Shown: positions 1 to 64,000 of the stretch, one piece after another
How positions within the stretch are numbered: the stretch's first letter is position 1
Layout of the letters: each line of letters opens with the position of its first letter
Assembly (NCBI GenBank): GCA_965208575.1
Contig: CBDBOV010000004.1
Location: 128,001-192,000 of the forward strand
Length of the DNA: 64,000 nt
From: Spirochaetia bacterium
GTDB lineage: Bacteria; Spirochaetota; Spirochaetia; SZUA-6; Bin103
Direction of reading: 5' to 3'
Notes under the pieces: generated by a model
Database searches by the model: none
What the model was told of the DNA's origin: nothing
Seen by the model: only the letters and a program-made list of their open reading frames with translations
Position numbers and translations under genes: made by a program

Positions 1-65
1 GGCTCGGGCGCGATCGAGTACCTCTTGCAGATTGGCCAGTGTATCGAGGAGCGAGCGCGTGTCAA
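1..65 (-). promoter_or_regulatory. Sigma70-like promoter (TTGACA-16 nt-TACACT) plus start of a conserved RNA leader, running off the left edge
   Basis: Minus-strand -35 at 60-65 and -10 at 38-43. Positions 1-28 match 22516-22543 at 27/28 nt. Confidence 0.6.
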
Positions 66-167
66 CGCTCAGCCAAAGCCCACTATCCCAAGTTTAACGG
101 GCGAAGGATCGTTTTCGCCGATTTTGGAGGAAAGTGTGCTGATTTGACGGCCTGTAGATGCTCTAAT

Positions 168-2144
168 CCGAGGTTTGAGAGGCCGTTCTTGTAACTGTTT
201 CCTATTACAGGAATTAGCGTGTTCATGGGTGTAAATCGTGTCCATGTAAATAGTCCTGTGGTTCAGCGTTAATTTTCTCTCATCTGGTTGACATGTAATT
301 ATTAAATGATCTACCATTCCCTCCGTAGGGTGCCCATGTACATCGACACCGTCCCCAACCGCAACTCTCCCCCAGCCGTCCTCCTCCGCGAGTCCTTCCG
401 CCAGCACGGCAAGGTCAAAAAACGCACCATCGCCAACCTCTCCAAGTGGCCCGATCACCTCGTCGAGGGTTTGCGCGTCCTCCTCAACGGCGGTATCGCT
501 CTGCGCTCTCCCAACGAACTGCTCTCCATCTTGCGCAGCTATCCCCACGGCCACGTCGCCGCCGTCCTCGGTTCCCTCCGCAAGCTCTCCCTCCATTCCC
601 TCGTCGCTCGTCCCGCCTCCCGTGAACGCGACCTGGTCGTCGCCATGATCGTCGCTCGCGTCGTCGACGCTCGCTCCAAACTCGCCACCGCTCGCGGCCT
701 CAACCCCGAAAGCGCCGTCTCCTCCCTCGGCCACCTGCTGCAGTTGGGAGCCGTCGACGAGAATGAGCTGTATGCCGCCATGGATTGGCTGCTCGCTCGC
801 CAGCACGGCATCGAGCAGCGCTTGGCCAAGCGCCATCTGCATGACAACACGCTCATGTTGTACGACCTGACTTCCAGTTACTTCCATGGCCACACCTGCC
901 CGTTGGCGCGCCGTGGTCACAGCCGCGACGGCAAACGCGGCACCTTGCAGATCGTGTTCGGCCTGCTGTGTACCGCAGACGGCTGTCCCATCGCCGTCGA
1001 GGTATTCGAGGGCTCCACCAGTGACCCCAAGACGGTCGCCGCTCAGGTCGACAAGATTCGCAACCGTTTCGGCTTGCAGCGCGTCGTGCTGGTCGGCGAC
1101 CGCGGCATGCTCACCGGCGCGCGCATCCGCGAGGACCTGCAGGGGATCGACGGCCTGCGCTGGATCACGACCCTGCGGGCGCCCACCATCCGCAAGCTGA
1201 TCGAGGCCGGCGAAGTGGCGCAGACCATGTTCGACGAGCGTGACCTGGCGGAGATCAGCTCACCCGAGTTCCCCGGCGAGCGGCTGATCGTGTGCCGCAA
1301 CCCGATCCTGGCCGAGCAACGGCAGCGCAAGAGGCAGAAGTTGCTGGCCTCCACGGAGGAGGAACTGACGCCGATCGTGACGGCCACGCAGCGCGCCAAA
1401 AAGCCGCTGCGCGGCGCCGCCGCGATCGGCCTGCGGGTGGGCAAGGTGATCAACCACTACAAGGTGGGCAAGCATTTCACCACCACCATCACCGACGACT
1501 CGTTCTCGTTCGTGCGTGACCTGGACAAGATCGCGGCCGAGGAAGAACTGGACGGGCTCTACATCGTGCGCTCCAACGTGGAGCCGGAGCTGTTCGACGC
1601 CGAGCAGACGGTGACGGCGTACAAGGACTTGGCCAAGGTGGAACGTGCGTTCCGCAGCATGAAGACGGTGGATCTGAAGGTGCGACCGATCTATCACCGC
1701 AGCGCAGACCGGGTGCGGGCGCACGTGTTCCTGTGCATGCTGGCCTACTACGTGGAGTGGCACATGCGCAGCAAGCTGGCGCCGGTGCTGTTCGACGACC
1801 ACGACCGCGCCGCCGGCGAGGCGCTGCGCGAGTCGGTGGTGCAACCGGCGGAACGCTCACCGGCCGCACACCGGAAGGCGGCGAGCAAGCGTACCGACGA
1901 CGGTCTGCCGGTGCACAGCTTTCGCAGCCTGATGAGCGAGTTGGGGACGCTGACGGCCAACCGCGTGCGGATAGTGGATAGCGGCGCCACGTTCACCATG
2001 CACAGCGAACCGACCGCGCTGCAGCAGCGCTGTTTCGATCTCCTGGAGGTCAGCGCCCAAGTGTAGCCAGTAACGGACATCGGCTGTTGAGCGCAATTTT
2101 CAGATCAATAACGAATTAACAAGATTCCCGCTCTGGAACTTCGG
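168..2144 (+). mobile_element. IS1634-family element, copy 1 (complete)
   Basis: Imperfect terminal IRs CCGAGGTTTGAGAG / CTCTGGAACTTCGG. 6-bp TSD TCTAAT at 162-167 and 2145-2150. Confidence 0.92.
336..2066 (+). CDS. IS1634-family DDE transposase
   Basis: Motifs LYDLTSSYF, GHSRD, LVGDRGM, VERAFRSMK and RPIYHR. Likely start MYIDTVPNR. Confidence 0.93.
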   Translation: MYIDTVPNRNSPPAVLLRESFRQHGKVKKRTIANLSKWPDHLVEGLRVLLNGGIALRSPNELLSILRSYPHGHVAAVLGSLRKLSLHSLVARPASRERDLVVAMIVARVVDARSKLATARGLNPESAVSSLGHLLQLGAVDENELYAAMDWLLARQHGIEQRLAKRHLHDNTLMLYDLTSSYFHGHTCPLARRGHSRDGKRGTLQIVFGLLCTADGCPIAVEVFEGSTSDPKTVAAQVDKIRNRFGLQRVVLVGDRGMLTGARIREDLQGIDGLRWITTLRAPTIRKLIEAGEVAQTMFDERDLAEISSPEFPGERLIVCRNPILAEQRQRKRQKLLASTEEELTPIVTATQRAKKPLRGAAAIGLRVGKVINHYKVGKHFTTTITDDSFSFVRDLDKIAAEEELDGLYIVRSNVEPELFDAEQTVTAYKDLAKVERAFRSMKTVDLKVRPIYHRSADRVRAHVFLCMLAYYVEWHMRSKLAPVLFDDHDRAAGEALRESVVQPAERSPAAHRKAASKRTDDGLPVHSFRSLMSELGTLTANRVRIVDSGATFTMHSEPTALQQRCFDLLEVSAQV

Positions 2145-2234
2145 TCTAATGAGCCCGAATGTCCATTGTAGTGCCATAATCGTAGGCTGCCCCATTGACC
2201 CCCTCCTCCGCGCCTCGTACCTTCCCTCCAAGCC

Positions 2235-4067
2235 ATGTTCGTGCGCCGTACTCAAACCCGCTCCACCGCCAGCGGCGACCACTATTTCACCTTTCGCCTC
2301 GTCCACTCCCAACGCGTCGGCGCTCGCGTCCGCCAACGCACCCTGCTCAATCTCGGTCGCCACTTCCACATCCCGCAGGATGATTGGCCTCTGCTTTGTG
2401 TCCGCCTCGAACAACTTCTCAGCCCTCAGCAAACCCTCATCCCGGCCACGGTCGCGCCCGCCGTCGAGCAGGAAGCACAACGCATCGCCGCGCAGTTGCT
2501 CGCCCGCCAGGTGTCGCTCGCGCCGACCGCTGCCAAACCGACCGACGGCAACGCCGAGTGCCTGTTCGAGCGCGTCGATGTCGCTTCCCTGGCGTTGCTG
2601 CGACCACGTAGCGTTGGCGTCGAACAGGTCGCCCTGTGGGCCATCCAGCAGGTGCAGCTGATTCCGTTGTTGCAACGACTGGGACTCAACGGTCCCCAGC
2701 GCGCCGCCGCCGTCGGCTCGATCATCGGCCGCATGGCCGCGCCAGGCTCGGAACGCGCTACCTATCGCTGGCTGTGTCAGCGGAGCGCTCTCGGTGAGTT
2801 GCTGGAGGTGGATTTCGAGACCATGAGCATGATGCGCCTGTACCGCGCCGCCGATGCCCTGGTCCGCCACCAGCAGCAGATCGAACGGCATCTGTTCGAC
2901 CAGGTGACCGAGTTGTTCGGATTGCAGACGACCGTCACGTTATACGATCTGACCAACACCTACTTCGAGGGCGTGGCGGCCGCGCAGCCACTGGCCAGCC
3001 ACGGCCATTCCAAGGAGAAGCGCAGCGACTGCCCGTTGTTAACCCTGGCCCTGGTGCTCGATGGCAGCGGCTTCGTGCGCCGCAGCGAGGTGATGGCCGG
3101 CAAGATCTCCGAAGGAGCGGTACTGCGGGGCGTGCTGGAACGTCTTGAAGTACCGAAGGGAGCGCTGATCGTGATGGATTGCGGGGCGGCCACGGAGGAC
3201 AATCTGAACTGGCTGCGCGAGCAGGGGTACCGCTACCTGGTGGTCAGCCTGGAACGCACCCGGCGCTTCGACGCGGCGGCTGCGGTGAGCTTGACGACGG
3301 CGGGCCAGCTGCAGGTACAAGTACAGCAAGTACACAGCGACGATGGCCCGGAGGTACGGCTGTACTGCTACTCGCCGGCACGCGAAGGCAAGGAGCAGGC
3401 GATGCTGAACAAGGCGCGCGCCCGCTTCGAGAAAGCGCTGCAGGAGTTGCACGAGGGGCTGTCGCGACCACGCACGCACAAGAAGACCGAGGCGGTGTGG
3501 CGCCGCATCGGGCGCTTGAAGAGCACCAGCAGCGGTGCCGGACAGCACTACCAGATCAAGGTCGCCACCGACGACAGCGGCCAGCGGGCCACCGCGGTCA
3601 CCTGGGAGCTGCGCCCGGTGGCCGGTTCGAAGCTGACCGATCCGGGGGTGTACTGCCTGCGCAGCAACCAGACCGACTGGGACGCCGAGGCGATGTGGCG
3701 CACCTACATCATGCTCACCGACCTGGAAGCGGTGTTTCGGTCCCTGAAGTCGGAACTGGGGTTGCGCCCGATCTATCACCAGACGGAGGAACGCTCCAAC
3801 GGCCACCTGTTCATCACCGTGCTGGCCTACCAGTTGGTACAGGTGATTCGGCGGCGCCTGCGAGAGCAGCGGGAGAGCCGGTCCTGGAGCAGCCTGCGCG
3901 AGATCCTCGCCGGCCAGCAGCGCGTCACCGCCAGCTTTCGTCGCGCTGATGGCAGCACGTTGCACGTCCGCAAGGCGACGGTGGCCGAGCCCGAACAACG
4001 CGCCCTATACGATGCGTTGGGCGTCGATGCCGCTCCCGGCGGCGTCAAGAAGCTGGTGGTAGCGTAG
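2235..4067 (+). CDS. IS1634-family DDE transposase (different from copies 1 and 2)
   Basis: Motifs LYDLTNTYFEG, GHSKEKRSDC, LEAVFRSLKSELGLRPIYHQ; 610 aa. Confidence 0.9.
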   Translation: MFVRRTQTRSTASGDHYFTFRLVHSQRVGARVRQRTLLNLGRHFHIPQDDWPLLCVRLEQLLSPQQTLIPATVAPAVEQEAQRIAAQLLARQVSLAPTAAKPTDGNAECLFERVDVASLALLRPRSVGVEQVALWAIQQVQLIPLLQRLGLNGPQRAAAVGSIIGRMAAPGSERATYRWLCQRSALGELLEVDFETMSMMRLYRAADALVRHQQQIERHLFDQVTELFGLQTTVTLYDLTNTYFEGVAAAQPLASHGHSKEKRSDCPLLTLALVLDGSGFVRRSEVMAGKISEGAVLRGVLERLEVPKGALIVMDCGAATEDNLNWLREQGYRYLVVSLERTRRFDAAAAVSLTTAGQLQVQVQQVHSDDGPEVRLYCYSPAREGKEQAMLNKARARFEKALQELHEGLSRPRTHKKTEAVWRRIGRLKSTSSGAGQHYQIKVATDDSGQRATAVTWELRPVAGSKLTDPGVYCLRSNQTDWDAEAMWRTYIMLTDLEAVFRSLKSELGLRPIYHQTEERSNGHLFITVLAYQLVQVIRRRLREQRESRSWSSLREILAGQQRVTASFRRADGSTLHVRKATVAEPEQRALYDALGVDAAPGGVKKLVVA

Positions 4068-4229
4068 TGCAACCGCGCGGTTGGTCGGCGAATGTAGTGC
4101 CACACGCGACTTTCCGAATCCCTAACTTCTTCACTTACAAAAAGATAATTTTCGCCCCGTTAACTAGCCCCCTCGGGGCTTTTCATGGGCTCGCTCACGC
4201 GCCGATAATGCAGGCATGGGCGATGAGCT

Positions 4230-5111
4230 ACAGAGGCAGACGACCGCGCGCTGCGCCGTCTGTGCGGCTGGGAGAGTATCCGTGCGCTGCCCAGCGAGGC
4301 GACCTTCTCGCGCGTCTTTGCCGGGTTCGCTGAGGGTACCTTGCCGAGCCGCCTGCACGAGGCGCTGATCGAGAACACCATGGCCGAGCAGTTGGTCGGT
4401 CATGTGTCACGCGATGCGACGGCAATCGAGGGGCGCGAGAAGCCGACGCCGAAGCCCAAGCAGCCAGCCAAACCGAAGCGCAAGCGCGGGCGTCCCCGCA
4501 AGGGCGAGGAACGGCCCAAGGAGCCGAGCCGTCTTGAGCGTCAGCCGCAGATGACGCTGGCCGAGATGCTCGACGACCTGCCGCACGCCTGTGATGTGGG
4601 GACCAAGCGCAACGCCAAGGGAAATAAGGAATCCTGGATCGGCTACAAGCTGCATATCGACGCGGGAGACGGCGGGATTCCGCTCAGTTGCATCCTCACC
4701 TCGGCCTCGGTGCATGACAGCCAAGTCGCGATTCCGTTGGCCACCATGACCGCGGCACGGGTCACCAACCTGTACGACCTGATGGACGCAGCCTACGATG
4801 CCGCCGAGATCAGAGCGCACAGCGCGGCGCTCGGACATGTGCCGATCATCGATGTCAATCCGCGCAACAACGGGTGCCGCATTCAAACGGGAACTGAAGC
4901 AGGAAGCGAAAGCGAGCGCACACTCGGCCAACCGTACGCCAAGGAGGTGCGCTACCGGGAGCGGTCGACGGTGGAGCGCGTCAACGGTCGGCTGAAGGAC
5001 GAATTCGGCGCCCGGCAGGTACGCGTGCGCGGCCACAGCAAGGTGCTGTGCCACCTGATGTTCGGGGTGCTGGCGTTAACCGTGGACCAGTTGCTGCGCC
5101 TGGTGAACTGA
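4230..5111 (+). pseudogene. IS5/IS1182-like DDE transposase, 5'-truncated and degenerate
   Basis: Motifs LPSEATFSR, SRDATAI, WIGYKLHI, LMDAAYD, RSTVERVNGRLK. N-terminus missing; apparent compensating frameshifts at ~4870-4915. Confidence 0.75.
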
Positions 5112-5330
5112 ACCCGCCGCTCCGCCCACCTACCGCCGACCGCAAGCTGATCTCCGGCAGAAGATAACGGACAGCTCTGCCCGCGCCCTGCCACGGACGC
5201 CGCAATGATCTGTGCATTCTGGCCGACTTGGGGTGCCGCTGACGCCATGACGGAGACATTTCCTTATTGAGTATCGACTTAAATGGTTCAACCACTTGAC
5301 AACCACGCCATATTATTGGTTACCATTAGT

Positions 5331-7308
5331 CCGAAGTTCCAGAGTCGGAATCGTGGTAATCGTTATTGAAGTGACAATTACGATCAACAGCCGATGTCCG
5401 TTACTGGCTACACTTGGGCGCTGACCTCCAGGAGATCGAAGCAGCGCTGCTGCAGCGCGGTCGGTTCGCTGTGCATGGTGAACGTGGCGCCGCTGTCCAC
5501 CATCCGCACGCGGTTGGCCGTCAGCGTCCCCAACTCGCTCATCAGGCTGCGAAAGCTGTGCACCGGCAGACCGTCGTCGGTGCGCTTGTTCGCCGCCTTC
5601 CGGCGCGCCGCCGGTGAGCGTTGCGCCGGTTGCACCACCGACTCGCGCAACTGCTCGCCAGCGGCGGGATCGTGGTCGTCGAACAGCACCGGCGCCAGCT
5701 TGCTACGCATGTGCCACTCCACGTAGTAGGCGAGCATGCACAGGAACACGTGCGACCGCACCCGGTCAGCGCTACGGTGGTAGATCGGTCGCACCTTCAG
5801 ATCCACCGTCTTCATGCTGCGGAACGCACGTTCCACCTTGGCCAGGTCCTTGTACGCCGTCACCGTCTGCTCGGCGTCGAACAGCTCCGGCTCCACGTTG
5901 GAGCGCACGATGTAGAGCCCGTCCAGTTCTTCCTCGGCCGCGATCTTGTCCAGATCACGCGCGAACGAGAACGAGTCGTCGGTGATGGTGGTGATGAAAT
6001 GCTTGCCCACCTTGTAGTGGTTGATCACCTTGCCCACCCGCAGGCCGATCGCGCCGGCGCCGCGCAGCGGCTCCTTGGTGCGCTGCGTGGCCGTCACGAT
6101 CGGCGTCAGTTCCTCCTCCGTGGAGGCCAGCAACGCCTGCCTCTTGCGCTGCCGTTGCTCGGCCAGTATCGGGTTGCGGCACACGATCAGCCGCTCGCCC
6201 GGGAACTCGGGTGAACTGATCTCCGCCAGGTCACGCTCGTCGAACATGGTCTGCGCCACTTCACCGGCCTCGATCAGCTTGCGGATGGTGGGCGCCCGCA
6301 GGGTCGTGATCCAGCGCAGACCGTCGATCCCCTGCAGGTCCTCGCGGATGCGCGCGCCGGTGAGCATGCCGCGGTCGCCGACCAGGACGACGCGCTGCAA
6401 GCCGAAGCGGTTGCGAATCTTGTCGACCTGAGCGGCGACCGTCTTGGGATCGCCGGTGGAGCCTTCGAACACCTCGACGGCGATGGGGCAGCCGGCGGCG
6501 GTACACAGCAGCCCGAACACGATCTGCAAGGTGCCGCGCTTGCCGTCACGGCTGTGACCGCGGCGCGCCAACGGGCAGGTGTGTCCCTCGAAGTAACTGG
6601 AAGTCAGGTCGTACAACATGAGCGTGTTGTCATGCAGATGGCGCTTGGCCAAGCGCTGCTCGATGCCGTGCTGGCGAGCGAGTAGCCAGTCTATGGCGCT
6701 GTACAGCTCATTCTCGTCGACGGTGTCCAACTGCAGCAGGTGGCCGAGGGAGGAGACGGCGCTTTCGGGGTTGAGGCCGCGAGCGGTGGCGAGCTTGGAG
6801 CGAGCGTCGACGACGCGAGCGACGATCATGGCGACGACCAGGTCGCGCTCCCGGGAGGCGGGACGAGCGACGAGGGAATGGAGGGAGAGTTTGCGGAGGG
6901 AACCGAGGACGGCGGCGACGTGGCCGTGGGGATAGCTGCGCAAGATGGAAAGCAGTTCGTTGGGAGAGCGGAGAGCGATACCGCCGTTGAGGAGGACGCG
7001 CAAACCATCGACGAGGTGATCGGGCCACTTGGAGAGGTTGGCGATGGTACGTTTTCGGACCTTGCCGTGCTGGCGGAAGGACTCGCGGAGGAGGACGGCT
7101 GGGGGAGAGTTGCGGTTAGGGACGGTGTCGATGTACATGGGCACCCTTTCGGAGGGAAGGGTAGATCATTTAATAATTGACTGTCAATTAGATGAGAGAA
7201 AAAGACCGCTGAAAAACAAGGACTATTTACATGGACACGATTTGCACCCATTATCACGCTAAGTCCTGTTATAGAAAACAGTTACAAGAACGGCCTCTCA
7301 AACCTCGG
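5331..7308 (-). mobile_element. IS1634-family element, copy 2 (complete, inverted relative to copy 1)
   Basis: Same IRs as copy 1. 6-bp TSD ATTAGT at 5325-5330 and 7309-7314. Confidence 0.92.
5408..7138 (-). CDS. IS1634-family DDE transposase
   Basis: Near-identical to the 336-2066 protein, with a few substitutions. Confidence 0.93.
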   Translation of the reverse strand: MYIDTVPNRNSPPAVLLRESFRQHGKVRKRTIANLSKWPDHLVDGLRVLLNGGIALRSPNELLSILRSYPHGHVAAVLGSLRKLSLHSLVARPASRERDLVVAMIVARVVDARSKLATARGLNPESAVSSLGHLLQLDTVDENELYSAIDWLLARQHGIEQRLAKRHLHDNTLMLYDLTSSYFEGHTCPLARRGHSRDGKRGTLQIVFGLLCTAAGCPIAVEVFEGSTGDPKTVAAQVDKIRNRFGLQRVVLVGDRGMLTGARIREDLQGIDGLRWITTLRAPTIRKLIEAGEVAQTMFDERDLAEISSPEFPGERLIVCRNPILAEQRQRKRQALLASTEEELTPIVTATQRTKEPLRGAGAIGLRVGKVINHYKVGKHFITTITDDSFSFARDLDKIAAEEELDGLYIVRSNVEPELFDAEQTVTAYKDLAKVERAFRSMKTVDLKVRPIYHRSADRVRSHVFLCMLAYYVEWHMRSKLAPVLFDDHDPAAGEQLRESVVQPAQRSPAARRKAANKRTDDGLPVHSFRSLMSELGTLTANRVRMVDSGATFTMHSEPTALQQRCFDLLEVSAQV

Positions 7309-7319
7309 ATTAGTCCATA

Positions 7320-8316
7320 ATGAAAACCCAACCCACGCAGGGACCGAAGCAGGGCGGGCCGGGGCGGCACTACCGGAACGGCATCTCGCTGATGGAGTTG
7401 ATGGGCCTGTTCCCTGACGACGATGCGGCCGAGCAGTGGTTCATCAAGACCCGCTGGCCGATCGGCATCCGGTGCCCGCGGTGCGACTCCGACAGCGTGC
7501 AGGAGCGCACCACCCACCCGACGATGCACCACCGGTGCCGGCCCTGCCGGAAGTTCTTCTCGGTCAAGACCGGGACCTCGATGGACTCGTCGAACACCGG
7601 CTACCGCGAGTGGGCGGTCGGGATCTACCTGTTCGCCACCGGGCTGAAGGGCACGTCCAGCATGAAGCTCCGACGGGACCTCGGGCTGGGCCAGAAGGCC
7701 ACTTGGTTCATGGCGCATAGAATCCGTGAGAATTTCAACCGCAACCCGTACCTGTTCGAGGGGCCGGTGGAGCTGGACGAGGCGTACTTCGGCGGGCTCG
7801 AAAAGAATAAGCACGCTAGTAGCAAGAAGCTACCGGGCCGGGCGTGGCGGCGTCGGCAAGACCGTGGTGGCCGGCGCTCGCGACCACGCGACCAGCGAAA
7901 TCAGCGCAGCGGTCGTGACCGGGACGTCACGACAGGAGCTGGAGCCGTTCGCTGAGGAGCGGGTCGCCCCGGACGCCGACATCTACACGGACGATCATGG
8001 TGCCTACCAGCGAAGGCCGAACCGATACACGGTGCGCCACTCCGTCGGCGAGTACGTCAACGATCAGGCGCACGTCAACGGCATGGAGTCCTTCTGGGGA
8101 ATGATGAAGCGGGGCTACCATGGCACCTACCACCGGATGAGTCCCGCTCACCTGCAGCGCTACGTCAACGAGTTCACCGGACGGCATAACCAGCGCGACT
8201 GCGATACCGAGTTGCAGATGCGAATGATGGCGCAGGGCATGGTCGGCAGACGGCTACCCTACAAGCGGCTCACGGCCGGCCGCCGGCGCGACCCTCATTC
8301 CCACATCGCTACCTGA
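7320..8316 (+). pseudogene. IS1595-family transposase with a frameshift near 7825-7850
   Basis: Zn ribbon CPRC...CRPC and VELDEAYFGG in one frame; YTDD, HVNGMESFW and HLQRYVNEF in another. Confidence 0.88.
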
Positions 8317-8797
8317 GACCGCACCACTCGTCCAATTCATCGTCGTCCTCGTTCGTCTGCGCACACCGATCTTGCCATTCATCATCTTCGAGCTGACGTA
8401 TGTAGGCTTCCTCCGCCTCTCGTTGGTAATCATCATCCTCCTCCGCTTCCTGTTGCCGACGCCATTCGTCATATTCGGCCTCTTCGACTCGGCGACGGTA
8501 GGCTTCCTCTTCCATGCGACGTCGTTCATCGCGCTCGGTGGTTTCTGAGGGCCTTGGTACGGCGCGACGACCACGCACGACAGCGACACGGCCATCAGAC
8601 CGGCGCACGACTACAACACGGCGTTCGGGACGGCGTACTACTACAACACGGCGTTCGGGACGGCGTACTACTACAACACGGCGGGGACGGCGTACTACTA
8701 CAACACGGCGGGGACGGCGGAACACCACTGTCGTAGAGCCATCGGTCTTTCGTTCATGAAGCACGCCTATGCACAAGTTCGGAGGCCCGTTGCTCAT
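8309..8797 (-). CDS. Hypothetical charge-segregated protein (RRP(E)RRVVVV repeats plus acidic tail)
   Basis: Open frame downstream of the 8754-9128 gene; all repeat units are multiples of 3. Start uncertain (ATG 8797 or GTG 8764). Confidence 0.5.
   Translation of the reverse strand: MSNGPPNLCIGVLHERKTDGSTTVVFRRPRRVVVVRRPRRVVVVRRPERRVVVVRRPERRVVVVRRSDGRVAVVRGRRAVPRPSETTERDERRRMEEEAYRRRVEEAEYDEWRRQQEAEEDDDYQREAEEAYIRQLEDDEWQDRCAQTNEDDDELDEWCGLR
8601..8719. repeat. Tandem repeat: two 30-nt plus two 27-nt units of CGGCGTACTACTACAACACGGCG(TTC/-)GGGA-like sequence
   Basis: Units begin at 8601, 8631, 8661 and 8688; a degenerate unit lies at ~8571-8600. Confidence 0.95.
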
Positions 8798-9128
8798 AGG
8801 TCGCCTTGATCTCCGATACCCTGGCACGCATCTGCGAGCGCATCTTCTCATCCTCTTTCATCGCGGCCAGCAGATCAAACAACGCAAAGAAAGTGTACTC
8901 ACCCAGCGCTTCGATGTTATCTAGCCGTTGACATACCTCCTGCTCGAACCTGTCGAAACGCTGGTCGACCTCATCGAAACGCCTCAGCACCTCCTGTTCG
9001 AACGCGCGCTGGCGTTGGTCTATTGCATCCAGACGCTGGACGATCACGCTCTGGCTCTGCTCGAACGCCCTTTGACGCTCGCCCATTGCATCCAGGCGCT
9101 GAAGCACCTCCCGCTCAAACTCACTCAC
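8754..9128 (-). CDS. Small coiled-coil protein (QRLDA/QRFD heptad repeats)
   Basis: GTG start with GGAGG RBS and a consensus promoter upstream; repeated EVLQRLD and RFDEVDQRFD segments. Confidence 0.75.
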   Translation of the reverse strand: MSEFEREVLQRLDAMGERQRAFEQSQSVIVQRLDAIDQRQRAFEQEVLRRFDEVDQRFDRFEQEVCQRLDNIEALGEYTFFALFDLLAAMKEDEKMRSQMRARVSEIKATYEQRASELVHRRAS

Positions 9129-9154
9129 GGCAGCCCTCCAATCTCCACATCTGC

Positions 9155-9183
9155 ATCATATCAATGCGCGTAGCACTTGTCAA
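9155..9183 (-). promoter_or_regulatory. Sigma70 promoter TTGACA-17 nt-TATGAT
   Basis: -35 at 9178-9183 and -10 at 9155-9160 on the minus strand. Confidence 0.75.
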
Positions 9184-9189
9184 TAGGTA

Positions 9190-10627
9190 GGGTGCGAACG
9201 CCGAAAGCGGTAGCAAATCATTGACTCTGAGGCGGAAAAAAGGTCTACCTACCCCACGACACCACACCATGGGGAGGTAGACCATGAATACGGAAGGACT
9301 TATAACGGCCGCCGAGGGCCTTGTCAAGGAGTTGCAAGGGCGCATCAACGGCGGCCGGATGGATCTCCAGGAGGCGGAAGCCAAGATCCTTGAGATGGTG
9401 AACTGGATCGGCGACGAGATGGTGCAGGAAGTGGTAGCCGGACTCGCGGAGCCGACATCCGCCAACCAGATCACGGTTGGCGGTGAGGTGGCAGTGTTCG
9501 AGCGGGTGCGTAACCTGCGGTTCATCAACCGCTTCGGCGAAGAAGTGGTGCACCCGCGGCGCTGCTACCGGTACCGGCACCGGAGCGGAGGCGTGGCGCC
9601 GCTGGATGTGAAGCTGGGGATCGACGGGTGCTTCGGATTCTCACCGCTGATGACGTACCTGATCTGCATGCTGGGCGCGGATGAGTCGTATGCCGGTGCA
9701 GCGGCAAAACTGGAGGCGATGCTCGGGTTCAAGGTGAGCTCGACGGCGGTGCAGCGCACTACCGAGAAGACGGGAGAGCGGATACCCGATACCCCCGACG
9801 ATCTAATTGATGAGCAGCGTCAGCGGCAGCCATGTTCCCTGATGGTGGTCGAGGTAGACGGAACGACGAGCCCGCAGATCACGGAGCAGGAAGGGATTAC
9901 TGGTCTTGCCAGCCTCCGGGCGCCGACCTGTTACAAGGAGTGCAACCTGATAGTCATCGAGAAGCACGATGATGGCAAGGTGATCGACCGCTGGACCGGA
10001 GGACGCTATGGACCACGCGGTGAGTTTGCCGGCTACGCCGAGCAGGCTGGACTGCGAATGGGCTTCCTGGACGCTCCACGAACGCTGTTCCTCGGTGATG
10101 GTGCACACCACAACTGGGAACTGCAGCAGACCCACTTCCCCGGCGCGATACCGATCCTGGACTACTACCACGCGGCTGAGCACCTCGCCGATTACTGCAA
10201 GCTGCTGTCTGCTACGCTACGCGATGCCGTCGAGCGCAGCTTGTCCACGATGATGTGGGAAGGCGAGGTGCTGCAGATGATCCACGAGATGAAGCGTTCA
10301 CTGTCGAAGGTCACCGATACTGACGAAGCGTGGAAGCAGATCAACTACTTCACGAACAACCAGGACCGTATGGACTATGCCCGTTACCGCGATCTCGGGT
10401 GGCCGATCGGCAGTGGCTTGGTCGAAGGGCAGTGCAAATTGGTTGTCGGTCGACGCTTCAAGGGCAACGGGATGAGATGGCGACCGCACGACAACCGCTG
10501 CGTGCTACGCACCCGTCTGGCTCTGCTCAACGGCGACCTCAAGCGCTATTTCAGTCCTCCTGACGACTGCGAGATCAAAGCGGCCTGATCGTGTCAACCC
10601 CTGTTACCGCTTTTGGCATTGGCACCC
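9190..10627 (+). mobile_element. ISKra4/ISLre2-like (prokaryotic Mutator-like) IS, element A
   Basis: IRs GGGTGCGAACGCCGAAAGCGGTAGCA / reverse complement GGGTGCCAATGCCAAAAGCGGTAACA. 8-bp TSD AATAGGTA at 9182-9189 and 10628-10635. Confidence 0.88.
9284..10588 (+). CDS. UPF0236/ISKra4-like DDE transposase
   Basis: Motifs VEVDG, LGDGA, LDYYHA, PIGSGLVEGQCK, GMRW. Confidence 0.88.
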   Translation: MNTEGLITAAEGLVKELQGRINGGRMDLQEAEAKILEMVNWIGDEMVQEVVAGLAEPTSANQITVGGEVAVFERVRNLRFINRFGEEVVHPRRCYRYRHRSGGVAPLDVKLGIDGCFGFSPLMTYLICMLGADESYAGAAAKLEAMLGFKVSSTAVQRTTEKTGERIPDTPDDLIDEQRQRQPCSLMVVEVDGTTSPQITEQEGITGLASLRAPTCYKECNLIVIEKHDDGKVIDRWTGGRYGPRGEFAGYAEQAGLRMGFLDAPRTLFLGDGAHHNWELQQTHFPGAIPILDYYHAAEHLADYCKLLSATLRDAVERSLSTMMWEGEVLQMIHEMKRSLSKVTDTDEAWKQINYFTNNQDRMDYARYRDLGWPIGSGLVEGQCKLVVGRRFKGNGMRWRPHDNRCVLRTRLALLNGDLKRYFSPPDDCEIKAA

Positions 10628-10645
10628 AATAGGTAGGTAGGCTGA

Positions 10646-12179
10646 GGGTGCATTCCGTCAGTGTGGTAGCGGTCAGGCAGCCTCAAGCTGGATCTGGTTG
10701 GATTCTGGGGTGGGCGATGAGGGCAACAGGCTCTCGAAATCGTCCCAGAAGCGACGGCTCTTCGCCGAAGCGCGGAGCTGAAGCATCTCCTTGGCTCCGT
10801 CCAGCGACCAAGTCATCCCACTCTGCTTCATGCGCTTGGCGACGACGTTCTTGCAGGCTCCCTCGACTACACCGCTGCCGATCGGCAGACCGCACGATCG
10901 ATACAGCGGGTAGTCCATGCGGTGCTGGTTGGCCGTGAAGTAGTTGATCTCGCCCTGGAGGTCGTAGCACTGCTTCTCGCTGTAGCGGCCACTGACGTGC
11001 AGTTCCTGCAGTTCCTTGATTACGGCGGCGACGCAGCCCTTGCGCAGCAGGCTGCGCCAGCGCTTGAAGGATCTCTTGAACTGCTCGCTGCCCTCGCCGT
11101 ACAACACCTTGCCGATCTTCCCCAAGTGGTCGCAGGCATGCCAGAAATCGAGGATGTGCCAGACCTTCTGCCCGGGTTCGGACAGCTGGGAGACCCGGTC
11201 CCATATCCAATGCGCTCCATCGCCCAGAATCACCAGCACCAGCGCTGCCAGGTGAGCGCTGCGCCGGCTCATTTCCACCTCGATCCGGGGAAAGAACTCA
11301 TCAGCATGCTCGATCCCGGTGACACAGGAGGTCTTGGTGCAGTGCGCTGCACCCTCCCGGTCCACCTTCACCGCTGATACCGTCGCTACCTTGGAGTCCC
11401 GAAACACGCGATCGTAACTCTTTTTCCCATCTTCAGTTACCCGCTCGTTCGCGCGTGTCGCCACCTTCCCCGCGTCGATGCCCACGACCATCGTCCCGGT
11501 GATCTCTTCGCGCACCGCCACCGGCTCGTCGGCACGCTCGACAATCTCCCGCTGGCGTTGCTCCGCCAACCCGTCAGTAACCGCCCGCACCATCTCGAAC
11601 GCCTTGTTCATCGACACCAGCTCCCGCCCGTCAGGCCGCAACACCTCGTGGAATTGCGCCAGACCCTGCTCGTAGGACTGCTCGGCGCACCACCGCGCCA
11701 TGAAGTACTGGCACCCAGGCGTGTACCCGCCCGCGATACCCAGTTGCTCTGTCAGCGGCACCCACCCCTTGCCACCGCCACCGAGCGGCGCGTAGTAGGC
11801 GCGCACCAAGGTGATCACGCCGAACAGCCCATGCAGCGTCTTCCGCCGTCTCCCGACAAAGCGGTACCGAACCTCGCCGCGGGTTGCGCGCGCACCGACA
11901 TACCCATCACCGACTTGCTCACACCAGCGTTGCATCGCTGCACGTCCCGCAGCCACCAGGCACTTCAGCATACCGAGCTCCGCGGCGAGCAGATCCCGTG
12001 GTCCGCTGCACGGGTTCAGGTCAATCCCGCACCGGGTCTTGCAAAACCGGAGCAACTCCGTTACCAAGGTCTCACTCATTTTGGTCCCCTCCCAGAGACA
12101 GGTCGATGTTTACCACATCACCGAATCTCTGGTCTCTGGGAGGGTTCCTATTCCGCTACCACAGAGAAAGAATGCACCC
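10646..12179 (-). mobile_element. ISKra4/ISLre2-like IS, element B (1534 bp)
   Basis: IRs GGGTGCATTC...TGTGGTAGCGG at both ends. 9-bp TSD GTAGGCTGA at 10637-10645 and 12180-12188. Confidence 0.9.
10673..12079 (-). CDS. UPF0236/ISKra4-like DDE transposase
   Basis: Motifs VGIDAG, LGDGAHWIW, LDFWHA, PIGSGVVEGACK, GMTW. Confidence 0.88.
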   Translation of the reverse strand: MSETLVTELLRFCKTRCGIDLNPCSGPRDLLAAELGMLKCLVAAGRAAMQRWCEQVGDGYVGARATRGEVRYRFVGRRRKTLHGLFGVITLVRAYYAPLGGGGKGWVPLTEQLGIAGGYTPGCQYFMARWCAEQSYEQGLAQFHEVLRPDGRELVSMNKAFEMVRAVTDGLAEQRQREIVERADEPVAVREEITGTMVVGIDAGKVATRANERVTEDGKKSYDRVFRDSKVATVSAVKVDREGAAHCTKTSCVTGIEHADEFFPRIEVEMSRRSAHLAALVLVILGDGAHWIWDRVSQLSEPGQKVWHILDFWHACDHLGKIGKVLYGEGSEQFKRSFKRWRSLLRKGCVAAVIKELQELHVSGRYSEKQCYDLQGEINYFTANQHRMDYPLYRSCGLPIGSGVVEGACKNVVAKRMKQSGMTWSLDGAKEMLQLRASAKSRRFWDDFESLLPSSPTPESNQIQLEAA

Positions 12180-12188
12180 GTAGGCTGA

Positions 12189-12758
12189 GGGTGCGAACGC
12201 CGAAAGCGGTAGCAAATCATTGACTCTGGGGCAGAAAAAAGGTCTACCTACCCCACGACACCACACCATGGGGAGGTAGACCATGAATACGGAAGGACTT
12301 ATAGCGGCCGCCGAGGGCCTTGTCAAGGAGTTGCAAGGGCGCATCAACGGCGGCCGGATGGATCTCCAGGAGGCGGAAGCCAAGATCCTTGAGATGGTGA
12401 ACTGGATCGGCGACGAGATGGTGCAGGAAGTGGTTGCCGGACTCGCTGAGCCGACATCCGCCAACCAGATCACGGTTGGCGGTGAGGTGGCCAGGACCGT
12501 ATGGACTATGCCCGTTACCGCGATCTCGGGTGGCCGATCGGCAGTGGCTTGGTCGAAGGGCAGTGCAAATTGGTTGTCGGTCGGCGCTTCAAGGGCAACG
12601 GGATGAGATGGCGACCGCACGACAACCGCTGCGTGCTACGCACCCGTCTGGCTCTGCTCAACGGCGATCTCAAGCGTTACTTCAGTCCTCCTGACGACTG
12701 CCAGATCAAAGCCGCCTGATCGTGTCAACCCCTGTTGCCGCTTTTGGCATTGGCACCC
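12189..12758 (+). mobile_element. Non-autonomous, internally deleted derivative of element A (element C, 570 bp)
   Basis: Both IRs of A are retained. About 870 bp is deleted at the junction GAGGTGGC|CAGGACC (~12491). Flanks GTAGGCTGA / GTAGGCTGG. Confidence 0.9.
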
Positions 12759-13024
12759 GTAGGCTGGCACCTCAGCAATTCTCGGTGAGCGGCGGTTGAC
12801 GGCCTGAGGCGGATGTCTGGGGCGCCGGCACGGCAAGGTGGTGGCGAGAGCACGTCGGCAGAACGAACCGGGCGGCGCAAACGGGCGGATTCCGGGTAGG
12901 ACTCGGTTCAGCGAGCCGTTTCTGACGATGGATGGCACGTTTCGACCGCTGGGAGAGATGCGTTGCAAGGTTGTCGGGGCGCACCGGTCGGTGGCCGTGG
13001 CATGAATCGGGACAAGCTGGGGCA

Positions 13025-13970
13025 CTAGCGATCCTGATAGGGCGGCAACGGCTGCGGTGGCGAGTTCATGCGCACCAGCACCTGGTCCCAGGAGGTAAAC
13101 AGAAACAGCCGGAAGGCGGAGCGCACCTCGTCCCAGAACGCACGGCGGGAACTGAAGAAGGTGCGGACGCGCTGATACAGGCCGTCCACCAGTTCAAAGA
13201 TCTGGTGCATGAAGAAGGCGAGCAGGTTGAGCGTAAACAACGCCTCTGACAGGTGCTGGTGGCCGTGGCCGAAGTTGTGCTCCAGGTGATAGCCCTGGTT
13301 CTTGAGCGTGTTGAAGCCTTCGTTCTCGATCTTCCAGCGTGCCCGCGCGGCGCGCACCAGTTGCACGATGTTGTCGGCGGTGGGCACCAGGTCGGTGACC
13401 CAGGCGTTGCGAAGGTTCACCTTGCCACTGTCTGCGACGATCCGGAACTGGATGAAGTTGATGCGCGGAGCGTTGCGGCTGCCGTTCAGGGGCACATCGG
13501 TGACCCACTCGTACTCGCGGCGTTCGCCGCGGTGGTGGGTATGGTGGCGGTCCAGCAGGTTGCCGCGGCGCAGGCCGTCGATATCCTGGTAGAGGGATTT
13601 ATGGTCTCCTTCTTTGGCGACCAGCAGGAACGAGAAGCGCGCCGCGCGCAACCGCTCGACGAAGGGCTGCTTGGAGTAAAGACTGTCGGCGACGATAATT
13701 GCCGCCATGCGCGGGTAGTCGCCACGGAGCCGCTCCAGCATCCGGCAGCCGGCATTGATTTCGCAATCCTGCTTGTGGTACTTGCCGCCTCTGCCGTCAC
13801 TGTTGCGGATGAACTCGGGAGCAAGGGGGAGCACTTGGCGCTTGTCCGGGTGCACGATGGCGGCCTGCAGGATGTCATGGTGATAACTCGTGACGCCGGC
13901 TTTGGTGGTGGTCAGGCAGTGCTCGCAGTGGACCGAGTCGGAGTCGAAATAACGTGACCCATCGAGCGTG
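13025..13970 (-). pseudogene. ISNCY-like DDE transposase, N-terminally truncated
   Basis: Motifs LDGSRYF, HCEHCL, KQDCE, VADSLY, RARWKIENEGFNTLKNQGYHLEHNFGHG. Probable terminus CAGCAATTCTC at 12773. No plausible N-terminal domain. Confidence 0.78.
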
Positions 13971-14172
13971 ATATCACGCTGAAAGATTCGTGATCTGACT
14001 GGGGGCTGGGCTGGGCTCGACAGTGCGTCAGTTTGAAATCTACACCGCCTCCTGGTGCTTGCGGTGTACGGTGGTAAGTGATACGTTCGACTCACAACGC
14101 ATTGTAGCTACGCCGCCTGAGGCCCCCCTTGTTGTACGTCGGAAAGGCCAGCGACCCGCCTCGTATAGCTTG

Positions 14173-15645
14173 TCAGGTTTTGTCGGCAAACAACTCGTCT
14201 GCTTCCGGCATTGCGTGTTGCGCGTCAGGCTCTGATCCGTTCTTCGCAACCAGCGCGGCTTGCGTCTCTCGGTACTCTCTCGCCTCCGGGATAAGAGTAA
14301 ACTGGGCCGTTACACCTTTGGCACGAATAAACGACTCAACTTCGCCCAGAGACACGTTGCAGAAGTACTCCTTTCTGTAGTTCACGAGATTTACGCGACG
14401 GTCCTCAAAGTGTTCGTGTAGAGACCGCTCCAACGCAGGTGCATCCTCGGAGAACATCATCACATGCATATCAAACGGAAACGGAACCGAGGCGTCGCTA
14501 AGCTCTTTGACACGATCCATGGGCTCCATCCTCCGTGTCATACCAATCTTCACCACATCATCGCCAAAAGACCCCTTGTTCGAGAGCACATAAACGAACC
14601 CAGACCTTGTTAGCTGTGCTCGTGCTTTCACTCGTTCCCGTCGGCCGTGTGCCTCTCCTACTTTGTGCTCTAAGGAGGCGATCTGCTTTATGAGCCTTTT
14701 CAGCTGCTCTCCTGTTGCCGCGTCCGCTTCGGATCGCGCCTTAGCCAGCGCCGCTAGTTGTCGTTCTTCCTCGCGTGCTGCTTCTGCCTCGGCCTTCGCT
14801 AGTTCCCGTTCGGATCGTGCCTGCTCTCGCATTTGTGTTCGATGCTCGCGCTCTTGCTCCTTTTCCTCGTTTCTCTTGTCTTGGTACTCGTGTGTCAGCC
14901 TGATTTCGGTGAGTTTCTCCTTCAGATAGGTAGTGGAAATCGACATCTTCATGACTTCGCCCAGCTTATTGATGTCGGCATAGGATTTCTCTACGCGCCT
15001 CACCATTTTAGTTGCGTTGTTCCATCTGACCTTTGCTACGGCGGAGTCACATTCTCCATTGAATGCACGAAGCATCACCTTGGTGTACTGCCTCTCCATT
15101 CTTTTCCCGGCCGCTCGGCTTCCCTCAACGGTCCAATTTCCGGGCGTCCGTACCGCTCCACCCTTGCGGATCAGCTGCCGCTGCCGATCTCGGCAACTCT
15201 TCAGAGCAACCTTGTAGTCCTCAGACGTATCGAAAGTGAAATGCGGTCGGTATAGTCCGAAGGAGACGTCCTCCAGGTTTTCTTCAAGAAGCGCTATTTC
15301 TTCCTCTAATCGCGTGTACTTGTGTCGTGCTTTCCTGTACTGGTTCGTAAGTTCTGTCCGCTTTTGTCTTTCCTCAGCAACGATGGACTGATGGCGTTTT
15401 CGTTCCGTTAGATGATGCTTCTCCGCACGCTCAATTTCTCCTTTTATTTCTTCAGTCTGTGCGCGCAAACGCTGCTGGACGACTTCCGCCTCCGCTTCCA
15501 GGTCGATGATGGCGCTAAACCGCTTTGCGAATGACGCATGTTCCGCTCTCTCTGCTTTCAGCATCGCCAAGCACCTGAACCAAGCGACGGTCAGTCCGGC
15601 TATCCCCGCTAATGCGACGAAAACAGCGATCATCGTCTCATCCAC
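14173..15645 (-). CDS. DUF4041 plus T5orf172 (GIY-YIG-like) domain protein with N-terminal membrane anchor
   Basis: TM helix, long coiled coil, LRAFNGECD, and GFVYVLSNKGSFGDDVVKIGMTRR...ASVPFPFD...RKEYF. Visibly lower GC than the core genes. Confidence 0.88.
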   Translation of the reverse strand: MDETMIAVFVALAGIAGLTVAWFRCLAMLKAERAEHASFAKRFSAIIDLEAEAEVVQQRLRAQTEEIKGEIERAEKHHLTERKRHQSIVAEERQKRTELTNQYRKARHKYTRLEEEIALLEENLEDVSFGLYRPHFTFDTSEDYKVALKSCRDRQRQLIRKGGAVRTPGNWTVEGSRAAGKRMERQYTKVMLRAFNGECDSAVAKVRWNNATKMVRRVEKSYADINKLGEVMKMSISTTYLKEKLTEIRLTHEYQDKRNEEKEQEREHRTQMREQARSERELAKAEAEAAREEERQLAALAKARSEADAATGEQLKRLIKQIASLEHKVGEAHGRRERVKARAQLTRSGFVYVLSNKGSFGDDVVKIGMTRRMEPMDRVKELSDASVPFPFDMHVMMFSEDAPALERSLHEHFEDRRVNLVNYRKEYFCNVSLGEVESFIRAKGVTAQFTLIPEAREYRETQAALVAKNGSEPDAQHAMPEADELFADKT

Positions 15646-16055
15646 AAATCATCTCCCGCTTTCCGGTCGCAAGCCTCTTGCCTACCATCGCCGGGCGGCA
15701 CGGAACACGGCGCGGCGAGTCACCCGCGCGGCAAGGGGAAACACAGCATGCGCGCCAGTCGTCACATCGCTGCCTGGAATGAGGACTTTCTCTACTCGCT
15801 GCTCACTACTTGAGTAAATCCACTCAGTCGATTGCCCTGAGATACGCTCCCTTGATCCTCGCGTTACATACCGGAGACCCGTTATCATGTGCACAGGTAG
15901 GGACTTGCGCCAGCGATCTCTTATAGAGATACAACGGATCGCCGGGAGCGGAGGAGCGCTGCCATGCTCATAAATGATGTAAGGAACTGTACTTACAAGC
16001 GTCGACTGCCTCCGGTCCTTCGGAAGGCGGCTTAGGCGAGGATTTAGGCGCTCCG

Positions 16056-17589
16056 GGGTGCATTCTTTCTCTGTGGTAGCGGAATAGGAACCCTCCCAGA
16101 GACCAGAGATTCGGTGATGTGGTAAACATCGACCTGTCTCTGGGAGGGGACCAAAATGAGTGAGACCTTGGTAACGGAGTTGCTCCGGTTTTGCAAGACC
16201 CGGTGCGGGATTGACCTGAACCCGTGCAGCGGACCACGGGATCTGCTCGCCGCGGAGCTCGGTATGCTGAAGTGCCTGGTGGCTGCGGGACGTGCAGCGA
16301 TGCAACGCTGGTGTGAGCAAGTCGGTGATGGGTATGTCGGTGCGCGCGCAACCCGCGGCGAGGTTCGGTACCGCTTTGTCGGGAGACGGCGGAAGACGCT
16401 GCATGGGCTGTTCGGCGTGATCACCTTGGTGCGCGCCTACTACGCGCCGCTCGGTGGCGGTGGCAAGGGGTGGGTGCCGCTGACAGAGCAACTGGGTATC
16501 GCGGGCGGGTACACGCCTGGGTGCCAGTACTTCATGGCGCGGTGGTGCGCCGAGCAGTCCTACGAGCAGGGTCTGGCGCAATTCCACGAGGTGTTGCGGC
16601 CTGACGGGCGGGAGCTGGTGTCGATGAACAAGGCGTTCGAGATGGTGCGGGCGGTTACTGACGGGTTGGCGGAGCAACGCCAGCGGGAGATTGTCGAGCG
16701 TGCCGACGAGCCGGTGGCGGTGCGCGAAGAGATCACCGGGACGATGGTCGTGGGCATCGACGCGGGGAAGGTGGCGACACGCGCGAACGAGCGGGTAACT
16801 GAAGATGGGAAAAAGAGTTACGATCGCGTGTTTCGGGACTCCAAGGTAGCGACGGTATCAGCGGTGAAGGTGGACCGGGAGGGTGCAGCGCACTGCACCA
16901 AGACCTCCTGTGTCACCGGGATCGAGCATGCTGATGAGTTCTTTCCCCGGATCGAGGTGGAAATGAGCCGGCGCAGCGCTCACCTGGCAGCGCTGGTGCT
17001 GGTGATTCTGGGCGATGGAGCGCATTGGATATGGGACCGGGTCTCCCAGCTGTCCGAACCCGGGCAGAAGGTCTGGCACATCCTCGATTTCTGGCATGCC
17101 TGCGACCACTTGGGGAAGATCGGCAAGGTGTTGTACGGCGAGGGCAGCGAGCAGTTCAAGAGATCCTTCAAGCGCTGGCGCAGCCTGCTGCGCAAGGGCT
17201 GCGTCGCCGCCGTAATCAAGGAACTGCAGGAACTGCACGTCAGTGGCCGCTACAGCGAGAAGCAGTGCTACGACCTCCAGGGCGAGATCAACTACTTCAC
17301 GGCCAACCAGCACCGCATGGACTACCCGCTGTATCGATCGTGCGGTCTGCCGATCGGCAGCGGTGTAGTCGAGGGAGCCTGCAAGAACGTCGTCGCCAAG
17401 CGCATGAAGCAGAGTGGGATGACTTGGTCGCTGGACGGAGCCAAGGAGATGCTTCAGCTCCGCGCTTCGGCGAAGAGCCGTCGCTTCTGGGACGATTTCG
17501 AGAGCCTGTTGCCCTCATCGCCCACCCCAGAATCCAACCAGATCCAGCTTGAGGCTGCCTGACCGCTACCACACTGACGGAATGCACCC
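16056..17589 (+). mobile_element. ISKra4/ISLre2-like IS, element B' (copy of B, inverted)
   Basis: Same length and protein as B. Own 9-bp TSD GGCGCTCCG at 16047-16055 and 17590-17598. Confidence 0.9.
16156..17562 (+). CDS. UPF0236/ISKra4-like DDE transposase
   Basis: Protein identical to the 10673-12079 product. Confidence 0.88.
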   Translation: MSETLVTELLRFCKTRCGIDLNPCSGPRDLLAAELGMLKCLVAAGRAAMQRWCEQVGDGYVGARATRGEVRYRFVGRRRKTLHGLFGVITLVRAYYAPLGGGGKGWVPLTEQLGIAGGYTPGCQYFMARWCAEQSYEQGLAQFHEVLRPDGRELVSMNKAFEMVRAVTDGLAEQRQREIVERADEPVAVREEITGTMVVGIDAGKVATRANERVTEDGKKSYDRVFRDSKVATVSAVKVDREGAAHCTKTSCVTGIEHADEFFPRIEVEMSRRSAHLAALVLVILGDGAHWIWDRVSQLSEPGQKVWHILDFWHACDHLGKIGKVLYGEGSEQFKRSFKRWRSLLRKGCVAAVIKELQELHVSGRYSEKQCYDLQGEINYFTANQHRMDYPLYRSCGLPIGSGVVEGACKNVVAKRMKQSGMTWSLDGAKEMLQLRASAKSRRFWDDFESLLPSSPTPESNQIQLEAA

Positions 17590-17605
17590 GGCGCTCCGCC
17601 CCCGC

Positions 17606-17634
17606 TGGACCTGCTCAAACGAGGTCGATAGAAT
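17606..17634 (+). promoter_or_regulatory. Putative sigma70 promoter TGGACC-17 nt-TAGAAT, antisense to the small peptide gene
   Basis: -35-like box at 17606-17611, -10 at 17629-17634. Confidence 0.5.
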
Positions 17635-17660
17635 GGCCTGCAGGGGCCTGCTGGAACCGC

Positions 17661-17762
17661 TCAGCGTTCGTCATAACCAGTTAGGATTGGAGCCCCGGTC
17701 TCGCTCAATAGGCTGCCGAGCCAAGCCACCGCGCAGAGTACCGCCAGGAACACGACATTCAT
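17661..17762 (-). CDS. 33-aa hydrophobic peptide MNVVFLAVLCAVAWLGSLLSETGAPILTGYDER
   Basis: Translated by hand (below the ORF-track cutoff). ATGA overlap with the stop of the 17759-18397 gene; GGAGTAGGGG upstream. Confidence 0.5.
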   Translation of the reverse strand: MNVVFLAVLCAVAWLGSLLSETGAPILTGYDER

Positions 17763-18397
17763 GTAGCCCCTACTCCGAGGAATATCTTCAATCCTTCCGG
17801 GGCATCGTGAGCGTTCAGCACAAGCCACCCCGGCTCGTAGTCGTGCCGCTCACCATCAAGAACATGCCTCAGCTTCCGCTCGTCGATCAGGATGGTCTCG
17901 CCACGGTCACAGTACACAACGGCCATCAGCGACTCTGCCATCCTTGGAGGCTGGTTCATCATCACGAAGAAGTATCCACTCTTGTCTCGCACGATCACTG
18001 TTGGATCGGGCGGCCCCTCTATGCCGGCCCGGCGCAATCGTTCACGCTCTATCTGGATTCCCTCCTGCCGGCCTCGCTCCATACCTTCTTCCAGCGCTTG
18101 TTGCTTGGTCTGCCTAAGCAGCACCTTCGTGATCCCCACGATGAACCCCTCGATCGCGCCACATCCCAGGATTGCTCCCGAGACGTAGCTGTTCAGGTAC
18201 TCGACAATAGCGCCCAAGAAGTACAAGAGGCTCTCCAGGCACCATCCCTTTCCCTGCTGCACGGTGCTACCTATCGAAAGCACCAGCCCGACAATTACGA
18301 CGGTCTCGACGATCCCCAAATAGAACGGGAAGCGTCGAGCCGACACATCAAGCAACGACACCTGATCGTCACTTCTTCTACCTCGCCCCAACCCCAT
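17759..18397 (-). CDS. Hypothetical membrane protein (2-3 TM segments, EEGMERGRQEG motif)
   Basis: Hydrophobic N-terminal half. Upstream TTGACA-17-TAGGTT at 18480-18508 (minus strand). Confidence 0.6.
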   Translation of the reverse strand: MGLGRGRRSDDQVSLLDVSARRFPFYLGIVETVVIVGLVLSIGSTVQQGKGWCLESLLYFLGAIVEYLNSYVSGAILGCGAIEGFIVGITKVLLRQTKQQALEEGMERGRQEGIQIERERLRRAGIEGPPDPTVIVRDKSGYFFVMMNQPPRMAESLMAVVYCDRGETILIDERKLRHVLDGERHDYEPGWLVLNAHDAPEGLKIFLGVGAT

Positions 18398-18584
18398 TGT
18401 ACCAGAAAACCACCTGATTCGTATACCACTAACACGTCTAACCCCTGGACTAATAGAGACTTACGGAGACTATGCCTCCAACCTATCACCTTGACCATTT
18501 TCTGTCAAGCTCCCCACCGGGCTTGGTCGGACCGGAGTTGGCATGGGAGAAACACGGGTGCGAGCGTATACTGGGCGACGTAAT

Positions 18585-18785
18585 CTTTGAGGGGGGCGCG
18601 AAGTAGGCCGGCGATGCACTGGTGTAGCGCCTGCGGGCGAACCCGTTGTCAAGCTTGGTCCCGAGGCCCGTGGCGTTGTTATTGGTGAGGGTCGACTCGC
18701 GGCGCTGTCGCTGTTGATCCATCCCGATAAGGAGAATGCTCAGTTTGCTTCACGCCTCGGCCGCTCCTCTCATTCCCAGGGAGGA
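18585..18785 (+). ncRNA. Putative IS110 left non-coding end (bridge/seek RNA locus)
   Basis: About 200 nt of non-coding DNA directly upstream of the IS110 recombinase RBS, preceded by a -10-like TAATCT at 18581. Boundaries approximate. Confidence 0.45.
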
Positions 18786-18788
18786 GTC

Positions 18789-19250
18789 ATGGCACGACGC
18801 AAACGCGGAGGCAGACGGAGCGGCAAAGGCAATCGCTCGACGCAACCGCAGGAGGTGCACCCCAACGCGGCCGGATTGGATGTGGGCGCCACCATGGTAT
18901 ATGCGGCGGTACGCGCTGAGCGTGCCGAACAGCCGATCCAATCATTCCCGACGTTCACGTGCGATCTGCATGCCTTGGCCGATTGGCTGAGCGCCTGCCA
19001 AGTAGACACGGTGGCCATGGAGTCGACCGGCGTCTACTGGATTCCGGTCTATCAGATCCTGGAAGCACGCGGCTTCGAGGTGGTGCTGGTCAACGCCCGC
19101 CACGTGCGCTCGGTGCCCGGTCGTAAGAGCGACGTCGAAGACTGCGAGTGGCAGTGTTGTCAGCACTCGGTAGGGTTTCTGCGCGGTTCGTTCCGACCGC
19201 CTGACGAGGTGTGCGCGGTGCGCTCCTTGTTGGGTAGTGGGTCAATTTGA
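18789..19250 (+). pseudogene. IS110-family recombinase, only the DEDD (RuvC-like) domain left
   Basis: Motifs GLDVG, AMESTGVYW, PGRKSDVED. Cut at ~19232 by a palindrome, before the C-terminal domain. Confidence 0.88.
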
Positions 19251-19265
19251 AAGTGACCCACTACC
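19233..19265. repeat. Perfect 12-bp inverted repeat GGTAGTGGGTCA-N9-TGACCCACTACC
   Basis: Arms at 19233-19244 and 19254-19265. A related motif GACAGTGCGTCAGTTTGAAA lies at 14019-14038. Confidence 0.9.
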
Positions 19266-19362
19266 GCGTCGCTGGTAGAGTTGACCGGCGCTCGGACCCG
19301 CTCTTACCTTTCCTGCGGGTCGCCTGGAACCACCAAGTAGCCGAGCGGCTCGGGAGGATTAC

Positions 19363-20100
19363 TTGGCCGCCGGCAAACCGGGCTTGACCGTAGAGGAGTT
19401 TCTCGCCACCGGGTGGCCCGGACGCCCTTCTGGCGCGGCGCCCTCGCAGCCACCGGCGCCCAAGGAGCGCAAGAGCGACCGCGTCAGGAAGTGGCTCGGG
19501 ACGCTCGCTACAGTAGTCCTGGCGGTCGCTGCAGTCGTCGGGACGGTCGTGGCAGTTGGAACCTTCATGGTCTCAGTCTCACCTCCCTCAAGCTCCCCGC
19601 CGGAGGGCAGCCCGGTGTCGGCTCCAGCAGAGACCATCCGTACCCCCGTCGAGGGCGAGCCTGAGTTGCATCCGCCCGTATCAGGCTACGGCGATGAGCC
19701 CATCGCCTCAATCCCGGCCACGGAGTCCTACGATGGCGTTCCCGTCACGGTAGTCAAGGCCGGGTTCATCCATTATGTGTTCCTGAGCCGTTTGTGGCCG
19801 GGGGAGTATGCAGGCCTCGTCTCCGCCGAGTCAGTTACGCCTGCCATCTTCTCGATCGAGGAGAAGAAGCGTGGCTGGGTGATCGTGCGGGGAGAGAGCG
19901 AAGGGATCGGCTGGCTCAGTGTGGTCGCCGAAGACTTCCGCGGGCGCAGATACAGGGCGTCCGTGCCAGTGCACGTCCGGAGCGGCTTGCCCCGAGTGCG
20001 CGCCGGCCTGAAATCAGACCGATTGGATAGGAAGCGGAATGGACTCTCCGTCCCGCGCAGACTACGCCTGCGCCCAACCTCTCGTCAACACCGACGATGA
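19363..20100 (+). CDS. Hypothetical single-pass membrane protein with Pro-rich linker and beta-rich C-terminal domain
   Basis: TTG start with GGGAGG RBS; TM segment LATVVLAVAAVVGTVVAVGTFMV. Confidence 0.55.
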   Translation: MAAGKPGLTVEEFLATGWPGRPSGAAPSQPPAPKERKSDRVRKWLGTLATVVLAVAAVVGTVVAVGTFMVSVSPPSSSPPEGSPVSAPAETIRTPVEGEPELHPPVSGYGDEPIASIPATESYDGVPVTVVKAGFIHYVFLSRLWPGEYAGLVSAESVTPAIFSIEEKKRGWVIVRGESEGIGWLSVVAEDFRGRRYRASVPVHVRSGLPRVRAGLKSDRLDRKRNGLSVPRRLRLRPTSRQHRR

Positions 20101-20316
20101 AACTCTCGCCCTCGCCGCGCACTACGCCTCGGTCATGACCCGGATGGTTCGACGCGGAAGGCTCTGCCGGCACGGCGCGCGGACCTCATTTGCCGCTTGG
20201 TCGCGCTCCGATCTCGGATTCCCGTATGTCATTTCTGGGGAGAGAATTATCTGCTGAAGTTTCGCCGAACTACTATACATTTGTCTGGTAATGGTAACTC
20301 GTTATTCTGGCAAACG

Positions 20317-21384
20317 ATGGGTGGCGGGCCAGGCAACTCCTTCCGGCGCGGAATCACGCTGGTGCAGCTCATGGAGATGTACCCGGACGACGCCACCGCG
20401 GAGGCTTGGTTCATCGCGCAACGCTGGCCAGACGGCATCCGCTGTCCGCACTGTGGCTCCGCCAACGTCCAGGAGAAGGCCGCCCACAAGTCCATGCCGC
20501 ACCGCTGCCGCGCCTGCCGCAAGCGCTTCTCCGTCCGCATCGGCACTCCCCTGCAGGAGTCGAAGCTCGGCTACCGGACCTGGGCGATGGCGATCTACCT
20601 GATGGCCGCCGGCGTGAAGGGGACCAGCTCCATGCGGCTCCACCGGGACCTCGGGATCACGCAGAAGACCGCCTGGTTCCTCGGCCATCGCATCCGCGAG
20701 GCGTTCCGCGAACAGGGCACCGACCAGTTCGACGGCTCCGGCCCGGTGGAGATCGACGAGGCGTATGTCGGGGGCAAGGAGCGGAACAAGCACGCGAAGA
20801 AGCGGCTTGGGAGGGAGGATACCTACTGGGGCAAGACGATCGTCCGCGCAGTCCGCGACCGGCCATCGAACCGGATCACCGCGTCGGTGATCCCGCACAC
20901 CGGGCGGGGCGTGATCCACCCCTTCGCCAAGGAGCGCATCGCGGAGGACACCATGATCGTGCCCGACGAGCTGGGCTCGTACCGGGCGCTCTCCAACCAC
21001 TACGCGGTGAACCACAGCCGCGGCCTGTACGTCGACTGGCTGGCGCACACGAACGGCCTCGAGAGCTTCTGGGCGCTTTTCCGGAGGGCGTACCACGGCA
21101 CCTACCATCACTGGAGCCGGCGCCACATCCAGCGTTACCTGGACGAAATGGCCGGCCGGCACAACCTCCGCCCGCTCGACACCGAGATGCGGATGATCGT
21201 GATGGTGCAGCAGATGGTCGGGAAGGTGCTGCCCTTTCCGCAAGCAAGCTGGCGCCGCGGCGCCTGCGGCAGTTCATCCTGCTCCCGACCTGGTCCCCGA
21301 AAGCTACCTTTCGGAGACCCATCAGCCGCCCCCCGAAGCTACCTGGCCGGCCTTGCCTCAAGCTCCCTGATTCGGCGTTCGTGA
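20317..21384 (+). CDS. IS1595-family transposase (C-terminal tail possibly frameshifted near 21240)
   Basis: CPHC...CRAC Zn ribbon, VEIDEAYVGG, VPDE, HTNGLESFW, HIQRYLDE. Confidence 0.88.
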   Translation: MGGGPGNSFRRGITLVQLMEMYPDDATAEAWFIAQRWPDGIRCPHCGSANVQEKAAHKSMPHRCRACRKRFSVRIGTPLQESKLGYRTWAMAIYLMAAGVKGTSSMRLHRDLGITQKTAWFLGHRIREAFREQGTDQFDGSGPVEIDEAYVGGKERNKHAKKRLGREDTYWGKTIVRAVRDRPSNRITASVIPHTGRGVIHPFAKERIAEDTMIVPDELGSYRALSNHYAVNHSRGLYVDWLAHTNGLESFWALFRRAYHGTYHHWSRRHIQRYLDEMAGRHNLRPLDTEMRMIVMVQQMVGKVLPFPQASWRRGACGSSSCSRPGPRKLPFGDPSAAPRSYLAGLASSSLIRRS

Positions 21385-21575
21385 TCCGCATGGGCAGCCT
21401 CGGTGCGGTCCCAGCGGTCTTCGTTGTCCCGGTCGATCTTGTCGAAGCGCTGGTTCACTTCCTCGAAGCGGCGGTCCATCTTGTCTTCAAGCCGGTCGAA
21501 ACGGACGTTCAGCACGCTCATCGCATCATCAAGGTACGCCTTCAGTTCTGCGTCGGCATTGAGGAGCGGGTCCAC
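21339..21575 (-). CDS. Small coiled-coil protein (RFDRLE/RFEEVNQRFD heptads)
   Basis: GTG start immediately after the upstream gene's stop; same repeat style as 8754-9128. Confidence 0.65.
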   Translation of the reverse strand: MDPLLNADAELKAYLDDAMSVLNVRFDRLEDKMDRRFEEVNQRFDKIDRDNEDRWDRTEAAHADHERRIRELEARPAR

Positions 21576-22358
21576 TCAGCACTCCATCGCGGGGTCGCTA
21601 CTCAAGAACATCCAGGTCCTTCCCGAGTCCAGCCATACGTATCCGCTCGTGTAGTTCTCGCGGCCGTCGGCGTCTACCAGCGACGCCCACGGCACACCAA
21701 GCACCGCCGACGTGACCTGCGTGCCGTCTGGCTCGATCATGGTGAACTGCATATACCTCGGTTCATACTGCCACCGGCCATGACCAATGAGTCCACAGTT
21801 CGGGTTCACCATGGTGGCCGTGCCATCCTCGAAGACCCGAATGTAACCCATTCTGGGGGCGTTTTTGGCCTCTGTCTGCCTGACAGACCAAACGCCAACA
21901 GGGCGGAATCTCTCGATGGCCTCTCTTTCGCGGGTGATTTGGCCGGCGAGATGGCCCATGGCATCCATGTCTCGTCGGTAATTTCGCGATTTGGGCTCTG
22001 TTTCGGGCTCGGTTGCGGCAGGCGGGTCGGGAGGGTCTGGCTGGGTGGCCGGTTGGAGGGAAACCCCTTCACCGTCTGATTCGGGCGGCCCAGCGGCCTT
22101 ATCGGGCTCTGGGCGGAACGCAGGCACTTCGTTTTCCTGCTCGGCTGCCCGCTCCTCCCCCGTAGCGGACGGCGCCGCGTAAGCGACGGTGGCTACTGGT
22201 TTTACTGGCGATTCTTGCGCGTCGGTCGGCGTGTCGGAAATCCCAACACCTACCCCGATCAGGAAGGCGAACAGGGCAACGACGAAATACGAGCCGATGC
22301 GCAGCAGTTTTCGGAACAGGCGCCGGAGAGGACGCTTCTTCGGTTGATTCTCGTTCAT
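21576..22358 (-). CDS. Hypothetical membrane-anchored or exported protein
   Basis: Basic N-terminus and TM helix, Pro/Glu-rich linker, globular beta-rich C-terminus; GAGGTG RBS. Confidence 0.7.
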   Translation of the reverse strand: MNENQPKKRPLRRLFRKLLRIGSYFVVALFAFLIGVGVGISDTPTDAQESPVKPVATVAYAAPSATGEERAAEQENEVPAFRPEPDKAAGPPESDGEGVSLQPATQPDPPDPPAATEPETEPKSRNYRRDMDAMGHLAGQITREREAIERFRPVGVWSVRQTEAKNAPRMGYIRVFEDGTATMVNPNCGLIGHGRWQYEPRYMQFTMIEPDGTQVTSAVLGVPWASLVDADGRENYTSGYVWLDSGRTWMFLSSDPAMEC

Positions 22359-22547
22359 GGATCACCTCTCGTCCCCGGCCCGCAACAAAGGTGCCGGGCT
22401 GGTTCGCAAGAGGCACCACGATCACGCAGTTACTCTGAACTTCTGACCTATTCACGCCACGGCCGGGTAGCTACTCCCATTCGTTGACGACGCTGTTGTA
22501 TTCGACCAGCAGCCCGGCTCGGGCGTGATCGAGTACCTCTTGCTTGA
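22359..22547 (-). ncRNA. Putative structured RNA / 5' leader of unknown family
   Basis: About 21-bp closing stem (22523-22543 with 22406-22427), an inner stem, and alternative GCCGGG/CCCGGC pairings next to the RBS. The 5' arm is conserved at 1-28. Confidence 0.55.
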
Positions 22548-22553
22548 AGGGTC

Positions 22554-22581
22554 AGTGTAGCGCCGGACCGGCATCTGTCAA
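22554..22581 (-). promoter_or_regulatory. Sigma70-like promoter TTGACA-16 nt-TACACT
   Basis: -35 at 22576-22581, -10 at 22554-22559; same boxes and spacing as at 38-65. Confidence 0.65.
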
Positions 22582-22666
22582 CCGGCTGGTTTACTTACAC
22601 TTGGCCATACGTGGGGCACACTTGGGGCAAGGCGGCCGCCACCAAATCACAGGCCGGGAGGATCAC

Positions 22667-22858
22667 ATGATGACGAAAGAGGACAAGGCGTGGATCGCAG
22701 CACTGCTCGACGAGAAGCTCGCTCCGATCCATGCGCGGCTCGACGGCGTGGACAGGACGAATCAAGCGTTGGTCACGGCCGTGACAGACCTACTGGAAGC
22801 CATGCAGAGCCCCCTCGCGTTCCAGATCAAGCGGAATCTGGAACGCGAGTTGGCCTGA
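22667..22858 (+). CDS. Small (63 aa) helical/coiled-coil hypothetical protein
   Basis: GGGAGG RBS; LLDEKLAPIHARLDGVD heptad pattern. Confidence 0.6.
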   Translation: MMTKEDKAWIAALLDEKLAPIHARLDGVDRTNQALVTAVTDLLEAMQSPLAFQIKRNLERELA

Positions 22859-22899
22859 CGAGCCGGAGGCGGTTGACCGGCGGCGTTGGGTGGCGGTAG

Positions 22900-23640
22900 C
22901 CTTGCCCCGATGGCTGACAAGGCGAAGACGAGGAAGGCCGCGAAGCGACCGCGGCGGAGCTTCATCCAGGAGGACTTCGACGAGCTGTGGACTCCGTTGG
23001 CCGTCTCGCCGGAGGCCCTGGCGAAGGCCGTCCTGCGGACTCCAGCGAAGCCGCGCAGTTAGCCTCCGGAGACCTCCTTCCAGGCAGCAGCCTCTGCCTC
23101 GACCAGTTCTTGCCTCGCGGCGGCGTAGTTGTTGACCGCCTCCAGAACGCTGTCCGAGTTAGGAAGCCTGTGCAGCCGGACGGTGGCCTCCGCGCCTTTG
23201 TAAAGAACGGACCGAAGTCCTGAGACAACCCAGAAAAGTCCTTGGACATCTCCTCCAGCCGCGCTTGAGTGCTGGTATGGGCGCTTGGCGTCCTGGAGTC
23301 GGCGGTGCGCTGCGCCGATCGCCTTGATGGTAGGTGCCACGCGCGGCAGCTTACCAGCCACGGCGGGCCAGGGCCAGTGGGCCACTCACCTATATGAGTC
23401 CCCAAAGGTTACGGTGAATCGAGGCGACCTTCAACACGTCCTGGCGATTGGCGATTGGCGATTGTCGAGCGAACACGGGTCAGAAACCGCCAACTGGAAC
23501 AAGCCTGCCTCCATCTGCTGGACGTGATAGCTCATCAGGCGAACATCGTTCAGCAGCGACAGAAAGCGTTGGCCAGCCTTCCACCGCTGCCGGACGATTG
23601 GGACTGATGGCTTGCCGTCGATGGACGACGTGCCGGTGCC
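22900..23640 (-). pseudogene. Possible degraded, multiply frameshifted gene of unknown function
   Basis: Protein-like helical fragments alternate between frames (LSLLNDVRLMSYHVQQME; QARLEEMSKDFSGL; VLEAVNNYAAARQELVEAEAAAWKE). Confidence 0.3.
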
Positions 23641-23916
23641 GATGAATCTGCGGGATAGACCTGGCGGCGGAAGGCTTGCGGGGCCCCGGGTGAGGGGTGG
23701 ATAATTATGCACCCACCTCGATCCCCATGCACCCCTGTCAACTAACTATATTATATCCCCAGAGCTAGGTCCCGTCCGGGCAGCAGTTTCACATTGGCTC
23801 TTTCCCCCGGACGGGTGGCTTCCTAGAAATCGGATCGGTGGCTCTATTGCACCGGATTATGCGTATTTCGAATACCCTAAGTTGACTATAGGTGAGTGAT
23901 ATGCCATATTCTGCGT

Positions 23917-24321
23917 ATGGCACAAGAGAACCGCCGGCAGATATCGCTCCGTACGTCCGTTTGGAAGAAGGCATCGCAGATACGGGACACACTGTCTACG
24001 ATGAGCAGCCGCAAAATGACGATCTCGGACACGATCGATCGGGCGCTTGTCTGTTTGGAGGATGCTCACTCTCGCGGTGCGTGGCTGTCGCCAAAGGAAG
24101 CCGCACCAATGGTTGAAGAGCGGATGAGAAAGGAAGTCATCTCCGTGCTCACCCAGTTTGTAGCGCGGGCGTTGCCCAACAGCGTGGTTCGAGGGGTGAC
24201 ATTCCACCCGGAAGGAGTGCCGGGAGGCGGAGGGACGTTATTCGTGCACCTTGATGACAAGGCTGTACCGGTGCTCATAGGAGCAGGTGAAGTAGGCGCC
24301 GTGGGTCTGGCTGATGGCTGA
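23917..24321 (+). CDS. Hypothetical protein with possible ribbon-helix-helix N-terminus
   Basis: RRQISLRTSVWKK...TISDTIDRAL pattern; TTGACT-17-CATATT upstream; overlaps the start of the AlpA gene. Confidence 0.55.
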   Translation: MAQENRRQISLRTSVWKKASQIRDTLSTMSSRKMTISDTIDRALVCLEDAHSRGAWLSPKEAAPMVEERMRKEVISVLTQFVARALPNSVVRGVTFHPEGVPGGGGTLFVHLDDKAVPVLIGAGEVGAVGLADG

Positions 24322-24499
24322 TACTCCCACAATCCTGCGGCTACCGGCCGTGATCGCGATGGTTGGCGTTAGCAGGGTCTCAATATGGCGCTGGGTGAGG
24401 GCCGGGACTTTCCCACGCCCAGTTCGCCTTGGGGCACGCGCAGTCGGCTGGCGCGCTAGCGACTTACAACGGTGGGTGGAGTCGCGGCCGTCGGCATGA
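24314..24499 (+). CDS. alpA: AlpA-family phage regulatory protein / excisionase-like
   Basis: ILRLPAVIAMVGVSRVSIWRWVRAGTFPRPVRLGARAVGWRASDLQRWV. Confidence 0.9.
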   Translation: MADTPTILRLPAVIAMVGVSRVSIWRWVRAGTFPRPVRLGARAVGWRASDLQRWVESRPSA

Positions 24500-24750
24500 C
24501 ACCCTCCGCCAACGGCGCGAACGGATACGACCGGAAGTCGAGTCTCCAAGGGTTCGCGCCGACCATCCTGTGCGCCATCATGCGCATCTGGACCTCCGTG
24601 TCCAACGGCCGCTGGTTGTGACGACCGACAAACTCGTCGATGTACCGCTGGAGGTGGACCAGGGCTCATGCGGTGGTAGGTGCCGTAGTAGCCCCGCTTG
24701 AGCAGTGCGCCCAGAACGACTCCATGACGTTGACGTGCGCTTGGTCCTCC
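24500..24750 (-). pseudogene. IS1595-family transposase C-terminal remnant with frameshifts
   Basis: Fragments DQAHVNVMESFW, LKRGYYGTYHRMSP and HLQRYIDEFVGRHNQRPLDTEVQMRMMA, homologous to 8060-8250. Confidence 0.85.
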
Positions 24751-24943
24751 AATTCATTCTGACGTGGAATCGGAGGGCGCACTACACTCGGGACCGTGTG
24801 GCGACTTCCCTGGTGCGGAGCAGCCTCAACCGGCGTAAAGCACCTATGGTGGAGAACTTCGTAAAGTGGCAACAGTAGTGATACCGTCTGCCACCACGAT
24901 AGTATAAGATATTATCCTGCAATCGATTATACAACTGCGACGA

Positions 24944-25291
24944 TGGAGGTGGCGGGAATCGAACCCGCGTCCTGAAAGGTGCGCGTACGGCGTCTACAGG
25001 TTTAGCCGGACTGTTGCGTTCTTGGCGCCGCCTTTGCGAGCCGGCTCACGGGCGGCGGTGCAGCCCGCTGTTTGTCTTTCCCGCCGCACCCGCAGGCCGA
25101 TGCGGCGGTGAGTCCTGAATGGCGTCGGGGATGCTCGTCGCTCAGGACCGCACTTCAAGTCCCCGTGGCTACGTGATTTAGGCAGCCAGTGCTAGATCTG
25201 TATCGGCAGATCAAATTGTCCAGGTTAAGGAGGCTGGACTCCACCTGCAACCGTAAACGTCATGCCTCCCAGTCGAGGCCTTGTCACCCCC
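24944..25291 (-). ncRNA. ssrA: tmRNA
   Basis: 5' GGGGGTG pairs with 3' CACCTCC-A including a G3:U wobble; T-arm GCGGGTTCGATTCCCGC; tag frame at 25207-25178 encodes ADTDLALAA*; adjacent to smpB. CCA is not encoded. Confidence 0.97.
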
Positions 25292-25344
25292 TAAAGAGCA
25301 GGGTCACCCCCAAAAAGCCATGGGGTCACCCGCACGTTGTAAGG

Positions 25345-25833
25345 TCACAAGCTCCGCTGCCCGCTGCGCACCTGGCGGTCCAGGTCGCGGTCCAGGTCGC
25401 GGCGCTTGATGTCTTCGCGCTTGTCGAAGGTCTTCTTGCCGCGGCACACGCCGAGCTCGACCTTGACCAGCCCGCTCTTAACGTAGAAGCGCAGGGGGAT
25501 GAGCGTCAACCCGCGCTCGGTGACCCGCCGGCGCAGGCGCCGAATCTCGTCGCGGTGGGCGAGCAGCTTGCGCACGCGCGTGGGGTGGTGGTTGAACTGG
25601 TTGCCGAACGCGTACGGGGTAATGTGCAGCCCCACCAGCAACAGCTCTCCGTCGGCGATGCGCGCGTAGGAATCGGTAAACGAGAACTGCGCCGCCTTGA
25701 CCGACTTCACCTCGGTGCCGCGCAACGCAATGCCGCACTCCATGCGGTCGTCGACGTGGTAGAAGTGGCGCGCCCGGCGGTTGGTGGCGAGCGTCTTGAC
25801 CGCCTCGGCGCCGGTCCCGGATCGGCGGCTCAC
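25345..25833 (-). CDS. smpB: SsrA-binding protein
   Basis: NRRARHFY, GIALRGTEVKS, RKLLAHRDEI, GKKTFDKRE; GTGA overlap with the upstream gene. Confidence 0.97.
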   Translation of the reverse strand: MSRRSGTGAEAVKTLATNRRARHFYHVDDRMECGIALRGTEVKSVKAAQFSFTDSYARIADGELLLVGLHITPYAFGNQFNHHPTRVRKLLAHRDEIRRLRRRVTERGLTLIPLRFYVKSGLVKVELGVCRGKKTFDKREDIKRRDLDRDLDRQVRSGQRSL

Positions 25834-27470
25834 GACCGCACCAGCGCCAATCGAAAGCCGAGTACCGGCGTGCACCATTCGGCCGGCTGCGAACCACGGG
25901 TATGCACGGTGACCACGCGTGGATCGGAGGTAAACGCCCCGCCGCGCACCGCGCGCCGGCTGCCGACCTCCGGCAGCGCGTGCGTGTGCGCCGCCGCTGC
26001 GCCACCCGCGGCGAACAGGTAACGCGTCGGCGAGTACCAGTCCGCCGTCCACTCCCACACGCTGCCGAGCATGTCCTGCAGCCCGTAACCGTTGGGCGGC
26101 GAATACCCGGCCGGCAGCAGTCCGGCGCCGGGGGCGGCGACATGGCCCTGCGCACGGTCGCCGCCGGGGTACAGCCGACCGTGCAGGCCGCCGCGCGCGG
26201 CGTACTCCCACTGCGCTTCGGATGGCAGCCGCACTTGCCAGTGGCCGCCGTTCGGCGCGGCGGCGAGTTGTTCGCCGACCCATGCGGCAAATGCCTCGGC
26301 CGCCGGCGCCGATACGTACACCACCGGCTCCCGTTCCCGCCCCGCCGGCGGCGCCCCGTTCTCCCAGTCCGCCAGGTAGTCCTGTGCGACGACGCCGCGC
26401 GCCACCAGGGCGGCCCGGTTCGCGGGCGACCACTCCGGGCGCGCTGCCACGAAGCGGGCGAACGCGGCCTTGGTCACCTCTCGTTGCTGCAGGTAGTACG
26501 ATTCCACGGCAAGGCGGTGCGGCCAGGTCTCGAACGGCAGCACCGGTTCCTGCTCGCCGGTCAGCCGCCGCGCGTCGCCCATCACGAACGTGCCCGCGGG
26601 GATGCGGTGGAACACCATGCCGGCGGCGGTCACGGTGTCCTCCGGCGACTCGACCGGCCGGTCCGCCGCGGGTTGCTCGGCAGCGAGGCGCCGGCCCTGC
26701 TCGACGGCCGCGCCGTACCAGTCGGAAGCGAGCAGTTCGGAGCGCGGCTGCTGCGGGAGCAGGGCGGCGAGCCACAGCGGCAGGCTCGGACTGTCGGCGG
26801 CGAGCCGCGCCAGGTCTCGCAGCAGCCGCTGCAGTCCCGCGGCCGACGGCGGCGAACCGCCCGCGAGCCGGGCATGGGCGGCGAGCAGTGCGGCGAGCCC
26901 CGCTTCGTCCTCGATCAGAAGCATCGCATTGCGCATCAGGCGCTCGCCCAATTCCCGTGACGGTTCGCCGGCAAGCACAAGATCGCTCGCGGCATCGGTG
27001 ACGATGCGAGCCACGGTCGGATTGCGGGCAAGATCGAGCAGCGCATGACGCAGCAATCCTTGCGGGTCGGCGGGCGCCAACTCGACGTGGCGCGCGTCGC
27101 TCCGTGGCAGCGGCCAACTCAGCAGGATGCGTCCGCCCACCTCCAGCGGCAGCTCCCGGGGATGGAAGTAGTCCTTGGCCACGGTCACGGTCCGTGCACC
27201 GGCAGCGACGCGCACCACCTGCGGGGTGACGCCGGCGAAGCGTCCGTCCACCGAGACCGTGGCGCCGGGCGGCGAGGAGGTGAACTCGATCACCGTGCCC
27301 GACCAGCGCAGGCCGGGCAATACCAGAATGGCGAACAGCAGCGCCGCGGCCGCACACCCGTACAGCACGGTGAGATAGGTGCCCGGTGCGATACCGGCCA
27401 CCGTCCGCAGCCGGACCCGGTGGTCCGCCGCGTTGGGGAGCGTGGTGTTGCGTGCGCGCCGCGCGTGCAT
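25830..27470 (-). CDS. PEGA plus formylglycine-generating enzyme (SUMF1/FGE-sulfatase) domain protein
   Basis: TM helix; PEGA FTSSPPGATVSVDG; RLPSEAQWEYAARGG, PNGYGLQDMLGSVWEW, LGFR. Confidence 0.88.
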   Translation of the reverse strand: MHARRARNTTLPNAADHRVRLRTVAGIAPGTYLTVLYGCAAAALLFAILVLPGLRWSGTVIEFTSSPPGATVSVDGRFAGVTPQVVRVAAGARTVTVAKDYFHPRELPLEVGGRILLSWPLPRSDARHVELAPADPQGLLRHALLDLARNPTVARIVTDAASDLVLAGEPSRELGERLMRNAMLLIEDEAGLAALLAAHARLAGGSPPSAAGLQRLLRDLARLAADSPSLPLWLAALLPQQPRSELLASDWYGAAVEQGRRLAAEQPAADRPVESPEDTVTAAGMVFHRIPAGTFVMGDARRLTGEQEPVLPFETWPHRLAVESYYLQQREVTKAAFARFVAARPEWSPANRAALVARGVVAQDYLADWENGAPPAGREREPVVYVSAPAAEAFAAWVGEQLAAAPNGGHWQVRLPSEAQWEYAARGGLHGRLYPGGDRAQGHVAAPGAGLLPAGYSPPNGYGLQDMLGSVWEWTADWYSPTRYLFAAGGAAAAHTHALPEVGSRRAVRGGAFTSDPRVVTVHTRGSQPAEWCTPVLGFRLALVRS

Positions 27471-27563
27471 GGTTCGCCAAGTATAGGTATGCGCCCAACG
27501 CCGCGCATAGCTCGATGCGTGCCCATTGCCGAGGCAACGGCGGTTCCACTACCTTACCGGAGC

Positions 27564-28589
27564 GTGAGCAGGACGCCGTCGCCGACCCGGTCCGCAGACT
27601 TCTCCAGCGCGTGGCAGCGCTGGCAGCACGGAGTGGTGGCGGTTACCGAACGGTACCTGTCCTGGCGTCGCCTGCGGCGCGTGCGCCGCAAGATTCGCAT
27701 GCAGGGCAAGCATCCGCTGCTCGATTGGGCGGAGGCGATCGGGTCGGCGATCCTGATCGTGCTGGTCATCAACCAGTTCCTGCTGCAGGCGTACCGCATT
27801 CCGTCCGAGTCGATGGTGCCGACCCTGCTGGTGGGCGACCGCATATTCGTGAACAAGCTGATCTACGGGCCCGAACTGATACCGGGATCGGTCAAGCTGC
27901 CGAGCCCGCGGCGGCCGCGCCGCGGCGAGGTGATCATCTTCGAGAACCCCACCTACGCGCCGGTCGGACCGGCGCTCGAACTGGTGCAGCGCGTCATCTA
28001 CATGGCCACCCTGTCGCTGGTCAACATCGATACCGACGAGCAGGGCCGGCCGCGCGCTCACTTTCTCATCAAGAGAGCCGTCGGCATGCCTGGCGACCGG
28101 GTGCGGGTGCGCGGCGGCGACGTGGAGATCATGGTCGCGGGAGCGGGGCCGTGGCGACCGGAACGGGAGCTGATGCAGGAACTGGGATTGCCGTACAACG
28201 TGCGGCGGCTGTTCCCGCGGGACAGCTACGCCGATCTGCGGCTCGCCTCGATGGCGCGGGTGCGGGCAGCCGCGGGCGTGCGGGTGTCGGCCGCCGAGGC
28301 GCTTGCCGCCGAGCGCATCCGCGACATCGGACGGGTCGACTACAGTTTCTCCAACACCTGGATCGCCCGCGCCCGCTACCAGTTGGATCCACACAGCCAC
28401 GCGCTCGCGCGCGACTGGCGGCGCCTGGAGCATGGCTGGCAGGTGCCTTCCGATGCGTTCATGCCGATGGGCGACAACCGCGACGACTCCCGCGACAGCC
28501 GAGACTTCGGGCCCGTAAAGCTGGACAAGGTGTTGGGGAAGGCCCTGTTCCACTACTGGCCGCCGTCGCGCTGGGCGGCGGTGCGCTGA
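27564..28589 (+). CDS. lepB: Signal peptidase I
   Basis: IPSESMVPTL, LIKRAVGMPGD, MGDNRDDSRDSRDFG. Start uncertain (GTG 27564 or ATG 27489). Confidence 0.93.
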   Translation: MSRTPSPTRSADFSSAWQRWQHGVVAVTERYLSWRRLRRVRRKIRMQGKHPLLDWAEAIGSAILIVLVINQFLLQAYRIPSESMVPTLLVGDRIFVNKLIYGPELIPGSVKLPSPRRPRRGEVIIFENPTYAPVGPALELVQRVIYMATLSLVNIDTDEQGRPRAHFLIKRAVGMPGDRVRVRGGDVEIMVAGAGPWRPERELMQELGLPYNVRRLFPRDSYADLRLASMARVRAAAGVRVSAAEALAAERIRDIGRVDYSFSNTWIARARYQLDPHSHALARDWRRLEHGWQVPSDAFMPMGDNRDDSRDSRDFGPVKLDKVLGKALFHYWPPSRWAAVR

Positions 28590-28599
28590 CCGCCGCCCG

Positions 28600-29844
28600 A
28601 TGAACGAGACGCCGCGGCGCGCGCCGGTGGCGTACTACGTCCACGTGCCGTTCTGTGCGGCGCATTGCCCCTATTGCGACTATCCGATTACCGTCGGCAG
28701 CCTGGACCGGGCGGCTGAGCTGGTGTCTGCCGTGTTGAGCGAAGTGGAGACCCTGCGCGGCGCTCTGGCAGACCGCCCGGTTGCGGCGCTGTACGTAGGC
28801 GGCGGCACGCCCAGCTTCCTGCCGCTCGGCGAGTTGCGGCGGCTGCTCACCGGACTGGCCCGCGCCCTGCGCACGCCGGCGGCGGGCGGCAGCACCGGGC
28901 AGCACTTCGAGTGCACCCTGGAGGCGAACCCGGAGGACGTGACCCCCGAGCTGCTCGACGTGTGCGCGACCGCCGGCATCAATCGCCTCTCGGTCGGCGT
29001 GCAGTCGTTCGCCGGGCCCGTGCTGCGTCGCCTTGGAAGGCGCTGCACCGGAGGCGGTGTGCGGGCCGCCATGGAGTTGCTCTTCCGACGGTGGCGCGGC
29101 CGGCTGAACATCGACCTGCTGGTCGGGGTGCCCGGTCAGCGGTGGGCGGACGTGCGGGCGGACCTGGAACAGGCCGCCGACCTGGGCGTAGGCCACGTCA
29201 CGCTGCTGCAATTGGCGGATCCGCCGGCCGGCGGGCCGCAACCGAGTACGGACGCCGATGACCTGTGGCTGGCCGCCGGCGAGGCACTGCGCTCGCGCGG
29301 ATACGCCGACTACGAGGTCAGCCACTTCGCCCGGGGCGGCGACCATTCGCACTATTTGTGCCATGCCCTGCAATTGCAACCGGTGGCGGCGGCCGGTCCC
29401 GGATCGGCCGGCACGCTGCCGGCAGCGGCCGCCGCTCACTACGGCGGCGCGGTCGCCACCGAGTCGGGCGCCGTGCGCTGCACCCACACCGCGGACCTCG
29501 ACCGCTATCTGGCCGGCTGCGACGACGGCTGGGGATGTGCCACCGAACCCGTGTCCGCGCGCGACCTGCTGGTGGAACACCTCCTGCAGGGGCTCCGGTT
29601 CACTGCCGGCATCGCCGCCGTGTCGGCCTGGTTCCGTCCACCGCCGGGCACGCTGCTCGGTGAGCTGTGGCGGCGGTGGCGGCGGCACGGACTGGCGCAC
29701 CGGCAGAGCGAGCGGCTGGCGCTGACTGCCCGCGGACGCCTGCAGCTCGACGGGTTGATGGCGATGGCGATCGACCATCTCGATCAGGCGGCGCGCACCG
29801 GCGAACGGATCGTCGCCTCCTGGCCGGACGGCGCCGGCTCCTGA
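28600..29844 (+). CDS. hemW: HemN/HemW-family radical SAM protein
   Basis: YVHVPFCAAHCPYCDY, GGGTPS, EANPED, NRLSVGVQSF, YEVSHFA. Confidence 0.8.
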   Translation: MNETPRRAPVAYYVHVPFCAAHCPYCDYPITVGSLDRAAELVSAVLSEVETLRGALADRPVAALYVGGGTPSFLPLGELRRLLTGLARALRTPAAGGSTGQHFECTLEANPEDVTPELLDVCATAGINRLSVGVQSFAGPVLRRLGRRCTGGGVRAAMELLFRRWRGRLNIDLLVGVPGQRWADVRADLEQAADLGVGHVTLLQLADPPAGGPQPSTDADDLWLAAGEALRSRGYADYEVSHFARGGDHSHYLCHALQLQPVAAAGPGSAGTLPAAAAAHYGGAVATESGAVRCTHTADLDRYLAGCDDGWGCATEPVSARDLLVEHLLQGLRFTAGIAAVSAWFRPPPGTLLGELWRRWRRHGLAHRQSERLALTARGRLQLDGLMAMAIDHLDQAARTGERIVASWPDGAGS

Positions 29845-29909
29845 CTCGGCGGCTGGCGGGCGAACAGAATTCACCGGACACGGGCGGCGGCGCGGGCCGG
29901 CGCGCGTGT

Positions 29910-31193
29910 CTACGGCCGGCGGTGGGCCGCGAAGCGGTGCTCGCTGCGCCGCAGCGGCAGCAGCGCGAGCGTGCCGAGCACCACAAAGCCGGTGGCGATC
30001 CAGGCCACCAGTTCGGCGCCGGCGCGGCTGGCCAGTTGGATGCCGACCGTGGCGCCGAGCATCATGCGCATGCCGGTGGCAAAGGTGTGCGCCGACATGT
30101 ACGCAGCCGTATTCTCGCGGTCGGCAAAGCGGGTTACCCACAAGCTCCAGGCCAACATCCCGCCGGCGTTGAACGCCCCCATCAGCGCCGCCCCGATAAT
30201 GGCCGCCGGCACGCTGTGCAACTGAAAGAACAGCACGATGCTGAGCACCGAGCACATGTTCAGGCCGACCCGCACCGTGATGAAGTTGAAACGGTCGAAC
30301 AGGTTTGCCCAGATCGGCGTGCACACCAGGCGCATGATGTCCGGTACGGTGCCGGCGATGAACGCGACCTGGACGGCCGGCAGGTCGAAACCGTAGCGCG
30401 GCTCGGTCAGAAACAGGATGCGCAGCGGCGCAACCAGCAGGCTGCCGAGGCCGAACAGAAACCACGCCCCGACGGTCAGGCCGAACGTGCGGTCGCGCCA
30501 CAACAGCGCCAGCGCCGCCAACGGAGAGACCGCCCGCGCAGCACGGGCGGTCCGTCGCGGGCGCCGCGACGGCACGAACACCATCGCCACGGCCGCGACC
30601 AGATTCGCGATGCCATAGGCGGCTATGACGGTGTGGTAGCGGTCGCCGGAACTCTCCAGAATGGCGCCGCCGACGACGTGGAACAGTGCCGAGCCCAGCA
30701 TCGCCAGCACCAATTCGACGGCCACCAGTCGGCCGCGCAGGCGCGCCGGGTAGTTCTCCTTGATGATCGCGGTGTACAACGGCAGGGTCACCGCGCCGGT
30801 GGCCGCCGCCGGAATCAGCCACAGGACGTGCCAAGTGAGGGAGGCTGCGCCCGCCGCGGCAAAGAATCCGGCCGCCGCCAGTGCCATCGCCCCGGCCACC
30901 ACCAGGTTGCGCCGCACGGGCAGGCGCGCCAGGTAGGCCACCGCCAGCAGAGCCGCAATCAGGCCGAATGCCTGCGGCAGCGACACCAGTGTCTTGACGG
31001 CGTCGCCGGCGTCGAAGTGGCGCACCGCAATCAGCAGGAAGAAGGTCTTCGGACCTGATTCCAGGATGCCGAAGGCGAAACTGCGGATGGAGCCGAATAC
31101 CAGCGTGCGGCGTGCCAGCAGCGGTACGTGGACCGCACCGCGGAACCGGCTGCCGCGAGGAGTGGCGCCGGAGGAGGTACGGTGCGTGCGCAT
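29910..31193 (-). CDS. MFS transporter
   Basis: About 12 hydrophobic segments; ENYPARLRGR loop motif. Confidence 0.85.
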   Translation of the reverse strand: MRTHRTSSGATPRGSRFRGAVHVPLLARRTLVFGSIRSFAFGILESGPKTFFLLIAVRHFDAGDAVKTLVSLPQAFGLIAALLAVAYLARLPVRRNLVVAGAMALAAAGFFAAAGAASLTWHVLWLIPAAATGAVTLPLYTAIIKENYPARLRGRLVAVELVLAMLGSALFHVVGGAILESSGDRYHTVIAAYGIANLVAAVAMVFVPSRRPRRTARAARAVSPLAALALLWRDRTFGLTVGAWFLFGLGSLLVAPLRILFLTEPRYGFDLPAVQVAFIAGTVPDIMRLVCTPIWANLFDRFNFITVRVGLNMCSVLSIVLFFQLHSVPAAIIGAALMGAFNAGGMLAWSLWVTRFADRENTAAYMSAHTFATGMRMMLGATVGIQLASRAGAELVAWIATGFVVLGTLALLPLRRSEHRFAAHRRP

Positions 31194-31321
31194 GCTCGCC
31201 GCCGATTCTACCGTACGCGTTGTCTGCCCGTCAGCGGACCGCGCGGCCCGGCCCTCCCGACCACCCCGCGTTGACGCGCATCAATGGCGGCTGGTAGGGT
31301 GCATGAACAGGAGTCAGAATA

Positions 31322-32068
31322 TTGTCAGGCCACAGCAAATGGCACTCGATACGCCACAAGAAGGGCGCCACGGATGCTAAACGCGGCAAGATCTTCACCA
31401 AGCTGATCCGGGAGATCACCGTCGCCGCCCGCCTCGGCGGCGGCGACCCCGATGCGAATCCGCGCCTGCGCACGGTGATGCTCAAGGCCCGCGAGGCAAA
31501 CATGCCGCGCGACAACATCGATCGCGCGATCAAGAAAGGGTCCGGCGGCGGCGAGGGGTCCGACTTCCACGAGCTGCTCTACGAAGCGTACGGCCCCGGC
31601 GGGGTCGCGTTGCTGATCCAGGTGCTCACCGACAACAAGAATCGCTCGGCGGCGGAGATACGCAATATCCTCACCAAGGGGGGCGGCAACCTCGGGGACA
31701 CCGGATCTGTTTCCTATCTGTTTTCCCGTAAAGGAGTAATAGCCTTCGAAGCAGAGCGTTACAACGAAGATCAGGTGATGGAGGTGGTGCTCGAGGGCGG
31801 TGCCGAGGACGTTTCCTCCGACGCCGACACGGTCGAGGTCCTTACCGGGCCGGAGGACTTCCATGCCACGCTCGACGTCGTGGAACGCGCCGGCCTCAAA
31901 CATCGCGTGGCCGAGATCTCCTGGGTTCCGGATGTCAGCATGCCGCTCGACGAGGGCAAGGCGGGCAGCGCCCTGCGGCTGATCGAAGCGCTCGAGGATC
32001 ACGACGACGTTCAGCAGGTGTCGACCAACATGGAGGCGCCGGAGCCGGTTGCCGCGGATATCGGTTGA
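31322..32068 (+). CDS. yebC: YebC/PmpR-family protein
   Basis: MSGHSKWHSIRHKK, YEAYGPGG, LEDHDDVQQV. Confidence 0.96.
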   Translation: MSGHSKWHSIRHKKGATDAKRGKIFTKLIREITVAARLGGGDPDANPRLRTVMLKAREANMPRDNIDRAIKKGSGGGEGSDFHELLYEAYGPGGVALLIQVLTDNKNRSAAEIRNILTKGGGNLGDTGSVSYLFSRKGVIAFEAERYNEDQVMEVVLEGGAEDVSSDADTVEVLTGPEDFHATLDVVERAGLKHRVAEISWVPDVSMPLDEGKAGSALRLIEALEDHDDVQQVSTNMEAPEPVAADIG

Positions 32069-32122
32069 GCGGCTGCTGCGGCGTGGCACTCGCCGCGCGC
32101 CCTGCAAGAGGATGGACGCGCG

Positions 32123-32632
32123 ATGAGCGTGGTGCTGGGCATTGATCCGGGGCTCGCGTCGACCGGATACGGCGTGCTGGCCGCTACCGGCAGCCGCGTA
32201 CGGCGCATCGCCGACGGCGTCATTCGCACGCCCGCCGGCGCCGACTACGGCAACCGCCTGGTCATGTTGTGTGACGGCCTGCGCCAGGTGATCGAAAGCT
32301 ATCGCCCCGACGAGAGCGCCATCGAGGAGTTGTACTTCTCCAGGAACGTGCGTACCGCGTTTGCGGTTGCCCAGGCGCGCGGCGTGATCATCCTGGTGCT
32401 GGCGCAGTGCAAGGTGCAATACGGCGAGTATGCGCCCGGCGCCGTGAAACAGGCGGTGGCAGGTCACAGCAGGGCGCCCAAGGAGCAGGTGATGCGCTCG
32501 GTGAAGATGGTGCTCGGCCTGCACGACGAGCCGGTGAGCGACCACAGTGCCGATGCGCTGGCGGTCGCACTGTGCCACGTGCAGCATGCGCCGGTGCGTG
32601 CCGCGCTCGCCCGCGCCGCCGCGACGCGGTAG
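32123..32632 (+). CDS. ruvC: Holliday junction resolvase
   Basis: LGIDPG, AIEELYF, DHSADALAVALCH. Confidence 0.96.
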   Translation: MSVVLGIDPGLASTGYGVLAATGSRVRRIADGVIRTPAGADYGNRLVMLCDGLRQVIESYRPDESAIEELYFSRNVRTAFAVAQARGVIILVLAQCKVQYGEYAPGAVKQAVAGHSRAPKEQVMRSVKMVLGLHDEPVSDHSADALAVALCHVQHAPVRAALARAAATR

Positions 32633-32646
32633 AATCGGCCCAACCG

Positions 32647-33297
32647 ATGTTGTACAGCGTCACCGGCCGGCTGACTCACAAGGGCCTCGACGTCGCCCAC
32701 GTCCAGGTGGGCGGGCTGGAACTGGAACTGTCGAGTTCGGCGCGCAGCCTGGAGGCGCTGCCGGCGCCCGGCGCCGAGGTGAAGCTGTACACCTTCCTGT
32801 ATCATCGCGATGACCAGATGCGGCTGTACGGGTTCGCTTCGCAGGCGGAACGCACCCTGTTTCTCGACCTGCTGCGGGTCGGCGGGGTGGGGCCGCGGCT
32901 GGTGATCCGCATCCTGTCCGGAATCGAGGCCGCCGAGCTGGTGCAGGCCCTGGAAACCAACGATCTGCCCCGCCTGGTGCAGATTCCCGGCCTCGGCAAC
33001 AGGACTGCCCAGAAAATGGTGCTCACCCTGCAGGGCAAGCTCAGCCTGCCGCCCGCCGCCGCGGCGCGTACCCCCGGTTTGGAGGAGGACATCACCGCGG
33101 CGCTGGCCGGCATGGGATTCGGCACCCGCGAGGCACGCGGCGCGGTGCGCGCGGCAATCAAGGAACTGGCCGCGGAGGCCGGCGCGGCCAGCGACAGCGA
33201 GCAGGAGGTTCTGCGCCGCGCGGTCGCCCGCCTGAGCTCGCTCACCGCCGAGCGGACTCCCGCCCCCGCCGCACCGGGCAGCGCGGCCAGTGGCTGA
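32647..33297 (+). CDS. ruvA: Holliday junction branch migration protein
   Basis: LYGF, LLRVGGVGPR, IPGLGNRTAQKM. Confidence 0.95.
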   Translation: MLYSVTGRLTHKGLDVAHVQVGGLELELSSSARSLEALPAPGAEVKLYTFLYHRDDQMRLYGFASQAERTLFLDLLRVGGVGPRLVIRILSGIEAAELVQALETNDLPRLVQIPGLGNRTAQKMVLTLQGKLSLPPAAAARTPGLEEDITAALAGMGFGTREARGAVRAAIKELAAEAGAASDSEQEVLRRAVARLSSLTAERTPAPAAPGSAASG

Positions 33298-34333
33298 CCG
33301 CGACGTAGCCGGCACCTACCTGCCGGACCACGACCGGGAGGAGGGCGCGCTACGCCCCAGGCGCCTGCGCGACTTCATCGGTCACGATCGCCTGCGCGAG
33401 AACCTGTCCGTGTTCGTGGCGGCCGCGCGGCAGCGCGGCGAGAGTCTGGACCACGTGTTCCTGAGCGGCCCGCCGGGGCTCGGCAAGACCACCCTGGCCG
33501 CGATTCTGGCGAACGAAATGGGCGTGGAGTTCCAGGCCACGTCGGCGCCGGCGCTGGAAAAGACCGGCGACCTGGTCGCGATTCTCACCCACATCGGCGA
33601 GCGCAACGTGTTCTTCATCGACGAGATTCACCGCCTGCGTCCGCCGGTGGAGGAACTGCTCTACACCGCCATGGAAGACAACGAGATCGACGTGGTGGTG
33701 GGGCAGGGACCGGGTGCGCGTTCCATCAAGATTCCGCTGCCGCCGTTCACGCTGGTCGGCGCCACTACCAAGACCGGGCTGGTGTCCGGTCCGCTGCACT
33801 CCCGGTTCGGCATAACCACCCGCCTCGACTACTACCAGCCGCCCGAAATCGCCGCGATCGTGCGCCGCACGGCCGGGATTCTGCAAACGGAACTGGACGG
33901 CGGCGCCGTGCGGGTGCTGGCGCAGTGCTCGCGCGGCACCCCTCGCGTGGCCAACCGCCTGGTGCGCCGGATGCGAGACTATGCGCAGGTGTGGGCCGAC
34001 GGGGCGATCTCGTTGCAGATTGTGGAACGCGGTCTGGCAGCGCTCGAGGTGGACTCCAGCGGGCTCGACAAGCTCGATCGTGAGATACTGAACACCATCA
34101 TCACCAAGTACGACGGCGGACCGGTGGGATCGGAAACCCTGGCCATTACCATCAGCGAGGCGGTGGATACCCTGGAAGACGTGTATGAGCCATACCTGAT
34201 TCAACGCGGATTTCTGCAGCGCACCGCGCGCGGCCGGGTGGTGACCCCGCTGGCATACCAGCACCTCGGGCTCCCACTCGGCGGCGCTCCATCGCGGAAG
34301 GGGGCCGATGCGGACCAGCAGGTTCTGTTTTGA
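33290..34333 (+). CDS. ruvB: Holliday junction DNA helicase
   Basis: GPPGLGKTT, FIDEIHR, FTLVGATT, YEPYLIQ. Confidence 0.97.
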   Translation: MADRDVAGTYLPDHDREEGALRPRRLRDFIGHDRLRENLSVFVAAARQRGESLDHVFLSGPPGLGKTTLAAILANEMGVEFQATSAPALEKTGDLVAILTHIGERNVFFIDEIHRLRPPVEELLYTAMEDNEIDVVVGQGPGARSIKIPLPPFTLVGATTKTGLVSGPLHSRFGITTRLDYYQPPEIAAIVRRTAGILQTELDGGAVRVLAQCSRGTPRVANRLVRRMRDYAQVWADGAISLQIVERGLAALEVDSSGLDKLDREILNTIITKYDGGPVGSETLAITISEAVDTLEDVYEPYLIQRGFLQRTARGRVVTPLAYQHLGLPLGGAPSRKGADADQQVLF

Positions 34334-35336
34334 TCTGCCGCCGGAGTTGATCGCGCAGCGGCCGGCGGCGCAACGCGGCGCGGCGCGGCTCATGGTGCTG
34401 GAGCGGGCTACCGGAGCGCTGCACCATGCGCGGGTAGCCGAGCTGCCGGCGTTCCTGGCCCCGGACAGCGTAGTGGTGCTGAACGATACCCGGGTGTTGC
34501 ACGCGCGCCTGTCCGGCTGCCTGCCGGGGGGCAGAGAGGTGCCGTTTCTGCTGCTGGAACAGAGCAACGGCGGCACCCGCTGGCTGGCGCTTGCCCGTGG
34601 CGCGCGGCAGCTTGCCCGGGGCGGACGCACCGTGGCATTCCCGGGCGGCCGCTCGGCATCGCTGGGCGAACCGCCGGACGGCAGCGGCGCGGTGGTGCTC
34701 TCCTTCGATCGCCCGGTCAAGCCCGGCTACCTGGAGCAGCATGGTTCGATACCGTTGCCGCCCTACATCGACCGTCCCGCGGACGCCGCGGACGCCGAAC
34801 GCTACCAGACGGTATATGCCGAGCATCCCGGTTCCGCGGCCGCGCCCACCGCCGGACTGCACTTCACGGACGTACTGTTGCGGCAACTCCGGCAACGCGG
34901 GGTCGCGGTGGTGCGCGTGACGCTGCACGTCGGAACCGCCACCTTCGCGCCCATTCGCAGCGAGCGGATCGAGGATCACGTGATGCACCGCGAGCGTTAC
35001 TCGGTTCCGGAGGAAGCCGCGCTGGCGGTGGAGCAGGCGCGGCGCGAAAGCCGTCCGGTGGTGGCGGTCGGGACCACCGTGGTGCGTACCCTGGAGGCGG
35101 CCTGGGACGGCGGCACGCTACGGCGCGGCCCCGGGACAACCGACCTGTTCATCTATCCCGGACATCGGTTCCGGGTCGTGGATCAGCTCCTGACCAACTT
35201 CCACACGCCGCGCTCCTCGCTGCTGGCGCTGGTCAGCGCGCTGGCCGGCGAGCGGGAGGTCCGCTGCGCGTACGCCACGGCCGTCGAGATGCGCTACCGA
35301 TTCTTCTCCTACGGCGACGCGATGCTGATCCGATGA
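34308..35336 (+). CDS. queA: S-adenosylmethionine:tRNA ribosyltransferase-isomerase
   Basis: FDLPPELIAQ, PLPPYI, AAPTAGLHF, TNFHTP, FSYGDAM. Confidence 0.97.
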   Translation: MRTSRFCFDLPPELIAQRPAAQRGAARLMVLERATGALHHARVAELPAFLAPDSVVVLNDTRVLHARLSGCLPGGREVPFLLLEQSNGGTRWLALARGARQLARGGRTVAFPGGRSASLGEPPDGSGAVVLSFDRPVKPGYLEQHGSIPLPPYIDRPADAADAERYQTVYAEHPGSAAAPTAGLHFTDVLLRQLRQRGVAVVRVTLHVGTATFAPIRSERIEDHVMHRERYSVPEEAALAVEQARRESRPVVAVGTTVVRTLEAAWDGGTLRRGPGTTDLFIYPGHRFRVVDQLLTNFHTPRSSLLALVSALAGEREVRCAYATAVEMRYRFFSYGDAMLIR

Positions 35337-35386
35337 CGGCCGGGTCGCATGGTCTGCACGGTCGTGGCGTGATCGTGGCGGCGCAC

Positions 35387-36007
35387 TCAGAACCTCGCCA
35401 TGTGCTTCCAGATGCGGTCGAACACGGCCGCGCGCGGCCCACTGCCGTCGACGGTCACGACCTCCACACCGAGCGCCGCGTAGTGCGCGTTCACCTCCAG
35501 GTAGCGCTCGCGCAGGCGCCGCTGCAATGGCAGACGGTCGAACAGCTCGCGCGCGCCGCGGGCGGCAACGCGCCGCTGACACTCCTCGGGCGGGGTGTCG
35601 ATGAAGATCAGGCGGCGCGGCAGCGGGAAGCGGGCGTTGATCGCAGACACGTAGTCGGCGGGGCAGTCTGTTGACTGATAGACCACGCTGGAGAACAGGT
35701 AGCGATCGCTGGCCACGTAGCCGCCGGCCCGCAGAGCGGCGAGCACGCCGCCCGGAGCGTGCAGGTGTTCGCTGCGGTCGGCCGCGAACAGCAGCGCCAG
35801 CGTGCACCCGGACACCGACAGCTCGCCGCGCAATACCGCGCGGATCAGCCTTCCGATCGGTCCGTCGGTGGGTTCGCACGTGGCGAAGCAGGTCGTGCCG
35901 CGGGTGCGAAGTGCATCTTGCAGCATCCCCAACTGAGTCGAGGTTCCCGCGCCGTCGAGGCCTTCGAACACCACGAATCGGTCCAGGATATCGGGCGTGT
36001 CGCTCAT
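35387..36007 (-). CDS. tmk: Thymidylate kinase
   Basis: FVVFEGLDGAGTSTQ, EPT, LLFAADR, DRYLFSSVVYQ. Confidence 0.92.
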   Translation of the reverse strand: MSDTPDILDRFVVFEGLDGAGTSTQLGMLQDALRTRGTTCFATCEPTDGPIGRLIRAVLRGELSVSGCTLALLFAADRSEHLHAPGGVLAALRAGGYVASDRYLFSSVVYQSTDCPADYVSAINARFPLPRRLIFIDTPPEECQRRVAARGARELFDRLPLQRRLRERYLEVNAHYAALGVEVVTVDGSGPRAAVFDRIWKHMARF

Positions 36008-36060
36008 TTCCGGGCGTGGCCAGTGTACACCGGACCGCCGCCCCGCCGCCGGCGCGCCGC

Positions 36061-37551
36061 GTGCCGGTGCGCCACGCATGGGTGTGCCGGAGAGCAACGC
36101 CGGCGGCATGGCGCACCACGGTGGTGCTGACGCTGGCGGTCGCGGCCTCCGCGCACGGGCCGGCAGCGGCACAGGAAGCGGACGCCGCGCCGCTGGAGAT
36201 CCCCGATCTCACCGTCACCGCCGAGGATCCGCTCATTCTGCTGCCCCCTCTCGGGCCGCCGGTGAACCAGGAGCCGCTCGCCGTGCCGGCGTCGGATCGC
36301 GGGCGCGCCGTGCATCGCGCCGCGCCCGCGGTCAGCGCACCGGGTTTCGGGCCGTTACCCGCACCGGGCGGCGTGCTGCGCATCGCCAGATCGGTGCACG
36401 CGGTGGAACGCAGCTCGGAGTTCAGCGCATGGGCCGGCGCCGTCGGCGCGGATGCGCTGGCGGAGACTCTTGCCGCCCTGTCCTACCGGGATGCCGGCTT
36501 CCTTCCGAACGTGGAGTTGGGACTGTCCGGGCTGGCGCCGACGCGTGACGGCGAGGCGGCCGACGTGTCGGCGCATGTCGCGCTGGAGGCCAACTCCTGG
36601 CGGGTCGGTCTCGATGGCGCCGCGACCGTCGCCGGCGACCTGGCAGCGGGCCGGGGCGTACGAGCCGCGTGGCTAGCATTGAGCGGCGGCGCGGGCCCGT
36701 GGTCGGGAACGCTGTCCGCGCAGCACTGGCAGGCGCATTCGGCCCCCGCCGAGTGGCGGCCGGCGCTTGCGACGGAGCTGGAGTTGATCTCCGCGCGCGG
36801 CCCGCAGGCCGTCGTCGGCCTGGCCGCGGGTCGCACCGGCGACCGGCTGTTCGCACTGCCGGCGGTGCGGGTGCGCTCCGGCGGCACGGCGGATTGGCAT
36901 CTGGCGGCCGGAGTGCGTCCGGTGCTGGGGTTTCCGCGCTGGCTGCCACACCTGGTCCACGACGGGCAGGTCAGCAACCTCGAGATTCAGCCGGACGAGG
37001 GCTGGCTGGCGTGGCTGGGGGGCGGCATCGGCGCCGTCGACCTGCGGGCCGGGTGGGCACATGGCTTGAGCACCGGGACCCGCTCCGTGGACGGCCCCGC
37101 CAGCGGCAGCCACGCGCCGCCCGTGCTCGGCCCTGACCTGCTGCTGTTCGGGGTGGCCGCGGAGGCGACCTGGAACACCGGCTCCGGCGGACCGGTGACG
37201 GTGACGGCGCGGGCGGGGGCCAACTGGCACCCGGAAGCCGCGCACTGGCGGGTGCGCGCCGACGGCCAATGGCAGATCAGCGCCGCGCCGCCGGTTACGC
37301 TCCTGGTAGGTGCGCGGTGGATCGATGTCCGTGAGTACCGGGCCGTGTACGCCGGAGAACACTGGACGCTGGAGATGTTTCGCGACGAGCCGGGGTCGGC
37401 CGTGATCGCCGGGATACGCTGGTCGCCGGCGTGGGGGCACCGCCTGCAACTGACTGCCGGCATCAATGCGCTGGCGGCGGCAAGTGACTTGACGTGGGGT
37501 ATCCGAATCGAGTACGCCCGCGATGTAGTGCGCTTGACCGCGCCGCCGTAG
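36061..37551 (+). CDS. Hypothetical exported protein, possible outer-membrane beta-barrel with TonB-box-like segment
   Basis: Signal peptide ending AAAQ, then EIPDLTVTAE; many alternating aromatic/Gly strands; first gene before exbB. Start uncertain. Confidence 0.55.
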   Translation: MPVRHAWVCRRATPAAWRTTVVLTLAVAASAHGPAAAQEADAAPLEIPDLTVTAEDPLILLPPLGPPVNQEPLAVPASDRGRAVHRAAPAVSAPGFGPLPAPGGVLRIARSVHAVERSSEFSAWAGAVGADALAETLAALSYRDAGFLPNVELGLSGLAPTRDGEAADVSAHVALEANSWRVGLDGAATVAGDLAAGRGVRAAWLALSGGAGPWSGTLSAQHWQAHSAPAEWRPALATELELISARGPQAVVGLAAGRTGDRLFALPAVRVRSGGTADWHLAAGVRPVLGFPRWLPHLVHDGQVSNLEIQPDEGWLAWLGGGIGAVDLRAGWAHGLSTGTRSVDGPASGSHAPPVLGPDLLLFGVAAEATWNTGSGGPVTVTARAGANWHPEAAHWRVRADGQWQISAAPPVTLLVGARWIDVREYRAVYAGEHWTLEMFRDEPGSAVIAGIRWSPAWGHRLQLTAGINALAAASDLTWGIRIEYARDVVRLTAPP

Positions 37552-37562
37552 GCAATGCAAGC

Positions 37563-38192
37563 ATGGTAGCTCTCATCGCCCAGGGCGGAGTTCTGCTCAT
37601 ACCGATCCTGCTGCTGTCGCTCGGTGCCGTGTTCCTGATCTTCGAGCGCGCGCTGTTCTACTGGCAGCAGCGCGCCACCGGCGGCGAGTCGACCGACGAG
37701 GTGTTGAAACTGCTCACCCATACGCCGGCCGGGCAGGTGGCACGGACACTGAGCCGCGGGCGTTCGCCGCAGGCTCGCGTGATCGCCGCCGCGCTCGAAC
37801 GCGGCCCACTGCTTGCCGACCCGGACCAGCGCCGTACGCTCGACCACCTGGTGCTGACCGAGATCGCCGCGCTCGAGCGGTACGTGTCCTCCTTGCAGAA
37901 CATCGCCAACGTGGCCACGTTGCTGGGGCTGCTCGGCACCGTGGTCGGCATGATCTCCGCATTCGTGGGCATGCGCAGCGCCGGCAGCACGGATCTGACG
38001 ATCCTGTCCGGCGGCATCGGACAAGCGCTCATCACCACCGCGGCCGGCCTTGCCGTGGCGATTCCGAGCACGCTGTGCCACCACCTGTTCGTGAACCACG
38101 TGCAGCGCACCGTTGCGCGCCTCAACATTGCGGTCAGCGAGATCACGGCGCACTTCATTGCCGCTACCCTCCGTCCCGAAGCGGGGTCGTAG
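37563..38192 (+). CDS. exbB: MotA/TolQ/ExbB proton channel protein
   Basis: LLGLLGTVVGMI, GIGQALITTAAGL. Confidence 0.9.
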   Translation: MVALIAQGGVLLIPILLLSLGAVFLIFERALFYWQQRATGGESTDEVLKLLTHTPAGQVARTLSRGRSPQARVIAAALERGPLLADPDQRRTLDHLVLTEIAALERYVSSLQNIANVATLLGLLGTVVGMISAFVGMRSAGSTDLTILSGGIGQALITTAAGLAVAIPSTLCHHLFVNHVQRTVARLNIAVSEITAHFIAATLRPEAGS

Positions 38193-38284
38193 CCGGCGGG
38201 CCCGGGGAGCCCGGGGCCGCGGCGCCGCGCGCGAGTTGCCCCAAACGGGTATACTGATCACGAACGTGCCCACGGGGGGAGGGG

Positions 38285-38722
38285 ATGTCGAACGATCTAC
38301 CATACTACCGGAGCTCGCTGAGCCCGGCATCCGCGGTGCCCCTCACGCCACTCATCGACGTGGTGTTCCTGGTGGTAGTCTTCTTCATGGTGAGCGCGAC
38401 GTTCGCCGTGCAGTCCACCGTCCCCGTGCAGCTTCCGCGCGCCGCGGCCGACCCGCCGGATGCAACGGCGCCGTTCGCCGTCACCGTCGACGAGTCGGGA
38501 CGGATCTTCACGGCGCGGTCCGGCGCCCTGCAACCGGTCACCCTCGACGGCCTGCGGCTGGCACTCGTACAATGGCAGGCGGCGGAACCGGTCGACGGCG
38601 TGGTGCTGCACGGCGACGCCCGCGCCAGCTATGGGCGCCTGGTCGCGGTCATGGACGCGATTCGCAGCTCCGGCGTCACCGACATACGCCTGGTCACGGC
38701 GTATCCCGACGCATCGCGATGA
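38285..38722 (+). CDS. exbD: ExbD/TolR protein
   Basis: LTPLIDVVFLVVVFFMV, VQLPRA, HGDARASYG. Confidence 0.9.
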   Translation: MSNDLPYYRSSLSPASAVPLTPLIDVVFLVVVFFMVSATFAVQSTVPVQLPRAAADPPDATAPFAVTVDESGRIFTARSGALQPVTLDGLRLALVQWQAAEPVDGVVLHGDARASYGRLVAVMDAIRSSGVTDIRLVTAYPDASR

Positions 38723-39435
38723 CCGCGCAGCGCGAGATCAATGCGCTGGTCGCCAGCGTTGCCGTCCACGTGTTGGTGCTGGCCGCCCTCATGCTGGCGC
38801 GCGTGCCGGAGCGGGACGCGCCTGCGGTGGCAGTGCTGCGCCTCACTCTGCCGGCGGTGGGTGGCGCCGCACAGTCTCTTGCCGGCCACCCTGGGCCGGT
38901 CATCAGCCAGGCGGGCGGCGCCGCGGTTCCCGGCCAGCCGTCCGCGGGAGCGGGCGCGCTGCCGGCCCTGGTCGCGCCGCGGGCGCGCGTGGCCGCCGGC
39001 GCACCCCGGGCGCCGGCGCGGCCAGGCGCGGCCTCCGCCGCCGTCGTGGGGCTGCCCGACCCCGGCACCGCACTGGCCGGCGCGCTCGCGGCTGCCTCGC
39101 ACGCCGGCCCGGGCGCGGCCGCACCGGTTGCCGCCGCAACCGACACCATGCTTCCGCGCATCACCAGCAGCGGTCTCCCGGCCGTGGAGCGCGGCATCGC
39201 GCTTCCGTACCCGCCCGAGCTGAGCCGGCGCGGCATCGAGGCTGACGTGCAGATTCGGCTCACCGTGGCCATCGACGGCACCGTCGCCGGCGCCGAGGTG
39301 GTGCGCAGTTCGGGTGTGTCGTCGGTGGATGCCGAGGTGGCGCAGGCGCTTCGCCAATTCCTGTTCGCCTCGGCCGGCGAGGCGCCGGTCACCGGCACGA
39401 TTCGGGTGAGCTATCGCCTGGAGCGCGGTTTTTGA
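38719..39435 (+). CDS. tonB: TonB-family energy transducer
   Basis: TM helix with SVAVH; Ala/Pro linker; C-terminal YPPELSRRGIEADV...RSSG. Confidence 0.85.
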   Translation: MTAQREINALVASVAVHVLVLAALMLARVPERDAPAVAVLRLTLPAVGGAAQSLAGHPGPVISQAGGAAVPGQPSAGAGALPALVAPRARVAAGAPRAPARPGAASAAVVGLPDPGTALAGALAAASHAGPGAAAPVAAATDTMLPRITSSGLPAVERGIALPYPPELSRRGIEADVQIRLTVAIDGTVAGAEVVRSSGVSSVDAEVAQALRQFLFASAGEAPVTGTIRVSYRLERGF

Positions 39436-42400
39436 GTGGCCGCGATCGCCGCAGCGGCTCAGGGCCGAAGTGGAATCCTTCGCTACTGGAGGTCTGTGTC
39501 CTTGCACTGATCATCGCCGCGTCCGGCTGGGGCTTGCACTCGCTTGGCAACGCGATCGAGGGCCACCTGACCGGCAAGCGCGAGGACACGATCGCCAACC
39601 TGTTGCAGACGCTCGACTACGACATCAGCTATCGAGACATCTCCCCGTCGCTGCTGCGCGCGTTCGAGATCCGCGACCTGGCCATATCGAGCAGGGAGGC
39701 CCCCGACAGTCCGCTGGTGTTCATCCGCCACCTGCGCCTCCGCTACAGCCTTTCGCGCCTGGTGACCAGCCGCGATCCGGTGGCCGCGTTGCGGGAGATT
39801 CAGTTGGTCGACTCCGACTTCGCGCTCGACCTGGAAGGCGACCAGGGCCTCGGTATACTCCTGCAGGCCCTGAGCGCCGCCGTCAGCGGAGGCGCCGGTG
39901 CGTCGGTGCCGGGCGAGCTGCCGCCGCTGAATCTCGCCGGCGCCAACCTGGGCGTCGTCATCGAGGGCCGCGGCACACGCGTGGAGTTGCGCGAACTCTA
40001 CTTTCGTGTCCGCTCCGGCGATCGGCTGCGGATCACGGCGAGCGGCAGCGTGGCCGGTCTGCTGTCGTCGACGGTGAGTCCGGCGCTGATCGGCAACGAA
40101 TTCCTGGAAACCGAATTCCGAATCACCGGCAGCGCCGCGGCTGACTTCAGCTCGGTCGACGCGACGGTACGCATACCGGAGTTGACGACATCCTCCTTCG
40201 CCACCGCGGCGCTCACCCTGCAGGTGACGGCCACCGACGACGTCGTGCAGATTGTCACCGCCAGGGATCGCCTGCCGGCGGAGGTACTGTTCACGCACGA
40301 CCTCGCCAGCGGGCGCAGCGAGTTGCGGATCGAAGCCGAGGATCTGCAGGTGGCGGATGTCGCACGGTTCAACGGCCCTGGCCGGGCGCTCGACGTGTTG
40401 CAGGGTGCAGCGATAACCGGAAGCGGCCGCTGGCTCCAGGATCCGGTTGCCGGGGCGCGCTACGAGGGCGATTTCAGTGCCCGGATCGCGGCCGGCGGCG
40501 AGCGGCCGGCGACGGAGCTGGTGGTGGCGGCGAGCGGCAACGGCGAGCGCGTGGTGGTGTCGAGACTGGAAGCGCGGATGGAACGGGCCGGCTTCCAGTT
40601 CGTCGGCGACCTGCTCCTCGATCCGTTGTCGCCGCAGGGCGACCTGACCGTTACCGCGGCGCCCGACCTCCTGGGCGGCGCGCCGCTGGACGCCCGCTTG
40701 ACGCTCCGTCGCAACGGCTCCGGCATCGACGTGCGAACCACCCGCCTGACGCTGGGCGATGTCGCCGTGCGCGGCTTCCAGGCCAACCTGTCGCCCGCGG
40801 GTGGCGGCGAGGCGCGCTTTCGCTACCAGGCGCTGCTGGAGCTGGAACAGGACCTTGCCAACTCGATCGCCGGCGACGGCGTGCTCGATCTGCGCTCGGG
40901 TGCACGGCTGGAGTTCAGCGCCCGGTTCACGGACGTGGCCGGCGGCGTCCTGTACCGGCTTGCCGCCGCCCCCGATCAGCGCCAGCCATGGCTGGTGACT
41001 ACGCTCGATCCGCTGCTCGTGAGCGGGATGGTTTCCGGCAGCACCGATTTCGCCGGCGTGCAACTCGGCCGCTCGACGGTACGGGTGCTCGACCGCTCGG
41101 AGCGCGACACCCGGCTGCGATTCAGCATCGGCCGCGATGACGAGGAGTGGCTGCTGGATGACCTGGCGGCGCAGTGGGGCGGCTTCCGGGTGCGCGGCGA
41201 CGCTCGCGTGACGACGGTGGAGGAGGGCCTTGCGGTTGCCGCGAGCTTCACCGTGAACGACGAGCCCCTGTTCCTGCAGGTGATGCACCGGCCCGGTGAA
41301 GGGCTCACCGCCTCCGGCAGCCACCAGCTCCGGGTTGCCGCCGAGTACCCTGCGGCGGGCGGGATCACATTCAGCGGCGCCGTGAGCGAACTGCCGGTTC
41401 CCTGGGCGGAGGAACACCCGCCACTGAAAACCAGCATGGCGTTCCGCGGGGAGGTGGCCGCGTCCGCGGAGTGGTCGCTGCGCAGCGATGCGGTGACGGT
41501 TGCCGGGATTCCGTTGCTGGATCGCCGCGGCGCGGAACTCGAGTTCGGATTCCGGGCGTCCGCAAACGGGGTGTCCCTGGAGCCGATCCGCCTGCGCGAC
41601 GGAGACACCGAGTTGACCGGCAGCGGCAGCCTGACCTACGGCGGCCCGCACGGAGCCGTGGCCGGCCGGCTGCTACTGGTCGATGCCGCCGACCATGAAC
41701 GCTACGAAGTCGCCGCGTCGTTCCAACAGGGACAACTGGACGGCAGCGCCGAGATTCGCGGCGTCCCGCTCGCTCGAATCGGCGAGTTTCCGATCGGCGG
41801 CGACCTGCGCGCAAGCGTACAGGCGTCCGGTCCGATGCAAGCGCTGGCGTGGAGCGCGGCGTTGAACCTGGAGAGGGGCCGCTTCAACGACGAGGCCGTC
41901 TCGCTGGCGGCGAACGTCGATGCCGCACCGGGCAGCCTGGTAGTCGATCAGATCAGTTTTCATCTTCTCAGCCACCGTCTGAGCGAAGGAACGTTGACCT
42001 ACGATCGCGACAGCGCCCGCGCCCAGTTCGACGCCGACTACGTTGCAGACTACTTCGGCGACCCGGTGACCGCTCACCTGCGCCTTGCCGCGGACGACGT
42101 GCAGCTCGGCGCGGACGGCGATCTGAACGCCGCCCTCGCCGCCGGCGTACGGGCCACGCTGCACACCAGCGCCCTGCAGGTTGCCGGCGCACCGCTCGAC
42201 GACTGGCAGCTGCACCTGGTGGTGGCCAGCAGCGATGCCGCGCCGGTGGGCGGCGAGCGCGGCACCGATGTCGTCGTACACTTCGACGGCGGTCCTCACG
42301 AGGCGTTCGAAGGGTTCATCTCGACCTTGGGGCAGTTTCAGGTGCGCGTACGCGGCGAACCGTACCCGTTGCGCGGCACCGCTACCGGGTCGATCACCGG

Positions 42401-43835
42401 CGGCGTGGTCGCGGCGGACATCGAGCTTGAAGAAGCGGACGCGAGCGTCATCAACGAGCTGATCCGCGACTCGCCGATCAGCGTGGAGTCGGGGCGTGCT
42501 ACCGGCACCGCGCGTGTGGCGGGCCCCCTCAACGATCCCGACATGTGGGGCCGGCTGCGCGTAACCGGTGGCTCGGTGGCCTCGGCGTTGTCACCGCAGG
42601 TGATCGGACCGTTTACCGTCGACCTCAACCTGGACGAGAAGGCGGTGGCGATTTCCGGGTTTGCCTCGGAGAGCGCAACCGCGCTGCCGGTGACCCTGGG
42701 CGGAGGCGCGACGGTGGAACGCTGGATTCCGACCGTCTTTCGGCTGGAGCTGGCCACGACCGGAGCCGGCGGCGTGCCGATTGACTATCAATTCGGACCG
42801 GTGCTGTTCGACGGTTACGCGTCCGGCGCGATCACGGTGACCGGGGCGCCGGAGGGCGTGTCGGTCAGCGGTCGCGTCCAGGCCGTTCAGGGCGACATCT
42901 CCATCGCGGAGGTCACCGCGGGCGCAGGGCGGGCGGACCCGTTGCAGGTGGATCTGGCCATCGACACGGGCCGTAGCGTGGAGTTCACGTGGCCGACGGC
43001 GCAGTTTCCGATTCTGCGCGTGATGCTCGTTCCATCCGAGCAGGTGCGCATCGGCTACGATGGTCTGGCCGGCAGCTTCTCCGTGGACGGCACCGTCGAC
43101 GTGCGCAGCGGAGACCTGTTCTACTTCAATCGCCAGTTCCGTCTTCGCGATGGAAGCATCGGCTTCTCCGAGAACGAGGACCGCTTCGACCCACGGCTCG
43201 AGGTGCACGCCGAGACACGCGAGCGCGATGCGAACGGCGACCCGGTGCGGATCATGCTGAATGCCGAAACCACGCTCAGCCAGTTCAGTCCGGAGACGGT
43301 ACGGCTGGCATCCGATCCGCCGCAGAGCGCGCTCGCCCTCGATGCCTTGGTGCGAGATCCGCTGGCCGGCGAGAATGCCGACGTAACCGGCGGCGCGGGA
43401 GTGTCCGCCGCGGCGTTCTCCGGCGACCTGCTCGCTCAGGTGGCGTTGTTGCAGCCGGTCGAGCGGGCGCTGCGCGAAGCGCTCGGCGTCGACATGGTGA
43501 GCATCCGCTCGCCGTTCGTGCAGAACCTGGTGCTGGACGGACTGGCCACGCCTGCCGAGGACGGCTCGGCGGTCACGGTGGGGAATCCTCTTGACAACAC
43601 CTCCCTGTCTTTCGGAAAGTACCTGGGTAGTGACCTGTTTCTTACCATGCTGCTCCGGCTCGACGCTCCCGGGGACTCCTCCTCGAGCGAGCCGCCGTTG
43701 CTCTCCGATATCGAGCTAAGCCTGGAGTGGGCGACACCCTTTTTCATGTTGGAGTGGTCTTTCCTGCCGCGCAACGCGAATACGCTGTTTGTCACCGACA
43801 ATGCCATTACCTTGCGTTGGGGGTGGCGCTATTGA
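39432..43835 (+). CDS. tamB: Translocation/assembly module TamB-like protein
   Basis: 1467 aa; N-terminal anchor, beta-rich body, C-terminal FDPRLEVHAE...SFGKYLGSDLF; directly upstream of bamA. Confidence 0.8.
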   Translation: MSGRDRRSGSGPKWNPSLLEVCVLALIIAASGWGLHSLGNAIEGHLTGKREDTIANLLQTLDYDISYRDISPSLLRAFEIRDLAISSREAPDSPLVFIRHLRLRYSLSRLVTSRDPVAALREIQLVDSDFALDLEGDQGLGILLQALSAAVSGGAGASVPGELPPLNLAGANLGVVIEGRGTRVELRELYFRVRSGDRLRITASGSVAGLLSSTVSPALIGNEFLETEFRITGSAAADFSSVDATVRIPELTTSSFATAALTLQVTATDDVVQIVTARDRLPAEVLFTHDLASGRSELRIEAEDLQVADVARFNGPGRALDVLQGAAITGSGRWLQDPVAGARYEGDFSARIAAGGERPATELVVAASGNGERVVVSRLEARMERAGFQFVGDLLLDPLSPQGDLTVTAAPDLLGGAPLDARLTLRRNGSGIDVRTTRLTLGDVAVRGFQANLSPAGGGEARFRYQALLELEQDLANSIAGDGVLDLRSGARLEFSARFTDVAGGVLYRLAAAPDQRQPWLVTTLDPLLVSGMVSGSTDFAGVQLGRSTVRVLDRSERDTRLRFSIGRDDEEWLLDDLAAQWGGFRVRGDARVTTVEEGLAVAASFTVNDEPLFLQVMHRPGEGLTASGSHQLRVAAEYPAAGGITFSGAVSELPVPWAEEHPPLKTSMAFRGEVAASAEWSLRSDAVTVAGIPLLDRRGAELEFGFRASANGVSLEPIRLRDGDTELTGSGSLTYGGPHGAVAGRLLLVDAADHERYEVAASFQQGQLDGSAEIRGVPLARIGEFPIGGDLRASVQASGPMQALAWSAALNLERGRFNDEAVSLAANVDAAPGSLVVDQISFHLLSHRLSEGTLTYDRDSARAQFDADYVADYFGDPVTAHLRLAADDVQLGADGDLNAALAAGVRATLHTSALQVAGAPLDDWQLHLVVASSDAAPVGGERGTDVVVHFDGGPHEAFEGFISTLGQFQVRVRGEPYPLRGTATGSITGGVVAADIELEEADASVINELIRDSPISVESGRATGTARVAGPLNDPDMWGRLRVTGGSVASALSPQVIGPFTVDLNLDEKAVAISGFASESATALPVTLGGGATVERWIPTVFRLELATTGAGGVPIDYQFGPVLFDGYASGAITVTGAPEGVSVSGRVQAVQGDISIAEVTAGAGRADPLQVDLAIDTGRSVEFTWPTAQFPILRVMLVPSEQVRIGYDGLAGSFSVDGTVDVRSGDLFYFNRQFRLRDGSIGFSENEDRFDPRLEVHAETRERDANGDPVRIMLNAETTLSQFSPETVRLASDPPQSALALDALVRDPLAGENADVTGGAGVSAAAFSGDLLAQVALLQPVERALREALGVDMVSIRSPFVQNLVLDGLATPAEDGSAVTVGNPLDNTSLSFGKYLGSDLFLTMLLRLDAPGDSSSSEPPLLSDIELSLEWATPFFMLEWSFLPRNANTLFVTDNAITLRWGWRY

Positions 43836-43914
43836 CGCCGTATCGATTGACGCCGCATCGACTCGCCGACCGCACGGCACCGCTGGCCGCGTCGTCGCTG
43901 CGGAGACGCGGCCG

Positions 43915-46449
43915 ATGACCGGCGCCGGGACCCGGGGACCGGGGCGGCGCATCGCCGCGGCCGTGCTGGCGCTGCTGGCAGGCATCGGCCTCGTCGGTAC
44001 GCTGTATGCACAGTCGGGCGATGACTGGTATGTCGGCAAACCGATCGCCGACGTTCGGTTTGAAGGGTTGCGACACGCGGCCGAGTCGGACCTGCGCGAG
44101 ATTGTACGACCCTACGTGGAGCGCGAGTTCACCCTCGACCTGTTCTGGGAGCTACAGGGCAGGTTGTATGCAACCGACCTCTTCGAGAGCCTGGAGTCGA
44201 ATGCCGTGGCGGTCGACGATGAACAGTCGGCGGTGATCATCGAGTTCCTGGTTCAGGAACGGCCGGTGGTGGGAAGCGTGGACATGGTGGGCAACCAGCG
44301 TATCCGGGACTCGGAGCTGCTGGAGGTAATGGAGCTGTCGCGCGGCGACGTGTTCGACCCCATCAAGCTCGATGCCGACGAATCCGCCGTACGTGGATTG
44401 TACGTCACGAAGGGATATCCGGACGCCACGATCACCATCGACACGGTGCGCGACGACGAAGCCGGCGAGGTCGCCGTCATCGTGCAGGTGGTGGAGGGAT
44501 TCGAGGTGACGGTCGATGACATTCGCTTCGTCGGCAATGAATTCGCTTCCGAGAGCACCCTCAGGGGCCGCATGCGCACCAAGAAGCGCTCGCTGTTCGA
44601 GAGCGGCGCGTTCCGCGAGGTCACGCTGCAGGAGGACGAGGAGATCATCGAGTCGTACTATGCGTCGCATGGCTACGTCGACGCCGCCGTCGATCGCATC
44701 GAGCGCGAATTGGTTCTCGACGCCGATCAGCAGCGCCGCTCGCTGACCCTGACCATCTATCTCACCGAGGGCGAGCAGTACTCCTATGGCGGCATGTCGT
44801 TCGAGGGCAATGCGATCTTCTCCGACGACGAACTCAACGGCCTCGTCCGGCACGGGGCCGACCGCGAGGTGAACCGGGAAATCGTCGAAGCCGACTTCGT
44901 CCGTGTCCAGGACCGCTACTACGAGAACGGCTACATCTTCAACCTGTTCGAACTGTTCGCGGAGCGCAACGAGGATACCCGCCAGATCGCCTATCGCGTG
45001 GTCATTCAGGAGCGCGAGCGCGCGCACATCGAGAACATCGTGATCAGCGGCGCGGAGAAAACCAGGGATCACGTCATCCTGCGCGAGTTGCCGTTCGAAG
45101 TCGGCGACGTTTTCAACCGGACGGCGATCGTGCAGGGACTGCGCAACCTGTACAATACGCAGTACTTCTCGGTGGTAACGCCGGACACCCCACCCGGAAC
45201 CGCGGAAGGATTGATGGACGTGGTCATCACCGTCGAGGAACAGAGTACCGCGGACATCAATTTCGGCGTTACCATCGGTGGATCCGAGTTTCCGTTCGCC
45301 GGCACCGTGCGCTGGAACGAACGCAACCTGGGCGGTGGCGGGCAGTCCATCGGTGCGGGATTGGAGCTGTCGCCCATCAAGCAGTCCCTGACCTTCGAGT
45401 TTGTCGAGCCGTGGTTGTTCGGCGCACGCTGGTCGGGCGGCGTGAACCTCGGCCTCGAGCGCTCCGTGGTACGCGGCGTGCAGCAGGATGTCCTGCCGCC
45501 CATCTTCGACGATCCCGACCAGGCCGCGCCCGATCCGTACGATAGCCGGGAAGAGTGGGAACAGGCACGCGACGACGGCGAGCAGGTCTCCGGCCGCTAC
45601 GCCATGGAATACACCGAGTGGGACATCATCGTCGGAACCACGACCGCATACCGCATTCCCACCTCGCTCGGCATCGTGCGGTTCAGCGGTGGTCTGTCAT
45701 CCACCTTGCGATTTCTCACCTTCGATACGGCGATCTACCGGCCGTTCGAGAAGACGATCCGCGACGATCGGGAAAACTGGGTAATGGTGAACCGGATGGA
45801 TGTCGGCGTAGCCTGGGACGGCCGCGACATCTTCCTGAATCCCACCGAGGGCTGGCTGCTCTCGCAGGGCGCCTCGTTTACCGGCGGGTTCCTGTTCGGT
45901 GACCGCCACTTCATTCGCCTCAACAGCCGCGCCGACGGCTTTGTCACGTTGGTGCGTGCCCCGGTGTTTGCCGATTGGGATCTCCAGATCGTGTTGGGCA
46001 CACACTCGGGATTCTCCGTTATCCTGCCGCAATTCTGGGTGCCGGCGGGCGAGCGACACCTGGCTACCGACCGCCATACCGATCTGCTCGCGCTCGACGG
46101 CATCCGCGTGGCTCGCGGTTGGGACACCGTGCGCGGGGGACGCGCGCGTTGGGAGAACTCCGCCGAGGTGCGGGTGCCGATCGACCCGAGACTGCTGTGG
46201 GCCGTCATGTTCGCGGATGCGGCGGTGCTGTGGCCGGAGCTGGAAGATATCGCGGCGACTTCGCTTGAGGACTTCCACTTCAGCCTCGGTGCGGGACTTC
46301 GATTCGCGATCCCGCAGTTTCCGATTCGGCTCTACTTTGCGAACACGTTCAAGATCGTCGATGAGCCGGCGGCCCCCAATGAGACCCTCGACCTGTTCAG
46401 CCTCGACGAGTGGAAGTTCGTGATCTCTCTCGGAGGGGATGTCTTCTAA
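43915..46449 (+). CDS. bamA: Outer membrane protein assembly factor
   Basis: POTRA repeats (FEGL, VQERP, FEGNAIFSD, KTRDHVILRE), ERNLGG, VARGW, C-terminal Phe. Confidence 0.93.
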   Translation: MTGAGTRGPGRRIAAAVLALLAGIGLVGTLYAQSGDDWYVGKPIADVRFEGLRHAAESDLREIVRPYVEREFTLDLFWELQGRLYATDLFESLESNAVAVDDEQSAVIIEFLVQERPVVGSVDMVGNQRIRDSELLEVMELSRGDVFDPIKLDADESAVRGLYVTKGYPDATITIDTVRDDEAGEVAVIVQVVEGFEVTVDDIRFVGNEFASESTLRGRMRTKKRSLFESGAFREVTLQEDEEIIESYYASHGYVDAAVDRIERELVLDADQQRRSLTLTIYLTEGEQYSYGGMSFEGNAIFSDDELNGLVRHGADREVNREIVEADFVRVQDRYYENGYIFNLFELFAERNEDTRQIAYRVVIQERERAHIENIVISGAEKTRDHVILRELPFEVGDVFNRTAIVQGLRNLYNTQYFSVVTPDTPPGTAEGLMDVVITVEEQSTADINFGVTIGGSEFPFAGTVRWNERNLGGGGQSIGAGLELSPIKQSLTFEFVEPWLFGARWSGGVNLGLERSVVRGVQQDVLPPIFDDPDQAAPDPYDSREEWEQARDDGEQVSGRYAMEYTEWDIIVGTTTAYRIPTSLGIVRFSGGLSSTLRFLTFDTAIYRPFEKTIRDDRENWVMVNRMDVGVAWDGRDIFLNPTEGWLLSQGASFTGGFLFGDRHFIRLNSRADGFVTLVRAPVFADWDLQIVLGTHSGFSVILPQFWVPAGERHLATDRHTDLLALDGIRVARGWDTVRGGRARWENSAEVRVPIDPRLLWAVMFADAAVLWPELEDIAATSLEDFHFSLGAGLRFAIPQFPIRLYFANTFKIVDEPAAPNETLDLFSLDEWKFVISLGGDVF

Positions 46450-47002
46450 CAGGCTGTGGCGGACCGGCCGCCTGCTGCGGCGCCGGCTGGCGTTCGCTGT
46501 CCTGCTGGCAGCCGCCGGCAGCGCGCCGGCACAGCAGTTGATCACCAACATCGGGCTGGTCGACCTGCAGGCCGTCACGACGGCATACTTCCGCGAGTCC
46601 ACCGCGGTGCGCGACCTGTATGCGGAGCGTGATCGTGTGCAGGCGGAGCGCGGGCGGCTGGAAGCTCGGATTCTCGAACTGGAGGCGCGCAGGCTGCGCG
46701 CGCAGCAGGAGGGCCGCGAGCAGGAAGCGCTGCGAATCGGCGATCAGGTCTTCACGCAGAAGCAGCACCTGCGCGACTTCGTGTCGGTCATGAACCGGCA
46801 ACTGAGTCACCGGGAGGCGTTGCTCACGGAGTCGGATGCTTTCCTCGGCGAGCTTGCCGACGCGATCGAGTACGTGGCGGAGAGCCGTGGCCTGTCGCTG
46901 GTGCTGGACAAGAACAACGTGACGCTGCTCTACTTTCTGCCCGAAATCGACATCACCGAGTTGGTGATCGCTGAGCTCGGGCGGCGCGCCGGACGCAACT
47001 GA
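46439..47002 (+). CDS. skp: OmpH/Skp periplasmic chaperone
   Basis: IGLVDLQ, coiled coil, GLSLVLD...DITELVI. Confidence 0.88.
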   Translation: MSSNRLWRTGRLLRRRLAFAVLLAAAGSAPAQQLITNIGLVDLQAVTTAYFRESTAVRDLYAERDRVQAERGRLEARILELEARRLRAQQEGREQEALRIGDQVFTQKQHLRDFVSVMNRQLSHREALLTESDAFLGELADAIEYVAESRGLSLVLDKNNVTLLYFLPEIDITELVIAELGRRAGRN

Positions 47003-47009
47003 GCCGGGC

Positions 47010-47465
47010 GTGGCGAGGATCCTGGGCCTGGATGTCGGCTCCCGTCGTGTCGGCGTCGCGCTGAGCGATGCCACGCGCAGCATCGCAGCGCCGTACGCCA
47101 CCATTACCCACCGCGGCGTGCGCCGGCTGGTGGCCGAACTGGTCGCCGTGTGCCACGTGGAGCAGGTTTCGGAGGTGGTAATCGGCATCCCGCGCCAGGC
47201 CGACGGCCGCGCCGGAACTGCCGCACGGCTGCCGAAGCGGGTCGCGGAGGAGTTGCGCCACGCGGGATACCAGGTCGATCTCTGGGACGAGCGCGGCACG
47301 ACGGTGGACGCCCGCCGGCTGCTGGCCGGCAACGTGCCGGCGCGACGCGCACGCGCACGGGGCATGGTGGACCGGATTGCCGCGGCCCTGATCCTGCAGT
47401 CATACCTGGAGGCCGTCCCTCAGCGGGGCTCGGGAGGCGCCGCTCCCCCGGACCGCAGCGGCTGA
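47010..47465 (+). CDS. ruvX: YqgF/RuvX pre-16S rRNA nuclease
   Basis: ILGLDVGSRRVGVALSD, WDERGTT, VDRIAAALILQSYL. Confidence 0.93.
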   Translation: MARILGLDVGSRRVGVALSDATRSIAAPYATITHRGVRRLVAELVAVCHVEQVSEVVIGIPRQADGRAGTAARLPKRVAEELRHAGYQVDLWDERGTTVDARRLLAGNVPARRARARGMVDRIAAALILQSYLEAVPQRGSGGAAPPDRSG

Positions 47466-47478
47466 CGCCGGCGCTCCG

Positions 47479-50160
47479 ATGGCCAAGGAACCCACCCCGA
47501 TGATGGTCCAGTACCGGGCGCTGAAGAACCGCCATCGGGACGCCATCCTCTTCTTTCGGCTGGGCGATTTCTACGAAATGTTCGACGCCGACGCCAGGGA
47601 GGCTGCCGAGTTGCTGGACATCGCCCTCACGCAGAGAAACGGCATGCCGATGTGCGGCGTGCCTCATCACTCCGCGCGCTCCTACATCGCCCGCCTGCTC
47701 AAGGCGGGACGCCGGGTGGCGGTATGCGAACAGACCTCGCTCCCGAGCGCCGGCAAGGGCATCGCGCGCCGCGAAGTGGTGGAGGTGGTCACGCCCGGGA
47801 CCGTGCTCGACGAGGAGTTGCTCGATGGTGGCAGCAACAACTTCCTGGTCGCCGTCGGTTGCATGGCGGGCCGTGGCGGCGACCGTCGGGCAGCGGAGGG
47901 CAAGGTAGCGCTGGCCGCGCTCGACCTGTCGACCGGCGAATTCCGCGCCACGGCGTTCGCGCTCGCCGACGCCGCCGCGCGCCTGGCAGATGAATTGGCG
48001 CGGCTGGCTCCGCGCGAGCTGCTGGTGCAGGAGTCGCTGCTGGACGACTCGCCGCCGGTCGCGCGCGCCATCCATCAGCACATTCCGCGCTCGACCGTCG
48101 TGCAGCGGTATCCTGACTGGCAGTTCGACGTTGCCGGCGGCGCTGAAACGCTGTGCGAGTTGTTCGGCGTAACCAACTTGAAAGCGTTCGGCCTGCGCCT
48201 CGACTCGCCCGAGCTGGCTCCGGCCGGGTTGCTGGTGAGCTTCGCCCGCCAGACGGCTCGACACAGCCTCGCTCACCTTGAGGGTATCCACGTTTACGGC
48301 CGCGACTCGTTCGTCACGCTGGACGAAACCGCGCAGCGCAGCCTGGAGCTGGTACGCAACCTGGAGGACGGCTCGCGGGAACGGACGCTGCTCGCCGTCC
48401 TGGACCACACCCGCACGCCGATGGGCGCCCGCCTGCTGCGCCGCGCGATCCTGGAACCGTTGTGCGACCGGAACGCGATTGCCGCTCGGCTTGACGCGGT
48501 AGAATCACTGTTCCGGCGACAGCACCTGCTCACCGCGGTGCGCGAGCGGCTGCGCCGGATCTCCGACCTGGAGCGGCTGGCGGGGCGGGTGGCACTGGCG
48601 CGCGCCCATCCCCGAGATCTGCGCGCCATCGCCGACAGCGTACGCGCCGCCGCGGAGGTCTCCCGTGTTCTGATTGACGGCGGCGCGGAGGCGCTCGCCG
48701 CTCCATTGACGGCCGCGGCCGGCGCCGCGGAACAGGTCGCCGCACTGGTCGAAGAAGCGGTAGTGAACGAACCGCCGTTGTCAATCAATGATGGTGGAAT
48801 CATACGTGCGGGTTACGATGCGGAGCTGGACCGCGTGCGAGCGGTCCATGAAGACGCCGAGACCGTGCTGCACTCCTATCTTGAGGAGGAACGCGAGCGG
48901 TCCGGCATCGCAACGCTGCGGCTGCGCCACAACCGTGTTCTGGGGCGATTCCTGGAGGTTACCCGCGCTCAGGCAGCGCGCGTGCCCAGCCACTTCGTGC
49001 GCCGGCAATCGCTCGTTGCGGGCGAACGCTTCACCACCGAACGCCTGGCCCAGCTCGACAGCGAAATCAGCGCGGCCGGCGAGCAGATCCGGGAGCTGGA
49101 GCGGGACCGCTTCCTCGCGCTCAGGCAGCAGGTGACCGGCTCCGTACCCGCGCTGCTGGCGCTCGCCCGCGTGCTCGCCGGCGTGGACCTGGCGCACGGC
49201 CTCGCATTGGCTGCGACTACCGGCGGCTACACGCGGCCCGAACTGGCCGAGCCTGGCAGCGGCATCCGCATACGGGAAGGCCGCCACCCGGTGGTGGAGG
49301 CCATGCTGCCGGCCGGAGCGTTCGTGCCGAACGATCTTCACCTGGATCCCGGCGCCACGCGGTTCGTGCTGCTTACCGGACCCAACATGGCGGGCAAGTC
49401 CACCTATCTCCGGCAAACCGCGCTTATCGTTCTGCTTGCGCAGATCGGCTCCTTCGTACCGGCGGAGGAGGCGCGCATAGGGATTGTGGACGGCGTCTTC
49501 TGCCGCGTGGGGGCGAGCGACAACCTCACGCGCGGCGAGTCGACATTCCTGGTGGAGATGAACGAGACGGCGCGGATCCTGCGCGCGGCAACGGATCGCA
49601 GTTTCATCATCCTGGACGAGATCGGGAGGGGCACCAGCACCGAGGACGGGCGCGCCATTGCGTGGGCGGTATGCGAGCACCTGCTGGGTGTGGTGCGGGC
49701 GCAGACGCTGTTTGCCACCCACCTGCGCGAACTTACCGAGATTCGTCACCCGCACGCCGCCAACTACTCGATGCAGGTGGAGGATGACGGCGGCGAGGTG
49801 GTATTTCTGAAGCGGGTGGCGGCCGGCGCCGCCGACCAGTCGTACGGCGTGCACGTTGCCGCTCTCGCCGGCGTGCCCGACGCAGTCGTGGCGCGTGCGC
49901 GCGAGTTGCTGCGCGAGCCCGCCGCCGGATCCGGCGCCGCCTTCGGGGCCGGTGCGTCGGCTGCCGTCGCGGCGCGCGCGTCCGACACCGACGCGGAACC
50001 GGAACCGCCCGCTTCCGTATTTCGCCAGGGTGCGCTGTTCTCGTCGCACGAACTGGTCGGCCGGGCGGTGGCGGCGCTGGACGTGGACGCCACCACGCCG
50101 CTGGACGCGTTGCGGCTCCTGGCGCGCTGGCAGCGCGAACTGCGCCGGGACCAGCCGTGA
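47479..50160 (+). CDS. mutS: DNA mismatch repair protein
   Basis: TPMMVQY, GDFYEMF, TGPNMAGKST, STFLVEM, DEIGRGTS. Confidence 0.97.
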   Translation: MAKEPTPMMVQYRALKNRHRDAILFFRLGDFYEMFDADAREAAELLDIALTQRNGMPMCGVPHHSARSYIARLLKAGRRVAVCEQTSLPSAGKGIARREVVEVVTPGTVLDEELLDGGSNNFLVAVGCMAGRGGDRRAAEGKVALAALDLSTGEFRATAFALADAAARLADELARLAPRELLVQESLLDDSPPVARAIHQHIPRSTVVQRYPDWQFDVAGGAETLCELFGVTNLKAFGLRLDSPELAPAGLLVSFARQTARHSLAHLEGIHVYGRDSFVTLDETAQRSLELVRNLEDGSRERTLLAVLDHTRTPMGARLLRRAILEPLCDRNAIAARLDAVESLFRRQHLLTAVRERLRRISDLERLAGRVALARAHPRDLRAIADSVRAAAEVSRVLIDGGAEALAAPLTAAAGAAEQVAALVEEAVVNEPPLSINDGGIIRAGYDAELDRVRAVHEDAETVLHSYLEEERERSGIATLRLRHNRVLGRFLEVTRAQAARVPSHFVRRQSLVAGERFTTERLAQLDSEISAAGEQIRELERDRFLALRQQVTGSVPALLALARVLAGVDLAHGLALAATTGGYTRPELAEPGSGIRIREGRHPVVEAMLPAGAFVPNDLHLDPGATRFVLLTGPNMAGKSTYLRQTALIVLLAQIGSFVPAEEARIGIVDGVFCRVGASDNLTRGESTFLVEMNETARILRAATDRSFIILDEIGRGTSTEDGRAIAWAVCEHLLGVVRAQTLFATHLRELTEIRHPHAANYSMQVEDDGGEVVFLKRVAAGAADQSYGVHVAALAGVPDAVVARARELLREPAAGSGAAFGAGASAAVAARASDTDAEPEPPASVFRQGALFSSHELVGRAVAALDVDATTPLDALRLLARWQRELRRDQP

Positions 50161-50876
50161 GCGCGGCCGGTTCGCAGCGCATCGTCGCCGCGGTACTGGA
50201 CGTGCTGTTTCCTCAGGCCTGCGGCGGCTGCGGCGGCGAACTCCCGACCGGGGCCGGCGCGGTGCCGCTGTGCGGCCGCTGTCGAGGCGTGCTCGGCGGC
50301 GAGCAGCGCCGCCTGCGCGACCACTGCCCGCGCTGTGGCGCGCCGGTAATGCGGGAGCAGGACGTCCCGTGCCTGCGCTGCCGCGCCCGCGACCTGGCGT
50401 TTGCTTCGCATGAAGCGCTGTTCGACTACCGCGGCCTGGCCCGCGAACTGGTGCGGCAGTTCAAGTTCTCCGGGCGCACCGGCCTGGCGCGCCTGTTCGC
50501 CGAGTTGCTCGCGGTGCGCGTTGAAGCCGCCTATCGCGGCTGCGTGGTGGTGCCGGTGCCCGCGCGTGGCGGGCGGGTGCGCCGCCACGGCTACGACGCG
50601 GTCGACCTGGTGGTCCGGCAACTGCAGACCACCCACCGGTGTTGCGTCCGGCGGTTGCTGCACCGGCGCGGCGGCCGCCAGCTCAAGGGTCTCGGGCGGG
50701 CCGACCGGCAAGCCAGCATCGCCGGCCGGCTGCGCCTGACCCACCCGCCGCCGAGGCGTGCACTGCTCCTGATCGACGACGTGTATACCACCGGCGCCAC
50801 CGCGCACGAGTGCGCCGCCGTCCTCGTCGCCGGCGGCGCTCCGGAGGTGCGCGTGCTGACCCTTGCACAGGACTGA
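50157..50876 (+). CDS. comF: ComF-family protein (double Zn ribbon plus PRTase fold)
   Basis: Four CxxC pairs; VPVP; LLIDDVYTTGAT. Confidence 0.9.
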   Translation: MSAAGSQRIVAAVLDVLFPQACGGCGGELPTGAGAVPLCGRCRGVLGGEQRRLRDHCPRCGAPVMREQDVPCLRCRARDLAFASHEALFDYRGLARELVRQFKFSGRTGLARLFAELLAVRVEAAYRGCVVVPVPARGGRVRRHGYDAVDLVVRQLQTTHRCCVRRLLHRRGGRQLKGLGRADRQASIAGRLRLTHPPPRRALLLIDDVYTTGATAHECAAVLVAGGAPEVRVLTLAQD

Positions 50877-50951
50877 ACCGGCTCCCGCCGGGACGCTGCG
50901 CGGGCGCGCATCGTCAGCGCATCCCGGCGGTTCGAATTGCGCGTTCCTGGG

Positions 50952-50980
50952 TTGACAGCCGGGCACGCATGGGCTAGTTT
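50952..50980 (+). promoter_or_regulatory. Sigma70 promoter of the rimP-nusA operon (TTGACA-17-TAGTTT)
   Basis: -35 at 50952-50957, -10 at 50975-50980. Confidence 0.7.
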
Positions 50981-51008
50981 ACTGGTAGCACTCTAAGGCA
51001 AGTGAGCG

Positions 51009-51036
51009 AGGAGTCGGTCGTACGGCTCCTTTTTTT
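51009..51036 (+). terminator. Intrinsic terminator in the rimP leader (attenuator)
   Basis: AGGAGTCG-GTCGTA-CGGCTCCT hairpin followed by a T run, between the promoter and the rimP start. Confidence 0.8.
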
Positions 51037-51045
51037 ATGCAGAGC

Positions 51046-51537
51046 ATGCTTCCCTATGGCACGGCACAGGACAGGTTGGAACGGCGTCTCTGGTCGGTGC
51101 TGGAACCGGTCATCAACGCGGCCGGGTTCCAGTGCGTCGACTTGCAGCTACAGCGCAACCGGCGGGCGCAACGTCTCGGGGTGATCGTGTATCGCGCCGA
51201 TGGTGTGGACGCCGCATCCCTGGAATCCCTTGCGCGGGAGATTCACTTCCAATTGCCGCTCATCGGCGACGCTCCGGGAACCGACCTCGCCGACGTTACC
51301 CTGGAGGTGAGTTCTCCGGGAGTGGATCGTGTCCTGCGTGCGCCGCGCGAGTATGCGATCTTCACCAGCAAGGCGGTTCGAGTCCTGCGCGGCGACGCAA
51401 CGGAGTGGGAGGCGGCCGTGATCGTTTCCTCGGTGGGAGAGACCGTGACCCTGCAATTCGACCGCGGCGAGGAGACGGTTCCGATTGCGACCATCCGGCG
51501 AGCCCAACTCACCGGCGCTGAGAGAGGGAGTACCTGA
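51046..51537 (+). CDS. rimP: Ribosome maturation factor
   Basis: LEVSSPGVDRVL; upstream of nusA. Confidence 0.9.
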   Translation: MLPYGTAQDRLERRLWSVLEPVINAAGFQCVDLQLQRNRRAQRLGVIVYRADGVDAASLESLAREIHFQLPLIGDAPGTDLADVTLEVSSPGVDRVLRAPREYAIFTSKAVRVLRGDATEWEAAVIVSSVGETVTLQFDRGEETVPIATIRRAQLTGAERGST

Positions 51538-51541
51538 GCAC

Positions 51542-53326
51542 ATGTCGAGTGAAATGGCACTGGCAATACGCCAGCTCATACAGGAGCGTGGAATCTCGGA
51601 AGAACTGGTGTTGCATACCATCGAGGACACCCTCCTGGCGGCGTACAAGCGCAAGTTCGGCACCATCGACAATGCCGTGGTACGCTTTGCCGACGACGGC
51701 GCCGACGTGTCGATCTACGCGCAGAAGAGGATCGTCCCGGCCGACGAAATCGACGATCCGGCACTGGAGATCTCATTGAAGGACGCGTTGGAGTACAACG
51801 ACGATGCCGAGCTCGGCGACGAATTGCTTATCGAAATCAATCCGCGCGACTTCGACCGCGTGTCGATCCAGAGTGCCAAGCAGAAGGCGCGCCAGTCACT
51901 GCGGGAAATACAAAAGGACACGCTGTACTCCGAGTTCAAGGATCGCGAGGGAGAGCTGATCGTAGGCTACTACCAGCGCGAGCGCAACGGCACGATTTTT
52001 GTGGACCTCGGCCGCACCGAGGGCATTCTGCCGCGCCGCTACCAGTCTCCGCGCGAGATCTACCGCGCCAATGACCGGGTCCGGGCGATGATCTACGAAG
52101 TCGAGAAGTCGGCGCTCGGCCTGCAGATCGTGCTTACCCGAACCCATACCGAGTTCGTCAAGAAGATATTCGAGCTGGAAGTACCCGAGATCTACGACCG
52201 CACGATCGAGATTCACAAGATGGTGCGGGAGCCCGGCTACCGCACCAAGATGTCGGTCTATTCGACGCGCGACGATGTCGATCCGGTGGGCGCGTGCGTT
52301 GGCATGCGCGGGGTCCGCATCCAGACCGTGGTGCGCGAACTCGAGGGCGAGAAGATAGACGTTCTGCGCTACGACCCGGACGTGCGTTCGTTCATCACCG
52401 AAGCGTTGAAGCCGGCCGAGGTGGAGCAGGTCATCATCCTGGATGAGGCCAAGCGGCAGGCGTTGGCCGTGGTGCCCGAGAGCCAGTTCTCGCTGGCCAT
52501 CGGCAAGCAGGGACTGAATGTGCGGCTGGCCAACCGCCTGACCGATTGGAGCATCGACGTGCGCACCCGCGTGCAGGTCAACGAGATGAATATCGGGGCC
52601 GAGTCGCAGCGCGCGGCGGCGGCCCTGTTCGGCGACGTGCAGGAGGAAATCACCGACGTCGCCGAGTTGCCCGGCATCGTGCCGCGCGTGGCAGCAGCGT
52701 TGAAGGCGGTGGGCGTCGAACTCCTGGAGACGCTGGTCGCCATGGACGAGCAGCAGTTGCGCGCGGTACCGGAGCTGTCCGACGACGATGTCGGCGACCT
52801 GCTCAAGCTCATCGAGGAGAACGTGGAGATCGTCGACGAGGAGCCGGAGCCGGAAGTCGGCGAGGAGTTCGGCGCGGCCGAGTCGGAGCGTACCGTGCGG
52901 CCGGCGCAGCCGAACAGCGCCAGCGCCGACGTTGCGGCGACGCCAGCGCCTGACGCCGTCCAACCTGTCGTCCCCGACCCACCTGTCGCGGAGGCAGAGG
53001 CGGCGGAGGCGAGTGCTCGGACGTTCGATGCCGGCGAGCGTGTCGACGGCGACGACGGTGATGACATCGATGACATCGATGACGGCGGCGACGCCTACCG
53101 CGTCGTTCTGGCGAGCGAGCTACCCGGTATGCCGGACGCGATCAGTACCGCGCTGCGCACCGCCAGCCTGGACGATGTCGCGGAACTGGTATCGATGAGC
53201 GAACGGCAGCTCGGTCAGATCGCGGGCCTGACCGGCGATGACGTGGCAACATTGCTCCGCGTGATCGAGGAGAACGTGGAAGTGGTGGAGGAAGAGACGG
53301 ACACCGCGGTGGACGAGGTCAAGTAG
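51542..53326 (+). CDS. nusA: Transcription termination factor NusA with duplicated C-terminal helical domain
   Basis: S1 and KH domains, [28 protein letters not shown]. Confidence 0.97.
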
Positions 53327-53471
53327 CGGCACCGGTGGTTGCCGAACCGAATCGCGTGGCGCGATTGACAGGAGTGGTTCGCTTGCCGGATACTCCTGAC
53401 TTGCCCCGGCGGCTGCGGTTGCTACGATACGAATGTAGGATTCGCCCGGCACGGCATTATACTTACTGAGA

Positions 53472-56400
53472 ATGAGCGACGAGAAGAATACGCCATCGCC
53501 CAATCCTTCCACCGAGCGCCCGGACACGGAAGAGAAAAAAGCGCGCCCTCGCGCTACTCTGATCAAGCGCAAGCCAGAGCAGAAGAGAGTTGCGCCAACC
53601 CCGCCGCGTGCCGACGAGCGCCCCGCGGGAGCCGCCCCGGCGTCGCCGGCACGGTCACGGCCCAGCCGCCCCGGCGGCGGAGCAGGTGAGGACCGCCGGC
53701 GTATCGTGGTGGTCAAGAAACAGCGCCGCACCGTGGTGGTGAAGCGCCGGCCGCCCGGAGCGGCGATGGCGAAGCCGGACGCGGGGCAACGCACGCCGCA
53801 ACGCACGGTTGCCGACGCCGAGGCCCCCAAGGCAGGGCCTTCCGCTCCGGCGAGTGCGCCGTCTCCCGCGCCGCGACCGGACGGTGGCGCGCGCGGTGTG
53901 CGGCCGTCTGCTGCGCCGCCAACCGGTACCCGCCCCGCGGGCTCACCGCCGGGGGGAAGGGCGCCGGGTCCGCCCCCCGGTTCACCTTCTCCGCCTGCCA
54001 TACCTTCTTCGCCGCCGCCGCCTCGTGCGGCCGCGCGCCCGGAAGGCCCGCCGCGTCCGCGCCCGGCGACACCGAGGGAACGGCCGGTTCGGCGTGGCCC
54101 GGCCCCGGACCGACCTCCGTTGGCCAGGCGGCCCGGCAGTGGATCCGATACCCCGGTGCGCGGTAACGGCGGCCCGCGAATCGGTTCCACCGGCCGCCGG
54201 TTGACCTCGTCAGCGGATCGAATCCGCGCTACCGAACAGCCGTTGCGGCCGTTGTCCCGCGCCAGCGAGAACGATCAACCGATCCTCGATTTCCGCGATC
54301 GTTTTCCGCGCCGGTCATCGCCCAGGGCGGGCGGTCGCCCCGGTACGCCAACCGGGCGACCGGGCCAGCGGCCGCCGGCAGACCGCGGGCCGCGGCGTCC
54401 GGGAGCCGGCGGGCTGCGCGGCGGTCCGCCCCCTCGGGGCCGATCCACCACCGGCCGCGGCGGTCCGCGCCTTACCATGCCGCGCAGCGGCGGCGCGCCT
54501 CAGGGTCCACCGCCGGATGGCCGCACCGGTGGCAAGAAGTTCTTCCGAACCAGGCGGCGCAGCAGCGTTGGCTACAACATCGGTCCCGAAGAGCATGAGG
54601 AAAAGCTCACCCTCAACCGCAAGAAACCGATTCCGGTCGCCAATCCGGTGCCCAAGGAGATCGACATCCTGGAGGTCATCACCGTCTCCGAACTGGCTCG
54701 CAAGCTCAATCTGAAGGCGTCCGACCTGATCGCCAAGCTGATGGCGATGGGCACCATGGTGACCATCAATCAGCAGATCGACTCCGACACCGCCACGTTG
54801 CTGGCGGAGGAATACGGTTCCAAGGTCAACGTTGTTTCGCTGTTTGACGAGACCGTCATCGAAGAAGATGAGGACACGCCCGATCTCATGCAGTCGCGGC
54901 CTCCCATTGTCACCATCATGGGTCACGTCGATCATGGCAAGACGAAGCTGCTCGATGCGATTCGCGAGACCAATGTTGCCGATGGAGAGGCCGGCGGCAT
55001 CACGCAGCACATCGGCGCCTATTCGGTTGAAACTCCCGGCGGCAGAATCGCCTTTCTCGACACCCCCGGCCACGCGGCGTTCACCGAGATGCGGGCGCGC
55101 GGCGCCCAGCTCACCGACATCGTGGTGCTGGTGGTGGCCGCGGATGACGGGCTCATGCCGCAAACGGTCGAAGCGATCAACCACGCCAAGGCAGCCAAGG
55201 TTCCGATCATCGTTGCCGTCAACAAGATCGATCTGCCCGACGCCAGACCGGAACGCGTGCGCCAGCAGTTGTCCGGCCATGATCTGATCTCGGAAGAGTG
55301 GGGCGGCAATACGCTGTTCAACGAGATTTCCGCGCTGCGCGGCACCGGTATCGACAAGTTGTTGGAGAACATCCTGTTGCAGGCCGAGTTGCTGGAGCTC
55401 AAGGCGAACTACGACGCCCGCGCGGTGGGCCGCGTGGTGGAGTCCGCGGTGGACCTTGGACGCGGCATCGTGGCGACGGTGATGATCCAGAAGGGCACCC
55501 TGCGTACCGGAGACTCGTTTGTCGGAGGGGTGTTCCCGGGCAAGGTGCGCGCCATGTTCACCGACCGCGGCACGCGCGTCAGCGAGGCGGTACCGTCACA
55601 GCCGGTACAGATCGTCGGGCTGACCGGTTTGCCCGATGCCGGCGATCCGTTCCAGGCAACCGACAACGAAAAGACCGCTCGCCAGGTAGGCACCAAACGG
55701 CAGGAGTTGAAGAAAGCCGAAGAAGCTCAGAATGTTACCAAGGTCACCCTCGACAACCTCTACGAGCAGATCAGCGAAGGCGAGGTGGAGGAATTGAAGC
55801 TGATCATCAAGGGCGACGTACACGGATCGGTGGAGGCGCTGCGCAGTGCCCTCGAGCGGCTCAGCACCCGGGAGATCAAGCTTACCGTGATCCACTCGGC
55901 GGCCGGCGCGGTAAACAAGGATGACGTGGCGCTGGCATCCGCTTCCAACGCGATCATCATCGGATTCCACATCCGGGCCACGCCCAACGCGCAGGCGATG
56001 GCCGACCAGGAGAAGGTGGAGATTCGCAAGTACGACATCATCTACGAGGTGATCGACGACATCCGTGCCGCCATGGAGGGCATGCTCGCCCCCGACATCG
56101 TCGAGGACACGGTCGGCCACGTCGAGGTTCGCGAACTGTTCCGCATTTCCCGCGTCGGCACCATTGCCGGCAGCTACGTACAGTCCGGCCGGGTGAGACG
56201 CGGCGCTCTGGCGCAGGTCACCCGCGACGGACGGCCGTTGTATCGCAACCGCATCGTCACCCTGCGTCGCTTCAAGGACGATGTCCGCGAGGTGGAAACG
56301 GGATTCGAATGCGGTATTCGCATCGAAGGGTTCAATGACCTCAAGGTAGGGGACATTCTCGAGGTGATCGAACAGCGTACGGTGGCAAAGAAACTTGGCG

Positions 56401-56483
56401 AGCCCGCCACCAACGGAACGGCAAGCCACGCGGGCCGGGAACGCCGCGCACAACATGTCGGAGCTGCGGCTCAGAAAGGTTGA
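53472..56483 (+). CDS. infB: Translation initiation factor IF-2
   Basis: [27 protein letters not shown]; long Pro/Arg-rich N-terminus. Confidence 0.98.
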
Positions 56484-56802
56484 GAGCTTTCTCGCCGCCG
56501 AGATAAGCAGTCTCATCAGCAGCAAGGCTCTCAAGGATCCTCGTGTCGAGTCGCTGGTTACCGTGGCCGGCGTGCGCGTTGCCAAGGACCTCACCTCGGC
56601 GCGCATCTACGTCTCCTACTTCGGCGAGGAAGCGGTGCTCGACAACACCGTGGCGGCCTTGAATCACGCGGCGGGATTCGTGCAGGCGCGCATCGGCCGC
56701 AAACTGCGCATGCGCCACACGCCGAGGCTGCGCTTCATCGCCGACACCTCCATTTCCGATGGGTTCCGCGTCACTCAACAGATCAGGGAAGTCAACGGTT
56801 GA
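56455..56802 (+). CDS. rbfA: Ribosome-binding factor A
   Basis: LKDPRV, DLTSARIYVS, MRHTPRLRFIAD. Confidence 0.95.
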   Translation: MSELRLRKVESFLAAEISSLISSKALKDPRVESLVTVAGVRVAKDLTSARIYVSYFGEEAVLDNTVAALNHAAGFVQARIGRKLRMRHTPRLRFIADTSISDGFRVTQQIREVNG

Positions 56803-56827
56803 TTCCGGTCCAGCGGCGACGCCGGCC

Positions 56828-57772
56828 GTGGACGGACTGGTGCTGCTGGACAAGCCGCGAGGGGTCACCAGCTTTCAGTGCCTCGGCCGGATCAAGCGAG
56901 TGCTCGGAACGCGGCGCGTTGGACATGTCGGCACACTCGATCCGTTCGCCAGCGGCCTGCTCGGCGCCGTTACCGGACGTGCCACGCGTCTTGCCGGCCT
57001 CCTGAGTGGACTCGACAAGTGCTATCTGGCCACCATCCGGTTCGGCCGTGAAACCGACACGCTCGATCCCGAGGGTGCGGTGGTCGGTCGGGCTCCGGTA
57101 CCGGAGTTGGACGCCATCCGGCGCGTACTGCCGGCGCTGACCGGCCGCTTGCGCCAGCGGCCGCCCGCCTTTTCCGCCATCCGGATAGCCGGCCGGCGCG
57201 CCTACACGATGGCGCGGCGCGGCGAGGCTCCCGTTCTCCCGTTGCGCGAAGTTACCGTGACGGCAGCCGAGCCGATTGACTGGCAGCCGCCCGACCTGAC
57301 TGTGAAGCTGACCTGCAGTGCGGGGACCTACGTTCGTTCCTGGGCGCGCGACCTCGGCTCGGCTGCCGCGTCGCGCGCCTACGTCGTGCAACTGCGGCGC
57401 TTGTCGATCGGCCCGTTCAGCAGCGACAACTCGGTGGCGCCGTGCGACTTTGCCTGTGACCATGTGCAGCCTCCGGCGGCGTTCCTGTGCCGCCTGCCGG
57501 GCGTGAGCACGGTGCGGGTCAAGCCACGGTTTCGCCGCTCCGTGGTGCACGGTCAGCCGCTGGCCGGCCACTTTTTCGCGAGCGATCCGGATGCGGACGC
57601 CGACTATTGCGCGGTCCTGGATGACGACGACTGTCTGCTTGCCGTGTTGCGCCGGCGCTCCGCCCGCGGTCCCGCCCGCCCGGCGTCCGTCGTCGAACAC
57701 GCCCCGGACGCCCCGGACGGCCCCGCGGCGAGCATCGGCTGGAGTTACGCAGGTGTGTTCTGCGACCATTAG
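56828..57772 (+). CDS. truB: tRNA pseudouridine(55) synthase
   Basis: LDKPRGVTS, GHVGTLDPFASG, QRPPAFSA, CSAGTYVRS. Start approximate. Confidence 0.95.
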   Translation: MDGLVLLDKPRGVTSFQCLGRIKRVLGTRRVGHVGTLDPFASGLLGAVTGRATRLAGLLSGLDKCYLATIRFGRETDTLDPEGAVVGRAPVPELDAIRRVLPALTGRLRQRPPAFSAIRIAGRRAYTMARRGEAPVLPLREVTVTAAEPIDWQPPDLTVKLTCSAGTYVRSWARDLGSAAASRAYVVQLRRLSIGPFSSDNSVAPCDFACDHVQPPAAFLCRLPGVSTVRVKPRFRRSVVHGQPLAGHFFASDPDADADYCAVLDDDDCLLAVLRRRSARGPARPASVVEHAPDAPDGPAASIGWSYAGVFCDH

Positions 57773-57793
57773 CAGCTTGTTGCCGAGTCGCGC

Positions 57794-58684
57794 ATGATCA
57801 CCACTACCTGGTCTGCGCTGACCGGCGGCAGCGCGCCGATCAGCGGTCCGGCCGCCCTCACGATCGGCGCGTTCGATGGCATTCACCTCGGCCACCGCCG
57901 GATTCTGCGTGAACTCCGGTCGCGGGCCGGGCAGCTTCGCCGTGACCACGTGACCGCGCCCGGCTGCGTGGTGCTGACGTTCCGGGAGCATCCGCGCGCC
58001 GTGCTGACCGGACGCCATCCGGGAGTCCTGACCACTCAGCGTCAGCGGCAGGCACAGTTCGCCGCCCTTGGCGTTACCTGTCTGGTCATGATTGACTTTT
58101 CCGCCGGTTTTAGTAGACTAACGGGGCGGGAGTTTGTCGGAGCGTTACGCAGCGGCATGTCTCTCCAGACTTTGGTGGTCGGTGAAGACTTCCGTTGCGG
58201 CCGCGGACGCGACACCGACGTGGAAGAGTTGCAACGGTTGTTGGCTCCCGCCGGGGTCCGCGTGGTAGCAGTTCCCGCGGTTATCGCGGGCGCTTCCGCG
58301 GTAAGCAGCACCAGGATACGCGCTGCTGTGCGGGATGGAGACTTCGCAGTGACCCGAGACTTGATGGGCCGTCCGTTCGAGGTTGATCTGCACACTGCTT
58401 GCGGTAAGATTGCACGTTCCGATTCCGGTCATCCCGGCGAACGCAGTTTCGCCGTTGCGGTGGACCGTATTGAGCAGGTTCTGCCGAAGCCGGGCTCCTA
58501 TGCCGTCTCCGCCGTGTTCCCGGATCGAGACCCGGTGACCACGGTCGTCACGGTCACGACCGATCAGATTTGCGGTACCTTGCCGGAACGGATGCGCGAG
58601 GTTCCGGCGGAACTGCGCTTTCACCGGCGCTTGGAACGGAGTGTGCCCGGTGTCTCCCCGACAGCACACATACAGGAGAAGTAA
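57794..58684 (+). CDS. ribF: FAD synthetase (RibF-like) with degenerate kinase domain
   Basis: [26 protein letters not shown]. No GRxxGFPTAN motif in the C-terminal part. Confidence 0.85.
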
Positions 58685-58689
58685 GGAAA

Positions 58690-58971
58690 TTGGCTCTCGA
58701 TTCCCAGGAAGTTAGCGACATCATCACCAGGTTCGGCGCCGACGACAAGGAGCCCGGACGCGACACCGGGCGTACCGAGGTGCAGATCGCACTGCTGACC
58801 AGACGGATTCAGCAGTTGACCGAGCACTTTCGCGATCATCGGAAGGACCATGCGTCGCGGCGCGGTCTGTTGAAGATGGTCGGCAAGCGCCGTCGGCTGC
58901 TGCGCTATCTGCGCAACGCCAGCCCGGAGCGCTACCGCGCCACGCTGGCCGCGCTCGGACTGCGTCGCTGA
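58690..58971 (+). CDS. rpsO: 30S ribosomal protein S15
   Basis: [38 protein letters not shown]; TTG start. Confidence 0.97.
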
Positions 58972-59011
58972 ACGCGTCCGTCCGAACGAAACACACAAGG
59001 AAATACCAGGA

Positions 59012-61324
59012 ATGTCACACAGAGTACGCTGCCAGCTCGGCGGCGAGGAACTGATATTGGAAACCGGTCGTCTGGCCAAGCAGGCCAACGGGTCGGTATA
59101 TGCGGAGTACGCCGGATCTGCCGTGCTGGCCACGGTGTGTTGCTCCGCGAAGACCATCGAGGGGCTCGACTACGTGCCGCTGCAGGTGGAGTACAACGAG
59201 AAGGCGTACGCCGCCGGCAAGATCCCCGGCTCGATCTTCAAGCGCGAGGGCCGTCCCAAGGATCGAGAGATCCTGGTGTCGCGGCTCATCGACCGCCCGC
59301 TGCGGCCCCTGTTCAGCAAGGCGTTCAAGCGGGACATACAGGTCGTGCCGACGGTGATTTCGGCCGATCAGGTGAACCCGCCCGATGTCGTGGCGATGGT
59401 TGCCGCGTCCGCGGCGGTCACCGTGTCGGACATCCCGTTCGACGGACCGGTTGGAGCGGTTCGCGTCGCCGACGTGAACGGTGAGCTGGTCGTGAATCCC
59501 ACGTACGAACAGCGTGACGGAGCCGGCCTGGAGATCGTGGTGGCGGGTACCGAAACCGGCATCACCATGGTCGAGGGCGGTGCTGATGAGGCTTCCGAGG
59601 AGCGCATGATCGAGGCGATCAGCCTGGCGCATCAGCATATCCGGGAGCTGTGCTCGCTGCAGTCGGAACTCGCTTCGGCTGTCGGCCGCGCCAAGCTGCC
59701 ACTGCCGCCCGCGGAGACGCCCCTTGCCGTGCACGACGAGCTGTGGGCGTGGGCGCTTCCCAAGATGCAGGAAGCGTGTTTCGTGAAGGGCAAGTTCGAG
59801 CGGTCGAGCGCGATCAAGGAAGTGAGCGGCGCCGCGTTGGCCGAGTTTGCCGACCGCATCGCGGACGACGAAACCGAGCGTGCGCACGGTCTGCTGGAGG
59901 ATCTGGAGACGCACGTGGTGCGCGAGTCGATTCTGGACAAGCAGGTGCGCACCGACGGTCGCGGTCCGGACGACATCCGCCCGATCAGCTGCGAGATCGA
60001 TGTGCTGCCGCGGGCGCACGGGGCGGCCCTGTTCACCCGCGGCGAGACGCAGGCGCTTGCCCTCACCACCTTGGGCAGCGAGAGCGACGAACTACGCGTA
60101 CTGGACGCGCTGGAGACCGACCAGGACACCCGCAAGGGCTTCATGCTGCACTACAACTTCCCGCCGTTCTCGGTCGGTGAGACCGGCCGCCTCGGAACCG
60201 GACGTCGGGAGGTGGGACACGGTCACCTGGCCGAGCGCGCGCTCGAGGGGATGATCCCCGCCAAGGAAGAGTTCCCGTACACGATCCGGCTGGTCTCCGA
60301 AATCCTGGAGTCCAACGGCTCCTCGTCGATGGCATCGGTGTGCGGAGGGACGCTCAGTCTGCTCAACGCCGGCGTGCCGATCAAGAAGTCGGTGGCCGGC
60401 ATCGCGATGGGACTGGTAACCGACGGCTCCCGTCACGTGGTGATAAGCGACATCCTCGGCGAGGAAGATCACCTCGGGGACATGGACTTCAAGGTCGCCG
60501 GCACCACCGACGGCATCACCGCGTTCCAGATGGACATCAAGGTCGCCGGGGTGGACCAATCGGTGCTCGCGCAGGCGTTGGACAAGGCGCGCTCCGGACG
60601 CCTGCAGATACTCAAGATCATGGCGGCCACGATCGACTCGCCGCGCGACGACATCTCCGACCACGCTCCCAAGATCATGTCCACGTCCATCCCGGAGGAC
60701 AAGATCGGCGCGCTGATCGGCCCCGGCGGCGCCAACATCCGCTCGATCACGGAGCAGAGCGGCGCTGACGTGAACATTCGCGACGACGGCACGGTAATGA
60801 TCTACGCGCGGCGCAAGCCGGCCGCCGACAAGGCGCTGCAGTTGATCGAAGCCTCCGTTGAAGAACCCGAAGTCGGCAAGGACTACGATGGCGTCGTGAA
60901 GCGCATCATGGACTTCGGCGCGTTCGTGGAGTTCCTCCCCGGCAAGGAGGGCCTGCTGCACATCTCCAAGATCTCGCGCGAACACGTGGAGTCGGTGTCC
61001 GACGTGCTCGAGCTCGGCCAGGAGGTGAAGGTGCGGCTGATCGAGATCGATCGGCTCGGCCGCGCCAACCTGGCGAATGCGGAAGCGTTCGACAGCGACG
61101 AGATGCCGGTCGGCCGGTTCGCCGATTCGCGTCCGTCGCTCGCCAGCCGCCGCGACGGCGGGCGTTCGCACGACGGCCGCCCGCACCGTGACGGGGGCCG
61201 CCGCGACGGCGGCCGCGGGCGCGACGGTGCGCGCCGTGACGGCGGCCGCGGGCGGCCGCGGTTCGACCGGCCGCGCGGGCCGCGCCGCGGACGCGACACC
61301 GACTACCGCCGGAGCGAGGATTGA
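59012..61324 (+). CDS. pnp: Polyribonucleotide nucleotidyltransferase
   Basis: ETGRLAKQA, RLIDRPLRP, FTRGETQ, SNGSSSMASVCG, GDMDFKVAG; KH and S1 domains; RDGGR tail. Confidence 0.98.
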   Translation: MSHRVRCQLGGEELILETGRLAKQANGSVYAEYAGSAVLATVCCSAKTIEGLDYVPLQVEYNEKAYAAGKIPGSIFKREGRPKDREILVSRLIDRPLRPLFSKAFKRDIQVVPTVISADQVNPPDVVAMVAASAAVTVSDIPFDGPVGAVRVADVNGELVVNPTYEQRDGAGLEIVVAGTETGITMVEGGADEASEERMIEAISLAHQHIRELCSLQSELASAVGRAKLPLPPAETPLAVHDELWAWALPKMQEACFVKGKFERSSAIKEVSGAALAEFADRIADDETERAHGLLEDLETHVVRESILDKQVRTDGRGPDDIRPISCEIDVLPRAHGAALFTRGETQALALTTLGSESDELRVLDALETDQDTRKGFMLHYNFPPFSVGETGRLGTGRREVGHGHLAERALEGMIPAKEEFPYTIRLVSEILESNGSSSMASVCGGTLSLLNAGVPIKKSVAGIAMGLVTDGSRHVVISDILGEEDHLGDMDFKVAGTTDGITAFQMDIKVAGVDQSVLAQALDKARSGRLQILKIMAATIDSPRDDISDHAPKIMSTSIPEDKIGALIGPGGANIRSITEQSGADVNIRDDGTVMIYARRKPAADKALQLIEASVEEPEVGKDYDGVVKRIMDFGAFVEFLPGKEGLLHISKISREHVESVSDVLELGQEVKVRLIEIDRLGRANLANAEAFDSDEMPVGRFADSRPSLASRRDGGRSHDGRPHRDGGRRDGGRGRDGARRDGGRGRPRFDRPRGPRRGRDTDYRRSED

Positions 61325-62580
61325 TCGAGCGGGGGACGCTCGCCAACGGCGTCACCCTGCTGTGCGAGCCGGTGGAGAGCACGGAGACGTGCGCCGTCGG
61401 CTTCTGGTTTCCTACCGGTTCGCGCGATGAGCGGCGCCATGAACGCGGGCTTTCGCACTTCCTTGAGCACATGCTGTTCAAGGGCACCGAGCGCCGTTCG
61501 GCCCTGGATATCGCCGTGCAGATCGATCGCGTGGGCGGCAACATCAACGCGTTCACCGACCGCGAGTCGACCTGCTTTTTCTGTACGCTTCCCGCCGCGC
61601 ACGCCGGTCTGGCGGTGGACGTGCTGTGCGACATGGTCAGATCGGCTACCCTGGCCGAGGCGGACATTCAGAAAGAGAAGGTGGTGGTGTGCAATGAGAT
61701 CCGCGCTGCCGACGACTCTCCGGAAGAGCAGGGCTACCAGATGTTCCTGGAGCGAATGTGGGGAACGCATCCTCTCGCGGCCACGGTCGCCGGCATGGAA
61801 CAGGACGTGGCGCGCATCGAAAGGGACGGTCTCGAGGCCTTCTACCGGCACCGGTATCACCCGGGCAATCTGGTGGTAACCGCCGCCGGCAACCTGGACT
61901 TCGATGCCGTGGCGGCGATAGTGAACGAGCGGCTCAGTACAGGCGGCGAACCGGTCGCCGCCGGGAAGCGCGTGCCGCCGGCGCAGCATCGTACCCAGGA
62001 TTACGCCGACAGTCCCTTCCAGCAGGCTCAGATCTACGCCGCTACCACGCTGGCGCCGCCAGCGGCGCCTGCCAACTACTACGCGCTCCTCGTGCTGTCC
62101 ACCGCGTTCGGCGAGTCGATGAGTTCCCGCCTGTTCCAGCGCATCCGCGAGGATGCGGGGCTGTGCTACTCGGTGGAGACGTTTCGCAGTCACTACTCGG
62201 ACGTGTGGAAGTGGGGAATCTACGCCAACGCGCTGCCCGAACTCGCCCCGCGGCTGCTTGCCGCCCTGAACCGGGAACTGCACCGGCTTGCCGACCACCC
62301 GCCGTCGGCGAGCGAGGTGGACGACGCCATCAGTCACCTGACCGGGAGCATGGTGTTCGCCAAGGAGGACATGGAGACGCGCATGAAGCGCATCGCCGGA
62401 CAGTACCAACTGTTCGGAAGCGTCATGGAGTTGGAGCAGACGGCCGACCTGCTGCACTCCGTCACTGCCGAGGATGTCGCAGCGGTTGCGGCACGGTTGG
62501 TGCAGCCCGATCGCTTCAATCTCCTGGTGTACGGCGCGGGGGACTCGAACGGCTCGGGACGGGCAAGGTTCGACTGGTAG
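61321..62580 (+). CDS. M16-family zinc peptidase
   Basis: HFLEHMLFKGT, INAFT, SSRLFQRIRE. Confidence 0.93.
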   Translation: MIERGTLANGVTLLCEPVESTETCAVGFWFPTGSRDERRHERGLSHFLEHMLFKGTERRSALDIAVQIDRVGGNINAFTDRESTCFFCTLPAAHAGLAVDVLCDMVRSATLAEADIQKEKVVVCNEIRAADDSPEEQGYQMFLERMWGTHPLAATVAGMEQDVARIERDGLEAFYRHRYHPGNLVVTAAGNLDFDAVAAIVNERLSTGGEPVAAGKRVPPAQHRTQDYADSPFQQAQIYAATTLAPPAAPANYYALLVLSTAFGESMSSRLFQRIREDAGLCYSVETFRSHYSDVWKWGIYANALPELAPRLLAALNRELHRLADHPPSASEVDDAISHLTGSMVFAKEDMETRMKRIAGQYQLFGSVMELEQTADLLHSVTAEDVAAVAARLVQPDRFNLLVYGAGDSNGSGRARFDW

Positions 62581-62613
62581 GTTCCGCTGGCTGCCCGTTC
62601 GCACAGCCGCTCC

Positions 62614-64000
62614 GTGGGCCGTGCAGGCGTACCGGTACCCGGTCGCGCTCGCCCGCCGATCCAGGCCCGGCCACAGTTTGGGCCCGCCGGAGCGGCGGCG
62701 GCGCTCCTGGCGCTCCTGGGTGTCACGCTCGCCGGGGCGCAGTCGGCGGACGATCCGCTGCCGGCGGATCTGCTCGGCTCTGCCCGTTCCGCGTTCGCAC
62801 AGGGGGCGCACGACTCCGCGGCCGCCAGCCTGCGCCAACTGCGGCTGCTGTACCCCGCGTCGCCCCTGTTGGCGGAGTCGCTGGTGCTCGCCGCGCAGGT
62901 CGCCGAGACACAGGACAATCCGTTCCGCGAGCGGTTTCTCCTCACCGAAGCGCGGCAAGCGGTACGCGGACTCTCGGCATCCGGATTGCTGGCGGACGGC
63001 GAGGCGGTCGCACTGCGCCTGCGCATAGCGCAGCGGCTGGGCACGCTCCTGGAGCAGGAACGGGAGTACGAAGCGGCGCTGCGCAACTACGCGGAAGGTA
63101 TCGCCCTGTTGGGAGTGCGTGCCCGGTCGGCGGCGTCGCCGGCCGAGCGCCGGGACCTCGCTCACATGCGGCTGGCGGCAGCGCGCTTGAGCCACCGGTA
63201 CGGCGTCGGAGCCAGCGGCGATGCCGAACGATTCTTCGATCAGATAGACCCTGCGCAGCTCACCGGGGCAGCGATCGAAGCATACCGCGAGTTGGCTCGC
63301 GCCCTGATGTGGAGCTATCTCACGCCGCGCGAGCTTGGCTTGAACGATGCCAACATATCGGCGATCGCCACCGATGGCGACGACGTGTGGGTGGGAAGTT
63401 GGACCGGTGGTCTTGCTCGCTATACCCACTCCACCGGTCAGCGCACCGTGTTTCGCGACGGGCCGCGGTCGCTGCTGTCGTTGCGCGTGCGCGACATCGC
63501 GACGGTGGATGAATACATCTGGGTCGGCACCGACCGCGGACTGTCGGTGTACGCGCTCGCGAGCAGCCGCTGGCGCCACGAATTGACCCTGGGCGATGAG
63601 CACGAGCCGGTGGCGCTCGCGGCGATCGCCAGTATCGGCGACACGGTGTTTGCCGGCACGCTCGGGCAAGGGTTGTGGCGCGACGACGGCTCCGGCTGGC
63701 AGGCGATGGAAGGGGCGCTGCCGGGACAGTTCATCACGGCCTTGCAGGTGGTGGGCGATACGCTGTGGATCGGGACGATTGATCTCGGCCTGGTAGTTCT
63801 CGACCTGGCGAGCGGCGCCGTGCGCAGCTTCGATGAGATCAATTCCGGCCTCGGGCCGCGCAACGTCACCGCCATCGTGCCGGCCGCCGACGGCGCGCTG
63901 TGGGTCACCACCTTCGGTTCCGGCGTGTACCGGTGGCAGCCGGGCCCCAATCGCGTCACCCACTTCAGCGTCGCCAGCGGCGACCTTCCGGACGACTGGG
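62614..64000 (+). CDS. Exported TPR-like plus beta-propeller protein (partial, runs off the right edge)
   Basis: Frame open to the window end; signal peptide ALLALLGVTLAGAQ; repeats VWVGSWTGGL, IWVGTDRGL, LWIGTIDLGL, LWVTTFGSGV. Start uncertain. Confidence 0.75.
   Translation, partial: MGRAGVPVPGRARPPIQARPQFGPAGAAAALLALLGVTLAGAQSADDPLPADLLGSARSAFAQGAHDSAAASLRQLRLLYPASPLLAESLVLAAQVAETQDNPFRERFLLTEARQAVRGLSASGLLADGEAVALRLRIAQRLGTLLEQEREYEAALRNYAEGIALLGVRARSAASPAERRDLAHMRLAAARLSHRYGVGASGDAERFFDQIDPAQLTGAAIEAYRELARALMWSYLTPRELGLNDANISAIATDGDDVWVGSWTGGLARYTHSTGQRTVFRDGPRSLLSLRVRDIATVDEYIWVGTDRGLSVYALASSRWRHELTLGDEHEPVALAAIASIGDTVFAGTLGQGLWRDDGSGWQAMEGALPGQFITALQVVGDTLWIGTIDLGLVVLDLASGAVRSFDEINSGLGPRNVTAIVPAADGALWVTTFGSGVYRWQPGPNRVTHFSVASGDLPDDW

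Follow-up and report, generated by a model that had tools for sequence, protein, structure and literature searches.

The DNA at positions 22359-22581 of the window, by which we mean the whole 64,000-nucleotide stretch of a Spirochaetia bacterium contig that was analyzed (GenBank assembly GCA_965208575.1, contig CBDBOV010000004.1, positions 128,001 to 192,000), carries on its minus strand a structured leader RNA that is real, conserved, and uncatalogued. The RNA belongs to a multicopy family of structured 5′ leaders that has spread horizontally. A covariance model (R1) of this family was built from 60 distinct aligned members, gathered by BLAST in 61 related genomes and by scanning one genome per species for an exact pattern.

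Results

The leader at 22359-22581 and its promoter

Read on the minus strand, 22359-22581 holds a promoter, then ~190 nt of folded RNA, and then a start codon. The features of this copy, referred to as copy B, are as follows.

22554..22581, minus strand: sigma-70-type promoter (TTGACA at 22581-22576, 16-nt spacer, TACACT at 22559-22554)
22523..22543, minus strand: P1 5′ arm, at the 5′ terminus of the predicted transcript, forming the outer helix with 22406-22427
22510..22518, minus strand: S1, 9 nt long in this copy (GCCGGGCTG), with GCCGGG at 22518-22513
22443..22509, minus strand: core hairpin, comprising P2, the internal loop, P3, P4, and the terminal loop
22509-22505 with 22447-22443, minus strand: P2 of the core hairpin
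22504-22494 (GAAUACAACA) facing 22453-22448 (GAAUAG), minus strand: internal loop of the core hairpin
22493-22490 with 22457-22454, minus strand: P3 of the core hairpin
22483-22476 with 22467-22460, minus strand: P4 of the core hairpin
22475-22468, minus strand: terminal loop of the core hairpin (AGUAGCUA)
22406..22427, minus strand: P1 3′ arm, partner of the 5′ arm at 22523-22543
22393..22401, minus strand: S2, with CCCGGC at 22398-22393, CAG before it in this copy and ACCUUU after it
22374..22380, minus strand: S3 (GGCCGGG), 3′ side of the local S2:S3 hairpin, immediately 5′ of the ribosome-binding site
22356..22370, minus strand: ribosome-binding site (GAGAGGUG) and ATG (22358-22356)
21576..22358, minus strand: downstream gene, encoding a 260-aa protein

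The original prediction had placed a promoter ~190 nt ahead of an ATG at 22358, and these coordinates were verified: the promoter is the sole promoter-like site in 21400-22900, matching the consensus at 10 of 12 positions where shuffled sequences average 0.3 sites, and its position predicts a transcription start at ~22547-22543. The two long-range complementarities proposed with it, between the P1 arms and between 22518-22510 (GCCGGGCTG) and 22401-22393, were likewise found as described. The 211-nt stretch folds at -82.9 kcal/mol against -71.5 +/- 4.1 for its shuffles (z -2.75; 1 in 200 shuffles folds equally well), and the duplex of the outer arms alone reaches a z of -5.7 against shuffles. 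No terminator was found in the window between the RNA and the start codon. The 260-aa product has a membrane anchor at its N terminus, a linker rich in Pro and Glu, and a domain at its C terminus; it has no Pfam match, and a protein atlas search with it returned no score above 0.83.

A covarying core hairpin enclosed by an outer helix

Across the family, the core follows the same order, namely S1, P2, an internal loop in which GAAUACAACAG faces GAAUA, P3, a bulge rich in A and C, and P4, whose GGG/CCC closes the conserved loop AGUAGCUA; the terminal loop carries a palindromic UAGCUA. Compensatory changes were found at 14 pairs in P2, P3, and P4, with 92% of cells paired in the 60 aligned members, and the P2-P4 covariation score was 0.407 as compared with 0.195 for shuffles, none of 500 of which reached it, and with 0.04-0.09 when the partners were slid. 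The proposal of a structured RNA with its own promoter is borne out. In 34 further matches the score was 0.441 against 0.204, in an alignment that was fitted by the model and so leans towards the structure. While the helices drift, ~45 nucleotides are invariant across several phyla, and the orientation of the core relative to S2, S3, and the gene is the same in 60/60 aligned members.

The sequences upstream of the core and those preceding CCCGGC form the outer helix P1, the duplex reaching z <= -3 in 62 of 69 rows, some of which are duplicates. In the 57 of 60 aligned members that could be counted (3 were not parsed), P1 is 16-28 bp long with a median of 20, and its sequences are unrelated among members. 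G-U pairs make up 120 of its 1169 pairs in these 57 sequences and the sense strand gives the better fold in 48 cases against 9, which together argue that P1 acts as RNA and not as DNA. The suggestion of a processed antisense RNA is thus disfavored, since the structure prefers the sense strand and the RNA enters a ribosome-binding site without a terminator. A promoter scoring at least 8/12 precedes P1 in 34 of the 60 members (mean score 7.7 versus 4.1 for shuffles), and in 33 of these the -10 box ends 2-9 nt upstream of the helix, the distance being 14 nt in the remaining one; this fixed distance implies that the transcript starts with the P1 5′ arm. A small hairpin between S1 and a CCC just upstream of it is possible in many copies, in shifting registers and overlapping the inner end of P1.

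S2 is complementary to both S1 and S3

P1 is followed by AACG, the invariant S2 (CCCGGC), a tail that is mostly ACCU, and then S3. S1 is invariant as GYCGGG, and S1 and S2 are complementary in 60/60 sequences (100%), the changes producing wobble pairs only. S2 carries a G-to-A change in only two sequences, and S1 has the matching U in both; apart from these two, S1 and S2 are invariant and show no covariation, so the S1:S2 pairing is weakly supported. With P1 formed, this pairing would be a pseudoknot spanning the 16-28 bp helix, with linkers of only 0-12 and 0-5 nt, and the much greater stability of P1 as compared with S1:S2 makes a simple equilibrium switch difficult to envisage.

S2 can also form a local hairpin with S3, found in 54 of the 60 members, which abuts the ribosome-binding site. 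Pairs next to the invariant part of this hairpin swap type (26 A-U, 9 G-C, and 1 U-A at one position; 19 G-C and 4 A-U at another), as counted in per-sequence minimum-energy folds. The three-way GCCGGG/CCCGGC/GCCGGG complementarity, which suggests the conformational switch originally proposed, is kept across the family, and the ability of S2 to pair with S1 or with S3 possibly resembles a two-state switch. Two other pairings put forward for copy B fared differently. The match between 22467-22461 and 22380-22374 does exist there but is restricted to that copy, and the competing inner stem lacks conservation in the family, with 55.8% of its cells paired against 55.3% in shuffles and a covariation of 0.089 that equals the shuffle mean.

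S2 lies 26-55 nt upstream of the start codon in the 40 members for which this distance was taken. The S2:S3 hairpin does not contain the ribosome-binding site, which is left free in most predictions. Blocking S2 in silico gave the site a mean unpaired probability of 0.50 versus 0.55, its accessibility going down in 17, up in 9, and staying unchanged in 14 of 40 sequences; in these models, blocking S2 has no consistent effect on the predicted exposure of the site.

Copies of the leader within and across phyla

The original prediction held that the module is present twice in the island, which is correct as far as the island goes, but the family model finds 6 copies in the source genome, on four contigs. 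Other genomes of the same bacterial family carry the leader in 17 of 23 cases, with 1-12 copies each, whereas the same model search found none in 68 genomes from seven other families of the order; a search of 150 genomes sampled across the phylum, run with stricter filters that weak matches may escape, also found none. By the titles of the records, model-supported copies were found in five genomes labeled as other groups, namely Pseudomonadales (4), Binatia (8), Chloroflexota (3), Bryobacterales (2), and Thermodesulfobacteriota (2), and the true matches also include records titled Gemmatimonadetes, Terriglobia, Alphaproteobacteria, and several gammaproteobacterial families.

The pattern matched genome contigs 90 times, and 52 of these matches had two or more additional family signatures; the remaining 38 lay in AT-rich DNA without other family signatures and were set aside, none of the eight tested matching the model. 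In metagenomes, 28/28 pattern matches were confirmed by the model, against 0/10 in viral contigs, and BLAST of the RNA against plasmid and phage collections gave no match. Five BLAST matches of 24-35 nt in relatives (L012 and L014-L017) were also discarded, as the model did not confirm them.

A second copy in an integrase-bearing island

The 28-mer of the 5′ arm that had been noticed again at 1-65 has exactly two occurrences in the 6.5-Mb genome, which differ at a single A/G position. The second occurrence belongs to copy A, the remainder of which lies left of the window (G000:C4:127873-128000), so that the full length of the RNA is present.

1..65, minus strand: right-hand part of copy A (-35 box at 65-60, -10 box at 43-38, P1 5′ arm at 28-7, first bases of S1)
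24941..25291, minus strand: tmRNA gene (133.2 bits), right-hand attachment point of the island

Copy A scores 90.4 bits with the family covariance model, and its gene encodes a membrane-anchored tRNA_anti-like OB-fold protein. The promoter hexamers of copies A and B are identical; the spacer and the coding region have diverged. Both copies lie inside a ~32-kb integrase-bearing island at the tmRNA gene, with a 14-nt repeat of the tmRNA 3′ end at ~C4:120591, a tyrosine integrase gene beside this repeat (C4:120778-121956), and a G+C content of 58-64% in the interior as compared with 67-72% on its right side. About 21 kb of transposase genes separates copies A and B; without them, the two promoter-leader-gene units would adjoin in tandem. 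The association with mobile elements that had been proposed thus applies to these two copies but not to all: of the other four in the genome, two adjoin insertion sequences, and the remaining two have housekeeping or ABC-transporter surroundings, with no mobile-element gene within 8 kb. The leader family sometimes travels on mobile DNA without being tied to it.

Genes downstream of the leader

The first downstream ORFs have no Pfam family in 26 of 42 cases. Among the others are Ig-like domains (He_PIG, Big_9, HYR, and PKD), leucine-rich repeats, collagen, and Calx-beta, as well as a trypsin-like peptidase, matrixin, PEGA, TonB plug, the tRNA_anti-like OB fold, and TM2; cytoplasmic products (an EcoRI-type methylase and a GTPase) occur too, and a common metabolic theme is absent from the 42 ORFs. 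A hydrophobic N-terminal segment was found in 39 of 57 downstream ORFs as compared with 90 of 313 background ORFs of the source genome, and a lipobox-like motif in 20/57 versus 7/313. Both tests are rough heuristics, and a small number of the 57 ORFs, that of the copy in the window included, were called in the wrong frame. By these measures, the gene after the leader usually appears to encode a lipoprotein or another exported protein. An RNA partner of the membrane and coiled-coil proteins downstream, as first envisaged, does not fit this diversity of genes, and the "coiled-coil" ORFs themselves overlap an IS1595 transposase gene on the opposite strand and have no Pfam match. No reverse-transcriptase domain was found in the 42 downstream ORFs or in the window ORFs, and a retron noncoding RNA was rejected on this account, as the inverted repeats of P1 are present but no adjacent reverse-transcriptase gene is.

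Relationship to sRNA-Xcc1 and other known RNAs

At the gathering thresholds of Rfam 15, the whole window yielded only the tmRNA, in agreement with the initial reading, which did not recognize the leader as a known family; in a permissive scan, the best result for the leader was sRNA-Xcc1 (RF02221), at 23.7 bits and below threshold. This alignment is full-length, covering model positions 1-87 from S1 to S2. Scores across copies range from 17.8 to 34.9 bits and do not reach the gathering threshold of 53; in 18 other loci, four matches were obtained at E <= 10 (34.9, 25.6, 24.8, and 24.8 bits) and 14 loci gave none, while the two best RF02221 matches in the 6.5-Mb source genome are copies of the family. 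Judging by these alignments, the resemblance cannot be chance, though it is far under 53 bits.

According to passages of PMC2996969, sRNA-Xcc1 is an 88-nt RNA of Xanthomonas campestris, seen as a Northern band of ~100 nt with mapped ends. Parts of a preprint place it ahead of symE in the integron cassette that is most widespread in Xanthomonas (bioRxiv 10.1101/2025.06.18.660453), and sections of PMC12189769 describe a Xylella genome with seven homologues, of which five cluster in a genomic island. The two RNAs share the GCCGGG...CCCGGC closing pair around a hairpin, an internal loop with AAUACAA on one strand and GAAUA opposite, and an ACC-U-rich tail, and both are multicopy and partly island-borne. 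On the other hand, sRNA-Xcc1 has a second internal hairpin before the closing 3′ strand that the leader lacks; the leader segment at this place is the P1 3′ arm, which pairs with the 5′ end of the transcript and which the RF02221 alignment bridges by a 27-nt insertion. The leader is also longer (130-145 nt from S1 to S2), with an extra P4 hairpin bearing the AGUAGCUA loop, adds the 16-28 bp outer helix with the transcript 5′ end, and runs straight into a ribosome-binding site. Taken by these shared and distinct features, the leader family appears to be a long, leader-embedded relative of sRNA-Xcc1, outside that Rfam family. Literature on sponge-symbiont RNA motifs, riboswitches, sRNA-Xcc1, and leaders gave no description of the present RNA, and searches of the literature for the core motifs as letter strings returned unrelated primers only.

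Three other kinds of RNA bear comparison. In translational riboswitches such as the adenine (add) riboswitch, a strand of the closing helix can pair with a segment near the ribosome-binding site. A covariation-backed, aptamer-like fold in a 5′ leader, as looked for in a riboswitch, is found here, and the leader is like add both in this and in having a closing-helix strand that can pair instead beside the ribosome-binding site; it differs from translational riboswitches in its ~20-bp outer helix, which is unlike their P1 stems, in an alternative hairpin that excludes the ribosome-binding site, and in genes that have no metabolic theme. Stabilizer hairpins at the 5′ end of bacterial mRNAs, such as that of the ompA leader, involve the first transcript nucleotides in a helix. 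The leader shares this helix with them, as well as an envelope-protein gene behind it, but ompA-type stabilizers have neither the conserved 110-nt core nor the S1/S2/S3 arrangement. Precursor rRNA leader-trailer helices, which according to parts of PMC11404451 were detected by covariation, are similar in that a conserved, structured RNA is enclosed by long stretches that are complementary but otherwise free in sequence; the RNA enclosed in the leader, by contrast, is ~110 nt long and lies inside an mRNA leader.

Discussion

The explanation that we prefer, and that we judge to be about evenly poised between right and wrong, is a cis-regulatory leader, related to sRNA-Xcc1, in which an effector chooses between S1:S2 and S2:S3. 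The leader RNA would act in cis on its own message, as argued by its constant orientation into a ribosome-binding site and its tie to a class of genes. P1 would bury the 5′ end and thereby shield the message from 5′-end-dependent decay, and the invariant core would be a putative docking site for the effector, be it a small molecule or some component common to all cells. The cross-phylum spread argues that the RNA needs no lineage-specific partner, and the presence of the leader in seven phylum-level groups points to a small molecule or a universal machine as its partner. This effector would decide whether S2 pairs with S1, closing the core as in sRNA-Xcc1, or with S3, and the choice made by S2 would set translation or the fate of the mRNA.

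An alternative, improbable on balance though by no means far-fetched, is that the leader is the precursor of a stand-alone small RNA, P1 being cut by an RNase III-type enzyme, much as rRNA leader-trailer helices are, to free a 130-150-nt core as a stable RNA acting in trans or binding a protein, which has been claimed for the 88-nt sRNA-Xcc1; the S2:S3 hairpin would then cap the 5′ end newly formed on the mRNA. Substrates of double-stranded RNases belong to a helix length class of about two turns, to which the nearly perfect P1 of 16-28 bp (median 20) conforms, and the palindromic UAGCUA of the terminal loop could pair with other copies. The nearest known RNA also points this way, since passages of PMC2996969 report sRNA-Xcc1 as a discrete, end-mapped band of ~100 nt and parts of PMC12189769 describe it as multicopy and island-borne in Xylella. 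Yet in every case the RNA precedes a ribosome-binding site and start codon by 26-55 nt, with its orientation unchanged and no terminator, and the strong link to exported proteins is expected of a cis element and not of a free small RNA. Alternatively, the promoter, the P1 clamp, and the folded leader may form a constitutive module without sensing that stabilizes and insulates the messages of acquired genes, with the conserved nucleotides serving folding or the binding of a general factor. A P1 that starts at the predicted +1 and so buries the 5′ end, an S2:S3 hairpin that leaves the ribosome-binding site free in most predictions, the heterogeneous accessory genes served, and the location of some copies in islands or beside insertion sequences are all consistent with such a module. 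However, a stabilizer needs the helix only, which leaves ~45 nucleotides invariant across phyla and the conserved three-way complementarity of S1, S2, and S3 without explanation, and we consider this reading unlikely.

The position of the element directly after a promoter, its sequence conservation ahead of varied genes, and its presence across phyla, RNA polymerase being universal, could also suit an RNA that modifies RNA polymerase in cis, that is, put- or EAR-like processive antitermination through the terminators of foreign genes. This seems very unlikely, as the Rfam scans show no similarity to put or EAR, most units seem to be single genes with no obvious terminators, and the link to exported proteins would be unexplained. 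The least credible of the explanations, to which we attach hardly any weight, is an element acting at the level of DNA, with the 20-bp inverted repeats serving either as sites at which an invertible switch recombines or as the termini of a small mobile element. The repeats do flank a 130-bp segment before surface-protein and restriction-modification genes, classes typical of phase variation, and insertion sequences and an integrase are near in the window; but the promoter lies outside the repeats, the core has the same orientation in every aligned member, the repeats differ in every copy, the 10% of G-U pairs would be mismatches in DNA, and the sense strand gives the better fold (48 versus 9). 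An invertible promoter in particular was rejected on the position of the promoter, the single orientation in 60/60, and the strand asymmetry of repeats that contain G-U pairs.

A more specific version of the cis-regulatory leader, attractive but doubtful, is a new riboswitch class that would sense a signal of a shared habitat and be passed, together with its promoter, among symbionts of at least seven phylum-level groups; going by record names, this habitat is apparently marine-sponge tissue. If this reading is true, the sensor would respond to the signal by turning on surface and "eukaryote-like" proteins, including leucine-rich-repeat, Ig-like, and collagen-like proteins and proteases.

Within its own phylum the leader is confined to one family, yet it is common to six other phylum-level groups, and this patchy distribution argues for a horizontally traded regulatory part as opposed to an inherited one. 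The leader also gives a functional context, that of a gene leader, to the poorly understood sRNA-Xcc1. Because it precedes lipoproteins, adhesin-like repeat proteins, and proteases, through which a bacterium deals with its environment, the leader may serve uncultured symbionts as a shared point of control over the cell surface.

A probable island at the tmRNA gene

A 14-nt repeat of the 3' end of the tmRNA gene was found ~32 kb off, beside a gene for a 392-aa tyrosine integrase with the domains Arm-DNA-bind_3, Phage_int_M, and Phage_integrase. Because of this repeat, the adjoining integrase, and the reduced G+C between the tmRNA gene and the repeat, the region looks, from its sequence, like a genomic island inserted in ssrA. 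Between the two leader copies of the window, A (1-65, minus strand) and B (22359-22581, minus strand), transposase genes make up nearly all of a ~21-kb tract, in which two 468-aa ORFs of equal length lie in opposite orientation.

Features (G000:C4, this genome's contig; L153, its stretch left of the window)
Window 24941-25291 (-), tmRNA gene (ssrA)
G000:C4:120591-121956, left of the window, tmRNA 3'-end repeat and tyrosine integrase gene
Window 300-21400, transposase tract: IS4-type DDE_Tnp_1 (four ORFs and a further ORF of 356 aa), an intact and a split IS1595, a fragment of IS110, and genes of the UPF0236 type
Window 10673-12079 (-) and 16156-17562 (+), 468-aa ORFs
G000:C4:127242-127901, gene of copy A
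G000:C4:125470-126980 region (L153 7470-8980), N6/N4 DNA methylase gene, 311 aa, with the overlapping 205-aa ORF
L153 6110-6412, methylase fragment, 100 aa
G000:C4:424489-424619 (+), sixth leader copy in the genome, divergent (57.9 bits, family covariance model)

Genes at the leader copies

A small divergent ORF (window 22667-22858 (+), 63 aa, no Pfam match) starts ~85 nt upstream of copy B's promoter. Behind copy A, the frame that begins at the ATG following the ribosome-binding site runs for just 40 codons, and the OB-fold membrane protein lies in a different frame, starting ~147 nt past the invariant CCCGGC segment, an arrangement that would reflect either a short upstream ORF or a frameshift at the gene start. 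Farther downstream, the methylase gene and an overlapping 205-aa ORF, which has no Pfam match, may form a restriction-modification pair. The sixth copy, either decaying or a variant class, has an internal loop without the CAACAG part and a different terminal loop, and the ORF behind it (109 aa) lacks a signal peptide.

Clustering of the leader

In related genomes, leader copies are frequently spaced a few kb apart, as in G018 (C1:1296819 and 1300500), G012 (C1:220795 and 229844), and the loci L032 and L054 (one record, 5 kb apart), which suggests promoter-leader-gene units arranged in tandem. Such units would resemble the clustered homologues reported in Xylella for sRNA-Xcc1, the nearest known RNA.
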